A stretch of DNA of 63,675 nucleotides, counting the filler, from Rhabdomonas costata (Eukaryota), in the NCBI GenBank assembly GCA_019059605.1. It is 54 parts of 54 records of this genome, joined end to end, with 100 filler letters (N's around TTAATTAATTAA, not from the genome) between each part and the next. Parts side by side here need not be neighbours in the genome. Positions count along the whole stretch, not along the records: positions 33,084 to 34,164 come from JAHMHO010029630.1; positions 34,265 to 35,345 come from JAHMHO010029631.1; positions 35,446 to 36,526 come from JAHMHO010029632.1; 51 more parts are not named here. One strand, written 5' to 3'. Every line of letters starts with the position of its first letter. The stretch's first letter is position 1. The notes beneath the pieces were generated by a model. That model was not told the DNA's origin. It did not search any database and saw only the letters and a list, made by a program, of their open reading frames with translations. A program made the translations under genes and the position numbers. Shown piece after piece: positions 1 through 63,675 of the stretch.

Positions 1-48
1 TCTCCTTCTTCTCCTTCTCCTTCTCCTCCTCCTCCTCCTTCTTTTCAG

Positions 49-923
49 ACCTGGTTCGCGCTGGAGGGCTGTACGTTATTGAGGACATGATGTGCAGCTT
101 TCAGCCGTACTTCGGAGGCAGCCGTCATCACCGCAGCAAGACCACCACCCTGGAGCTGATCGCGGACCTTTTCCGGAGCCTTGTCCTGGGAACCGCCTTG
201 CCTGCACCGTTCATGGAACTCGCGGAGGTGGGTTGCTCGTTTGGGATGTGCTGGTTTTGGAAGCGCCCCACGATGTCCACTCCAACGACCGCTGCGGGGT
301 GGGTAGCACACGACTCTCCAGAGTGTCCCGCCCTTCAAGTGGTGCCTCAGCCTAAAGCTGCCCCGGCGCCCGCGGCCAGTGTGGATCCGAGTGCTGGGCA
401 GTTCTACGGGTTTGGTTTTGCTGCGGCTCATCATGTGCGGTGCGCGGACACGAAGGAGGTGGTGTATGTGACGTCGCGATGCGACGGCAAAGGGGCGGAG
501 AAGTTTGTGTGGGAGGAACTTTTCCGCGACTCTGCCATTACTCGGGTTGGCCTTGCTCAAGGCTGCCTAGGATATAGCCCCGGGGCTACTATCCCTGCGG
601 TGGACGTGATTGTGGATGACGGGACTTTAGGGAACTCGTCGCGGTGGACGATTTTTTCGGACCTGTTTCACCGCAGCCTTCACCCGGGTGGGATATACCT
701 GTTTGCTGTGGGCAGCCCGTCACTGGGATTTGAGGAGTGGGCCGCAGTTGGGGAGATGATTGTGGATGCGATGTACGGGCTGTACCCGCCGCACCCCCGG
801 CCACCCTTCGAGGAGGTCCACCATACGGGGTGTGGGCCCGGGTTCTGCTTTGTCCGGAAGCTTTGGCCGTGGATGGCTCGCCCTAGCTTTGTATACAAGC
901 CGTACCGCAAGCAGAAGAAGTAA
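49..923 (+). CDS. 3' part of a class I SAM-dependent methyltransferase-like protein with two tandem motif sets
   Basis: A polypyrimidine tract and AG at 47-48 precede LVRAGGLYVIEDMMCSF. DVIVDDGTLG...LFHRSLHPGGIYLF follows later and resembles the DIIIDDGSH...LKPGGxYxIED motifs. Stop at 921-923. An internal intron near 227 is possible. Confidence 0.6.
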
Positions 924-1081
924 CAGCGCTGCGTGGGTTCTGTTTATGTTGTTCGTGACAAGTGCCGCCTGTTGTCGCTTTCGCTGACGTCTGAAATGAC
1001 TGGACAACACTCTGAGCTGCATTGACGATTCTTGCTCTTTGACACCTACCTTTTTCTTGCGATTATTTTTCTGTGGATTTC

Positions 1082-1181
1082 NNNNNNNNNNNNNNNNNNN
1101 NNNNNNNNNNNNNNNNNNNNNNNNNTTAATTAATTAANNNNNNNNNNNNNNNNNNNNNNNNNNNNNNNNNNNNNNNNNNNN
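1082..1181. other. Artificial contig spacer N44-TTAATTAATTAA-N44 (first of 53, recurring about every 1,181 nt)
   Basis: The same 100-nt spacer with a six-frame stop linker separates near-equal-length contigs throughout the window. Confidence 0.99.
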
Positions 1182-2855
1182 GTGTGTTTTCCACTGAATG
1201 GATTTAGATTTATTAGAAACCATGGCGTGTTTTCCAAATTTACCATCAGGCTTTAGAATAAATCTCCATTAAAGCTTTTACTTCTCTGAGAGTTTTCCAA
1301 TGCTTTGCTTGTAAATTTCCTCTTGGATTTCTTTTACATCTTTCTGAGCTTCCAAAAATCGCAACCGCTAACGGACGTCTCTGGCTTTTATTTTCCTGTT
1401 AGTCCCTTCTGCTTCTTTCGAGCTTCCTGTGTTGAACTTAACGTGTGAACTGTGATTCCCTGCCGGTGAAAATTTCAACCGATTATGAAACCATACCCAT
1501 AAAAAATAACCATTCCCAGAGTAGATCCTGGAGACCGGACTCCTAACAATAGCCCATCGCGTACAGGAGACGTTTTTTTTTAGCTTTTTCGAAAATATTC
1601 GGCAGTGTCGCGGGAATTTTTTCATGAAGGGGGTATTAGTTTCGAAATATTAAAGCGCCGAACGCTCGCAACCGGAATGTTTTCATCGAATAGCCCACCC
1701 CCACAAACCTGGGGCTTGAAACGCCGGCAGCTTCTCGCAAAAAGCGCAAAAAAGCTAACACAAACACACGCGGACATTTCGCGGTTATCTAAACCCCAAA
1801 ATACTCGGCCAATTCCATGGTGTACTCAAAGTGAAGATTTGTGGGCGTTGCCGTTCGCGAAATTTTTATTTTGAAAAAAACCACGCTGATATCCTGCACG
1901 CAAAGCCCGCCGTATTTGGAGCATATTGCGTTTGCGGGCAGGATGTCGACCATTTCAAATGGAGGTCATGGCGCCTTAACCGCCGCCGCGTCGTAGCACA
2001 GCCCCGCCCGAACCCGGCGCGCCCTCCCAACCGGCACTGGCCCCTTTCCATCAAGGGGTGGGCCGCAAACCGGGGGATGCGGACCGCTGCTCTCACCTTT
2101 TCCACCTAAGGGATCAGCCCTTCTCGGATTCTGGATTGAGGAGGAGCCCATTGCAAGAAGGAATAAAAGGAAAGCGGAAAAAATACCTCGGCGGGAAAAT
2201 CTTCATTTACCAACGAAACTTTTGACACAAGAAGCAATACGCATCAGCAGCAACACACCACCNNNNNNNNNNNNNNNNNNNNNNNNNNNNNNNNNNNNNN
2301 NNNNNNTTAATTAATTAANNNNNNNNNNNNNNNNNNNNNNNNNNNNNNNNNNNNNNNNNNNNGGGGTGGGGGGGGACACTGTTGTGCAGAACTCCAGCTT
2401 GGGGACGACGGCAGTGGTCGCGAGGGCCACGCTTCTGGCACCCCAGGCCGCAGCACAGCCATCGCGAGTAAGCAGACAAGAAGGACTCAGGGATCAGCAC
2501 ATCACCATCTGAACTGGAGAGGTGGATGGTCTCAATGTGGTTAAGCAGTGCCTGACTGCTCGCGTATGACGGCTTGCATGCTCGGATCGGGCAGCAGTGT
2601 CGCAGCCCTGCGGCACCCTGTCGGGGGACACTCTGCTGGACAGTGACTGGCTCTGAGTAATCCCGAGCTTATTATAGCAAGCGTTAACACAACACCGATG
2701 TTCACATTTTGGACGAGGGGAAAGTCAATAATTTACTGTAAAAGTAGTAACTGAAAACCGTTTGTGCAAGCAAGAACAGCCACAATAAGGGACTCTGTGC
2801 AGAAGATGAGAAGATGGGCGTTCTGAGCCCTGTGCCCCCCGCCCTCTCTCCACAG

Positions 2856-3201
2856 GTTACCCAGTGGCTGAGGTGGGTTGTCGATATTGTTGATATCTAC
2901 GACCTTGCCACAGTGCCCCCAGACAGCCTGGAGCTCTGCCAAGCCCTTCTCGAGTCAGTTTTCGCGTCCTCCAACGACGCTGACGTGGGGCTCCCTCTGT
3001 ACATAATGGTCAGCCTCCAGATTGGCGTCACTTTGGGTCTGCTGCGGGCGGCGGGCGGAGAGGAGGCCCGGAAGAGCCTGGGCGCGGAGCTCGCCGCGAA
3101 GTACAACTTCGAGGGCTCTCTGCGAAGGTACAACAAGCGCCGGAAGGACTTCGGCCGGGTGGTGTTCGGCTACGTGAGGGTGCTTGCAGAGCTTTCCGAA
3201 G
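2856..3201 (+). CDS. Internal exon, helical protein of unknown function
   Basis: CACAG acceptor and GTATGC donor flank a GC3-rich open frame (VTQWLRWVVDIVDIYDL...VLAELSE). Confidence 0.55.
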
Positions 3202-3721
3202 GTATGCCGAGTGTGCGAGGTCGTGTGTTTGTGTGTGCGTTGTTCGAAAGCCCCGGTGGAGGCAGAAAAGACCATACCTTGTGTTGTGCACGAAGTGCGT
3301 GCGTGCGTGCGTGCGTGCGTGAGTGGCAGCGAGGAGCGGAAAGCCTGCGGTCCCCGGAAAAATTCATCCTAGCCAAGTGCACCAAGTGTGTGTGCGCGTG
3401 CGTGTGCGTTGTGGTAATCAGGCATCATCAGTTACCCCAACAANNNNNNNNNNNNNNNNNNNNNNNNNNNNNNNNNNNNNNNNNNNNTTAATTAATTAAN
3501 NNNNNNNNNNNNNNNNNNNNNNNNNNNNNNNNNNNNNNNNNNNGGGGGTGGGTGGGGCCTACACACGAATCCAATTATTAAACAGTCATCCACTGGAGCT
3601 CAAGCGGAAGCGCGGAAAAGGCAACGGGAAACAGTAATTCCAACCCTCTTTGGATCTGAAACGGTCCTCACGAAGCAGGAAATATTGCCCGCGACAGGGT
3701 TTGTGTCGTGAAAGTCCATGC

Positions 3722-4208
3722 CTTGTCCAGAGTGCCGCTGAAGTCCACAATAGTCCTGCACATGACCTGCAGGTAGTCCTGGGTGACCTGCATCAGTCTG
3801 TCCGGATCAATCCGCTCCGACAGTGCGCTGAAGCCCACGATATCCCTGACAGGCATCCCAACAGAAAAAAAACGAGAGCCCGAAACCAATATATATCCCT
3901 GTCGGACAATGAGAGAAAAGAAAAAGGAGAAATAAAAAACACCTTGTCCAATAAACAAATGCCCGACCAGAAAAAGACAAGAAGCCACGTTAATAACATT
4001 TCGAAGGGTTTCGCAAAGTCGTTTGAGCCATGAGGCAGAACATGACGGTTTTTGCAAAGACATCCCCCCCCTCCGCACCGCGCATTGGGCATACATGAAC
4101 AGGATGCTCACTTCGCGGCGGACCATCGAATTGGTAGACATCATTTCCCCGCTCAGCACCATCTGCACAACATCTCTGGGCACGTACTTCACGAACGCCT
4201 TAAGACCT
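3722..4208 (-). CDS. Class III adenylate/guanylate cyclase catalytic domain, exons 4208-4095 and 3845-3722
   Basis: Spliced translation GLKAFVKYVPRDVV...REVSILFM|DIVGFSALSERIDPDRL...SGTLDK contains the catalytic Asp in FMDIVGF. GT-AG intron at 4094-3846. Confidence 0.9.
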
Positions 4209-4724
4209 CTACGGAGTTAACAGCAGAAGCGGCAGCAAAACCCTCATCGTGTGCGGAATAAAACGGGTTAGATTCACAAGAAACGCATGCAAACGAGAAT
4301 ACAGGAAGAAGCACCTTTCTAAAGACACGAAGGATAACTCACACGTCGAAACTTCCCGGAACTGCGAAGGGGAGGCCAGGACGCTGGACCCCGTGCGATT
4401 CTCCAGCCTCAGCAGAGCCTTAGAAAAGGCATCCCCCGAACACACCCACACAAACCATGCAAGGACCTGCTCTTGGAGCAACCGAAAGTGAAACTCAGAG
4501 CATATCTTTGCAGATGCAGAAACTAGGAGCCCGGACCTGCTCAAACCCAAAGTGCCACTCGGGACGACGAGGTAATGGTAATGGGCTCAAAAAAAAGCAA
4601 ACACACCCCAAACACACCGAACACNNNNNNNNNNNNNNNNNNNNNNNNNNNNNNNNNNNNNNNNNNNNTTAATTAATTAANNNNNNNNNNNNNNNNNNNN
4701 NNNNNNNNNNNNNNNNNNNNNNNN

Positions 4725-5742
4725 GGGTTTGGTGGACTATTTTCTGCGGGTCAAGCCGCACCAGCGGGTGCTATTTGTCGTGCCCACGCGGCCGCTGGTG
4801 AACCAGCAGGCGGAATATCTTCGCCGCGAGAGTCGGCTGGCTTCCCCTCCAGCGATTGCCGAGCTGGCGGGGGGCCGCAGCATGGGGGCCTATGACTGGA
4901 AACAGTGCCTGGAGAGAAATGCCGTGTTGATGTGCACTGCAGAGGTGGCGCGGCGGGCCTTGGTGGAGGCTTTTGTTCCCGCGTCGCAATTAAGCCTTGT
5001 GGTATTCGCCTGTGCGTTGTGCTTGGATAACTTTGCGTGTTTTTGAGTGTTTTTGTGAACTTGAATTCGGTTGGGTTTCTGTGAAAGCGCACCTGTTTGG
5101 GGTGGGGTGGAAAACGAAAACCCCGCTTTCGATTTTTTGTACAAAGTGGATTTTCCCCACGTGCTCAAAAATAGGCATCTGTTTGCGAATTGACTTAATC
5201 GCACTCATACTCCATAAGCACTTGGCAAGGCCCAAAACGAAACAGTGCATCGTGAATTGGACTCCGGCAGAACTCAGGCTCCACTGCATTATCGGGAACC
5301 ATCGTATGTATGACACTCCATACTCTCCAATACTCTCCAATGTCGCTTAAGGCTTTTGGACGTTTCAAATTCATTTGTTTAAACCCCTGAGCGCTTCCAG
5401 AGTGTTCATTTTTGACGCCAATTTGATTTTTTTATTCACTCAGAAATTATATTAGAGCATTGAAAATGGAACACCCTGTAGTTGGGTCGTTGGGTGGGAG
5501 CGGGGAGGGGGCGAGGGAACGTCGGTCTTCATAGATCCTCGATGAGTGCCACCATGCCACTGGAAACAGCCCTTACGTCTCCATCTTACGAGACGTGGTG
5601 AACCGGGAACCTTCGCACTCCCGCCCACGGGTGCTGGGCTTGACCGCGTCCTTCGTCAACGGCGCCATAGAGAACTTGCAGAGCAAGCGCGAGGCCCTGG
5701 AGGAGCTTCTGCACGCCAACGTTTTTATGCCTCACTCCGTGG
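4725..5742 (+). CDS. Dicer/RIG-I-like superfamily 2 DExH helicase, exons 4725-5001 and 5535 to about 5740
   Basis: Motif Ia VLFVVPTRPLVNQQ, motif II ILDECHHATGNSPY and motif III RVLGLTAS. The GT-AG intron at 5002-5534 joins the exons in frame. Confidence 0.85.
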
Positions 5743-7461
5743 GTGTGCATGATGGTCGGACGGATGGCATAAATGCATCAATGGCGGACTGTCGCCCACA
5801 AACCCNNNNNNNNNNNNNNNNNNNNNNNNNNNNNNNNNNNNNNNNNNNNTTAATTAATTAANNNNNNNNNNNNNNNNNNNNNNNNNNNNNNNNNNNNNNN
5901 NNNNNTTCGGGGGTAGTGAACTCCGACTTGAGGAGTTTGAGGTGAAGAACTGCCCCACCGCAAAAAAAAAATCCAACCAGATGGCTAACCGAACCACTTT
6001 TACTCGTTAAAACGTCATAACCTTTGCGTTGAAGTAACAGATAGAGTGAAAGAGAGGAGGGGGGGCGTGTGTGTTTTGGATGGGGGGAATCACAGCTCGT
6101 AAAATGTGGTAAACGTAAAGGATACAGTAGGAAAGCAATTCTCTCTCGGCGTCTCATCCCCAAACCTTCAACGAGTTCAAAGGATGGAAAAAGGGTGGCG
6201 CTGCCCAATTGCGCTGGCAGCGAAAACAGGGCAGGCCTTTCCCGCGCTGAGCTTTGCGACAGTGGAGGTGTGCAGACGCGGAGGGGCTGCTTAGAGTGCA
6301 GAGTTTGTCAGTGGCAGCTGGGACCGAGCAGCGAGAAGAAACGAGGAACAACTCGACAGAGGGAGAGGGAGGGGGTACACCAGGCGCGCCCGGGAGTCAG
6401 CATCGAAAACCAAGTAACACCTGGAAACATAACTTGAACCAAAAACCGAAACCCTTGTGTGGACCGCTGAAGTCGCACACAAGTGATGGAGGCTTCCGAG
6501 GGAAGGTTTACAGGAAGTACTATCGGAGAAGGGGTGGTCGGGGTGGGGGGGAGGCAAAACGGACAACTGTTTTTTTTATGAAGTGATACAAAACGCAAGC
6601 GGAAATTTGTGTATATCCTCGGGTAATGCCCGACACACCGTGTTTACTCCACAGCAGAGAATCATGCTAAAGATCCTGCCGCTGAATGGTGGTACTGAAA
6701 GAAGAGAAGACAAACCAAAGGAATCTGGGCTGTGCGGACAGAGCACAGACTGAAAGCAGGGCTGCAGAGACGGGTGAAAGGCCGGAAGAGCACTTATCTG
6801 TTAACACCGCCAGCAGCAAGAGACGAGGGGACGAGAGGAAGACAAGAGTGTGGAGGGTTGGATCCCAAATGGGAAGCCAAGGATAGACCGTCTCCCAGGT
6901 CATTAAGCAAAGCACCAAAAAGGGCGCCCTGTGTGTGTTTGTGTATGTGTGTGCGTGAGACCCCAACCCCCAACCACACCCAACACNNNNNNNNNNNNNN
7001 NNNNNNNNNNNNNNNNNNNNNNNNNNNNNNTTAATTAATTAANNNNNNNNNNNNNNNNNNNNNNNNNNNNNNNNNNNNNNNNNNNNGGGTGGGGTGCAGC
7101 ATGTTTGGCCTTTACTATCCCCCACCCCATGCTGGAGTCTGAATTATCTTTGGCTGCACCAATGCATCTTCGCTTTATAACACCTTCCAAAACCGTACTA
7201 AATGCCGCGATGCCGTTTTGCATTGAGCGAAGGAAATGAGTGCATGTGGATCTGATTGGGCTGTGGTGGAAGGCGTCAAAAACAATCCAAAACTGCGTCA
7301 AAAACCCTCCAAACTGTAAGTTTCGGCCAAGCTAAGCTCCGTTCTATCAATCGTTATATACACGAAGCTTTTTCTATGTTCCATTCCTTTTTCCTTCCCG
7401 CAGTGGCATAGCCTACGTTTTTTCTTGTTTCCACATTTTCTGGTTCTTTCCCCTTTCAAAG

Positions 7462-8157
7462 CTATGTGTCAAGTTGATCAAAGATGGTGCAGAGGTCGAT
7501 GCTCGGAACGACAAGGGGTGGACCGCTGCGATGTTCGCGGCGGAGAATGGCCGAGCCGAGGTGAGCTCGATGGATTGCGTCCAGCACCCCCTCCCCCCGC
7601 TTTCCAGTGTGGTTTCTTCCTTTTATAAACGAATGTGCAGCTCAGGTGCAAACGCCGATAACCTGGAAGTCACTGGGGCGAGATGTAAGGATGTTGCACC
7701 AGTCCTTCACCGTTGTGCACAGTGTAACTCGGGCCCATGTGTCCCAGCATCTGCCGCAGCCGATTCGTTCCCATGGAACGCGGCGGACCAGAGACGCCAT
7801 AGGAAATGGAAGGAGAATAAGTTACCCGTATGCTTCCGCAACTATGCGGGTGAGAAATTTTCACCATACTTTCTTTGTTACCTTTCAAACACCAAAGATG
7901 GCCGACCCTTTTGAACTCTACGTTTGATGCCCAATGCCCGGCGATGAAGGCGCTGGTTGTTTGTTCTTCTGCATTTTCGGCATCCGAGTCCGCGCTTTCA
8001 CTTTTGGACGTGGGACTTTTGACACCTTTCCTTTTGCTCTTTTTCTTTGCTTCTGCAGACCTTCACCGCACTGGCGGACCTTGGCGCCAGCCTCACCCCA
8101 AAGACGTCCGATGGGCGCACCTTACTGATGTGTTCCGCGAAGGGTGGGCTTACTGAG
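7462..8157 (+). CDS. Ankyrin-repeat protein, exons 7462-7560 and 8059-8157
   Basis: LCVKLIKDGAEVDARNDKGWTAAMFAAENGRAE and TFTALADLGASLTPKTSDGRTLLMCSAKGGLTE, each flanked by AG and GT. Confidence 0.85.
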
Positions 8158-10027
8158 GTGCGTGTTAGNNNNNNNNNNNNNNNNNNNNNNNNNNNNNNNN
8201 NNNNNNNNNNNNTTAATTAATTAANNNNNNNNNNNNNNNNNNNNNNNNNNNNNNNNNNNNNNNNNNNNGGTTGTTGGGGTAGGCTTTGCTTTATTAGCTT
8301 CAGTTCAGGCAGGTATCTTGTTGGGCGGCTGGGTACTCGTCGGTATGTGTTCGAGGTCAACGAATTACTCCCCACTTCCCATTCTGCACAGTCTCGCTTC
8401 CTCGATTTGGGATGGGGTGGAATGCCTTGTTGCGTCGGCTGAGTGCACAGACGAGCGATGTTTCTCGCCATCCCCTCTTATATGCATCTCAAGTCTTTCC
8501 TTTTCCAGCCATCCATTCGCCTGTTACGTGGGTGGTGCCTTCAACATTCTCCGCAGGCGAGTGTGGATGCCTGTCTCTGTTTTGAGCAGTGCGGGTGTTG
8601 GACCGGACACAGGGTGCTCGTCGGCCGTTCACCACCAGCGGTTACGGCCGCGGGGGGACTGCTTCATGTTCCTGCGGCATGGCAGCCCACACACCCACCT
8701 CTCCGTGCAGCACGGGGTCCCTTCTGCCGTGGCGGGGCTGATGGAAGATGGCGGGGTATGGGTTGGCTCTTCCATACCGAGCAGTGAAGGAAAAGTGTTT
8801 TCGTTTGTCAGCGCATTGAGAGACAGGCCGTCTTTTACTTAGGCGGCTTCCCCCCCTCCATGAAAAAGCCGAATTGTCAGGGTACCAATTCTGCAGGGTA
8901 AAAACGCAGAAATATCACACTGAAAAAAGGTAGCTCGTTTTCTGCTTTGCTCATTGTCCTCTAGCTTTCTAACACCGTGCTTCCCGCAACCCAGCACGAC
9001 AGCCTGCACCGCCACCCCCACCCACATTAATGCCGATGTCGCGTTTTGCAATGTTGCTTTGAGATGAGACATTGCCTTTCAACCATTTTATGCTCAGCAG
9101 GCAGATGCCGTATAGGTTAGTTAGTTCGATAACCACATCTCACCCGCAACCAACCCCCTCTTGGGTTGGTACCTGACACTCTGCGTCCTTTTCACGCATC
9201 TTCCTAAGTTACCGGTATTTTGCTGCAACAGCAATAACACTGCGAATATGATTGATAATATTCGGAACCAATTAATTGGCCATTAAGTTTGAAAAGCCCA
9301 GCTTCTGTCGATTTCGATGGAGAGGGAGAAAAGACAGAGTTGCACTCCCNNNNNNNNNNNNNNNNNNNNNNNNNNNNNNNNNNNNNNNNNNNNTTAATTA
9401 ATTAANNNNNNNNNNNNNNNNNNNNNNNNNNNNNNNNNNNNNNNNNNNNGTTTTTTGGGTGCTGTCCCGCTGTTTTCTGCTTTTCGCCGATACTCCTTCA
9501 CCCGCGGAGGACCTGGGGTTGGAATTGATTGCCTCTTCTTTCTGGTCATCGATGACCTTTGTGGAGGGACCCTAGGGTAAATACCCCTCCCACCTTCCTC
9601 GCTGCTACCAAATCCCTCAGCCCCGAGAGGCGGCGGGGCTGATTATCAAGTGTACAGTGCAGTCAGTGGTGTAACCACAAGGGCTCCACAAGCGGCTGCA
9701 ATCTTCCTCGAATCTCGGATGGTCTTGACATATGGACGGAAGTCATATTACGTTGTGCGGTGTCTCAAGGGGCGCTCAGACCCCTCCCGCCATTTCGCAC
9801 TTTGCACTTTACACGAGGGAGGGAGAGAGCACAAGAGAAAGTGGAAAGAGATGACAACGTGAGAAGGGATCTATTTCTTGCGCCAGGTAATATCAGAAAT
9901 GTCATACTACCTTTTGCTACTGGATGGAATGTGAGTGATAGATGATGTGATAGATGATACGCATGAACGAGGTGCACCCACGAGGTGCAGCAGGTGGAAG
10001 CTTGCATGTGGGATGCCAGCCGGGGAC

Positions 10028-10187
10028 CTGTGACGGCATCCCACAGGATCATTGTGTTATCTCGAGAGGTGGTAGCCAGCAGCTTGCCGTCGTTGGAGAA
10101 GCAGCTACTGATGATCGTGTCCTCGTGGCCGAAAAAGGAGACGATCTCCCGCCCCGTGCAGACGTCGTGCATACCCAGCGAGCAGTC
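10028..10187 (-). CDS. WD40-repeat protein exon
   Basis: GHEDTIISSCFSNDGKLLATTSRDNTMILWD is a canonical GH...WD repeat, flanked by AG and GT. Confidence 0.85.
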
Positions 10188-10630
10188 CTGAAACCAAAGT
10201 GTGGGAACGGGGACTGGTCCCACCGACCCTGAAGCTCAGAGAATGTTCACCGGGACCAAAGATCTTTAAACTTCCACACTTCTGGATGTCCTGCGGCACC
10301 CCAACTGGGAATGTAACGCAGCAGATTCACAGAAGAGAGGAAAGAGACTGTTCCCTTCCATATCTCTTAAACATCCCATCGGAACACCATATCCCCCCCC
10401 CTTTTCACCACTTCCCTCCTCACCAGCGCTTGGGGTCCCTCTCTGTAGCCTTCGTTTGAGTTAACACAAGGGTTCTCCAAGTATACTCACAGGTCACTTC
10501 AGAAGTCACCAGACCCGGCACCCGGAAGGGNNNNNNNNNNNNNNNNNNNNNNNNNNNNNNNNNNNNNNNNNNNNTTAATTAATTAANNNNNNNNNNNNNN
10601 NNNNNNNNNNNNNNNNNNNNNNNNNNNNNN

Positions 10631-11711
10631 ACATATATAAATTCACGGCACAACCACGACGTGCTATATGTTTTTGTGTCAAGTCCTTCAATTTTATTAT
10701 TACTTCCTTTACACAACACAATACTAGTATTACCCATTGCACCGTTTTTATCAACTAAACGGAATGTCTGGCCATTTTTATATGTTCCAGACACTGAAAA
10801 GGGGAATGCTGTTAATAGGGCAAAAGATCCAACAAAAAAGACCGTATTTACATAATCTGGTATTGGAGTGTTAGCATTATTTAAATCTGTGATCCTAAAA
10901 CCTTGTGTACCATAATTTGGCAGAGAACTATAATAAACAAATTTATAAGTAGTATCTCTGAGTTGTTCATCAGGTTGAACAAATGTTGTTAGATTGTCCT
11001 TTAAAATAAATAATGCGCTGTCCATGTAGGGCATATATGGGTAAAAGTAAGTGTCACATCCAACAGTTGGTTTTTTTAGTACAACATAAAACGTGAAACC
11101 ATTAGTAAGTTTTGACATATCGGGCATAATGATGATTTGACGAAAGTCAGCAGGCCTATCATTATCACAAGCGAATAAGGTTATCGTATTTTCTGGTTGT
11201 ATTTGTATTGTTTGATAACCATTTACAAATAGATTAGTTGGGAACCAAGTTATTAACACCTGAATAAATATATTTGTTTGTGTAAGTGTTTGTGTTTGAT
11301 TAGTCCATGTATTACCATTGTACACGATCGCTTGATCTTTCAACGGATTAGATATTTGGACATCTGATAAACCATCCAATGTTGTATTTAATGTTGTGTT
11401 AGTCCAGACACCAGACATATAATGTAACACTTGATAATCAGAAGGTGCGGATATAGAGCAATCCTCCAAACCGGCCAAATTTTTAATCAATGTTATACCT
11501 GTATTAATCCATTTTGAGCCGTTATATTGTAAAAATTCACCAATAGTTGCAGAAGCTACAGAAACATCACTTAACCCCGACAAAGAAGAAATTAAATTCA
11601 AGGTGGCATTGTTCCATTTTTTCAGGGTTGAACTGTACTGTAAAATGTGAGAATCAGAAGGGTTAGCAATATTTGTGTCGGATAAGGATGATAAGGGAAC
11701 ATCAATTTCAC
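10631..11711 (-). CDS. Partial intronless AT-rich ORF, virus/phage fiber-like structural protein with four repeats of about 33 aa
   Basis: The frame is open across the whole contig, extending upstream of the listed start as EIDVPLSSLSDTNIANPSDSHILQYSSTLKKWNN. Repeats follow LxxLxDxx(I/V)xxxxxxxx(L/I)xYxxxxWxN. Composition is much more AT-rich than the host contigs. Confidence 0.6.
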
Positions 11712-11814
11712 NNNNNNNNNNNNNNNNNNNNNNNNNNNNNNNNNNNNNNNNNNNNTTAATTAATTAANNNNNNNNNNNNNNNNNNNNNNNNNNNNNNNNN
11801 NNNNNNNNNNNGGG

Positions 11815-11995
11815 TGTTGGTACCTTAATTATAACTTTTGGAATGTCTCCTATTACGCGTCCCTGCCCTTCCGAAACGCTGCGAGGCTGGTCTTGGACTC
11901 TGAATCGTCTGACCTCTCACCCTCGGGGCGCGAAAAGGAGAGGACAGGGACGCGTAATAGGAGACATTCCAAAAGTTATAATTAAGGTATCAACA
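11815..11995. repeat. Terminal inverted repeat 11815-11865 / 11945-11995, probable amplification fold-back
   Basis: Near-perfect reverse complement of about 50 bp beginning at the contig end. Confidence 0.85.
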
Positions 11996-12674
11996 TGACA
12001 AAGAAACCGTGCTGCAATGAAGACTTTGCGCTCTGGCCTTTTTGTTCGCAAGCAAACACCACACAAAACATGGTCGTATCAGAAAGATAGGCCAATAAAC
12101 TGTTTTCTACTCATAATGGGCACGTCTCGCTGAAAAATATATGGGTCCCTTAAGAACACATCCAATGGAATCAGGCAGTGCAGCATACGTCCAAAAGATC
12201 GTTAATCAGAAAAAGCAGCGCGCTTCCGCTACAGCGGATGCAGTGAGTGCACTCGCGCTGCTTCGAGTCCAGCGAAGTGGTCTCCAGAAGAATCTTAGCA
12301 AAGAAAAATGGTATCGCGCGAAAATCTGAATCTCTACACAGACTCCACAGGTCGCCACAATCGCCAATGACCAGGAAAGCATCTCATCTTGTTTACGCAC
12401 GAACGCGGAAAGGATAGGTGGACGCCACCTCCATGGCTTGCTGCTAAGGCCCTGCATAGAACCTTTTTTTTTAGAAACAACTCCTTTTAACACCGGCGCT
12501 CGGGCAAGCAAAATTCAAACGGAAATGCACGGCTTTTTCGCAACAGGTGCCAATTTTCCTTTTTTTTTTCCGTTTCATCAGGAATCGGCAAAATAGAACA
12601 AAAAAGATGCAACTGTCAGGAAATGGGACCACCATAGAAGCTCTTCCCCACTCAAGCACCAGGCCAGAGCATGC

Positions 12675-12845
12675 CTCGGCCATTCCGATGCACGCCGTGA
12701 GAGGGGTGCGCATCTCGTGGCTGACCATTGCGAAGAACATCTCCTTCGAGCGCATCAGCTCTCCCACCTGCTCCGCCGCGTGTGCCATCTCGCGGGCCCG
12801 CTCCTGCGCCGCCCTGCTCACCGAGGAGATGGCCTCTACAAAGGC
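12675..12845 (-). CDS. Sensor histidine kinase exon (HisKA H-box)
   Basis: RSKEMFFAMVSHEMRTPLTACIGMAE matches the KSxFLAxxSHExRTPL H-box of hybrid kinases. Confidence 0.85.
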
Positions 12846-13255
12846 CTGCAAAGGGGCCACCCACCACCACCACCACCACCACCACCAACAAANNNNNNNN
12901 NNNNNNNNNNNNNNNNNNNNNNNNNNNNNNNNNNNNTTAATTAATTAANNNNNNNNNNNNNNNNNNNNNNNNNNNNNNNNNNNNNNNNNNNNGTTGGGCG
13001 AACATGGAAGTTCTGATTACCTCGTGCGTGCTCCAGTGGATACACACATAATCAGCAGTCGCATCGGGTTATTACCCTTCTGTTTGTCTGACACGCCCTG
13101 GAACCCGTGCACCCTGGTTCAGCAGACAAAAAACAATTCCGTGCACTAGGAAAAGTCCGCACATCGCTTCCAGGTCCAGAGCTTTCCTTCGGGAAGGGTT
13201 GTCTTCTCCTCCGACCCTCTTCACGCATACACAAGCACAACGCATAATATTTTAC

Positions 13256-14054
13256 CTCTGGACGGCGGGGTCTGAGGTCATCATGTTCATGATGGGCTGC
13301 TTCACAATGAATAGCAGCACCACAGACGCCACAAATGCCAGCACAACAATAATCTGTCGAAGCCAGAAGCCAACGCGACAAACATCATAAAGAATCGGTC
13401 GTCGAGGATTCCAGCAGCAGTCTTTTGTTTTTGGCTGCTGGCAGACTTTGGCAGAGCTCTTCGAATTCTTGGGCCCTCTAGCTCGCTAATCTTGTTATGG
13501 TTCATTTCTGGGTTGAGGCTGCGGTTACGTTTTCAGTTCTGGATGACTGCCTCGTCAATGGAGGGGCATGGGATCATCCGGCCTCAACTCATCCACTCTG
13601 CGCCTCGCTGCCTCATGTTACACCCCCTGTCTCGCTTGGTTGGTTTCATCCACGAGACCTCGGACAATGATGTAAGGGTCTCGGTAACCACGAGTTCAGA
13701 GGACAGCACCGTCTGCGTACAGCACCGTCTGCGCACCACACACTGACGTACGCACACATTTGATCGCATACACACACACTTACACACTTACAAACACACA
13801 CACACCGCCAGGCAGCGGGTGGCGACAGTGCGGGCGTCGGCGTGGCGACCCTCGCCCAGCAGCTGGCCCACAAGCACAGTGGTGGCCACAGAGAACCCCA
13901 GCGACACCATGAACACCAGCGGAACCACAACCCCGAAGATGCTGTGCGTCGCCAGCGCGGCAGGGCCCAGCCGCCCCGCCAGCAGCGCCATCACCTCAAA
14001 TGAAGCCCATTCCACGCTCGTCATCAGCACCCCAGGCACGGCAAACGAGAAGTA
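13256..14054 (-). CDS. MATE/DTX family transporter, exons 14054-13806 and 13353-13256
   Basis: AVPGVLMTSVEWASFEVMALLAGRLG...LGFSVATTVLVGQLLGEGR, then IIVVLAFVASVVLLFIVKQPIMNMMTSDPAVQ. GT-AG boundaries are in phase. Confidence 0.88.
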
Positions 14055-14511
14055 CTGTGGTGTACCCCCAACCNNNNNNNNNNNNNNNNNNNNNNNNNNN
14101 NNNNNNNNNNNNNNNNNTTAATTAATTAANNNNNNNNNNNNNNNNNNNNNNNNNNNNNNNNNNNNNNNNNNNNGGGTTTTGATACCTGTGTAGCCAGTTA
14201 CTGTGGACCGTATGAGGGTTTGCAGGTGTGGTTGTGCTGTCAAGTGACAGAGCATAGAGCCTGGGACATTATTTTTTTTTGGGGGGGGGTGTTAAGTACG
14301 TTATCGGTGACCACAGTTACCACATTAAGCGCTCATTGCTGGAACGGCATTTTTCCGAACTGCTGATCTGGCGTAACAGGAAAATTGATAGGAAATGACC
14401 TAATTGGAAGTAGAATCATTTGCGCGAGGCCAATCGGAAAAGGCGAAAGGGGGGAATGGAAAAAAGGTCCCCGTTTTGTCTAGGACGTAATATGTATGGT
14501 TTTTCTTCCAG

Positions 14512-14622
14512 GCAACCCTACCTGTGGCAGCAGCAGCTACATCTGCCCCTCTGGCTTTACCATGAATGCCGCCAGCACGGTGTGCTCCTCGCTGAGCTGC
14601 AGCCAGACGGACTGCTGCACTG
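14512..14622 (+). CDS. Cysteine-rich extracellular repeat exon (111 nt, phase 1-1)
   Basis: NPTCGSSSYICPSGFTMNAASTVCSSLSCSQTDCCT lies between TTCCAG and GTATCG. Confidence 0.6.
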
Positions 14623-15039
14623 GTATCGCCCGCGCTGGGACAAAAAGCTAATGAGAGGCTTGTGTCACAGAGCCCATCAGGAAAACGTCGGTGTACCCCA
14701 GAAAAGGTCACCTGAATTTGGAGCTTTTGGCGCACAAGAAACAACTGCTCTGTCACGGTATACTCAACATGCGCTTTGGAACTTTTTCTCGCCTCACTTT
14801 TTAAGATAGCAAGTGCAGACAGATACGGAACGATACATATCTCATCGTTGACTCGCGCCATGTCAAAGGTGAGAAGAGGAAAACCGCTGATGTCTGACCA
14901 GCTGATGTCTAAGACAGTCGGAGGTTCTCTTGCACCTCACTGTGTCCACAGGAAATTTGGATAATGGTAAAGTTCGGGCAGCTTCTCTTCATTATTATCT
15001 CTCTTTATTGCTGTTGTTTATCTGAGCTTTTGGACTTCA

Positions 15040-15250
15040 GGTTTCGGTTTCTGATTGCACTACTTGTTTACGGTGATATTTGGGCCGCAGCATGCAGGAA
15101 TCACCAACTACGCAGAGGGAGGGTGGATGGGCGGCCATAGAGCTGCCAGGCACACCTAAGCTAAGATGTAGAGCCCATAAATCAAAAAAGAAAGCATGCT
15201 GCGGCCCAAATATCACCGTAAACAAGTAGTGCAATCAGAAACCAAAACCC
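15040..15250. repeat. Terminal inverted repeat 15040-15095 / 15194-15250
   Basis: Reverse complement of about 55 bp ending at the contig end. Confidence 0.85.
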
Positions 15251-16026
15251 CACANNNNNNNNNNNNNNNNNNNNNNNNNNNNNNNNNNNNNNNNNNNNTT
15301 AATTAATTAANNNNNNNNNNNNNNNNNNNNNNNNNNNNNNNNNNNNNNNNNNNNTACCCTTCCAGCAAACGTGTGTTGGGGGGGGGGTGATGGCAGAGGT
15401 TGAGTGTGGAAGGGCGGTGGAGAGAGGGTAGGACTGCAGCTGTGTAAGCAATGATCCCTCTTAAACGGTGACAACTTGCACGAAGGAAAAGCTCCTCAGC
15501 GTTTGTTTCGGACTGCTAGCGCACGGAAGAGTACTCTAAGCTGAGGAAGCTGAAGGCCCCACCTAAACTTCCATCCCTCACTTCAATCCTAACCTTGACT
15601 CGACTGGAAGCATTCATTATGTCCAGACCAATTTACGACCGGGGAGCGGTCGTTTCCGTGCGTCTGAACAACCCCATCGACTTTGTATCACAACTCGAGC
15701 CACCGGTGGTCTTCTAACTCAAGCACATGTGTTTGCATTGCCTGTCGGGCTAAATCACTGTACGGTGTCTCCATCAGTGAGGCGCTCTTTTGGGGCCGGG
15801 CACCGATGACGGGGAAGTTGAGTTGTTTATTTACTAGAGCAAGACGTCTCCATATCACAAGAACCGAAGAGCACACACAATCCAATCAATCGCTACGCGT
15901 TAAGCACAACCATATTTGGGCTCTGGGACGGTTTCGGCTCGCTCGAGCCCGGTGCGCACTTGCTCACCAAGCCGGCGCGAAGACGTAACGACCCTGCTGG
16001 CAACCCAAAGTGGCGTATATGCTTAC

Positions 16027-16086
16027 TTGTCCGCCAGGTTGACCTCGGCACGGTTGTGCACCAGCAGCTCCACGATGTCTTGCCAT
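16027..16086 (-). CDS. Ankyrin-repeat exon fragment
   Basis: WQDIVELLVHNRAEVNLADK lies between CCAG and GTAAGC. Confidence 0.7.
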
Positions 16087-17185
16087 CTGGACCTTTCTTC
16101 TCTCCAATCTCCGCTTCTCTTTTCGCGTCTCGGGGGCCTTCCGGCTTGCTACTTTCTGATCTCCCACTTGTCGCTGCCATTCTCCACTTCTTACATGCTG
16201 AACCGGGCTGCTCCTGTCCCACCGCCTGCTCTCCGCTCCTCGCTGCCGCTCGCCAATTCGGGAAGGTTCCTTTTCCCGCCTGGTCCCCGCTGCCCTCACA
16301 CCGAGTTCTTTGGTTCTCCTCATCTCGCGTTCAATTGTCCATTTTAACCATTCGTCTGCATCCGGTGCGCAATTCTCGCGCTCACCTTCTGCCCGATCAT
16401 CCTCCAGCTCTTCTGTCCACTGTGCCCACCTCCACNNNNNNNNNNNNNNNNNNNNNNNNNNNNNNNNNNNNNNNNNNNNTTAATTAATTAANNNNNNNNN
16501 NNNNNNNNNNNNNNNNNNNNNNNNNNNNNNNNNNNCACAGGCATGTGCTGTGCGTGTGCCGCCGCAGGTTGGGTGGTTCTTTGCACTTCTTCATTCGGCA
16601 GTACGAGTGGAGTCGGCGCGTCAAATGCATTGCACTACACCCCTGAAAGGGTTTCTCGCCCCAGTTGAGCGCCGGCTTTGGGAGGACACAGTTTCTTTCG
16701 CGTGCTTTCTGTACATAAGTAAGGAACACTTGGGGCAGGCGGAGGTCCTGGCCTGTTGTCCGGTGAGCCAGCATCCCACTTCTGACAACAGTACCATAGG
16801 AACTTCCGTACGAGCACCCAGGCTGTGCGTTTCTTTGGTTAGGGGCAGTGATCGCGCTCCTTCACTTGTGAGTTTCCTTTGATTCTTCTCATCTCACAAA
16901 CATACAAACGCGAGCAAGCAAACAAAAACAACTGTCCTAAGTCAAAGAAGAGAATTTGGGCGCCTTGTCATCAGGAAGGCTCGCCCGACCCGACGAAAAG
17001 GCTTCCGATCTCCAAGAGCTACCCGCTGATGTCAAAATGGAAATCGTCGCAATGTTGCGATATGTGTCTGTTGCAGTGTGTCCCGGGGGACGATGGTTCG
17101 ACTGACTGCAATGGACACGTTCCTCACACTGCCTTTTGAACACCGCCTTCACCACCTTCACAGGACTTTGGACGCACACTTGTAC

Positions 17186-17332
17186 CTTGGGGGACGTTGG
17201 TGCGGGCCTCCTGGATCGCCGCCTCCCTCTCCTGAGGGCTACCGCCGAACATGGCCCGGGACACGGCATGGCCCGCGACGGAGCCAAGGCCCACTCCCAG
17301 CGCAGTGCTGGCCACGTTGGAGAAGAACCCAC
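17186..17332 (-). CDS. CHCHD2/CHCHD10/Mix17-like mitochondrial protein exon
   Basis: GFFSNVASTALGVGLGSVAGHAVSRAMFGG matches the conserved hydrophobic helix of this family. Confidence 0.8.
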
Positions 17333-17425
17333 CTGAGAAGAAAGTGGGTTCAGGAAGGACGAACTGGCGCGCCACACACATATTTGTTGATGAATCGCTG
17401 TGAACTAATGCACTGGTGTGGCTGT

Positions 17426-17611
17426 TGTGTCCGGGAGATAACTCCCACTGCCGCACAGATACCAGAAAGTCATCGAAATTCAGAAGGTCCGTGCATATGA
17501 GCACAAAAGCTCCAGCACCCCACAGTTTTCGACCCCTGCGTTGCGTTAGTCGATTCGTTTGACGGGACTTTCTGGTATCTGTGCGGCAGTGGGAGTTATC
17601 TCCCGGACACA
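17426..17611. repeat. Terminal inverted repeat 17426-17471 / 17566-17611
   Basis: 46-bp reverse complement ending at the contig end. Confidence 0.85.
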
Positions 17612-18912
17612 CCCCCNNNNNNNNNNNNNNNNNNNNNNNNNNNNNNNNNNNNNNNNNNNNTTAATTAATTAANNNNNNNNNNNNNNNNNNNNNNNNNNNN
17701 NNNNNNNNNNNNNNNNTGTGTTAAGTGTGTTTGGTGGGGTTTTTATCCCGATCCCTTGTTGAGGATTGGGCCGAGCAGCGGTCCGCATCCCTCGGTCTTA
17801 GTTTCCGGGTTTCCGGGCGGAGCAGCCATCCAGTTCGTCGCTCGAAACACCTTGTTATCTCGCCGGGGATGTCTAGAATGAGATAGGCTTCTAGGAGGGG
17901 CGCGCGGGCAGACGAAAGACCAAACGTCACAGACACAAAACTTTGACACAAGAAGCCATACGCAGCAGGAGCAGAAGCACAGAAGCACAAAAGGGCCGAA
18001 TCTAAGAGAGGGAGATTTCTAGGAGAGGCGCGCGGGCAGACGAAGGAAACAAGCGCACGGGGCCGCGGGGAAGGGCATAATAGAGGGTGCTTGGCTCGCC
18101 CAATGGAGCGCGTGAGGAACAGGGGCAGGTGCGCGGCGGTGGCTAATGCGATTCCCGCGGACTTTTACAAAGCCTGAGTGACGCTTCTGGTGGGGCTCTT
18201 TCCGACCGGTTCCTTTTCGGAAAGGTGCCTGAAGTCTCGCGCGTCTGGCCTGCACTGACTATGAACCGTCACTCTGTCACTAACCCCCATCTCCTGTAGA
18301 TTGCGTGGATTCCAAGGTTCTCTTCCCCAAAACTTCGGCAAAAGCAGCAAAAGCATCATACGGACATGAAGGGAAGGCGGATCCTGATAATGTTACGTGA
18401 TGCTTACTTGCAGAAAGGGAAAGGCACACTCGAAAAAAAAATGCCCAGCAAAAAAAAGGTTGGGCATCACCGCTGCGTCCTCCGCAGCTCTCCGCTCCCC
18501 CCCGCGTGGCCACGCACTGCCACGCGCTGCTATTTCACATAGAGCAAAAAGTACGTTTGCACGCTCTCTACCACAATACCATGACGCAACCCATTGACAG
18601 GAAAGGGCAAAGAGCGTTCCGCAAAAATAAGGGCCAATTGTCAAGTGTTGCCTGAGGCTCTGCACAAGAAAACCAGCCCCAGTGGGAGCAAAGCTGCCAG
18701 GTTGCACCGCTGAGGATCAGGTGCAAAGTAGTGCGGAGGACGGGCTGTCGCCCACGACAGCCTTAGGATTTGCTGGAGGAGGACCGTCCACCACACCNNN
18801 NNNNNNNNNNNNNNNNNNNNNNNNNNNNNNNNNNNNNNNNNTTAATTAATTAANNNNNNNNNNNNNNNNNNNNNNNNNNNNNNNNNNNNNNNNNNNNGGT
18901 TGGGTGTTCCAG

Positions 18913-19978
18913 GTGGCGCTGTCGTTCGAGGGCTCGAACGACAGCGCCACCTGGAACATCCTATCCCGTCACGAGAACGACGAGAGCCTCAGTATGCTGC
19001 CTGTGTGTTCACTTCCACTTGCCCATCACCATTGGTTGGTCAACGCTTCACTGCCCCAAGAGTTCTTCGCGGTGTTTCAAATCCCGGCGGAGGGGCGGGG
19101 AGTTATTCGCTGGACTGTCCCATCAGCACAGCAGAATGCGATAAAATCTCGCATCGCGCACTATTGCGCACTATGCACAAACCGTCGCAGTCTCAGGCAA
19201 TGCTGAAGCTTCCGTTTTGTTTGGTCTTCTTTTTTTGGTTTTCTTGGTGTGGCAAGCCTTGTTGCTGCTACTGTGTGCCTTATTGTCCATGTCGCCACAA
19301 CAACCATGCAAACCTTTGATGCTGCAGTGCTGTGCTTGTTTTAGTGGAGTGGTGGTTGACGTTTTCAATTGCTAGCAGAAGCAGCCTTTCCTACAGGTTC
19401 CTTCCACGTGTGGAGGGACCTTTCCCGGGCCAGTCGTGGTCCTTAAAGCCCCACTGTTTATGTGGACGGATGTGAGGGGAGGGTCTTGCGTTGTTGAGCG
19501 TTGCTACCGATGAGAAGATGAGAAGGTGAGGCGCGATGAATCCCTGCTCGATGGCGGGTTCATCGTTGGTCGAGAGCCATGGAAAAGGAGGAGCTGACCA
19601 TCCATATAAATATACCCTTGCTTGAAATTTGTGTGAACATTCCTGGTATCATCACAGGGCATCATCCTGCCGGCTTGATGCGATTCTCGGACAGGGAGCA
19701 ATACGCAATGTTTTTGCACGCCCACCATATCGACGACGACGACGGACAGTATTCGTACATCCGTACCAGTGTTCTCCCTTCTCGCCCATCTCTGTGTGTG
19801 GGGGGGTGCTTTACCACAGGTCGCGCAGCCCCTTTGGCGGCGTGGCCCATCCAGGCCCGTTCGGCGTACCGCTACCTCCGGCTGGTGCTGGACCCCGGCG
19901 GCAACAGCCGTGGGGGTCACGCGCTGGCCCTTCATCGCTTTGAGGTTTATGGAGAGCTGTACAGCCCCCCCAACCCCC
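18913..19978 (+). CDS. Discoidin/F5-8-type domain as found in HECTD1 and BTB proteins, exons 18913-18991 and 19820-19978
   Basis: SFEGSNDSATWNILSRHENDESL|SRAAPLAAWPIQARSAYRYLRLVLDPGGNSRGGHALALHRFEVYG. The GT-AG intron is in phase. Confidence 0.75.
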
Positions 19979-20662
19979 NNNNNNNNNNNNNNNNNNNNNN
20001 NNNNNNNNNNNNNNNNNNNNNNTTAATTAATTAANNNNNNNNNNNNNNNNNNNNNNNNNNNNNNNNNNNNNNNNNNNNGGGGGTGGGGTGAGGGTTGCAT
20101 AACTTGGAAAGTAGCACATGCTCTGCCATGCTGCGCTCTGCTGTGCTCTGCTCTGCTTTGTTCTGGTCCCGGATACCACCCCCTTTTCTACACCAACTCA
20201 ACGCAACTTAACCCGATCCCTTTTTACAGCAAAATTATTAGAACCATGACCCAAAAACTAACACCCTCTTTTGGGAGGAGTAATTATGAGATTGTGGCAA
20301 CACGCTTTGAACGTGGTGTTGGCTTTAACCAGAGAGGTCATTTGTTTCGTTCGTTTTTTCGTTCGTTAAACATATTAAAAGCTCTGAGGGTGACCCAAGA
20401 GGGTGACATCATCGCGTACGTCACACTCAATCCGTTTCCAGGCAATTTGCTGAGACAGCTACTAATATCTGGCCTAGCCAAACCGTTGAGAACAAAGTAT
20501 GTGTCCGTGCGTGTGCGTGTGTATAATTGTGATTGTGCTTTGGGCGCACAGCTCTCTGGCTGTTGTTTTGCATCCCCATGAAGGTTATTTACCCCAACAA
20601 ATTTCAATACTGGGCTGAACCCGCGGCTCCGATTCCCACCGAAGCGCACGAGAGAGGTCGAC

Positions 20663-20859
20663 CTCCGTCCTTCATCTGCACCACCAGCCCAGCGCTGGTG
20701 AAGAGCACGGCGTGGACCCCGGCCATGACCTGGTTGTTCACGCTGGCGACTTCGCGGGCCTCGGGTAGTGCCAGCACGACCACCGCCGAGCGGTCCAGCA
20801 CAGACGCCGCGACGTTGGCGCAGCACACAGCCAGGAGCCACTCCCCTTCCGGAGACTTC
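20663..20859 (-). CDS. Probable exon, beta-propeller-like unknown protein
   Basis: GC-rich open frame KSPEGEWLLAVCC...LVVQMKDG between CAG and GT. Confidence 0.4.
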
Positions 20860-21291
20860 CTGCGCGTGGAAAAAGGGGAGGTCAACGGGGGAAAACAACA
20901 ACCGCGGTCTGCCTCTGTTAGCAAACGCTTCTCTGTGAGTCATGAGGCAAATCATCAAGCAAGTTCCACCCAAATCTTCAAATGCCATCCATCGCTCTTG
21001 TCTTGTGTGAGCTGGATGACTTTTGGTGCTCAGCGGAACCAAGATGAGGAACTCAGGCTTTCCCTGCCTTTACACTGGATCCGGGACAGAAGAAATTACA
21101 AGCCCGAAACCGGGAAATTACAATCCCACGTTATTGGAAAAAAGCATCTCCACACCACANNNNNNNNNNNNNNNNNNNNNNNNNNNNNNNNNNNNNNNNN
21201 NNNTTAATTAATTAANNNNNNNNNNNNNNNNNNNNNNNNNNNNNNNNNNNNNNNNNNNNTTGTGGGTGGCGTGGCGTGGTGCGGTGTGGTG

Positions 21292-21312
21292 TGTTGTTGT
21301 TGTTGTTGTTGC

Positions 21313-21372
<60 letters not shown>
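21292..21372 (+). repeat. (TGT)n microsatellite
   Basis: Read directly from the sequence; one interruption. Confidence 0.95.
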
Positions 21373-21374
<2 letters not shown>

Positions 21375-24300
21375 TGTGCTGTGTTGTGTCTTTCCTTCCC
21401 ATCGATTTGGGCCGGTGACTGGAGAGCGTGCAACGGCCTCCGCAGTGGCTTCCCAGAGAAGGCGGAAGGGGTTGTTGATGGGGTTGTCGCTTGCTGGGAT
21501 TGCTTTTAGAGTATAACTGTGGGTAACCTCGGGTTTAGTATGTAAAGTTTGCCTCTGGAACACTGTTAAAGGCTCTTGAAACGCTGCACCGGTCTTTTTA
21601 CCATTTGGCGAAGGGTTTCTGTGCCCGTGGTGGCCCTTTTTTGCGCGCTTCTTGTCATGGTACCTGCAACCACAGCGTGTATCCATCCATCCCACACCTC
21701 TCCAGCCCAGGCAAGAAGATGGCTGTAGGCCGACGTTTGCGGGGCATATCCAGTGTATCACGGCCCGTTCAGATTTCCTAAAACACAATACTTGAGTTCC
21801 GGTTCCAGATGCTGGGTTCTAGTTTATTTACAGAGTTTCACGATTCTCTCTCTGAAGCATGGTGGGTTTTGACTGTGCGGCAGCTCCGAACCACCCGCTC
21901 CGTTGGGTTCCTGCCTGAGGGCACCATCTATGTATGTGCGTATCATGGTATACATGGTATACATGGTATACACATGGTATATACATGTATTTGGGGGAGT
22001 GGGTGGACGGGGGGTTTCGCTGGTAGAGCCCGAAGCGGGCGGGAGACGCCCCGAAAAGACATTTGCGGTGAGCGAAACAAAAATTAAACTTAAAGCAACC
22101 ACAGCGATCTGTGATCGGATATGAGGAATTCCGCTCCAAAGGAGAACTTTTTAAGGGGAAACAAACAAGAACACTCAGAAATGCGTGCATTCGGCTGCAT
22201 CCAGTGAGGATCTCGAAAATTCATAGTGCATTCAGTATGCATTCAGGACAAAAAAGTTTTGTCTCGTAAAAATAGGATTTTGGATGCAAATTTCACCTCT
22301 TGTAACCCCAAAATTTTACTGGGTGACGAGGAAAGCCTCTGAATAAGGCCGTGCATNNNNNNNNNNNNNNNNNNNNNNNNNNNNNNNNNNNNNNNNNNNN
22401 TTAATTAATTAANNNNNNNNNNNNNNNNNNNNNNNNNNNNNNNNNNNNNNNNNNNNGTGTTGGTGTGTTTGGGGGTGGTTGGAGCTGGGAGGGGGTGCAG
22501 AGCCCACTAATCATCTTGTCTTGCTTACGTTTCCTCTTTTTTCTCTCGCCCTTCTGGAGTATCACGCTGCAAGGTGTGCAAATGGGGGGCCACTTGTGAG
22601 GTTGGGGGTGTCGGATACGAACGAGGTAGAGTGGGGTGACACTCTGCCCAGCGACAAACGAGCAAAAAAAGGAGGGGGGACGCGACAAGACGCTCACAGA
22701 GGAAAGACCACCACAAGAAAAATGCACAGTCTCCCAGGTGAAGCGCAGCAAATGCGTTTCTTCAGAGTCTTCCATGCCACCACTCACGGCAATCTCTCCT
22801 CCAACCCTACAGCACTGAGAGTTAGGGCGTGCCGGAAGTCCCACCGTTGGCTCTAACCAAAATTGCATTTTTTGGGACGACATTTCATGGGTCGGACTCA
22901 CAAAATTCACGGGCAACATTAATGATTTAGGTAAGCGAAAATACCGTCGTCGCAAATGGCACACAATGCTCGCAATATGCATGAAACAACTCAAATGCAA
23001 CCTTTCCGACATGCAGCGCCGACAGACCAATTGGAAAATCGAACTGACCCGACTGCTCATATCCCTGGGTGTCATGCCTATGGAGACCAAATGTCGATTT
23101 TTAGTGCATTGGGGAAAGGGGGTTTACGTTTTTTTAGATGGGAAAAAACACTTTGCTACGCAGCTCAAACTGACGGCTAGCAACCGCAGCCAAAATGAGC
23201 CAGTGAAGACTGATTGGCTGACCGAACGACCGTGCCCGCGGAGGTCATCGCTTGCTTCCCCAAAGCAAAGGTCCCTGGCGAGGACCTTTGAGGGAGTGAC
23301 CACAGCCTTTTTTTTCTCTCCGTCTGGGCTGAAGCGAACGCTGGGCACGGTGGGTGAGCCTCAGCAGCTTAATCTGCATGACTGCCCGAAGTCTCTTGAG
23401 TGTCGATCCGCGGGTCCCTGGCGTATATCAACAAAGTATGTGTGCCCATGTGTTGTCGGCATTTTTTCATCGTCTTGGCGGACGCTTGGCAACTTTCCCC
23501 TTTTATCGGATGAAGGCAGGCTGCACACACAAAACCCNNNNNNNNNNNNNNNNNNNNNNNNNNNNNNNNNNNNNNNNNNNNTTAATTAATTAANNNNNNN
23601 NNNNNNNNNNNNNNNNNNNNNNNNNNNNNNNNNNNNNGTTTTTGTTACCAGTGGTAACAGAAAACTGATCTTTCTGCTAAATTAACTTGAAAAAGCTCAC
23701 TTAAAAAGCATACCAGCACTCTAGAAATGACTCCTGGTTTATTTTTGCTCAGCAGCTGAAAACTACATATATGCTGTATTACAACACGCCAGTGGCTTGG
23801 GATATGGCCAAACGAGTAGTTAAGGCCCGAAAGCCAAAGTCAGTCCGCGGCGCGGCAGAAGCGGTCGGCTTGGCGGGAACGTGACCTGGGAGCTTTTATC
23901 GACTTTTTAGAACATGCTCCCACAGAAATAAAGGTGAAGTGGTAACGGCACCACTATAAGGTGAAGTGGTAACGGCACCACCGCTAACAGCTACCATTGG
24001 CACACAGTTACCAATAGCAGCTGACCCTTCCCCCTCCTAACCTCCAGTGCTTTTTGTTACGAGCTGTGCTAAATCGAGTGGTGACGAATCGGGGTTCCGG
24101 ATTAGCTTGTGCTCGTTTTTGGGGCGGTTCTCTGACCTTTAACTCTTTCCACTTTCGTTCTGGGTGAGAATACAAACGCGATCCCGTGATTCAGCCAAAC
24201 ATACGAGAAGATCTAGCCAACAGCGGCGGTGGGGAGGGCAAGCCAGAGAATCTGCATTAAAAGCAGTCAGATACTCGCCCTATTTTCTCGGCCAATGCAG

Positions 24301-25258
24301 GAATGCGGTCCAAGAGCAGTGCAATCAAACCAGAGATAAATAATTGATCTTAATCCTCCAGTTGGGCTCGAAGGTGAACACAAAAGCAGATTGTACTCTT
24401 GACAGTGTTCTTAGGGACATGATACTTGGGGGGGGGGGTGCCCGTATAATGGGGTATTATAGCCGTTATACTATAATTTCATTATACTAAAATGCTATTA
24501 TAGCGTATAATGCCATTATTATAGTAAGACACAAAAACGCTACTCAGTCTTGTCCAGTGTTCTAAGTCCGGCGCACACAACAGCCGCACAGATGCAAAGA
24601 GAAGAGGAGAACGTGAGTGCGGGAAAACAGTACAGTTTGAAGGGAGGAACAATAGCAAAAGCTTTCAAGCAGCCAATGAAGGAAAACACTGGTGAAACAA
24701 GACAACAGCACCAACACCNNNNNNNNNNNNNNNNNNNNNNNNNNNNNNNNNNNNNNNNNNNNTTAATTAATTAANNNNNNNNNNNNNNNNNNNNNNNNNN
24801 NNNNNNNNNNNNNNNNNNGACCACACCAGCACTCCCACGAGCCATTGCATCAGGAAAAGCACTGCAATTCGAACAAGCGTGAGAAGGCGGCGTTTGAAGG
24901 GGTCGTGTGCGAAGGACGTGAGTCTGAAACCACAAAGCAAATCCGGAGGTGACGAGAGATGCTGTTAGCGGTGTGAACGGGTCATTTGCGATGGAAGTTG
25001 GTCTGAGAAAACTGCACCCCAAAATGCAAATGCGGAGAGAACTGAAAACCATCCAAAGAACCAAAACGATGTCTGTGGCAATCCTTCCGATTGTGTGCCA
25101 CACCATCCGCTTCAGCTCTCAGCCTTCCTCCTCACCGCTTTATTGCAGTGGTGACCGTGATAGCCTTCTCAGTGGCTAAGGCTTTTTCGGGTTTTGGGGC
25201 TTTTGGGTTTGGGTTTTTTTTTGGGGGGGGTCGGGGAGTTAGGAAGGGGCGTGCACAC

Positions 25259-25805
25259 CGAAGAACGACAGCACGAAGACAAACGCCATGCAGATCCCGA
25301 AGACTTTCAGCGAAGCCACCACCTCAGCAGCGGTGCGCTGCAGCCAATGGGAGATGTCCGAGACGTCAATCAGAGAGCTGGTCAGCTGCAGATGCACACA
25401 TGTAGCGAGAGATTGCAATAAAGGGGCGTTGCCCGCCGATGAGAGGGGGGGGGGCTGTTGAGTCCGCCTTCCCGGAAGTATGCGGTAACCCACTGCCACC
25501 TCTTAATCGGTGTCACGAGGTGAGCTGAGTTACCCTGAACATCAGAACCCATGCTCAGCGATGGCTACGCCAGAATGGAAAAATACACCACGCGCCTCTG
25601 GCAGCCCCTTCACCACTTCCTTCCGTCATTGACACGAGCCCGATCCAGATGCACACCCCGGTGACATCAGAGAAGATGGTGGCGGCGTCGGTCTTGGGCA
25701 CGCAGCGGTTGAGAATGGTGTCCGAGTTGTACAGCACAGGGTACTTAATGAACTGCGGCCCGTAGGTCGTCACGTAGTTAATCAGCGCAGAGCCGTTAAC
25801 TGCTC
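25259..25805 (-). CDS. Choline transporter-like (CTL/SLC44) protein, exons 25805-25657 and 25385-25259
   Basis: YPVLYNSDTILNRCVP is followed by a spliced exon ending in a TM helix (LKVFGICMAFVFVLSFF), the arrangement seen before TM2 of CTL proteins. Confidence 0.6.
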
Positions 25806-26982
25806 CTGCGAGGAGAAGGACACAGAAAACCGGAAAAATGTGCCGATCCGAATTATTATATCACCCCGCACCACCTTAAGAGTGTGAGAGTGTTTGAGAN
25901 NNNNNNNNNNNNNNNNNNNNNNNNNNNNNNNNNNNNNNNNNNNTTAATTAATTAANNNNNNNNNNNNNNNNNNNNNNNNNNNNNNNNNNNNNNNNNNNNT
26001 TGGTGGTAAACAGTTTGCATTTATGGGATGAGAAACTTCGCTTTATATAGGTTGGTCTTCAAATCGAATGTGCGCATTCCGCTGCTTTACCTGGAAGTCC
26101 TCCCACATGCAGGTATTGGCCTACTGCGCATTTCTCTCTCTCTCTCTCTCTCTGGCCTGAATGCACATCAAATGACTGATGTAAAAGTGGTCAATGTGAA
26201 CATGTTTCTGTGGTGACATATGAAATCCATCCGTTTTCGATCCGAACCAGCCAGCTTCTTCGCTCCCCCCCGTTGATGTCAGATCACCCCAGGGTGTCAG
26301 AAGATTCCACCACGACTACCCAAGGGGCAGCCTCTGCCGACCCCCGCGGAGAGGGCTCCTCTGCAACATCCACCTCTACAGCCCCCTCACAGCGACACCA
26401 CGGCAAGGCGGTCTGGGTGCCGAAGCTGTGAGGCGGTGAGACGGATGGACCATTTTCGAGGGGTTGTTGTTGTTGGACTACCTTCGTTTGACCTTTCACT
26501 GACGGCTTCCAATGAGCGGACTGTTGCTGAGGCACCTTGCTCCGCGGAACGCGTTGAAAACTGTTTCCCGCGGAACGCCCCTCACCCGGAGACGAGGGGT
26601 GGACTCTCTCCGGACAGTGAGAAGCGAGTGAAGCACCGTCATTTCTTTTCGTTCGGACACGGCGTCGGTGCAATTGGCTGTGAAGTGATCATTGATTGTG
26701 GCTTTTGTGGTTTTTGTCTGCAATGATTGTCCTCCGGAGCCTAGGTTTGTGACCACCTGGACGGAATATGCAGTGCAGTTGAATCTCAAACAGAATGTGG
26801 CAGAAGGGATTGCTGACTGCGTCAACTATGATGATCTGGCTGACGGGCCAACGGTGCGGAAATACGATCGCCATTTGTTCAGATGGTTTATTCAGGTTTA
26901 ATCAGATGTGCAGGTATGTCAATGAGGCCAGGAAGAGGCATACTCTTGACCGCGGCCGGAAAGATAATACAACACAACACAA

Positions 26983-27081
26983 CACAGCACAGCACAGCAC
27001 AGCACAGCACAGCACAGCACAGCACAGCACAGCACAGCACAGCACAGCACAGCACAGCACAGCACAGCACAGCACAGCACA
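26983..27081 (+). repeat. (CACAG)n pentanucleotide microsatellite
   Basis: Read directly from the sequence; runs to the contig end. Confidence 0.95.
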
Positions 27082-27220
27082 NNNNNNNNNNNNNNNNNNN
27101 NNNNNNNNNNNNNNNNNNNNNNNNNTTAATTAATTAANNNNNNNNNNNNNNNNNNNNNNNNNNNNNNNNNNNNNNNNNNNNTGTGTTTTTTTTTCGAACG
27201 AGCATTTGCTGGTCGCACTG

Positions 27221-27499
27221 ATGGAGCAGGGGGACGCGGTGTTTTCTACCGCGTCATCCAAACCCAGAGCAGTGGGGAGACCTCAGCTTCCCAAGCCCGA
27301 GGGCCCTCCCCGACGTTGTCCACGAGTGCCCATTCGCGTCGTGCCTGTAGTTGTGTCGGTGCTCTCTCTGATTGCTGTGGGTTGGGTTTCGTTTGAACTT
27401 ACCCAGGCCAACGCGGAGGCGGCCCTGCGCCGCGTGGGCCAAAGCTACCGGGACCTGGCCTCCGCCACCGTCGAGAACGAGATCACCTATTACCTGGAG
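27221..27499 (+). CDS. N-terminal exon of a membrane receptor (cyclase or kinase type: TM1 plus start of extracellular helix)
   Basis: ATG at 27221, TM segment VVPVVVSVLSLIAVGWVSF, then a Cache-like long helix. GTAATA donor at 27500. Confidence 0.5.
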
Positions 27500-30400
27500 G
27501 TAATAACTGGGATAGCCACCGTGTTCGCCAAACGCATCGCTGTGTCTGATCTCAGCCCGGGTGTGAAGCCGTGCAAAACTTCGTGCGGGCTTTGGTAAAG
27601 GAGTGATGGATGTGGGGCTGTTGGGATTGAAACCCTTGATGCATAGTGTGGTGCCGGGCGTGTGATACGTGTACGAAGCGTGGTTGCGTAGACCACTCTC
27701 GCTCCATGCATCCTTTCCCCTCGCTTTCAATGCTATTGTTGCACAGAGGGCTCTGCTGCTGGAATGCATCTGTAATGCCTCTGTGCCTTTTCGTGTCATT
27801 AAGATGTAGCGCACCCGAGAGCCCAAACCCGCAGCTGCTCCTGCAGGAAAGCGCACCAGCCCAAATTGCACGTAGCCAAGAAGGGTGGCCCGAGTGAAAC
27901 AGCCAACAATCCAGCCACTCATATACCCGGCCATTGATCCCTGGATGCCTGCTTACCCGATACCCTCTCATCCACTTTGATAAACTCTCACTCATTTTTC
28001 GGACTTAGGTGAAACGAAGGTAATGAAGGTTTGAAAGGGAGGAGAAGGGACCGCGTAATCAAACACGCGTAGCCTCTGCTGTGGCTGGAACCAAGCTCCG
28101 TGCCCCTATCTCGTCTCGCTAGTTCACAGGGATAAGTGCAGAGTGGGCGGAGTCCGACCACGTCGCAACTCGCCGGTCTGTGAGTGCAGAACTGACGACA
28201 CAGGAATATATGATTTTCAAACAGCATATCAGGCAGGTCCAGGGCAGCCACCCCCCACCCACNNNNNNNNNNNNNNNNNNNNNNNNNNNNNNNNNNNNNN
28301 NNNNNNTTAATTAATTAANNNNNNNNNNNNNNNNNNNNNNNNNNNNNNNNNNNNNNNNNNNNTTTTTTGTGCGTTTATAACCGTTCATTTTTGAATAGAT
28401 GAAATGTGCGATATTCCGTAAATGAAATGTGACATATTCCGTGGTGTTGCCTACAATGTTCGCCCGAAAGGTGGCTGCAGTGCACAGACAGAAGCTTTTA
28501 ATAGAGAAAGTGATTTTTTCTATATAAAAAATGTTTTTGTGCGGGTTCAATCTCATGGTGACACCAGGTGTGCATGTGCACATGTGTGTGACATCTGGTG
28601 ATGCACTTTCGATTATACCTGAAATCCGCCCAACTAAACCGTGGCTTCTCCCCTTGAGGACATCACCGGTTGCACCCCTTATGTCACTTTTTAGTGAAGG
28701 CCAGGTTGACCTACAAACGTGTTTGTGGATAACTAAATGGAAAAAAGAAGAGAAAACTTCTGTAGAAAAGACGGAGAAAACTTCCATAACACATGGAGGT
28801 TGCCGTCAAAGCATACCGGGAGCATCAAAGAGCAGCCGTAGTGCAGCAATCCACGCTGACGCACCCGCTTTGTGGCAATGGAACGCACAACAGCGACATC
28901 AACAGAGGTCTCTCTTCCTCCGCGATGTGTACAGCGGGCTTTTCTTCGGGCTTTTCTGCGCAGACCGAGGTTCCCCTCCCGTCCAAATGTCAGCAACGCA
29001 GACAGCCTCATCTCTGGGCCACTTATCGCCTGCCCAATAGCATTGGACTTCGGAGTGCAGACTACTACAAGACCCTCCGCCCCAGTAGGGCAAGAAGTCC
29101 GTAACCTTGCAGCGGTTATCAAGAGACGCGAATACACCCGGCCATGACAGAAAGCCGGTGCGCTTTCTCTCCTTTCATTACCGACACCTATGGAGCTACA
29201 ATTGCTGCCGCCCGATCTCTCACTCGTAAGATCACACAAGTTCCGACAGCTCCACCGCGATGTTGTGACTTACCTCTTCGCCTCAAAACTTAATCACCGG
29301 ATTTCGGAAGCTTCCGTTGCTCTGGCAATCGCTCTGAGTGTGGAAGAGGTGAGGGCTCCCCGAAGGACTGATAGGGCAGCCGCCGGCACGACGCTGATCC
29401 CCCCCCCCGACCAATGGTATTGTGATAGTTGTGGGCTTCAAGCNNNNNNNNNNNNNNNNNNNNNNNNNNNNNNNNNNNNNNNNNNNNTTAATTAATTAAN
29501 NNNNNNNNNNNNNNNNNNNNNNNNNNNNNNNNNNNNNNNNNNNTTTGGTCTGCGGAACGGATGCCATCGAAGCGTAGCGTAGTGAGATCAGCATTTAGGG
29601 AGTATGCTAAGTTGAGACGAAGCATACAACCAGCAGAGATTAGGGGCCCCATACCACCTTAGCCCATCTTAGCATCACTCTTACACACCTCGACATCTGC
29701 ATCCCAGTGCATCAAGGGCCCTCATCGCCGCATCGTTAACCCCATGATTGTCACTTCACTCCACTCCACCGGCACAAGCACGGTTACGCTTGGTTCCGTC
29801 CACCGTATTGGCATGAACCCAGGTGGAGGTTGAGTGGGGTTAGTGATGCATTGGCCTTACTCGATGACGTCACTAGTCGCTCAGTACCACCAGAGGCGGT
29901 CCCTCCCTCCACAGCAACGTCATGATGCCAACATGACTCCCTGGCCACATGCAGCAGTGGTCAATATACGCATTACACTACACTACACTACACTACACTA
30001 TAGTAAACACATAGCATACTAGAGCATAAGATAGCATCAGTGCGTACTACCACCCCAGAGTAAACACACCACACCCTGAGGCCTTTCATGGCTCATATAC
30101 CACTACCTACTTGGTGACACGGGGTGCTTACTTGGCATAATAACACATCACTGGGTTGGAGGGCCTTACACTCCATCACGGCATGCTGAGATGCAATAAC
30201 CACTGCCATCAACGCCAACTCCACCACATAAGCACCATAACATACAGAACACTACTACGATGGTAACCTATGCACGGGTTGATGCCATGATGCCATGCCT
30301 TGATGTCACCACCACCACCATGGGCTAACACTGCTATGAAACAGATGCCACGATGCCATGATGGCAAGGCTATGACACCAGGGCTTGGTCCAACACAACA

Positions 30401-30721
30401 TCACCACCACTACACGTAGGGCTTGCATGGGTTGTACACCACTATAGGGTAATGACACCATGGCTACCTCAACACACCACCACCACCACAACATAACAAA
30501 AGATACACATATGGCATAACATAAGATACACATACCCGGGATGTTGATGCTATGCCTTGGCCCACACCACCACCACACCCATAGCATGGATTAACAGAGT
30601 TGTTACGCCCATACCACCACANNNNNNNNNNNNNNNNNNNNNNNNNNNNNNNNNNNNNNNNNNNNTTAATTAATTAANNNNNNNNNNNNNNNNNNNNNNN
30701 NNNNNNNNNNNNNNNNNNNNN

Positions 30722-31542
30722 GTGGGGGTGTGTTTGGTTGTTTGGGGATAGTTCGTGGTGGTACAGTCCGTACCAATAATTGTCTCTGCGGCGTCTCCGA
30801 TGAAGGGCGGGGAATTCCTATCCCGGGGGGTCAGCATAAAGCCCCCCACTGTCAAAACAATGGGCTGCCCCATGATGAGCAACTGGCTGATGTTGAACAC
30901 GGAGATGTTCGTGGGTCCCCGGGCGGCGATGGTTTTGTAGCTGTACCACGTCGAGTTCCACCGGTAGCACACCCCCAGAGCAGAAACGGCGAAGGGGACG
31001 ATGACGCTGGCCACTGCATTTGTAGAGCTCAGCGTCATGTTGCAGGAGTAGGCCACGTCCCCACTGCTGTTAGAGCAGTTGTTCAGGACAGTGCTGACCC
31101 TCATACAGTCCTCAGAGGCGAATCCCCAGCCGGTGAACGAGAAATTGGTGCTGCACCCCACCCCGAGCCAGCCGTTGGTGTACAACAGTGGGGGGCCCCG
31201 GACCCACCACCAGCCAGTCCAGACCCACTGCCCACCCCAGCCCAGGTAGCACACGCTGTAGGTGTACCCCCAGGAGAGGATCACATCGTAGTACCACATC
31301 CCAGAGACGTTGTGGAGTTTCAGGAGCTGGGAGTAGGGCCCCAGGCTGGGGTTCGGGCCGATGGCAGGACCAGAGCATGAAGAGGAGTTCGAGATCATCA
31401 CATAGTCCCAGCCAGAGATATTGCACCCCGAGAAGTACAGTCGTGTGGTTGTCATAATCACCGCAGCGTTAAGGTCTCCCATGAAGGAGGAGACCCCAGT
31501 GACGGCGATGTTTCCGAGGCTCAAATAAACTCCACCACTAGG
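30722..31542 (-). CDS. Large exon of an extracellular S/T/C/W/Y-rich protein, function unknown
   Basis: More than 800 nt of open frame with GC3 bias after a TTTCACAG acceptor; several N-x-S/T sequons. Confidence 0.6.
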
Positions 31543-32071
31543 CTGTGAAAAAACCATTCATCGGCATATTCACAAAGTGATCCACCACCCGCTTGTCAAG
31601 CATAAACAAGCAACACCACTTGACTGAAGGCACTAATGTCCATATTCCCATTGGAAAGCTTGGGTTGCTAATAACCGGAGTAAAGGGGGAGGTTCCGACC
31701 CGCGGAAATTCGTCGGAGTATTCACACACATTCCACCCACGCACTCACATATCCCGCCCGCTTAACACGATCCAACTGTGCAGCACCACTGCCCCACAAA
31801 CANNNNNNNNNNNNNNNNNNNNNNNNNNNNNNNNNNNNNNNNNNNNTTAATTAATTAANNNNNNNNNNNNNNNNNNNNNNNNNNNNNNNNNNNNNNNNNN
31901 NNAAGTCATTGCTGCTTGCTGCTTGCAGCTGCGAAGAGGGGGTTTTGCCCTGGGGCCCCGTTGTCTGGCACTCAGGCCACACAAACTTTTCCACATAATG
32001 GAGAAAGCGCATGTTTCGGAGCCGCCACAGCCACCACCTCCCACCTTTTCCTCGCTCGTGTCGGGGCACAG

Positions 32072-32960
32072 GGCACGACACGGGGATGATCGTGTTCAAG
32101 CTGGAAAGGGAGCGCCCGGCGTACACCATGATCGGCAGCACCCTGTACTGGGTCAAGGAGAGGTGCGTAGTGGGCACACTTCGACGTATTTGCCATGGAC
32201 GTGGAGGGGGGGGTACCGGGTACCAATGCAAAGAGATTTTCCCATCGGACCAAAATAGATAAGGGCCGAAAGAAGAAAAGACAGAAGCAGTGCTGACCCA
32301 GGCTGACCCAGAAGAGAAGCCCTCAAGATGCCCTCAAGATGCCCTCAAGATGCCCTCAAGATGCCCTCAAGATGCCCTCAACCATCACGCGCTGCCCAAG
32401 TTCCTTGCTTGGAGCAGGATGGTTGGATGGATTTCATTTTCATTTGAATTGCGTTGTTTTGAACTTTACATTTAACATTGAACTGGGCACTGGGAAATTT
32501 GAAGTTTGAATTTTAAGGAAGCTTTTTTGTGTGTATGGGGATCAGGCAGCTGAAGTCGCTGGACTTGGACACCGGGGCGGAGGAGACGCTGCTGCAGCTG
32601 CGGCGCAACACGTACCCCCCGCTGTCGGTGTCGTACTGCCCTTCGGAGCGAATGGCCTTGTTCTACTACGACAACGACGGAGGGACGTTTGAGCTGTACT
32701 CCATCCCCAAGAGCGGGACCAACTCCGATGACGTCAAGAAAGGTCTTGTCCCCTCCTCTCTCCACATACCGACTCAAACGACAGGATGGCAAAGAACGAA
32801 ACCCAAAAATAGATTTACTGTTTCTTTTAAGGGCGCATCTTCGTCTTTGCGCATGTTTTTCCCCTCCCTCCCGTATGTTTTTTCTTTCTTTGCAGGGTTC
32901 TACACGTCCGCGGTGTTCTTCTCGCGGAGCAAGTTTGTCGTGCTGGACAAAACCAAGCGG
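32072..32960 (+). CDS. COPA: Coatomer subunit alpha, exons 32072-32162, 32546-32742 and 32896 to about 32960
   Basis: [17 protein letters not shown] is the alpha-COP signature. Downstream [15 protein letters not shown] also matches. Two GT-AG introns are in phase. Confidence 0.92.
32319..32381 (+). repeat. 11-bp minisatellite (GCCCTCAAGAT), about 5.7 copies, in a COPA intron
   Basis: Read directly from the sequence. Confidence 0.9.
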
Positions 32961-33201
32961 GAGCGTGGGCACTCCCCCACCCCNNNNNNNNNNNNNNNNN
33001 NNNNNNNNNNNNNNNNNNNNNNNNNNNTTAATTAATTAANNNNNNNNNNNNNNNNNNNNNNNNNNNNNNNNNNNNNNNNNNNNGCGAGCTCCACACTTGG
33101 GTTGCATTCTATTGGAACGCAAGGCGTAAAGAAGCCTGTCACAGGGATAGGGTTTAATGCTCTTAGCATTTGGTAAGGAGTGCGATTGCCTGCTGTTGCA
33201 G

Positions 33202-33853
33202 ATGGGGCTTACCGTGAACCTTGTGCTGCTGGATGATCGCCTGACCACCATGGGCCCCATTGAAGCCAATGTGGCCGCCACGCTGGACCGTATCCGGACC
33301 TCTAACCTCACTCTGACCATTGTGATGGCCTTTGTGGTGGTGGTGGCCTTGGGGCTGGCACTGGGACTTAGCTGGAGGCTCACAGTACCGCTGTCTAGGC
33401 TGGCCTCGGGGATGGATATGCTGGTTTGCACATTTGTGTGGATATGCGTGTCCCTGATGTTGCCTGGGCAACCGGGGAGCCTTGGTGGCGGTGCACACGG
33501 TACAAGGAATGACGCACGGGTGGGTGGGGGGACAGTAGCATGAAAGGAAGGTCCAGCAGGCCCGATGCATAGCGCAAAAATATTTTGTAGCCCAGCGGTA
33601 ATTACCTTGGATCTTGGTCTGCGGCTCCGCAGCCTAACACATGTGGAATTCTGGAATCTTCTCCTTCTACTGGAATCCCGTCACACTTATTTCGTCGTGC
33701 ACGTTGATGTTGTGATGTTGTGCGTCTGTTCTGATTCCTCTTTGCGCAGTCTCTGCTGAGGTTTTCGAGCCATCCTGACTCGAGCCTACTGACGGGGGGC
33801 TCGTGGCTCCAGGAAATCTCCTTGTGCGAGCTCTCCTTCGAAATTTTGGAAAG
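33202..33853 (+). CDS. Receptor adenylate cyclase-like TM2 plus HAMP region, exons 33202-33423 and 33750-33853
   Basis: TM helix, then LTVPLSRLASGMDML|SLLRF...SWLQEISLCELSFEILE, a HAMP pattern. GT-AG intron in phase 0. Confidence 0.7.
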
Positions 33854-34266
33854 GTGTGACTACTGATCATTCCGTTCAGTCTTCCACAAGCATCAGTGGA
33901 ATCATTTCATTCATTGTTCTTTTTTTTCGGGCGTCAGGTAGCCCGTTTGTCTGGTCCCGCGCGGCCTGCTTTTTTTTAACAAGAAAACATTGTGAGTCCT
34001 GTCATCAATCCTCCGCTTCTGGGGCAAGAAGTGCGCCTAAGAGTTACTAAAGAAGAGCCGTCAAGTGGTCCCACAACCGGCCGAGGGGTGAAAGGACAGA
34101 AAATTCTGTCCCCAAGTACCGGCCACGTGGCGTTTCGGGTGTCTGTACACAAGACCAACAACCCNNNNNNNNNNNNNNNNNNNNNNNNNNNNNNNNNNNN
34201 NNNNNNNNTTAATTAATTAANNNNNNNNNNNNNNNNNNNNNNNNNNNNNNNNNNNNNNNNNNNNTG

Positions 34267-34430
34267 TGTGGGTTTGACAAAAATATAAAAGATGATGGAG
34301 TAAAAGAATTATATTCATTAAAAACACTTTATTATTCCTTTGTAATAATATTATTACACTCACAATAAAGTGTTTTTAATGAATATAATTCTTTTACTCC
34401 ATCATCTTTTATATTTTTGTCAAATCCACA
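34267..34430. repeat. Terminal inverted repeat 34267-34333 / 34364-34430
   Basis: An inverted copy of LRR coding sequence sits at the contig end. Confidence 0.85.
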
Positions 34431-35229
34431 ATAGAGTGTTTGTAATGATGAAGCCAAATGTTTAATACCATCGTTTGTAAAATTATCATTATAATCACAA
34501 CGTAATTCGGTCAATGATAAATACTGAAGACAATTATCAGTAAATTTCGTATTACATCCACAAATTAATGTTTTTAAAAATGATAATGGCTTAATGCCGT
34601 TATCAGTAAAATTATTATTTTGTCCACAATTTAAATATTTCAATAATGTTAATTTTTGAATGGAATTATTTGTAAAATTTGTATTGCATCCACAGTTTAA
34701 TGTTTGTAATAATGTTAAATTTTGAAGAGATTCATTCGTAAAATTTTTATTGCATCCACAGTTTAATATCTTTAATGATGATGATAATGGCCTTAGGCCG
34801 TTATCAGTAAAATTTGTGTTTTCGTCACAAATTAATGATGTTAATGATTGAAGTTTTTGAAGAAAATTATCTGTTATCAAATTATTACAACCACAATCAA
34901 GTACTTGTATTTTGGATATTGATGGTAAAAAAATATAGTCCTAAATCTGTAATTATATTATTGCTATAAAAATTTAAATTATTGACAAAATCTAATTCAT
35001 ATTTACATTTTAACATATCATCATCTGTTGCAATTGATGTAATATGTAATTTTGTTATTGTACAATTTTTAGGTATTTTTACTTTGTAATAATTACAATT
35101 ATTAAATAATTTTACATTCACATTGTATGTACATATATTACAAAATTTTTTGTTTAAACAACGTAAATGTAAATAATTTTCTACATATTCAATTAAATAA
35201 TTTAAAATATCAATCGGTAAATTATCCAT
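34332..35229 (-). pseudogene. Giant-virus-like F-box plus leucine-rich-repeat gene with a single frameshift at 34927-34933 and a 3' end truncated by fold-back
   Basis: N-terminal F-box-like MDNLPIDILNYLIEYV...LRCLNKKF, then about eight LxxLxCxxNxxFTxxx(L/I)xxL repeats. Removing one T from the T7 run fuses the two listed ORFs. Intronless and extremely AT-rich. Confidence 0.75.
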
Positions 35230-35265
35230 TTTAAATTTTGTTTTTTAAATAATTATGTTTTATTT

Positions 35266-35273
35266 TCAATTTT
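35266..35273 (-). promoter_or_regulatory. Mimivirus-type early promoter AAAATTGA
   Basis: Exact octamer on the coding strand, 36 nt upstream of the ATG at 35229. Confidence 0.7.
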
Positions 35274-36207
35274 TTATATATGATATATATTAATTTATTT
35301 ATAAAATTTTTTTGATATCAACATATGATTATATCTCAATTCAATNNNNNNNNNNNNNNNNNNNNNNNNNNNNNNNNNNNNNNNNNNNNTTAATTAATTA
35401 ANNNNNNNNNNNNNNNNNNNNNNNNNNNNNNNNNNNNNNNNNNNNGTGGTGTGTGTTTCTTTTACGAAGGAAAGGAGAGGGAAATGAAAGGAGCAATGGG
35501 TTAGGTTTTGCTATTCATTGCTTTGAAGACCAAAAGATTTGGTTGTGTGAGGTGACCAACGCGCTCCCTCTCTCTCTCTCTTTAAATTGTAAGATAAGCT
35601 ACGAAGACGAAGAAACTTCGCAGAAAAAGTGTTTCTGTGTTTGTGTTTCTGCGTTTGTGTGTCTGGGAGAAGTCTACTTTCCTCGAATTTTCTCCCAGCA
35701 TTTCTTTTGAAAAAGTAATGGAATGCACATTCTCTCCTCTCTCCCTTCTCTCCATTCTCTGTGTGGCCGCCCATTTCTTTTCGTGAGTGCTCCTGAAGGT
35801 CCCACTCAGCAGCAGAACAGCGGGACAGTTCTATAGTATACAGTGCCACCATCCACCGCCATCCATTAGCACGTTGACGCAGCTGGTTAAACGGTGTGCG
35901 TGTATGTGTGCATATGTGATGACCGTCCCCCCTCGATTTTATCGGGGGAGTGGGGATGTCAGTGGAAAGGAGAGTTGTGTGGCTTGGAAACGTTACCTGA
36001 TGCTAATGCCCTGGCCGGATGATGCGTTTGTTTATATCTCCGCAGTACCCACACCAGTAAAGGATGGACAGAAGCCAAGCCTGCGGTGTCCTCACGCAAT
36101 GGTTGTGCACCTGACGAGTCCGCCTTCTGTTGTTCCCCCTTTTTTTTTGTTTTAGGGAATTTTGGAGCAGTGCGTGCGTGTGTGTGTGTGTGTTTCCGGA
36201 AAAATAG

Positions 36208-36358
36208 GCTGCGGAGAGTGAAGGCCGAGGGAGTGCGTGCCTCCACAGCGCAGGACGTGCAGGCGCTGTCCGAGCTGTGCCTGCCCTCCTTGGCTGCGCT
36301 TGCCTTGCTGCACTCCAAGCCCACCGCGGCGAAGGCCGCGGGGTGCTTCTTCTTCTGA
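36208..36358 (+). CDS. Terminal exon ending in a CaaX-like CFFF-stop
   Basis: AATAG acceptor, then a GC-rich frame ...KPTAAKAAGCFFF*. Confidence 0.4.
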
Positions 36359-37159
36359 GCTATACACGCACATCCACAACCACACGACTCCACAACATTG
36401 TGGGCTTTCAGCACTCCCTTCACGCAGGGCGTAGAATGGCCCTCATCGAGATGCCCGTGGCTCATCTCACCCTCGCAGGGGATGTCTTCTCGGCACGTGC
36501 CCACAAAACACCAAACACACCCACAANNNNNNNNNNNNNNNNNNNNNNNNNNNNNNNNNNNNNNNNNNNNTTAATTAATTAANNNNNNNNNNNNNNNNNN
36601 NNNNNNNNNNNNNNNNNNNNNNNNNNTGTTTTTTGTCTGCGACTCTTTTTGCTGGGGCTGCCAGCGGCCAAGAGGCAGTAGTCTGGCCCCATTCGGCGTG
36701 GGTGGTTTTTGTAAAGTACGTTGTGGGTGCTGTCGTAGACAATTCGCTGAATGGGGCAAGAATCGGCGCGAAATGGATATGAAACAGCCGACAAAGGGAC
36801 TTCACAGCCGGCCGAGGGTAACAGGTCGGGAAACTCTTACCCCAAGGACAGCAAGCCTGCTGTATACAAAAGATCCCAGGTCTGGCCTGCTTCGGTTTAG
36901 CTTCTCATTTCCTGAAAATTGATATAAAAAAGTTCAACTGGGACAAAAGCGAAGTACATGGCCCAGGCAGGGTTCCAGCATGGTTCGCACGGACCCGAAG
37001 GGGGTGGATAACATTGGCTATTGAGAGAAGCGGGGAGAGTGCGAGTGGCTGGGTAAGGCGGCTGGAGGAGCGGAGAGGGGTACACAAGAGCAGAACGTGC
37101 GCCCACACATTCCTCCCAATGCAAAAAGGTAGCATATGAGCCCCCGGCGCGGAGGACAC

Positions 37160-37338
37160 CTCATGTTGGCGTGGGTTCGGTAGACCCGGTTGACGACGTC
37201 CTGCTCCCAGCCGCGGGTCCGGTTCCACTCCTCCGCGAAGACCCGAAACAGGAACCTGGTCAGCGGGCGTTGCGAGCTCCCTCCCAGGATCCCCACGTTG
37301 AGATCCATCCGCCGCTTACTCCCGTAGTACATGAACTC
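37160..37338 (-). CDS. Exon of a probable GT-A fold glycosyltransferase
   Basis: LNVGILGG...GWEQDVVN resembles the LNxGV...EQD motifs of GT34/GT8-like enzymes; flanked by AG and GT. Confidence 0.45.
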
Positions 37339-40300
37339 CTACCACGCAACAAACTGGAAAGAAGACCTCTCTTTCTCTCTCCCTCTCCCTCTCCCACTCG
37401 GTCGGAAGCTCCAAAGGTTGCTGCGGGAGGGTTTTCACCCGGATAGTTCGCCCCCCCCCCGGATGTGCGACTCTTCCGGTTGGGCCTCTTGTATTTTTTT
37501 TTGGCGGGGACCTCTAATTAAAATATGTCTAGGGGTAAAAAACAGTATACCTAACCCCTTTTTGCTAAAATAAATGTATTTGGAAGTAGAGGACAAAGTT
37601 TACCAAACTCCCGTGTCCTAAAAATAACATCCCAAAAATGTACTGGTTAGAACATTTAGCACCGCTAAACGGTTAGCACTGCTAAACGGAGCATCACCAC
37701 CCACACANNNNNNNNNNNNNNNNNNNNNNNNNNNNNNNNNNNNNNNNNNNNTTAATTAATTAANNNNNNNNNNNNNNNNNNNNNNNNNNNNNNNNNNNNN
37801 NNNNNNNTTTGTTGTTGGTGACCACTGCGGACTGACGGGCGCACGCGCTGTTGGTCATGGGTGCTCGCGAGAGGTGCCGTTGGAGCGAACGGTGCCGTGG
37901 GGAACTGGAACAGGCTCACCGCCGAACGTTCCACATATGGTAACCTCCCTTTTGCTCCATGGGTCCCGGGCCATTGTCGCGCAGCTGCTCATTTCCAGCG
38001 GCTACCGGCATTGCCCCATTGCTGCTCGGGTCCCTGCGACTCCACACTCCTTATTTGGGGAACTGGGGTTTTTTCTGGCGAGAACGACCCTTGGAGCTTT
38101 TCTTTCGGATGGGTGAACGGGCAGCACCGGTATCTACAGGCGTTGCCGTGCCAGCACATCGCTCGATCGTTGCGTTACGGGCTCTTCCAGCCCTCTTCCG
38201 TTGAGCCTTCGGTACCTCGAGGTTGCCACTGACTTCTTGCCCTGGTGCGTCTGCGAGTACGTTTGCTTCCCGTTGGCCCTAGCATAAGGGCTCTGATTTC
38301 TTGCGAAGCTCGATGGACCGCTTTTACTTCTGCGCACTGGGTCCGTCTCTACGCGGGTTCGTTCTATGTGCTCCTCCCTCGTGTGCACAAAGGGACACCG
38401 TTGGCACTTGCATGCTATCCCGTGCATCCAGCATCGCACTCCTGGGGCACACGTGCTCGTCTTCCGCCTGCTTTCGGCTGCGGCTTTCATGCCTCACCCC
38501 TGGGAGTGTCGGGGTCCCTTTCCTGCTCTGTGTTTCTGTTCTCCCTGGATGCTCCATGCTTGATCCCTCTTTCCCCAGTGTCACCCGCGTTTCGAGGGCT
38601 CTCTGGTTTTCTCGTTGAGATCAAATCGGTTCCTCATTTTCTACGCCCGGTACACTGCGAGGGAAAATCGAGACCGCCTTGGTGGGTGGATTCCTTACTT
38701 TGCTCTTTGTGTTGCGGGGTGCCGTTTCTGGCGATGCCCAAAAATCAGTTGAGAGAGGTTTGAACAAGTCAAAATAATATTGCGCCTGCTCTCCTCTATA
38801 TTCCGCGGTGGACACTGTTATATGGCAAATCAAGAGGAAAAATTATGATAATTCCATTGTACACCGAACACGAGTTTCTCCCAACACACNNNNNNNNNNN
38901 NNNNNNNNNNNNNNNNNNNNNNNNNNNNNNNNNTTAATTAATTAANNNNNNNNNNNNNNNNNNNNNNNNNNNNNNNNNNNNNNNNNNNNGTGGGTTGGTT
39001 ATCCGCACCCCCCATCTCCAGCCACCCGGAGAAGGGGGGTGCGGATAACCCAGCTATCTAAACAAGCAATCAAGTAACGATCAACCATTCACGCCCAATA
39101 AACCAGGGAACCGACCGGTGGGCCCTGAAAAGCTTCTGCAGGAATTTGCGAAAAAAAAATTGCATGTTTTTTGAATTGTCTGCTAGAAACGCATATTTTT
39201 GCATTTTCGAGGAATTTAAATTAAAAAATGCAGGAAAAAGGTTTTTGAAGGACCTTCAATAAAACAGCAATCGGAGTGTAAAACCTCATCCCACTGCATC
39301 TTTGGACGTCGCTCATTCTTTTTTCATAATATATACGTTTCCAATACGTTTAACCAGAGCTACCAGAACTAAGTCGGTCAAGTCATCACAACGCTGGAAA
39401 CGGCAGAAAAGCATTTATTTACATTGCAGTCAAAGTCACAGCAGGCTTGGAGTTCTTATACACAGCTTCCCGAAACACTGCGTGGTATGTCCCGTCACTA
39501 TCGGCTGGTACCAACGAGTGGCTCTTTTCACCAAACTCTAAAATTTCACTGCCTTGTAAAATAGCTAAGTGTCCCTCACCTTCGCTTTCCTTCAGCAGAA
39601 GAGCAGAGAGGACAGTTGGGCACGCGGAACCACAGAGACGAAAGTAAGCCACCACAAGGTCGCGGGGCCGGTACAGAAGGTAAAGACTCCTTTGGAAGCC
39701 TTCGGATGAAGGTTTTCACTCACTGCACTGCCGCAAAACCGAAAGCTATCAGTGGTGCTGCGACAAAGCAATTGCCAACTCACTCGCTTTTTTCCGTATG
39801 CTGCGCTGGCCAAGCCCGTGATGGTTGATGTGAATCAGTCCGAAACGCTGGGAAAACGGCGAGAACATTCACGCCAGTGGGGCCCCACCAATGAAAACAA
39901 GTAGCCCACTGGAGAGCAAAGGGACCCATCTGGAGGAGGAGGGACATGGGCAGCCCTCAAAGGGGGCGTGAGTAAACGAGCGAAAAGTCATCCCTCCTTA
40001 TGATTGGCTCTCTTTTTCAGAATGATTCGCGATGTCAGACCATTATTAAGAATCCGATGAACGGGAGCAANNNNNNNNNNNNNNNNNNNNNNNNNNNNNN
40101 NNNNNNNNNNNNNNTTAATTAATTAANNNNNNNNNNNNNNNNNNNNNNNNNNNNNNNNNNNNNNNNNNNNACAATGTTTTGTCCGGCAGGTGGACAAGAG
40201 GGCCAAAACGTTCACATGATAAGAGACCTTTTACACCCGCGCACGCTATTGTGGCCTCCCCATACCTAGACCTTGCATCATTAGCTCCGGAAGGGAAAGT

Positions 40301-40437
40301 GCAAACTGGGGTCAAAAAGGGACAAAATTGCTTTCAAAAAATGCCAAAAAGGAGGAGGATGCGATGACAAAATCAACGTCATTCAACGTCCTCTGGCCCG
40401 TCTGCACAGTTTTCTGACCTGCGAAACATAAGCATAC

Positions 40438-40862
40438 TCGGTCAAAAAGGGGTTGGTACAGAGTCTCAAAGCGGCGTTCCAGCTCGCGCATTTCCTCAAG
40501 GTATTTCGCGTGCACCTCTGCAAAGTCTTTCTGAAAGAAGAGTCGTGGACACGACAAAAATCATGTGAATAAAAAGAAAAAAGAAAAGAAAAAGAAAAGA
40601 AAGTAACCTGGATTCCTTGCAGCGCAAAAACTCGCCTTCGCACATCGGAAGGAAGATCAGTGACAAACTTCAAGGCAATTTCCGCAGGTGAGGGCTCGTC
40701 TTCTTCCTCTTCATCATCTTTCTATAAAAACGATTATGAATATAATGCAATGAAATAAGAAATGAGAAGTGCGAAAATGAAAGGGAAAAGCTGCTGAATG
40801 CCTTCTCTTCAAGAAGAACTTCTTCCACGTCTTCTTCGTCCACGCTGACGTCCTTGGTGTGC
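40438..40862 (-). CDS. NAP1: Nucleosome assembly protein (NAP1 family), exons 40862-40802, 40721-40608 and 40530-40438
   Basis: LPSDVRRRVFALQGIQ|KDFAEVHAKYLEEMRELERRFETLYQPLFDR is the NAP dimerisation helix, preceded by an acidic N-terminus. Confidence 0.9.
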
Positions 40863-41570
40863 CTGAAATTCAGGTTCAAAACGTCGTGAACGTTCAGGGA
40901 AATTTTAGGGAAGGGTGCCCAGCAAAACAGTCAAATGAGTCCATGTCATACTAAGGTGGCATTTAGTTTCAGTGGATTCTAAAAGAGGCATTTGCTGGGA
41001 ACTTTGGCTTTTCGTGCGTTAATCTTCGTTTTGCAAGTTGACCGAATTGGATCGGATGTACACAAGTTCATCAAGTGCTCACCAGTGAAGTACAGGGCAG
41101 AATGTCAAAAGAAAGCACTTCAAAAACGACAGAGTCCCACACAAAAGAAGTTCCCTTCCCTTCCCCAACGCTGGGGAGCAGTCACTTCACCCCGACACAC
41201 AGCAAACGGATGCACTGCCCCATATTCACACTCTGCTGTCCCCCCACACCCNNNNNNNNNNNNNNNNNNNNNNNNNNNNNNNNNNNNNNNNNNNNTTAAT
41301 TAATTAANNNNNNNNNNNNNNNNNNNNNNNNNNNNNNNNNNNNNNNNNNNNTTTGTTGTTGGTTCCAGAATGTGTAAACGGGCCCCGTTTTTTTATGTTG
41401 ACAAGCGTCAAGTTTATTTTGGACACGCCTGAAATCCATGATCCCCAGTCCTACCACTTTCAATTGCCAGGGAAGTGCCGGGCCATCTTGATGCTGCTTC
41501 TTCAAATGAGGCGAGGCCAGGAGCTCTCGCCAAGAGCTACGTGAGGGATGGGATGGGGATGGGGACATAG

Positions 41571-42337
41571 ATGGATGTACCGCCTGGCGGCTCCGACGTC
41601 TCCCAACATCGGGGTTGCTGATCACTCGGTGAATGCTGCGGACGTGAAGGAGGAGCTCCGCAAGGCCTTTGAGGTGTGGGTGCGAGGCATCCGGGCTGGG
41701 GTGACGAGCGCCCCCACAGGGGCAGCGGGGGTCTCGGGCTCCAAGACCGCGGCCCAGAGCACGGTGTGCCTTTTCCTTCCTCTCACCTTCGAAACTAGTG
41801 TCCACTTTCCCGGCCTCTCTCCTTTCGGATTGCTGTTTTTTTCTGCTGGAAGGCAACCACTATCGTCTATCCCATCGAAAATATTGCTGTGGAGTCCCTG
41901 ATGGCGCGTAGTGCCCCCCGCAGTGGTCTCCATGGTGGTTCGATCTATCACACCCTAACTCGCACCGGGTGAGTGTGTCATCTGATATGAAGGGACAGTG
42001 CCTTTGAGATCGGGAATCCTCTCTCTCCACTTGTGTTCCTCTTCTCTCACCCTCTTGCTTCTGTTCTCTCCACCTCTGTCCATCGACTAATCTCGTATGG
42101 GTCCATTATTTCGGGAAGTGCGTGCTTTGCCCTGCGATGTGTGCCATGGCTGCTGCTCCACAGGCCTGGACTGACATGACCGAGGTGGACATTGCAGAGA
42201 CTCCCTCAGCCATCCTCCTGGCCCCGGCCGAACCGGAGGCGCACCCCCCGGCCTGCGCACCCCCCGCGGAGGTGCTGGCCCTACAGCGCGTCATGGCGAA
42301 GTACCCCATGGGGCTGGAAATCCCGTGGGGGCTGTGA
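41571..42337 (+). CDS. Unknown protein, 3' exons 41571-41763 and 42164-42337
   Basis: GC-rich frames with compatible phase-0 GT-AG ends; stop at 42335-42337. Confidence 0.45.
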
Positions 42338-43715
42338 AGTTAAGCCGCTGCCGTGGGAATCGCCGACGCATCACCCCTCTCCCGAAACGCTCATCTTTAG
42401 AGTGCTCCACGTATGCCCAAAGTTAACCCCCCNNNNNNNNNNNNNNNNNNNNNNNNNNNNNNNNNNNNNNNNNNNNTTAATTAATTAANNNNNNNNNNNN
42501 NNNNNNNNNNNNNNNNNNNNNNNNNNNNNNNNGGTGTGGGGGGGCTGCGGCACTTTTTTTTTTCGGAGGGCGTCTCTAAGGCATTCTAAGCAGTGCTAAA
42601 CGTTGACCAGTGCTTAGGTGCAACGTGTTAGAAATGCAGGGTCCCTGCTGTCTGTTTGTTCACGTTTTTATATGATTGTACAATTGACAATTGGCAGACA
42701 AAATAAAAACGTGAAGAAGTGGAGCATAGATGAAAAGATAAGCTGTCCGGAACCTGACTCGTACGTAGCATACGGGTGCTCACCTGGCAGGTCTCGTGGC
42801 ACTGTTTTTCAAAGATACCTGATTGACGTTGGGAGGTATGACGAAGGTTGGGCCCTTGATAGACGCATATGGAAAAGCTTACACCGGAAAATGACTGTGG
42901 AGGTTCTGGCAATAATTCGGTGATCGATTAGATAAAAGTCTGTCAAGGGGTTGGAGGGCGTTGTGCGCTTCCTTGGGCGGCAGCAGGGAGGTTTCGGAGG
43001 GGGGGCACTGGATTCTGTCATTCCCAACCGAAATGGAGACGCCCCATTCACAACATCACAAGAGCCAATTTTTCCACCTGCACATCGGTGGCGCGGGGCC
43101 CGGTGACGGCGGAGGGCACCGTAAACTCTGGCACCTCCCTCGCCGGAGAGAAGTCCAGCCGGCCGGGCTCCACCCGAGGCTATAGCAGAGCAAGGCAAAA
43201 AGCAGCACAAAAGCAGACATGGGGCCACCAGAAACGGCTGAGCTGTGCAGTGAAGAGCAAAACTAGCCCCATACAAACGACCACCACTTGAGAAATGAGG
43301 GGGGGTTACAAAATTCCCAACGACCGGGCTAGAGAAACTGCATATACAAGTGCAAGGGAGGGGCCAAAGACTCCCTTCAACTTTAAGGCAGGCAAAAAGC
43401 TCAGCAGGGGATCCGGATCATTTCTTTTTGGTGGTGATGGGTGGTAGTGAGGAGGGGTGGTATACGGAAAAACTCTGCTGTTATACGGTGAGTCTACTAC
43501 ACTACTTACTTAGAACCCCCTACCACTCTAGAGCAAACGGGAAGGCACATTATAAATGCCTGCCGGTATTTGGGAGCGTTCCGAGGACTCCTGTTAGCAA
43601 CTCGTACCACCCACANNNNNNNNNNNNNNNNNNNNNNNNNNNNNNNNNNNNNNNNNNNNTTAATTAATTAANNNNNNNNNNNNNNNNNNNNNNNNNNNNN
43701 NNNNNNNNNNNNNNN

Positions 43716-43804
43716 TGTGTGTGGTATCGGCAAGAACCATGTCTATCTCCAGATTCCCTGGGAGCTCTGGAGATAGACATGGTTCTTGCCGATCCCATGC
43801 ACAC
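43716..43804. repeat. Terminal hairpin 43716-43752 / 43766-43804
   Basis: Reverse-complement arms with a short loop at the contig start. Confidence 0.85.
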
Positions 43805-45308
43805 AGAGAACAAACAACAGCGGCATCCGCGAAAGTTGCGAGGGTGGACACAAACGTTTGACATAAAAGCTGTCCCTTCTCATGCGACATCCGAGCAATG
43901 ACGCTTCCCAAGGGAAAGAAACGTCCGGCTCAATCCCACACATGCCTACTTACTCTACAACTGCTCCACACCAACTACGTTGGCTGAGTTCATGACAGGT
44001 ATCTTCCCACCCCTTGCCGACCACCCAATGTGGGCGGGAAGAGGGAAGTGGGCAGTGGGCGACGCTCCGCACTGGAGGTTAACTATTCAGGTGCAGGCCC
44101 GCTGCCACCCACGGACAAAAAAACCAGCGGAACTACGACAGACTGGGCCCAGGAGAGCTGCCGCCGGCGCCTGCGGGGCTCCCGCGCATTCGCTGCAGCT
44201 CGGCGTCCAAGGTTTCGATCTGGTCCAGCAACGCCACCTGAGCGAAATAAATGCAAATTAATATGAAAACGAAGATAATGCAGACAACAGGAACAGGCCT
44301 TTTTGCATGGATTCGGCAAACGTTTGTAGTGATGAGCAAAGTAAGAAAAAGAGACGGGAGAGAGATGGGGAGGTAACGGCAAGCAAGTTTCGACCAATGT
44401 AATGTGCCTGCAGGTCACTTCTTTTGAATATGTATGTTAACCGGCCTTTTTCCAGTCCCTTTAAGTTACCTACGTTTTCCTCACATCTGAATAGTCAAGC
44501 AAGGCCAAGCAAGAAGTGGGGAGGAGGTTCCAGTCGAGGATCACAGCCCTCTCCACTACATCACATCTACCCCGCACAAGGATGCATGCAATGTACTCGT
44601 TCGACCTCCACATGCAGCACACCTTTTTCTGCAGAAGCTCCAGCCGGGTCTCTGGGCGAAGAGAGGCCCCGCGAGACAGGGCCTTGTTGATACCCTTGAG
44701 CTCACCATCAGCTTCGTCCCTACTCTGCCTCGCCTGTGAGCGAAGCGTGGATGTGACTTCCTGCTGCCCTCAAACGCACGTCGCGTCCCCACCACANNNN
44801 NNNNNNNNNNNNNNNNNNNNNNNNNNNNNNNNNNNNNNNNTTAATTAATTAANNNNNNNNNNNNNNNNNNNNNNNNNNNNNNNNNNNNNNNNNNNNGGTT
44901 GTTGGTAGTAGAAAAAGGCCTGAAAAATGCCCAAACTGGAGCTGGGGTAGAGAACCAAACTGGGGTAGAGAACCAACCACAGGCCGGGAAACTGCCAGCA
45001 TCAGACTCAATCCACCGGTCTAGCTCAAGGTTTTGATTCCCGTACCGTCCTGTCGGGCTTTGGTCGCAGGAGTCACATGTCTGAAGTTACTCAGCAAAAA
45101 GGATGAAGATTGGATCAAAAGGAAATCTAAATCTCACATCCCTCACGTCCAGGAACCACGGGAAGATACATGCAGGTCGAGACGACCGCGCAGAAGAATA
45201 CAAAGGCACTGCTGGAAGACCTCCCAAGAGGAATTCATGTCAACGGATCAAAGCAGCTTAGTCTGGGGCAGTGCTACCTGGGCTGTCTGCACCCTCCCCC
45301 TCCGGGAC

Positions 45309-45446
45309 CTTCTCGAACAGCAGCTCAAAAACCGTCACAACCTCCACCTTCCCAGGAACCATCACCCGGCCCAAAGTCCGAAAATGGAACTCCGCCGCAG
45401 CGCCCTGCGCGGTGCTCTCCGACACCATCACAGTGGTCCCGAAGAA
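45309..45446 (-). CDS. Class III nucleotide cyclase C-terminal exon
   Basis: FFGTTVMVSESTAQ...FRTLGRVMVPGKVEVVTVFELL matches YGTxILVSExT...RxLxxVxVKGK...VxIYEL. Confidence 0.85.
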
Positions 45447-46077
45447 CTGCAAGAGCCAAGAAGAAGGGGAGGAAGCCTAACCATACCGCTAAGCCACAGG
45501 TCATCCGCGCAAGAACTATCTTTGAGGGAGGGAGGCAATCTGATCCGCTCTGCAATGATGATGAACCGTCCTCTCGCATCGACTGCTTCTCACCCGTACA
45601 CTGAATCAAGCATAAGCTCTCCAGATCAGTCTTTGTAATCATACTCTTACGGAAGCTGAAGATGCACTAATACAAAAAAGCAGAATCGTGCATCACTCAG
45701 TCTCATCTACCACCCCACACCTTGTTGGACACCTCCAAACGACTGGCGAGGTTCACTCCATCACCTGCAAATGCAGCCCCCTCCCGAAACGCCCAAATAC
45801 CGAGAAGTTGTGCAAGACCAAAATCAAGCAATCCAAAACGGATGCACCGGATGACAAAGATTCAAAAGCTCCCGTCTTCTTTTTAAATATGTGTGCGAAT
45901 GTTGACTCCTTGATCTTTTGGGATTCCGGAAAGGAAAGCCCTCAAGGAAAGAATGAGAACGAGGGGGAGATGCGAGCNNNNNNNNNNNNNNNNNNNNNNN
46001 NNNNNNNNNNNNNNNNNNNNNTTAATTAATTAANNNNNNNNNNNNNNNNNNNNNNNNNNNNNNNNNNNNNNNNNNNN

Positions 46078-46410
46078 GGGGTGGTGGTTGGTCGCAGAAG
46101 CGAAAAGGTCAACTTCTGGAACAAAGGAGAAATTTTGACAGATGGCATGGAAAATGAGTGCCAACATTACATCCTCTTCTGGATGAAAAGATGGCAATGG
46201 AATGCGGTAGGTTAACCGAGGTGGCAATGTGCTTTTGCAGTTGTCCACTGACACGGGGTTTGATGAAATCTCCGTTAGAGGCGGTGGAATCAAACCAGTA
46301 GGCAAGGAAAAACAGCAATGCTGTTGCTTAAAGCGATGAGTGGTGTGGGCGGTGGTATTTCACGTCCGGATAAACCGACGGATGCATCGGTAGTGACTGC
46401 ATTTAATGAG
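46078..46410 (-). mobile_element. Degenerate DIRS-like retrotransposon RNase H / MT-like remnant
   Basis: The minus strand gives AVTTDASVG (RNase H TDAS), VSVDN and FHAICQNFSFVPEVDLFASATNH, matching the DIRS PxVDLFAxxxN motif. The frame is disrupted. Confidence 0.6.
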
Positions 46411-46925
46411 ACTTGAAGGCGAGTCAAGGCGTTAGTACTGGGTACTGGAACCATTGATGTCTGGATGGCGGATGAAAACGCATCGTCTTCGGCCTCTTCC
46501 TCGGTTGAGGCTCAAGTCGTGCGAATTCAACGCGCGACCTCTTCTGCGGCGGTACCTGGGATAGAAGTGGGATCCAATTCATGCCTCATCCTCATCCGTT
46601 AGTGGAGTAAAATCCTCCGGTGGTAGTGCGCCTGGAGGCTCAGGAACGACAGGTTGCAAGGGTGCTGATTCCTTTAGTGTGGCACTGGTTGCGCGTTAGG
46701 TACGGGATGGTCCCAGGCAGGCAACTCAGTAGGTTAGTCTGGAACAGGTGGTGTCATTAGAGACAATGGTCTTGCAGAACTCAGGAGCGTTTGGTTGCGT
46801 ACTTCACGTGCAAAGTCAAAGGGGTCTTCGTCTAAGCTAGTAACTGCTGGGCTGAACGCTCCCCCACTGGAGGGGATTGCTCCACCACTCGAGGGGATTG
46901 CTCCATGACAGACGGCTCAGGGTGA

Positions 46926-47156
46926 GTTGTTGCTGAGTTGGTTGAATTTGAGTCTGGCCCACTGTTACGTTCTAAGAATGCCGGTCCCATTCGTTGTTCT
47001 ACTTGCGAGGTGGCCAGTAGATCTACCCTTTGATCATCGGTTGGCGGAGGCTGCGGTCCAGGTTGAGAAGGACTGCAGTAGGCGTCATCTTTGTCGTCGT
47101 CTTCCGGTAGAAGACCAACAGGGTCCAGACTCAAATTCAACCAACTCAGCAACAAC
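46926..47156. repeat. Terminal inverted repeat 46926-46957 / 47125-47156
   Basis: 32-bp reverse complement at the contig end. Confidence 0.85.
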
Positions 47157-48832
47157 CCNNNNNNNNNNNNNNNNNNNNNNNNNNNNNNNNNNNNNNNNNN
47201 NNTTAATTAATTAANNNNNNNNNNNNNNNNNNNNNNNNNNNNNNNNNNNNNNNNNNNNGGTGCTTGTCATACATTGTGTGTTGAGATCGTGTGTGCCGAT
47301 CGAAAGCAGTGGTGTGTGCATGTGATCAGGAAAAAATATTGGATTGGAGTGTCGTGCTAGTTTCTCTTCACTGTCGCCCGTGGAACGCCCAGCTCAACCC
47401 ATGTGGTTTTCTTGTGTGTTTTTATTCCGGAGTTTAATTCATTTGGGGTGAGTATATAGAACATTTCCCTGTCTTGGATGAATGCTGGTATGCGTCAGCA
47501 TCCTGGTTTAGAGCATTTCATCCAATGACGCTCTCTCCCTCTTCTTGTCCGGTGTCCCAGCAACATTATCACTGAAGTCATGATATCAGGCGCAGGCATA
47601 AATGCATTTATGCCCCCCCTCAACCCGCTGTAACTCGCACAACAAATGAAAGCACCTAAGATCCAGGAAGCACGGCCATCGCATCGCCCAGGGGACCCGC
47701 GCATCGCCACCTAACCCCGAGCAAATTTCTCTATTACAGATACCACATGAATCGTCTCCTGTACCCCCGGCACTCTCAGTTCACTGCTCAAATTGGATGG
47801 ATCTACCCAACTGGGGTGAGGGATCAATGCACGGGGGCCATAAATGCATCAACGCCCAGCGTATAATTTGCGTGGCGCGAGGAGGTGAAAGCCCGCACAC
47901 TGAAAAATTATCCGTTAACTTACAAGTGACGTTTTGGGCCAATAGGTTTGCTTTAACTTTGGAAAGACAGAAGGGAATGACCAAATTCAGGCTTGATAGA
48001 GTAGAGTCGATAAGGTTCAATGAGACTAGGTGGGTGCTAGTACATTATGGTACTATCATTATCATAAAATGCATGTAACTTACTGGTTTATGCGCCTTGC
48101 GACCTTGTGCCCAATTCACCTCTTGTTCAGGTCTTTACCCACTTCCCTTCCCGGGGCAGATTTGATCAGTTGTGGTGAACGGCACCACACCGCCTTAACT
48201 TTTTCTCTGGTGGTTGTTCTTTCGCCTCACCCGAAACAAAGAACTAAAGGGGACAACGACGCCACACGCAACGCCATTCTCGGGGTGCTTTCCAGCCCCC
48301 AATAACCTTCCAGCAGCCCGCCCAACAAAACANNNNNNNNNNNNNNNNNNNNNNNNNNNNNNNNNNNNNNNNNNNNTTAATTAATTAANNNNNNNNNNNN
48401 NNNNNNNNNNNNNNNNNNNNNNNNNNNNNNNNCGCCTCACCACAGTCTTCTTCTACCGTCGTCAGGGCCAAGTTTGGGGCTGCTAATGTGTTATGCGGTT
48501 GCCCGCGACCCCATGCCCATACCTCTCCGACCGAGGATTGGAGCTGAATGTTGGGAAAAAGATAACTACTCTAAAGGTTCGCGGAGATGCTGCATCCAGT
48601 TTCAATGGTCTCGTGGATCGTTCCTGTTGCGGGCGCGAAGCGATATCTTCTCTACCACGTTCCTTCTGGATCCATTTGCCTCTCTGGAAGCACCAGAAAA
48701 TATCTGAGGCGGTGCTTTGGTTGGTTTTGCTTCTCCTGGAGAGGCTTACTGACTTCCCGCATAAGGGCGGGACTGGGGGGGTATCCCTTTTTGCTGTGTT
48801 GGTTGCACTGTGAGCTGGGGGTTGCTCCACAG

Positions 48833-48948
48833 GGCACCTCGATGCGCTGGTGACGTGGTACGAGTTTGAGCTGTGGGATGGCCACACCCTCTCCCTGGGC
48901 GCGGACACGGGCTTCGTGTGGAAGCAGAATGTGCAGATGGTGCAGCTG
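48833..48948 (+). CDS. Protein arginine methyltransferase C-terminal barrel exon (PRMT7/9-like)
   Basis: GHLDALVTWYEFEL...LSLGADTGFVWKQNVQ resembles GxxxAxxxWF...THWxQ. Confidence 0.6.
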
Positions 48949-51026
48949 GTCTGTACATGTCTTGCTGTGGGTGTTGGGTAGCTTAACGAGTGGGCCGGAA
49001 TGCTTCTCCGGACACCTTTGCGCAGACTTTGTTTAGGTGTGTGGGTGTGGGTGTAGGGGGGGGGGGATGTGCTGGATACTGGAAAGGTTAAAAAGTCTAT
49101 CCGCGAGCTACTGTTGACGGTTCACCTCTGAAACCCCCTTTCCCGTCGCCCCTGGCCATTTTTCGTTTTCTTCCCGTCACCTTCTTTGCATGTTATCCGA
49201 CATACAGACCTTTTCTGTGTCAGAGGATAGGTCCTGTCATCCTCCCAAACAGCCGCCAATGGCTCTCCATGGGCTGTGGAAGTGTGAATGGCTGTCCGTT
49301 TCATGCGCTTTCGCGGACTTCGCTGCACAGAAGCCTTTCCAGGGTCTCTCGTCTATTGTTTTCTGTCCTCGATGCCGTACTTGAAATTGCAGCAAAACCC
49401 TGGGCTGCGTGCCAAGGGATTGCCCTAGCCAGCTGTGACCTTCCTGGTTCCATTCCTAGCCAGAACTTCACTGCTCTTTCCCTACCACTTTTTTAGTAGT
49501 GTGCCCCACAACCNNNNNNNNNNNNNNNNNNNNNNNNNNNNNNNNNNNNNNNNNNNNTTAATTAATTAANNNNNNNNNNNNNNNNNNNNNNNNNNNNNNN
49601 NNNNNNNNNNNNNTGTTTGTTGTAGTTGCAGTGGACGGCGACTGGCCCAACGCCGTTGATGTTTCAGGGAACCTAATGGAACCTCACCTCCTCGCCAGGC
49701 CTTCCCGGTCTCTCCCGCTTGCCCTTCCTCTCTACCCCTCACTTCAAGCGTTGACCGTCATTCATCGGAGGTGGTGCATGGTGTCTGCGTCGATCCGGAT
49801 TATGCTGGGCCAAGCCCATTGAGCATACTCGGATTAATGCTTGGTGACTTGGGTTCTCGGATCTCGTGGCTTCGATAAGGGAGACTTGTGGGCCATTATT
49901 TCCACCTCGTTCCATTTTTACGTCCATAGGGATTCCAAGTGGTGAGTCAGGCTGTTAGTTTGTTTTCCGAAAGCGTCCCGTGGTGTGATGTTTAGGTGCT
50001 TCGGAAAAGGATAACATCGCACTCGATGCCGAAAGAAAATATAGTTTGGGCCTTTTCTTGTAAATAAGAATGGCGCAAGGAAAATTTCCAACCACGGTGC
50101 AGACGAAACGGGTTTTCGAAAACAAGATCGTCGAAGGGATCAAAACTGGGTCAACTTCACACCACAACCTGAGCCTTGGGCCCCGAGAGCGCAGGCGGGG
50201 AGGTGCGGCCTGAGGACGTGCCACAAGACGACGGCGAGGGCAGCATCAGCTGAGAGAAGGAAGGAAGGATGGGTGGGTGGGTGGCTTGGTGCGGATGCAG
50301 AGGCAAGGTGCTGCATGCACTTGGTATTTGCCCCCCAAAGGTGGATGTAGGCAGCTGCACACACACACACATTGTGGCGCAAATGCTGCAGAGGCACATA
50401 TGGCCACTGCCCAATCTTGCCCTGCCTTAGGGTTTCTACCAGCAACGGAGAGCCGTAAATCTCCAAAACCGCGGCCACCACTGTACTAAAAGTGAAATCC
50501 ATAGTCACGAGCAGTTGGGGGAAGCAGCAGATTGACTTATTTCATACAAAACCCCGTCCCCTCAGCGCCAGACCTTCAGAGTTCCCGCATATGACACATG
50601 ACTCGGCTCCCCAATTTCCGCCGCAGCCAATGACTCCAACTGGCCTGCGAATATGGGGCCACATTGTGAAGGCTTCACCGTTACCAACCCCAACNNNNNN
50701 NNNNNNNNNNNNNNNNNNNNNNNNNNNNNNNNNNNNNNTTAATTAATTAANNNNNNNNNNNNNNNNNNNNNNNNNNNNNNNNNNNNNNNNNNNNTGTTTT
50801 GTCGCAAATACACACACATACGCACACAGAAATAAGAAAGACATGAAATAGAACCCCACGGGGAAATGAGTGAACACAAAGCCCCAACCCGTGGGCGATG
50901 CAGCGCCATAGCATCTGCCACAGGAAACGGGACTTGCCAAAACTGCTACAGGCGGTGTCATTACCGACGCACACCTCCGAGCATAGGACAGGAAGATGCC
51001 ACTCACAGAGAGGGAAAGGAATGTAC

Positions 51027-51636
51027 CAGTCCTCATAGGATGCTAGCCAGGGCTGGCTCTTGATGTCGTTCTTGCGGTGCATTGGGCCTATCCGTCGCCC
51101 CCCTCCCCCGTCCCCATTCTCAAACACCCATCCATTTGGTCAAAGGCATGCCCTTGTGAAGAAACTGGAGAACCGTGGCGAAGCAAAAAAAAATATGCCC
51201 GCGAAAATATAATTCAGGAAAAATGCTTGCGGGTTCTGAACGTACAAACCTGCGCTTTTGGACCTGGCCTGCCGCAACTCGAGACACACGACAGAGGTTC
51301 CATATGAGGCTTCACATGAGCACCAGATAAACCCAAAGCCTTTCCGAAAGGCTCCAGATGTCGTCTACCTAATGCGGGTTTCCCCTTCCCCTGACTGATA
51401 TCTCGAATCCCTCCCACACTATTGTTCCCTCACTTGTTGTGTTGCATGGGAGGCATCGGATCTTTTCCAGTGGCGAAGTGATGAGAGTTCCAAACGACAC
51501 CACCCACGCACCCACCCACCCACATCCACACCGAGGTACATCGAGGTGTGAATCTCGTCCCCAGTGCGATCCAGGAACCCAGTGTTGATAAACACCACAC
51601 GGTCCTTCGCCGCGCGGATGCACTCCTTCAGGTTCA
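51027..51636 (-). CDS. glcB: Malate synthase G, exons 51636-51532 and 51087-51027
   Basis: [72 protein letters not shown] is the G-type catalytic motif. A GT-AG intron splits the Gly codon. Confidence 0.93.
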
Positions 51637-52912
51637 CTGTGTGTGCAGGCGTGGAGGGGTCCTAACCGCCAGAGCAGCTGTCCACTCCGGCCACATCATA
51701 CCTCAGGACCAGACATGCCATCTGTCATGCCATCTCATAAAAATCATGCAGAAACGCAAAAAAAAAAAAGCACCCGATCGCATTGTGGAGAATGTTTACT
51801 TGGGGCTTATTCAGAAGCTAGAAAATATCCAAACAACATCACAGGAAAACCACACACCAAACACACCCACCACNNNNNNNNNNNNNNNNNNNNNNNNNNN
51901 NNNNNNNNNNNNNNNNNTTAATTAATTAANNNNNNNNNNNNNNNNNNNNNNNNNNNNNNNNNNNNNNNNNNNNGGTTTGTTTTTGGGGCCCTGACCAGCT
52001 TTCGGCAGTGAAAAGGTGAGGTGAAAGCCGGTCAGGGCCCCAAAAGCAGACCCCAAAAGATCCCGAAAGATCAGGAAGACGTGAGAGATGGTTTGCATCA
52101 CCGATGGGTGCCGATGGGAGGAGCTGGCGTGCTTATAAAGCTGAGCTGAGCAGAGCAGCGATGGCGCTTTCGCGGCATGAGCAAAAGAGGGGGCCAAAAG
52201 TGAGACTGAAGAGCTTTTGTCCTTGATCCTTTTCCGCACTGGCACAGGGGCCATGCGTCGTACAGACTCTACAAAGGTCTCCAGTGTGCGCCCTTGCGTG
52301 TCTGTGTGCACATTCACCCTGGTAGGTGAGGATTCTCTCGCCGCGCTCGTCGGTGAGCTGAATGGCGAACTTGTTCCAGGGCCGGCTGGGGTCCCCGTGG
52401 CGCCGGCTGAACCTGGGGAGAGGAAAGAGAGGACGGCGGGAAGTGAAGGGCACAGCCGGAAAGAGCCCTTCAGTTGTATTCCCAATCATTCAGAGCATTT
52501 TATGAGGGGGCGGGGGCATCTGAAACATTGTAACGCAATGAAAAATCGAATCTTTCTCAAGTAATGGATATTCTTCCGATTCTTTGGGTTTTGGTTAGAA
52601 TCGTTTCGGGAGCGGGAGTTAATCCCCCCTTACCCTGCTCAGTCCCTCTGAGGTAAGTTGACGGATGAGATCCTTTCCAAGGGTTCCGGGAACACGAAGG
52701 TTCTTCAAACTTTTTTTCGGGCGGAAATCCCTGGGGTTCCAAAACCAGCTTCCTGTGACTTCAGCCAGTAGCGGAGGGGGATGACCACCAAGCCTCGCGC
52801 AGCTCCTTGAGGCAGGTCTTCCACTTACAACCACGCCAAGCACATAAACGCGCATGCACACAAGTACTCACTCACTCACGCATCAAACTATTCGCCATAC
52901 ACGCAAGCATAC

Positions 52913-53040
52913 GTCAGCGGGAGGTACTCCAGGCAGAGCCGCCGCAGGTTATCGTCGCCCACAGCTTCCGAGCGAGCCAGCAGCTCCGTGACGTGCACGT
53001 TCTCGGGAAGGGCCTGCACCCACTCCTTGTACTTCGTGGC
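52913..53040 (-). CDS. BTB/BACK-like helical exon
   Basis: LPENVHVTELLARSEAVGDDNLRRLCLEYL follows the ENV..LL..A...L...CL.YI pattern. Confidence 0.5.
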
Positions 53041-54336
53041 CTACCCCACACCACNNNNNNNNNNNNNNNNNNNNNNNNNNNNNNNNNNNNNNNNNNNNTT
53101 AATTAATTAANNNNNNNNNNNNNNNNNNNNNNNNNNNNNNNNNNNNNNNNNNNNGGGTGGGGGGGGCAGGAGAAAAGAGAGCTGGGATCCGGGGAAATAG
53201 GTACCCGAAGCCGTGAGCCCTTAAGGGTCTCTGTGCGATTGACCAGGAAGACCATGGACCGGGGGTGGGTCGAGGTGAACTGCGTGGTGGGGTGCAGGTA
53301 CACCGACAGCAGCTGCAGCGGAAGCCTGGGCAGAGCCATAAAGAGAAAGATTGTTGTGTGTGTATGTGTCTGTGTGTGTGTTGGGCGCGTTGCATCTGGC
53401 GGTTGCCTGATTTCCTGTAGGTGACCGCTGTGGACTGACGAGCGCACGCCCGGTTGTAGGCCACGGGTGCGCGTTGGAACTCGATCTCTGTGGCGCCGCC
53501 CTCCTTTGGGGGGGGGGGGTCGATAGGGCCTTCTCTAAATTCTGAATGTAACGAACCTTTGAGCTTTTCTTTCGGATGTATGTGTATATGTGAGGAATGA
53601 CTGGATGCGGCACGTCGGCCTCGACCAAACTCGATGGTCGGTTTCCAGACCACAACTCAACGCAACTCAATCTCACCGGTCGGTGCTTTTCAGCACACAG
53701 GTGTGAGTGCAGCGCGCATTGCCCCCCCCCCCCGAGGAGGTGTCCGATCTTGTCCTGTCTCGTCAAGGCACAATCGCACGGTCCCTCCTGCAGACAATGT
53801 GCGGACACGTGGCATCCCACAGCACCCTGGAGGACCAACCACAGAGCAAGGGCTGGTGTGCTGAACCAGTTGCCCGTCCATTTTTGCCAATTTGTCGGTT
53901 GCTGCCCTCCCTTCAACCGCACAACGGTGGTTCGTCGGTTTCGACCATATGACTGACGACATCCAAAAATCCGCCGTTGCGAGGGGGAGTGAACCCATCC
54001 CAGGATGGAACTGAACCCGGAAGCAGTGCGAACAGGCTGGCCTGCGTAAATGCACACCCGCTCTGTGGATTCTTCACTGAGGGCAGGCTGATCCCGTGCA
54101 CCAAGCTTTGCACCGTTGCCGAGGGAAAGGAGTACGAGAACACCACATCCTTGTTCGGCCAAAGGCCGCTCTTGGTGGACTGCACCCCACACAAATTAAA
54201 ACAAAAAAATAATCACCAGATGCAACCCAAAACCNNNNNNNNNNNNNNNNNNNNNNNNNNNNNNNNNNNNNNNNNNNNTTAATTAATTAANNNNNNNNNN
54301 NNNNNNNNNNNNNNNNNNNNNNNNNNNNNNNNNNGG

Positions 54337-54551
54337 GTGTGGGTGACTTCGCTTCATGACCCTGGTGACTTTGTGTCTCTTCTTTGTCGGACAATTTCTC
54401 GTCGAGCGTTGTTCCTGCCCAGTCTGCAAATGAAGAAGTTCCTCTCCCCTCCCTTTTCACCTAGACCGTGCAGGAACAACGCTCGACGAGAAATTGTCCG
54501 ACAAAGAAGAGACACAAAGTCACCAGGGTCATGAAGCGAAGTCTCCCACAC
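54337..54551. repeat. Terminal inverted repeat 54337-54418 / 54469-54551
   Basis: Near-perfect reverse complement of about 82 bp at the contig start. Confidence 0.9.
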
Positions 54552-57500
54552 TGTACAAACAAGAGTTCAGAAACTCAGGTTCGAAACTCAGGCTAGGAAA
54601 ATGCCCAGAGAATCTGTGAGTTTGAAAAGGCGCATACGTGACTTCCCCAACTTTCACTCGGCAAAATGAAGCGGAGCATGGCTTCCTTCATCCCTCAACT
54701 CTGTGCCAGTTGTTTACGAATGGTCTCCGGCGACATTCAAGTCAGCCTGAATTTTAAGCTACCGAAGGAAAGACTCAGATCACCGTTCAGAAGCGAAACC
54801 GAAAGAAATCCAACCTCATTTCATGTACTTCCCGTAAAAGTGCAGTAGGATGACGACGAAGATGAACAACAAACTTGACACGACCACGCCTGTTGGCCCA
54901 CTCAAAAGAAAAGAACAAAGGGAAAAAAAAATGCAGATTACGACGGAAATCACTCGAAAATCGCTGAGGTAGATGACATACACTTTGATTCCTGGTGCAT
55001 CATCGGTCCCGAGATAGGTTGAGAAAAGACCCTTGTCCTTTGTAGTGGAAGGGAAAATCTTAGTCTGGACCGCGGCTTTCCTGCAAGAAGAAACAGAAAG
55101 TCGCAGAAATTCCCGCTGTTATTCCGCTTTTGCTCACATGACCTGAATCACGCAGAGCACGTCAAATATAAACGAAGGCAAAAACGATTGGGACGGTTAG
55201 GGGCTTTCGTTGCGGGCCCCCTAGGGGAGTCGAATTCGGAAAAACCCCCACCCCGCACATTCCCCAAATTCTGCTTCACCCGGCCAGTTTAGTGCTGTGC
55301 AACACTGGTCCTTCACACTGCTCTCGGGGATGGTATGGCTACTACCTTAAGAAGACCTACAGCCCATGCGCAAATACAGAGGCCCTATTCAGCCCAACTC
55401 GCGCAGCCCCATACGNNNNNNNNNNNNNNNNNNNNNNNNNNNNNNNNNNNNNNNNNNNNTTAATTAATTAANNNNNNNNNNNNNNNNNNNNNNNNNNNNN
55501 NNNNNNNNNNNNNNNTGTTTTGTGGTCCTCATTCACAGGGACCCATATGCAGGATCTCTTGTGTGTGTTTCATTTTTTGCTTTTTTCCATCTGTTCAGGT
55601 CCCACGATTGGGGTCGGGGTGTACGGCGCTGGCGCGGCGGCGGCCATGGAGCAGCTTCTGGGGAACTCTCAGGGCGTGTTTGTGCCCTCTGCTGGGGAAG
55701 CTCGGTGTGGCCCCCCTCACTAACGCCTCTGTGTAGTACCCTATGGTGAACGTAAAAGCACTTTGAGCCTTAACGTGGGTCCACACCTAATTACCTGTTT
55801 GTCCCTCAACAGGTGCGGCGCAGGTTTGGGAAAAGGCGGCGCATTGCGAAGATGAAAGAACTATTGGAATTTTTGTTATCCTCTCAGTAGTGAACACAAT
55901 TTGAGATCTTCCCCCACCTGTGTCTATCACATTCCTGCCGATGTGCAGCAGCAATTTTGGACTCCCTTTTTGTGAAAATGGGGAAAGCTTTAGGTGAGCG
56001 TAAAGCAGGGGTCTGGAGCGGTCGAGGGGGCCAGTTGCAATTGTTGCAATGTCTCGCATGGAGTAACGTGGAGATGCGCACAAATATTCCAGGCGGTAAC
56101 CCTTTCCACAAAACCCTCATTGAGGTCATGGATACTTGGGGGAGATGCAGTGGTTCTCGGCGTTGAACGCTGTTAGTTTCGTACACCCGTATAACCCCTC
56201 CAACTACAAGTCAAGTTGCCCCCATTCTGCACCATATTCTGACTTCTTACACTTGTATTGTGGTTCCTGCGATGTCCAGCTCAATCGTTTGACACCCCCC
56301 TTCCTTCGATGTGTGCCCCACCTTCGCCTGTACGTTTTCTTTTTTCATCTCTTTCAGGACCTGCCACCAGAACTTTTTTGGAGTTAAGATGGACATCATA
56401 TGAGACTGTGGGCGTGACGAGCTGTGGGTGCTCGTCCCTCCTCTGTGCCAGTGTCTTTGTGCTCTTGCCTTCATTCACGCATGTAATGACTGTACATATA
56501 TTCTCATGTAAGCTTTGACCGCCACGATGTTTGTTTTTGGTGTCTGTTTTTGCTGGAGGCGGGGTACAGTGACAAGAAAATCATTCACCAAAAAANNNNN
56601 NNNNNNNNNNNNNNNNNNNNNNNNNNNNNNNNNNNNNNNTTAATTAATTAANNNNNNNNNNNNNNNNNNNNNNNNNNNNNNNNNNNNNNNNNNNNGATCA
56701 GCGGCGGGATGTGGCGTTTTTGGGGGCGGACTACCGCCCCCCGATGAACCTGCGGGAGTTCCTGAGGCATTTGGACAGGACACCTCGCATGGATTGTTCA
56801 CGGTGTGTCTTCCTTCCTCATTGCTGCCTCTGCTTTCTTCCTTTTTTTGGCTTTTGCACCTTCGTGTTGTCGTTATCCTAGAAGCCTTTGCCACTCACTG
56901 ATGTGGGCATCTCTCTCTACACTAAGCTATCCTGCGTTCACAGTAGTAATGGCTCTCCAGTTCCTTTGGATGTGCTTCTTTTTGCTGCACTGTGGTTTGC
57001 TTCAAATGATGCTTGCGCAAATCATGCCTGCCTTGTTCCCCAGTCACCCAAGGGCCTGTTTTTCCTTTGCTCCTTTACTGGCGTTCACGTGTTTCTGCAA
57101 CGAGAGATGCCTTATTTGCATCTGAAATTTTGTTTTAGTATGGGGGTTTGGTTGCAGAGTAATCGGCTCGGGGAAGGCAGTGATTGCCCTTACCTCCCCC
57201 AATTTACTGCCAAAAATATGCCAAATATTCTGTGAGAACCCGCGGATGGCGGATGGAGGCCATCCTTTGGGACCGGGTGCTGATGTACTAGATGTGTGGC
57301 GCTTGCACTTGCTCCCACGGACAGGTCTCTGCCTCCAGGTAGGCGAGGAAAGGAGGTGGCCAGCACACACGCGTTGGGCCCATCTCTCTCTATTGAGCTT
57401 TGGTTGTGAAGATCCCTCCCAATTCTATCACCTGTGCTTCTTTTTTTTTTGGCTTAAGACCATCGAAAGTAGAGCTGCCCTGAAGAGGACCCCGTTGATG

Positions 57501-57883
57501 GTTGGAGTGAGAGTCTGGCTTTTTGGAGATTGAATTCGAAGCAAAGTGCTGGGCATTTGAGCATTGGTAGGGCACCCAGAAATGAAGCGTGTAGTGGAAC
57601 CCTTACTTCGGTTTGGTTCGCCCAAGCAACAGCCTGCCTTGACAGAGCTCATTCCAGTCCTGAAAAGCACTGACCCGATGTTAATGCTGTCACGCTGTCA
57701 CTGCTGCTCCTGTTGCAGGGGCCCGTTGACTCCCTCTCCTTACCCGCGGACCTGACGACATCCCCACCCCCCCCACNNNNNNNNNNNNNNNNNNNNNNNN
57801 NNNNNNNNNNNNNNNNNNNNTTAATTAATTAANNNNNNNNNNNNNNNNNNNNNNNNNNNNNNNNNNNNNNNNNNNNTGTGTGT

Positions 57884-58831
57884 GTGCGTTCTTGGGATTC
57901 AGTTTTTATCAATGGCGACTCTACCTAGCCTCCCCCTTGAGAGTCCGGACTTTGCGCGTGGTCGTCTTTTTCTTCTTCGCGGTGGTGGCGTTTCGTATTG
58001 AGTATAACCTAAGCGGTCCGACGCTGCGGAATCTATACTCGAAATTTTTCGGATCGGATTTTTGTCTTTGTGTCTGATCATATATTTCCGCCCCTTCGGC
58101 CGCAATGGTGTTCGGTGTTCGGTGTTCGGTTCCAAGAAGCTCTTGTGCTTCTTATTCTATTCTATTGCTTCTGCCTGTTGTCACACATCACACACTGAAG
58201 TTATGTTCCGCCGTTTCTTGGCACCAATGCTTCCTGCGAATTTGGATGTGAGTCTGATCGGGCCCGGGCTGAAGCCCGTCGTTCCAGACTAAAGCTTTGG
58301 GCATCTCCTTCGCTCCTGAATGCGTGGCTTATGGCTTTATATTGGCAGACAAAACCACCCCCAGCTCCAGGTCGAGCCCCACCTGACCGGGAACTACATC
58401 AAGCACACCAACAACTACGGGTTTATCTCCGATGAGGACAGGTCGGCTGGTCAACCCTTCGTCTTTTTTTTTTGGAATTGCGGGACAGAGACTTCGCACT
58501 TTTCTTTATGTATTCCCCTGCCCTCGTCATTGATTGCTAGGCAATCCATGCGCAGCGCCTAAGGCTGTCCCATTGCTTGTGCGAATCGCCTCCGTATGCG
58601 GTTTCCAGTGGGTGGCTGCTCCCTCTTAGTGGCTCGGTCCCAGTGCGTGAGTGCGTTCTTGGGATTCAGTTTTTATCAATGGCGACTCTACCTAGCCTCC
58701 CCCTTGAGAGTCCGGACTTTGCGCATGGTCGTCTTTTTCTTCTTTGCGGTGGTGGCGTTTCGTATTGAGCATAACCTAAGGTGTCCGACGCTGCGGAATC
58801 TGTACTCGAAATTTTTCGGATTGGATTTTTG
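57884..58831 (+). repeat. 181-bp direct repeat (57884-58064 and 58651-58831)
   Basis: Two colinear copies 767 nt apart with about seven substitutions. Confidence 0.92.
58349..58441 (+). CDS. Alpha-kinase (eEF2K/MHCK family) exon
   Basis: VEPHLTGNYIKHTNNYGFISDEDR matches ExxIxGxYxKxNxNxG; flanked by AG and GT. Confidence 0.8.
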
Positions 58832-59833
58832 GGGTCGAAGCCGAGTCGAAGCTACCCTCTCGCCCCCCTTAAGTTTATTTTTACCTTTTGAGGTCCGATC
58901 GGTCTCGTTTGATTGGTTTACAGAAGCGCTTCGTACTTGCTGCTCCCCTACCCCACTNNNNNNNNNNNNNNNNNNNNNNNNNNNNNNNNNNNNNNNNNNN
59001 NTTAATTAATTAANNNNNNNNNNNNNNNNNNNNNNNNNNNNNNNNNNNNNNNNNNNNGGTTTTGGTGAGGTTTTGGATATAAGCGAGAGGGGCCTGAGTG
59101 AACGCGCAGGAACTGCTCACAAGGCACAGGGCACTACCTGCCCAGGTGGCTCGTGTGAAGATCTTGAAGATGACTGAGGAAAATCGTTGACGCAGGAAGG
59201 GGGAAAGGGGCGGCGGTGTCATGATTTCTAGTGGGGACTCTCAAAAGTTGACCGGGGAAAGGTCTGGGCTTCCCAAAAGGGGGTAACGGGGCTATATGAG
59301 CGTATACAGGGGATAGAATTGTCGTAGAAGAAGCGGTGGTAATTAATTATGATCGATAAAGGTTTCGCAGAGGGTCCGAGGGCGGCACGCAACACGTCAC
59401 TCCGAAAATCATTCTTTCGGGATTGCGACAGTGATCATCAACCACCGCATTCTTACCCTCCTGACCGCCGTCCCTGGCACAAGAACTACGTCCAGCAGGG
59501 GCTATAGGACGGCGTAGGTGACCCCGGTGGGGAGGATGGAGACCTGGCATGGGGTTCGGTTCACGGTTCCAGCGGGGAAGTTACAAACGTCATTGTGAGT
59601 TTCGCATTTCGGTCCGGTGTGATAGAATGATAAGCAGAAGGTAGAAAAGGAGAACGACGAAAGCAACTCTTAGGGATGGGGGGAGGCGGTTGTTGTCAGA
59701 ATTTCTTGAACCAAGAATGTAAACCCGCGCCGATTTCTGAGAAAAGATCTCCGTCCAGACCGCAGAGACATTAACCCCTGACACCCCATCCTGGCCTTTA
59801 CATCGAAAGAGAAACTGGAAAAAGCGCCGACAC

Positions 59834-60099
59834 CGGAAGAGCTTGTACGGTCACCATGTACCCAGCCATCGCTCCAAGGGAGGCGGGGTTGGGATTAATC
59901 AACAGTGCGGACCATCCCCTGGTCCCGGGTCCAGCCAGGGCAAGCGAGATCGCCCGCAACGTGGTCTCATTGCTTTTTGTGGCGGTCACGGGAGTCCACT
60001 CCCCGGTAGGCGTGTACGAGGGTTGGGCCGAATACATTCCTCGGGTGGAGGTGGCGACCAATTGCCCGGTTTGGGCATCCACCACGAAGATCACCGTGC
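59834..60099 (-). CDS. Extracellular Cache-like sensor exon, probably of a receptor cyclase or kinase
   Basis: TVIFVVDAQTGQLVATS is a typical Cache beta-hairpin; flanked by AG and GT. Confidence 0.55.
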
Positions 60100-60411
60100 C
60101 TGGAAAAATGGCCTTGGTCAGCTATTGAGCAACACAAANNNNNNNNNNNNNNNNNNNNNNNNNNNNNNNNNNNNNNNNNNNNTTAATTAATTAANNNNNN
60201 NNNNNNNNNNNNNNNNNNNNNNNNNNNNNNNNNNNNNNGTGTTGGTGTGTTTGGGGGGGGTGGTCCAAGAATGGGCATGCAAAATCCATGACACTGCGGT
60301 AATATGCACTCGAGGAAATATAGGCCGTCAAAAAAACTGCCCGAGAAATCACCGCAAGCGCGAAATGCCTGACGGCAAATAGTGGAAGCCATGGTGAGCG
60401 AGTCATTGCAC

Positions 60412-60844
60412 CTTAGCTGAGCGATCATGCGGTGGGCCTCGTCGCTGCTCTGCTGAAGTTCCTCCACAGAGGAACGAAGGTCACCGCCCGAGCTTTCCTG
60501 ACGAGGAAGACAATCAACGAACAAACTCAGTGAACCACAGACTGAATCAAAAGAAAGCAAGGTCATTGTATTCGAGTGTTCCCTCTGCAGAAAATATGGG
60601 AAGTGCAAATTTTTCACACACATGCAAACACAAATGGGTTCACGAAATCACTGATGTGCGCATATTCGGAAAAAGGTCTGTGAGGCCAGGGAGCTGAGTG
60701 ACATTATGAATTGAGCTCAACAAAAATGTTTAATTGGACATCACAACACATCGGCGCAGGAGATGGAGGGGGTTTGAAAGTATCGCAGACCTGACGCAGG
60801 ACTTCCACGCGCTTGCTTAGCTGCCGCAGCTGCTCAGCTTGCTC
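60412..60844 (-). CDS. Coiled-coil protein, exons 60844-60791 and 60497-60412
   Basis: EQAEQLRQLSKRVEVLRQ|ESSGGDLRSSVEELQQSSDEAHRMIAQL, with an in-phase GT-AG intron. Confidence 0.55.
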
Positions 60845-62398
60845 CTAAAAACCATGGACATTCCACCCACCCACCCGAACGCGCCGCTCGCAAGCAAACC
60901 ACAGCGGCAGCCCGCGTCAGGGCCTTGAAAAGCTTTGAACAAAGGAGAATACCTGATGCGGGAACACTTTCGTTTCCCTAATTTTCTTGTACTGGATTTC
61001 CAAAGACCTGCCATAAACAGCTTGTTTGTTTAGTCAGCAAGTCAACAGCAAAGGGATACTCCTCTGCTGCAAAACGTCCCAGCTATTTCACTTCACATAC
61101 ATACCAAAGAACCGGATGCTTGCCCGATATTTCCGGTGTACACACCTTGGCAGCGGACTGGACAGCAACCACAGTTTCAGCACGATTCTGCTCCGCAGCT
61201 GAAAGCCGTTCCGACACCTCCTAAAGGAACCCACCCAGCCAACAGTCATCACCAAACCCAAACTTTAATCATTGAGCTTTGCCCAATAACATTCACCCAT
61301 CCTCAGCCAAAAAAACNNNNNNNNNNNNNNNNNNNNNNNNNNNNNNNNNNNNNNNNNNNNTTAATTAATTAANNNNNNNNNNNNNNNNNNNNNNNNNNNN
61401 NNNNNNNNNNNNNNNNCAAGATGTGTTTGCGCTGGCCTCTAGGAGGTCAAGAGAGACCTTGTCCTTTCCCAAGGCTCGAACGTTGGACCTTGAGGCTTCT
61501 GTTCGTGATGTTCAGGATTTGCGTTCTGTCGTGGGACCTTCACGGAGAGCGGTGTTTTGTAGTAGCACCAAGTTTTTCGAAGGAGGAACCAAAAGGAAGA
61601 GCCGTTCTTAAACACCGAGCTTAATCGTGGATCGTAGAGATGGCAGGCACAGTGCGCGCCGAGTAAGTTTGAGGGCAGAAAGAAGACTCCGTTCCGAAAA
61701 AGTATTCCTCCAACAGCTTCACACGGTTACAAAAGGTTCTCGTGACTTAGCGGGTTCGGCAGAAACAGGCAGGAACGGGCATCATTTGGACCTTTTTGTG
61801 TATCGCCGACGGGTGGGGGAATGCAATTAGCTTGACGGAAAGGGACAGAAAAATGTTGGGTGGCATTTTGAGGCCTGAGCATCGCCGGAGGAGAGGGGTC
61901 GTTGAGGAGCCTTCTCTTTTTCGGCGTAGCATTGCCCTTGTGTGTTTGTTTTTGCTTCTATGTGACGACTTCATTCATCCGTTCGAACTCCGTTGGGCCT
62001 CCGTCAAAGCCATGACCGGTGTTTACGTGTTTACGTGCTTGTGCTTGTGCGCTCGCGTTCTCCATCGCATCTGTTTGCATAATGACACACACGCTTTCGG
62101 TTTGACTGACAGTAGAGTGCTTCAGTATGCGTCTCTCAATAGCTGTGCCGAGCCTTGCCAGCATTATTTTTGGTCCTCGTGAGGCTTTCAGTGAAACTCC
62201 TGAGGCCACTGGTTTCTCATGGTCGGTTTCTAACCTCCCTCTCTCCGCGCGCCTCTCTTGCGCACCCCGACCCTCACATATCCCGTTACTTATCGGGAAG
62301 TGAAAGTCCTGAATAGAGCAGTGGCGGCTGGTTCAGCTCTGACTGTGTTTGACTGTGTTTGCCGAATAGACGAGAGGCGAACTTACCCGGGTTCAGGA

Positions 62399-62488
62399 GT
62401 GGTGGAAAAAGAGTCTAAGATGCATCAGCGTGAGGCTGGTCCCAGTTCTTTTTTCAGTGCGATGCATCTTAGACTCTTTTTCCACCAC
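62399..62488. repeat. Terminal inverted repeat 62399-62426 / 62461-62488
   Basis: 28-bp reverse complement at the contig end. Confidence 0.8.
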
Positions 62489-63675
62489 CCCACCCCNNNN
62501 NNNNNNNNNNNNNNNNNNNNNNNNNNNNNNNNNNNNNNNNTTAATTAATTAANNNNNNNNNNNNNNNNNNNNNNNNNNNNNNNNNNNNNNNNNNNNTGTG
62601 GGTTGTTACCCCTTGTTCCGAGCTCCAAAACCTGATCCTCCTGCAATTCAAACTTTAACCCAAATCCAACCTTCAGTCAGGCGGGAAAGAGGAGTCATCC
62701 CCCCTCCCTCCTGAGCTACTTCGCCTCTCCCTGCCAATTTCTCCTCACGCCACCAGATCGCTCTCTGCCCTTTTTTTTGTTCCGTATACTTCTGCAGGGT
62801 ACCTAGTTCGTTGCATGGGCACAGCCATTTCTTCCCCTTCTCGCTCCATCATTGTGCAGGCATTCCTGCGATTTCACCTGTCCAATTTAGCACCCTGACA
62901 GTGATTTGCGGGTTTACTGTTGTGAAATATTTCTGCCAAAAAGAAAGCATGTCTCTCAAGTTCACCTCCGGGTGCATCCTGTGGACGTTGCTGCACCGAC
63001 TCAACTCAGTCTTCTTCTTGATATTCTTGCAGAGCATGCTCAGTGTTGGAACTTTAGCTGCCCTCTGGGCTACACCCAAAGGTTGGCCACCACGGTGTGC
63101 CAGTCGCTGGTCTGCCGCGTGGTGGACTGCTGCTATAGTATGCCCGCTCGATAGGCCCCTTTTTCTCTTTCCAGGAACTTTGCAACTGAATTTCTAATGT
63201 TCCTACTCCAATTTCTGTGCCATCGGTTTCGCTGGATGCCTGCGTTGAGGAACTTATGCATTCGCTGTTCGTTGGATGGGCTCTTCTTTTCTGATGCACA
63301 CAGTAAGAATACCCCCCTTTTCTCCAACAAGTTATCGTGTTCGATGCGCGTCGTGAACCAATTCCATGTAAATCTTCACTGAATATCGTCTTTTGAAATT
63401 CTGGACCAAGGGTGGGCGTAAGAAGGGCAATGCACCACAGATGGCGGATGAAGACCGCCTCAATTCCCATGAAAGTCATACCCCCCATAATCACGATCAC
63501 CACACCACACCCCCAACTAGGTTTGCATCCTAGTTTCGGAAGCACCTGGAGCCGGGATATATGCGATATGCGGGAGGTTATCACGGCGGCCCCTGCTGAG
63601 CACCGTGGGAGTGTTGATGGCGTTGCGGTTTCCACCATGCTTGACCTCTCGGTGTTGCCCGCTTTGATAACCACC

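Follow-up and report, generated by a model that had tools for sequence, protein, structure and literature searches.

Does the AT-rich contig at positions 34265-35345 carry a gene of a giant virus and, if it does, where did that virus come from and what would the gene product do? The window, that is, the whole stretch of 63,675 nucleotides that was analysed, consists of contigs from the assembly of Rhabdomonas costata, 54 in number, unrelated and each about 1,081 bp long, which are joined by N...TTAATTAATTAA...N spacers. The contig in question is a single piece of 1,081 bp with a GC content of 20.6%, against 45.7-58.1% in 52 of the 53 others, which bears out the original prediction that it is far more AT-rich than its neighbours. 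Since the contigs of the window are mutually unrelated, this is a comparison with contigs of the same assembly and not with flanking DNA. One further contig of low GC content (33.9%) lies at 10631-11711.

Architecture of a broken F-box-like/LRR gene

The gene lies on the minus strand and is divided between two reading frames. The first of these, ORF A (34897..35229, 110 aa), starts MDNLPIDILNYLIEY and encodes an F-box-like N-terminus (residues about 2-35), followed by a linker and the first leucine-rich repeat (LRR). F-box proteins (Pfam PF00646 and PF12937) have a motif of ~40 residues, LPxE[IL]L..I...L...; the Pfam F-box profile matched ORF A at 18.3 bits (E 0.0022), just under the cut-off of 20.5 bits, and the first 60 residues alone reached 19.4 bits (E 0.00097). 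Over 98 aa, ORF A is 35% identical to the N-terminus of an intact relative, P0124 (E 2e-12); when longer relatives were looked for with ORF A as the query, none appeared. Seven of 11 aligned N-termini of the family match the Pfam F-box at E<=0.01 (best E 4.7e-9). When a profile of family N-termini was compared with the PDB, 12 sequences matched at E<=1, nine of them named F-box proteins; these matches all fall on the F-box and are weak without exception, Cdc4 leading them at E 0.077. The AlphaFold model of ORF A, a poor one with a mean pLDDT of 62.6, places helices at residues 6-15, 19-24 and 27-32.

The second frame encodes the LRR part (34332..34940, minus strand), 202 aa and a stop; codons for amino acids run from 34940 to 34335, and the stop codon occupies 34332-34334. 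It comprises about eight tandem repeats of 22 aa with the consensus LxCGxNxNFTDxG[IL]xxLxx, corresponding to a DNA period of 66 nt, and is recognized by Pfam LRR_4 at 30.3 bits (cut-off 27). The predicted structure is an FBXL-like solenoid: the AlphaFold model (pLDDT 92.5) forms a regular strand-helix repeat and, among solved structures, matches FBXL2 of the GGTase3-FBXL2-SKP1 complex best (E 3.8e-10, TM 0.73), with further PDB fold matches to FBXL17 (TM 0.77), D3 and Dia2. Judged by this model and by recognition of the LRR profile, the repeat domain fits the FBXL type, its solenoid lying closest to FBXL proteins. As had been predicted from the sequence, the gene encodes an F-box-like segment, here scoring below the cut-off, followed by tandem Cys/Asn-rich LRRs.

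The resemblance to cellular FBXL proteins (FBXL2, FBXL17 and Skp2-type SCF substrate receptors) extends to the order of an N-terminal F-box and then Cys LRRs, and to the pattern C..(I/F)TD.G(L/I)..L. The Cys-containing LRRs of canonical FBXL proteins are, however, ~26 residues long, whereas the period here is 22 residues; sequence identity to the cellular proteins is 17-20% and the composition is Asn-rich. Repeats of 22 residues that are LRR-like also occur in the FNIP/IP22 proteins of Mimivirus, CroV and Dictyostelium, but the contig repeat reads CGxNxNFTDxG and the FGxxFN/FNIP signature is absent. We therefore rejected an FNIP/IP22 identity; the Pfam FNIP profile gave no match at E<=1. FNIP/IP22 repeats are described as multi-copy in giant viruses and often accompanied by an F-box (PMC5753266, PMC9525666).

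The two frames meet at a T7 homopolymer (34927..34933, minus strand; A7 on the plus strand), the site of the frame shift. The second frame opens at 34940, directly after a stop at 34941-34943, and 3' of the T7 run ORF A continues into an out-of-frame tail, FTINIQNTST*, its alignment with relatives diverging beyond GLYF. P0124, a single intact protein, spans both frames of the broken gene: frame -3 (35229-34936) aligns with its residues 1-95, and frame -1 (34928-34605) with its residues 73-175. A change of genetic code was rejected as the cause of the break because one homopolymer base suffices and because P0124 aligns across it. The frame shift may be an error of sequencing or assembly, or else a genuine disabling mutation.

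A further irregularity is found at the 3' end of the gene, where an inverted repeat (34267..34430) is formed by two 67-nt arms, 34267-34333 and 34364-34430, that are 99% complementary and enclose a 30-nt loop. The last coding LRR makes up the right arm; the left arm mirrors it, reaches the contig end and contributes two stop-codon bases out of three. The plus strand at the fold-back reads CGFDKNIKDDGVKELYSLKTLY... as a mirror copy. RNA folding of the repeat gives -99 kcal/mol (z -22), and an Rfam scan of the window returned no match. A 'hairpin rule' of transcript 3' ends, in which a palindrome or hairpin follows the ORF, is described in PMC5871332; unlike such a short 3'-UTR hairpin, the arms of the contig take in coding sequence and extend to the contig end. 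With a one-base frameshift and a 3' fold-back, the copy as assembled would not yield a full-length protein. The original prediction had named a frame-corrected protein, making no use of the break itself, and had overlooked the fold-back. Its statement that the contig lacks introns holds for the one gene present and does not carry beyond that single gene.

The promoter-like motif

Upstream of ORF A, a presumably intergenic region of 116 nt and 9.5% GC (35230..35345, minus strand) reaches the other contig end. It contains the stretch AAAAAATTGA (35266..35275, minus strand; in full reading AAAAAATTGAAAAT), a candidate Mimiviridae-type early-promoter element that holds both the octamer AAAATTGA (35266-35273) and the 9-mer AAAAATTGA. 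The copy starts at -44 and is separated by 36 nt from the ATG at 35229, the same octamer and spacing that had originally been noted. The equation of this octamer with the mimivirus early promoter agrees with published descriptions: according to PMC5294985, 45% of the genes of mimivirus and 35% of those of CroV have AAAATTGA within the 150 nt that precede them, and PMC5871332 gives AAAAATTGA as an early motif conserved in Bodo saltans virus, which the contig gene has in common with that virus. Within 150 nt upstream, the contig offers one copy of AAAATTGA/AAAAATTGA at one gene.

By itself the octamer is poor evidence of viral origin, because its count across the whole window (four copies against 3.85 expected) is close to expectation and because, when the 116-nt region was shuffled 200,000 times, at least one sense AAAATTGA arose in 3.9% of shuffles; for the 9-mer AAAAATTGA the corresponding chance is 2.2%. 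A broader comparison is afforded by the loci that bear relatives of the gene, of which 12, with 39 ORFs having at least 60 nt upstream, formed the test set. Upstream of these ORFs there are 14 sense copies of AAAATTGA and a single antisense one, against a shuffle mean of 1.26, and none of 5,000 shuffles attained 14 sense copies. All 14 are instances of AAAAATTGA, located upstream of 10 of the 39 genes and mostly at -49 to -63; among 168 permutations of the motif with the same composition, only its shifted versions scored highly. The enrichment stems from four of the 12 loci (L001, L006, L014 and L018); L013 and L010, which are the closest relatives, are without the motif, and it precedes only four of 15 LRR genes. 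Two loci later recognized as relative-bearing (L019 and L020) stand outside the count and would add no sense and one antisense copy.

Viral relatives and the origin of the contig

Searches with the predicted protein point towards giant viruses. In BFVD, 155 matches were obtained at E<=0.001, and 49 of the best 50 are named Nucleocytoviricota proteins. At the top of the matches listed stand Mimivirus LCMiAC01 (36, 31 and 34% identity), then Hyperionvirus and, with 31%, Bodo saltans virus, of which an 'F-box/LRR domain-containing protein' is also listed at 29%; lower among them are Edafos-, Harvfo-, Barre-, Cato-, Klosneu- and Tupanvirus. As BFVD comprises viruses only, a best viral match there leaves room for a cellular relative that is closer. 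In this virus-only collection the named proteins nearest to the query are those of Mimiviridae-like genomes, mostly klosneuvirus-like, and the Atlas neighbours are in keeping with this: clusters dominated by Nucleocytoviricota make up six of the 10 listed neighbours for the LRR part and six of 10 for the F-box part. The Atlas recognition value of the LRR part is low (1296).

Against individual LRR and F-box-LRR proteins of Mimiviridae known from metagenomes or isolates (LCMiAC01 A0A481YZ86, Hyperionvirus, Harvfovirus, Catovirus, Klosneuvirus and Bodo saltans virus A0A2H4UU74), the solenoid fold is common to both sides, with TM 0.67-0.88 on the query and 29-36% identity over about 190 columns. 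An AT-rich genome, a multi-copy family and, in several members, an N-terminal F-box are likewise shared. Unlike these proteins, the contig copy is frameshifted and truncated, and it has no close orthologue: the nearest relatives anywhere show 40-49% identity, in a repeat domain where composition inflates scores.

Such relatives were sought in three collections with one DNA pattern, CGxNxNFTD in AT-rich codons. IMG/VR gave one match, a true relative on a 105-kb contig catalogued as viral, and 13 of the 18 matches in JGI metagenomes are true relatives; in 185,579 bacterial and archaeal genomes, none of seven matches was true (best tblastn E 0.15). A codon-degenerate form of the pattern gave four matches in IMG/VR, three of them by chance, and the stricter NCGxNTNFTD gave none in viral contigs. 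Neither a single-protein query of viral, metagenome and genome contigs nor an alignment query yielded a confirmed relative; a word-based protein search gave six matches. The 10 best matches that were looked up are singletons from raw-read and metagenome assemblies. The contigs of relatives have 12-39% GC, most of them 19-27%, and those with context are intron-free and gene-dense. Beside their LRR genes lie genes for topoisomerase II, XRN exonuclease, DUF4116, MutS, eIF2-alpha and protein kinases, together with a weak match to capping enzyme; topoisomerase II, XRN, MutS and eIF2-alpha exist in eukaryotes too.

We conclude that the contig is probably a DNA fragment of an AT-rich Imitervirales giant virus, most like the klosneuvirus group, an assignment based on 1,081 bp and one repeat gene. 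The Mimiviridae-like affinity proposed in the original prediction is supported by the BFVD and Atlas neighbours, by relatives' contigs that carry AAAAATTGA and by pattern scans in which no bacterial relative appeared. The gene could instead be an AT-rich eukaryote's own FBXL-like F-box protein, belonging to the sequenced organism or to a contaminant or prey such as an amoebozoan. The architecture of F-box and LRRs is originally eukaryotic and its best solved match is human FBXL2; among the Atlas neighbours listed for the LRR part, one cluster is 50% Eukaryota, mainly Tubulinea, and one neighbour listed for the F-box part is fungal. The majority of Nucleocytoviricota clusters among the listed neighbours of both parts nevertheless argues against this reading, as do the relatives themselves, one of them on the contig that IMG/VR classes as viral, with their intron-free, gene-dense surroundings and their Mimiviridae early motif at about -55; the window gene has the same 9-mer upstream. 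We consider a eukaryotic origin improbable. Far less credible still is descent from an AT-rich intracellular bacterium of protists of the Dependentiae, Chlamydiae or Legionella-like kind. The GC contents known for such protist symbionts lie above 20.6%, which counts against it. Eukaryote-like F-box and LRR effectors are reported for bacteria of this kind (PMC4209131 on Chlamydiae, PMC4378268 on Babela, PMC6561590 on Chromulinavorax), but two pattern scans of the 185,579 bacterial and archaeal genomes, one per species, found no relative: the first, with a peptide pattern, produced 43 matches of which none was confirmed, and the second was the scan with the DNA pattern given above, which did recover true relatives from metagenomes. 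A bacterial effector was rejected on this ground; the patterns are narrow, so that the absence of relatives is not proof.

Granted a viral source, the DNA may derive from a free or infecting virus, from a virus whose host is some other organism present in the sample, or from an integrated copy; all three are candidates, and the contig's link to the sequenced organism is presumed. A fragment of a giant endogenous viral element, integrated into that organism's nuclear genome and decaying there, with frameshift and fold-back both real, would account for a gene broken at 34927-34933 and for an inverted duplication that truncates it in mid-repeat, and eroding giant-virus DNA is documented in protist genomes such as that of Euglena gracilis (PMC12455990). 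We nevertheless regard such a remnant as rather unlikely: host-like flank is present on neither side, the 20.6% GC persists throughout the contig, a homopolymer frameshift and a terminal fold-back are equally typical of sequencing and assembly artefacts, and the Euglena elements as described in the same source are Asfuvirales and not mimivirus-like. That the contig is the tip of an undescribed klosneuvirus-like giant virus infecting, or integrated in, the sequenced eukaryote is a proposal that we hold to be doubtful. One short contig cannot demonstrate that a virus infects or resides in the organism, and the endogenous or active infection put forward in the original prediction is not supported by it.

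Predicted function and biological context

It is tempting to speculate on what an intact copy would do. The gene would belong to a multi-copy family whose members have an F-box at the N-terminus, ahead of 22-residue Cys/Asn-rich FBXL-type LRRs. The early-promoter element AAAAATTGA ahead of it would be read by the viral transcription machinery and, early in infection, the F-box may dock on the SKP1-CUL1 core of the host while the LRR solenoid offers up some host protein to be ubiquitinated. The viral gene product might in this way act as a viral substitute substrate receptor. Such hijacking of SCF is a prediction drawn from domain architecture alone.

A comparable logic is proposed for poxvirus ankyrin/F-box-like (PRANC) proteins and other pathogen F-box effectors, in which the F-box of the pathogen recruits the SCF of its host and the target is selected by a repeat domain, as described in PMC10583209 and reportedly treated by Sonnberg in 2008. 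PRANC proteins carry ankyrin repeats and have their F-box-like domain at the C-terminus, whereas in the contig protein the F-box is N-terminal and the repeats are LRRs. The likeness is one of analogy only, with no whole-protein homology.

The gene is best seen as a further member of an already known giant-virus F-box/LRR family and as a modest lead. If the association of such a virus with the organism is real, it would offer a tractable candidate for early use of host ubiquitin by mimivirus-like viruses, and would add F-box/LRR receptors, a family expressed early, for which the targets in the host might be mapped. If, in addition, the host is a euglenozoan or another poorly sampled protist, a new host-virus pair would be at hand. 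Few protist lineages have a known giant virus, Bodo saltans virus being the sole Discoba isolate according to PMC12455990, and a giant virus is reported for Naegleria in PMC11043551; a real association would consequently widen the known host range. The present value of one short, broken gene copy is as a flag for more viral contigs in the assembly and the reads. Elsewhere in the window, a Pfam domain (WD40) was recognized in one of the 27 longest ORFs scanned on the other contigs.

A broken F-box/LRR gene on an AT-rich contig

Fifty-three evenly spaced copies of the spacer sequence TTAATTAATTAA, each set between runs of N, break the window up into 54 contigs (1,074-1,097 bp), one of which coincides exactly with 34265-35345. 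The original prediction held this stretch to be more AT-rich than its neighbours. Its GC content is indeed 20.6%, against 45.7-58.1% in 52 of the 53 other contigs and 33.9% in one (10631-11711), but because spacers bound it exactly, the neighbours in question are further short contigs from this assembly and not flanking DNA. The 54 contigs are unrelated and apparently ordered by length; their adjacency carries no genomic meaning. Among the 27 longest ORFs (at least 150 aa) on contigs of about 50% GC, 26 returned no Pfam domain at E≤1e-5, the sole domain being a WD40 at 9768-10235, and Rfam gave no match anywhere in the window.

The coding signal of contig 34265-35345 lies entirely on the minus strand, in two open frames. 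ORF A (34897-35229; 110 aa, starting MDNLPIDILNYLIEY) matches the Pfam F-box with an E-value of 0.0022 and 18.3 bits, slightly under the curated threshold of 20.5; its residues 1-60 alone score 19.4 bits. The second frame is open over 34940-34335, a stop codon at 34332-34334 closes it, and its 202 residues form tandem 22-residue repeats, LxCGxNxNFTDxG[IL]xxLxx (DNA period 66 nt), on which LRR_4 scores 30.3 bits, above its threshold of 27. The predicted F-box followed by tandem LRRs is matched by an F-box-like N-terminus, slightly below its cut-off, and by the repeats. Both frames overlap around a minus-strand T7 run (34927-34933; A7 on the plus strand). An intact database relative of 178 aa, P0124, aligns across this point, its residues 1-95 to 35229-34936 and its residues 73-175 to 34928-34605 in the other frame; over 98 residues, ORF A shares 35% identity with the N-terminus of P0124 (E 2e-12). 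The two frames are therefore a single F-box/LRR gene disrupted by a one-base frameshift in the homopolymer, which is either a sequencing error or a real mutation.

The 3' end of the gene lies in an inverted repeat whose 67-nt arms (34267-34333 and 34364-34430) are 99% complementary around a 30-nt loop; as RNA it scores -99 kcal/mol with a z of -22. The right arm is the last coding repeat, whereas the left arm mirrors it, reaches the contig end and encodes on its plus strand CGFDKNIKDDGVKELYSLKTLY..., a peptide identical to the one that ends the gene. Two of the three stop codon bases fall within the mirrored arm, and the gene stops mid-repeat (...LYCECNNIITKE*). The inverted repeat results from a fold-back artefact, or else from a nearly identical paralogue placed tail to tail; under both readings the true C-terminus is uncertain. 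Hairpins in 3'-UTRs are reported for mimivirus and Bodo saltans virus in portions of PMC5871332; the present inverted repeat is far longer and for that reason was set aside as support for the hairpin rule.

Relatives of the gene and its predicted fold

A word-based protein search returned six proteins, led by P0001 (E 7e-21, 44% identity), which has the same architecture of F-box-like N-terminus and repeats. An exhaustive search extended this to 1,683 proteins at E≤0.001, of which 293 reached 1e-10 and five 1e-30, with P0008 at the top (E 1.8e-48, 40% identity). All ten relatives looked up were singletons from raw-read or ENA assemblies. Across the family, Pfam detects an F-box at E≤0.01 in 7 of 11 aligned N-termini (the window gene and ten loci; best 4.7e-9). 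A profile of these N-termini found 12 PDB sequences at E≤1, none significant alone (lowest E 0.077), nine of them named F-box proteins aligned at their F-box; the F-box proteins found were Cdc4, FBXW7, FBXL2, FBXO42, FBXO4, FBXO3, FBXW12 and FBXW21. The ORF A model places three short helices at the expected F-box position, but with a poor pLDDT of 62.6.

The confident AlphaFold model of the LRR part (pLDDT 92.5, pTM 0.88) matches FBXL2 in complex with SKP1 best in the PDB (E 3.8e-10), and also FBXL17, D3 and Dia2; as modelled, the repeat domain is therefore FBXL-like. Against BFVD, which holds viruses only and whose order ranks viruses among themselves, it gave 155 matches at E≤0.001, and named Nucleocytoviricota proteins make up 49 of the best 50 of these. 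Among the matches listed, Mimivirus LCMiAC01 (36, 31 and 34% identity), Hyperionvirus and Bodo saltans virus (31%) stand at the top, a further Bodo saltans virus protein (29%) is annotated F-box/LRR, and Edafos-, Harvfo-, Barre-, Cato-, Klosneu- and Tupanvirus and some Pithovirus LCPAC bins stand lower. In the ESM Atlas, both halves of the gene lie nearest LRR or F-box/LRR clusters with mostly Nucleocytoviricota labelled members, that group predominating in 6 of the 10 clusters listed for the LRR part and 6 of the 10 for the F-box part; this neighbourhood is a lead only, because the recognition value of the LRR part is low (1296).

Since peptide-pattern scans of viral, metagenome and genome contigs yielded no relative, we scanned IMG/VR, JGI metagenomes and bacterial and archaeal genomes with a DNA pattern, CGxNxNFTD in AT-rich codons. 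IMG/VR gave one contig, L001 (105 kb, 24.5% GC), in which two tandem, overlapping F-box-like/LRR genes (6218-8234; 39-45% identity to the query) adjoin a topoisomerase II and a methyltransferase; of ten ORFs scanned over 10 kb of this contig, six match no Pfam family. Three extra IMG/VR matches to a looser pattern were all chance. Relatives are encoded on 13 of 18 matched metagenome contigs (tblastn E≤1e-5) and not on the other five, among them L017, a chance match bearing bacterial genes. The two closest relatives are those on L013, which is the best (E 5e-41, 48.7% identity across 187 residues), and on L010 (1-1778; an extremely low 11.6% GC), which is 48% identical over 191 aa and has a clear F-box start, MNKLPNEILSIIFNYL. 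Pfam searches of 25 ORFs of at least 130 aa on the metagenome contigs found as neighbours an XRN exonuclease, DUF4116 and a kinase (L006), MutS domains I, III and V (L007, 19% GC), eIF2-alpha and TPR proteins (L014), a kinase (L015), a weakly matching capping enzyme (L018) and an SNF2/DEAD helicase (L019).

An early-promoter-type motif upstream of the gene and on relatives' contigs

The octamer AAAATTGA is present as predicted on the minus strand (35266-35273), separated from the ATG by 36 nt (full reading AAAAAATTGAAAAT). Its identification as the mimivirus early promoter agrees with sections of PMC5294985, which find it in the 150 nt preceding 45% of mimivirus genes, most of them early, and 35% of CroV genes; PMC5871332 describes its 9-mer form AAAAATTGA as the early motif that is highly conserved in Bodo saltans virus. 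PMC5294985 also locates the octamer in the DNA polymerase promoter of iridovirus IIV-6, and it is therefore not strictly unique to Mimiviridae. By itself the window copy is weak evidence: the whole window holds four copies against 3.85 expected, and shuffling the 116-nt upstream region (9.5% GC) produced a sense octamer in 3.9% of trials and the 9-mer in 2.2%.

On the relatives' contigs the motif was counted over the 12 loci then known to bear relatives, upstream of 39 ORFs with at least 60 nt of upstream sequence. Ten upstream regions held 14 sense copies, with one antisense, against a shuffled mean of 1.26, and none of 5,000 shuffles reached 14. Every sense copy is the 9-mer; nine begin between -49 and -63, while the other five, at -80 to -122, are second copies. 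Among 168 permutations of the same composition, the frequent ones were only shifted versions of the motif. The enrichment stems from four loci (L001, where the first family gene has the 9-mer at -62, L006, L014 and L018); the 9-mer occurs for 4 of 15 LRR genes and is absent from L013 and L010, where the two closest relatives lie. Two loci recognised later and outside the count, L019 and L020, would add no sense and one antisense copy. The window copy begins at -44, most relatives' copies lying slightly farther from the ATG. In L014 (1-5484) and L018 (1-3139) several genes have two copies of AAAAATTGAAA, near -50 to -62 and -96 to -122; the motif stands upstream of four of the five L014 ORFs not nested antisense in a larger ORF, and of all three in L018.

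Origin of the contig

The most economical reading is a giant-virus origin: the contig is probably DNA of the mimivirus order, most like that of the klosneuvirus group, and its gene one from the expanded F-box/LRR family of these viruses, preceded by an early promoter. Derivation from an AT-rich eukaryote is unlikely, although one Atlas cluster listed for the LRR part is half Eukaryota (Tubulinea) and one listed for the F-box part is fungal; it keeps some probability because the DNA scans covered viral, metagenome, bacterial and archaeal sequences only. A bacterial symbiont is a still less likely source: across 185,579 bacterial and archaeal species, each represented by a single genome, the DNA pattern matched seven places, and none encodes a relative (lowest tblastn E 0.15). 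The contig may also be an integrated viral relic, and the frameshift and truncating fold-back fit such decay, but they fit artefact equally well.

If the DNA is that of a giant virus, it may come from one infecting the sequenced organism or from one whose host is something else present in the sample. Judged by its domains, the putative F-box would bind host SKP1-CUL1 and the LRR would hold a host protein in place to be ubiquitinated; an excerpt of PMC10583209 gives precedents for such a mechanism in other pathogens. F-box/LRR multigene families (in part of PMC5753266), the early motif (PMC5871332) and giant-virus DNA in protist assemblies (PMC12455990) are already known; what is new is a divergent, broken member of this known kind on 1 kb of sequence, valuable mainly for pointing to a screen of the whole assembly.

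The contig of 33.9% GC at 10631-11711 is covered entirely by a single minus-strand ORF of 359 aa, P0007, with repeats of the type L(S/D)GLSDVxI...YNGxxWxN. It has no Pfam match; PF18454 is present in two of its five database relatives. P0007 matches PHROG 9627 (E 1.6e-10) and a tail-fibre PHROG (9729), and by sequence resembles a fibre-type protein of a phage or virus, apparently from a different entity than the 20.6% GC contig.
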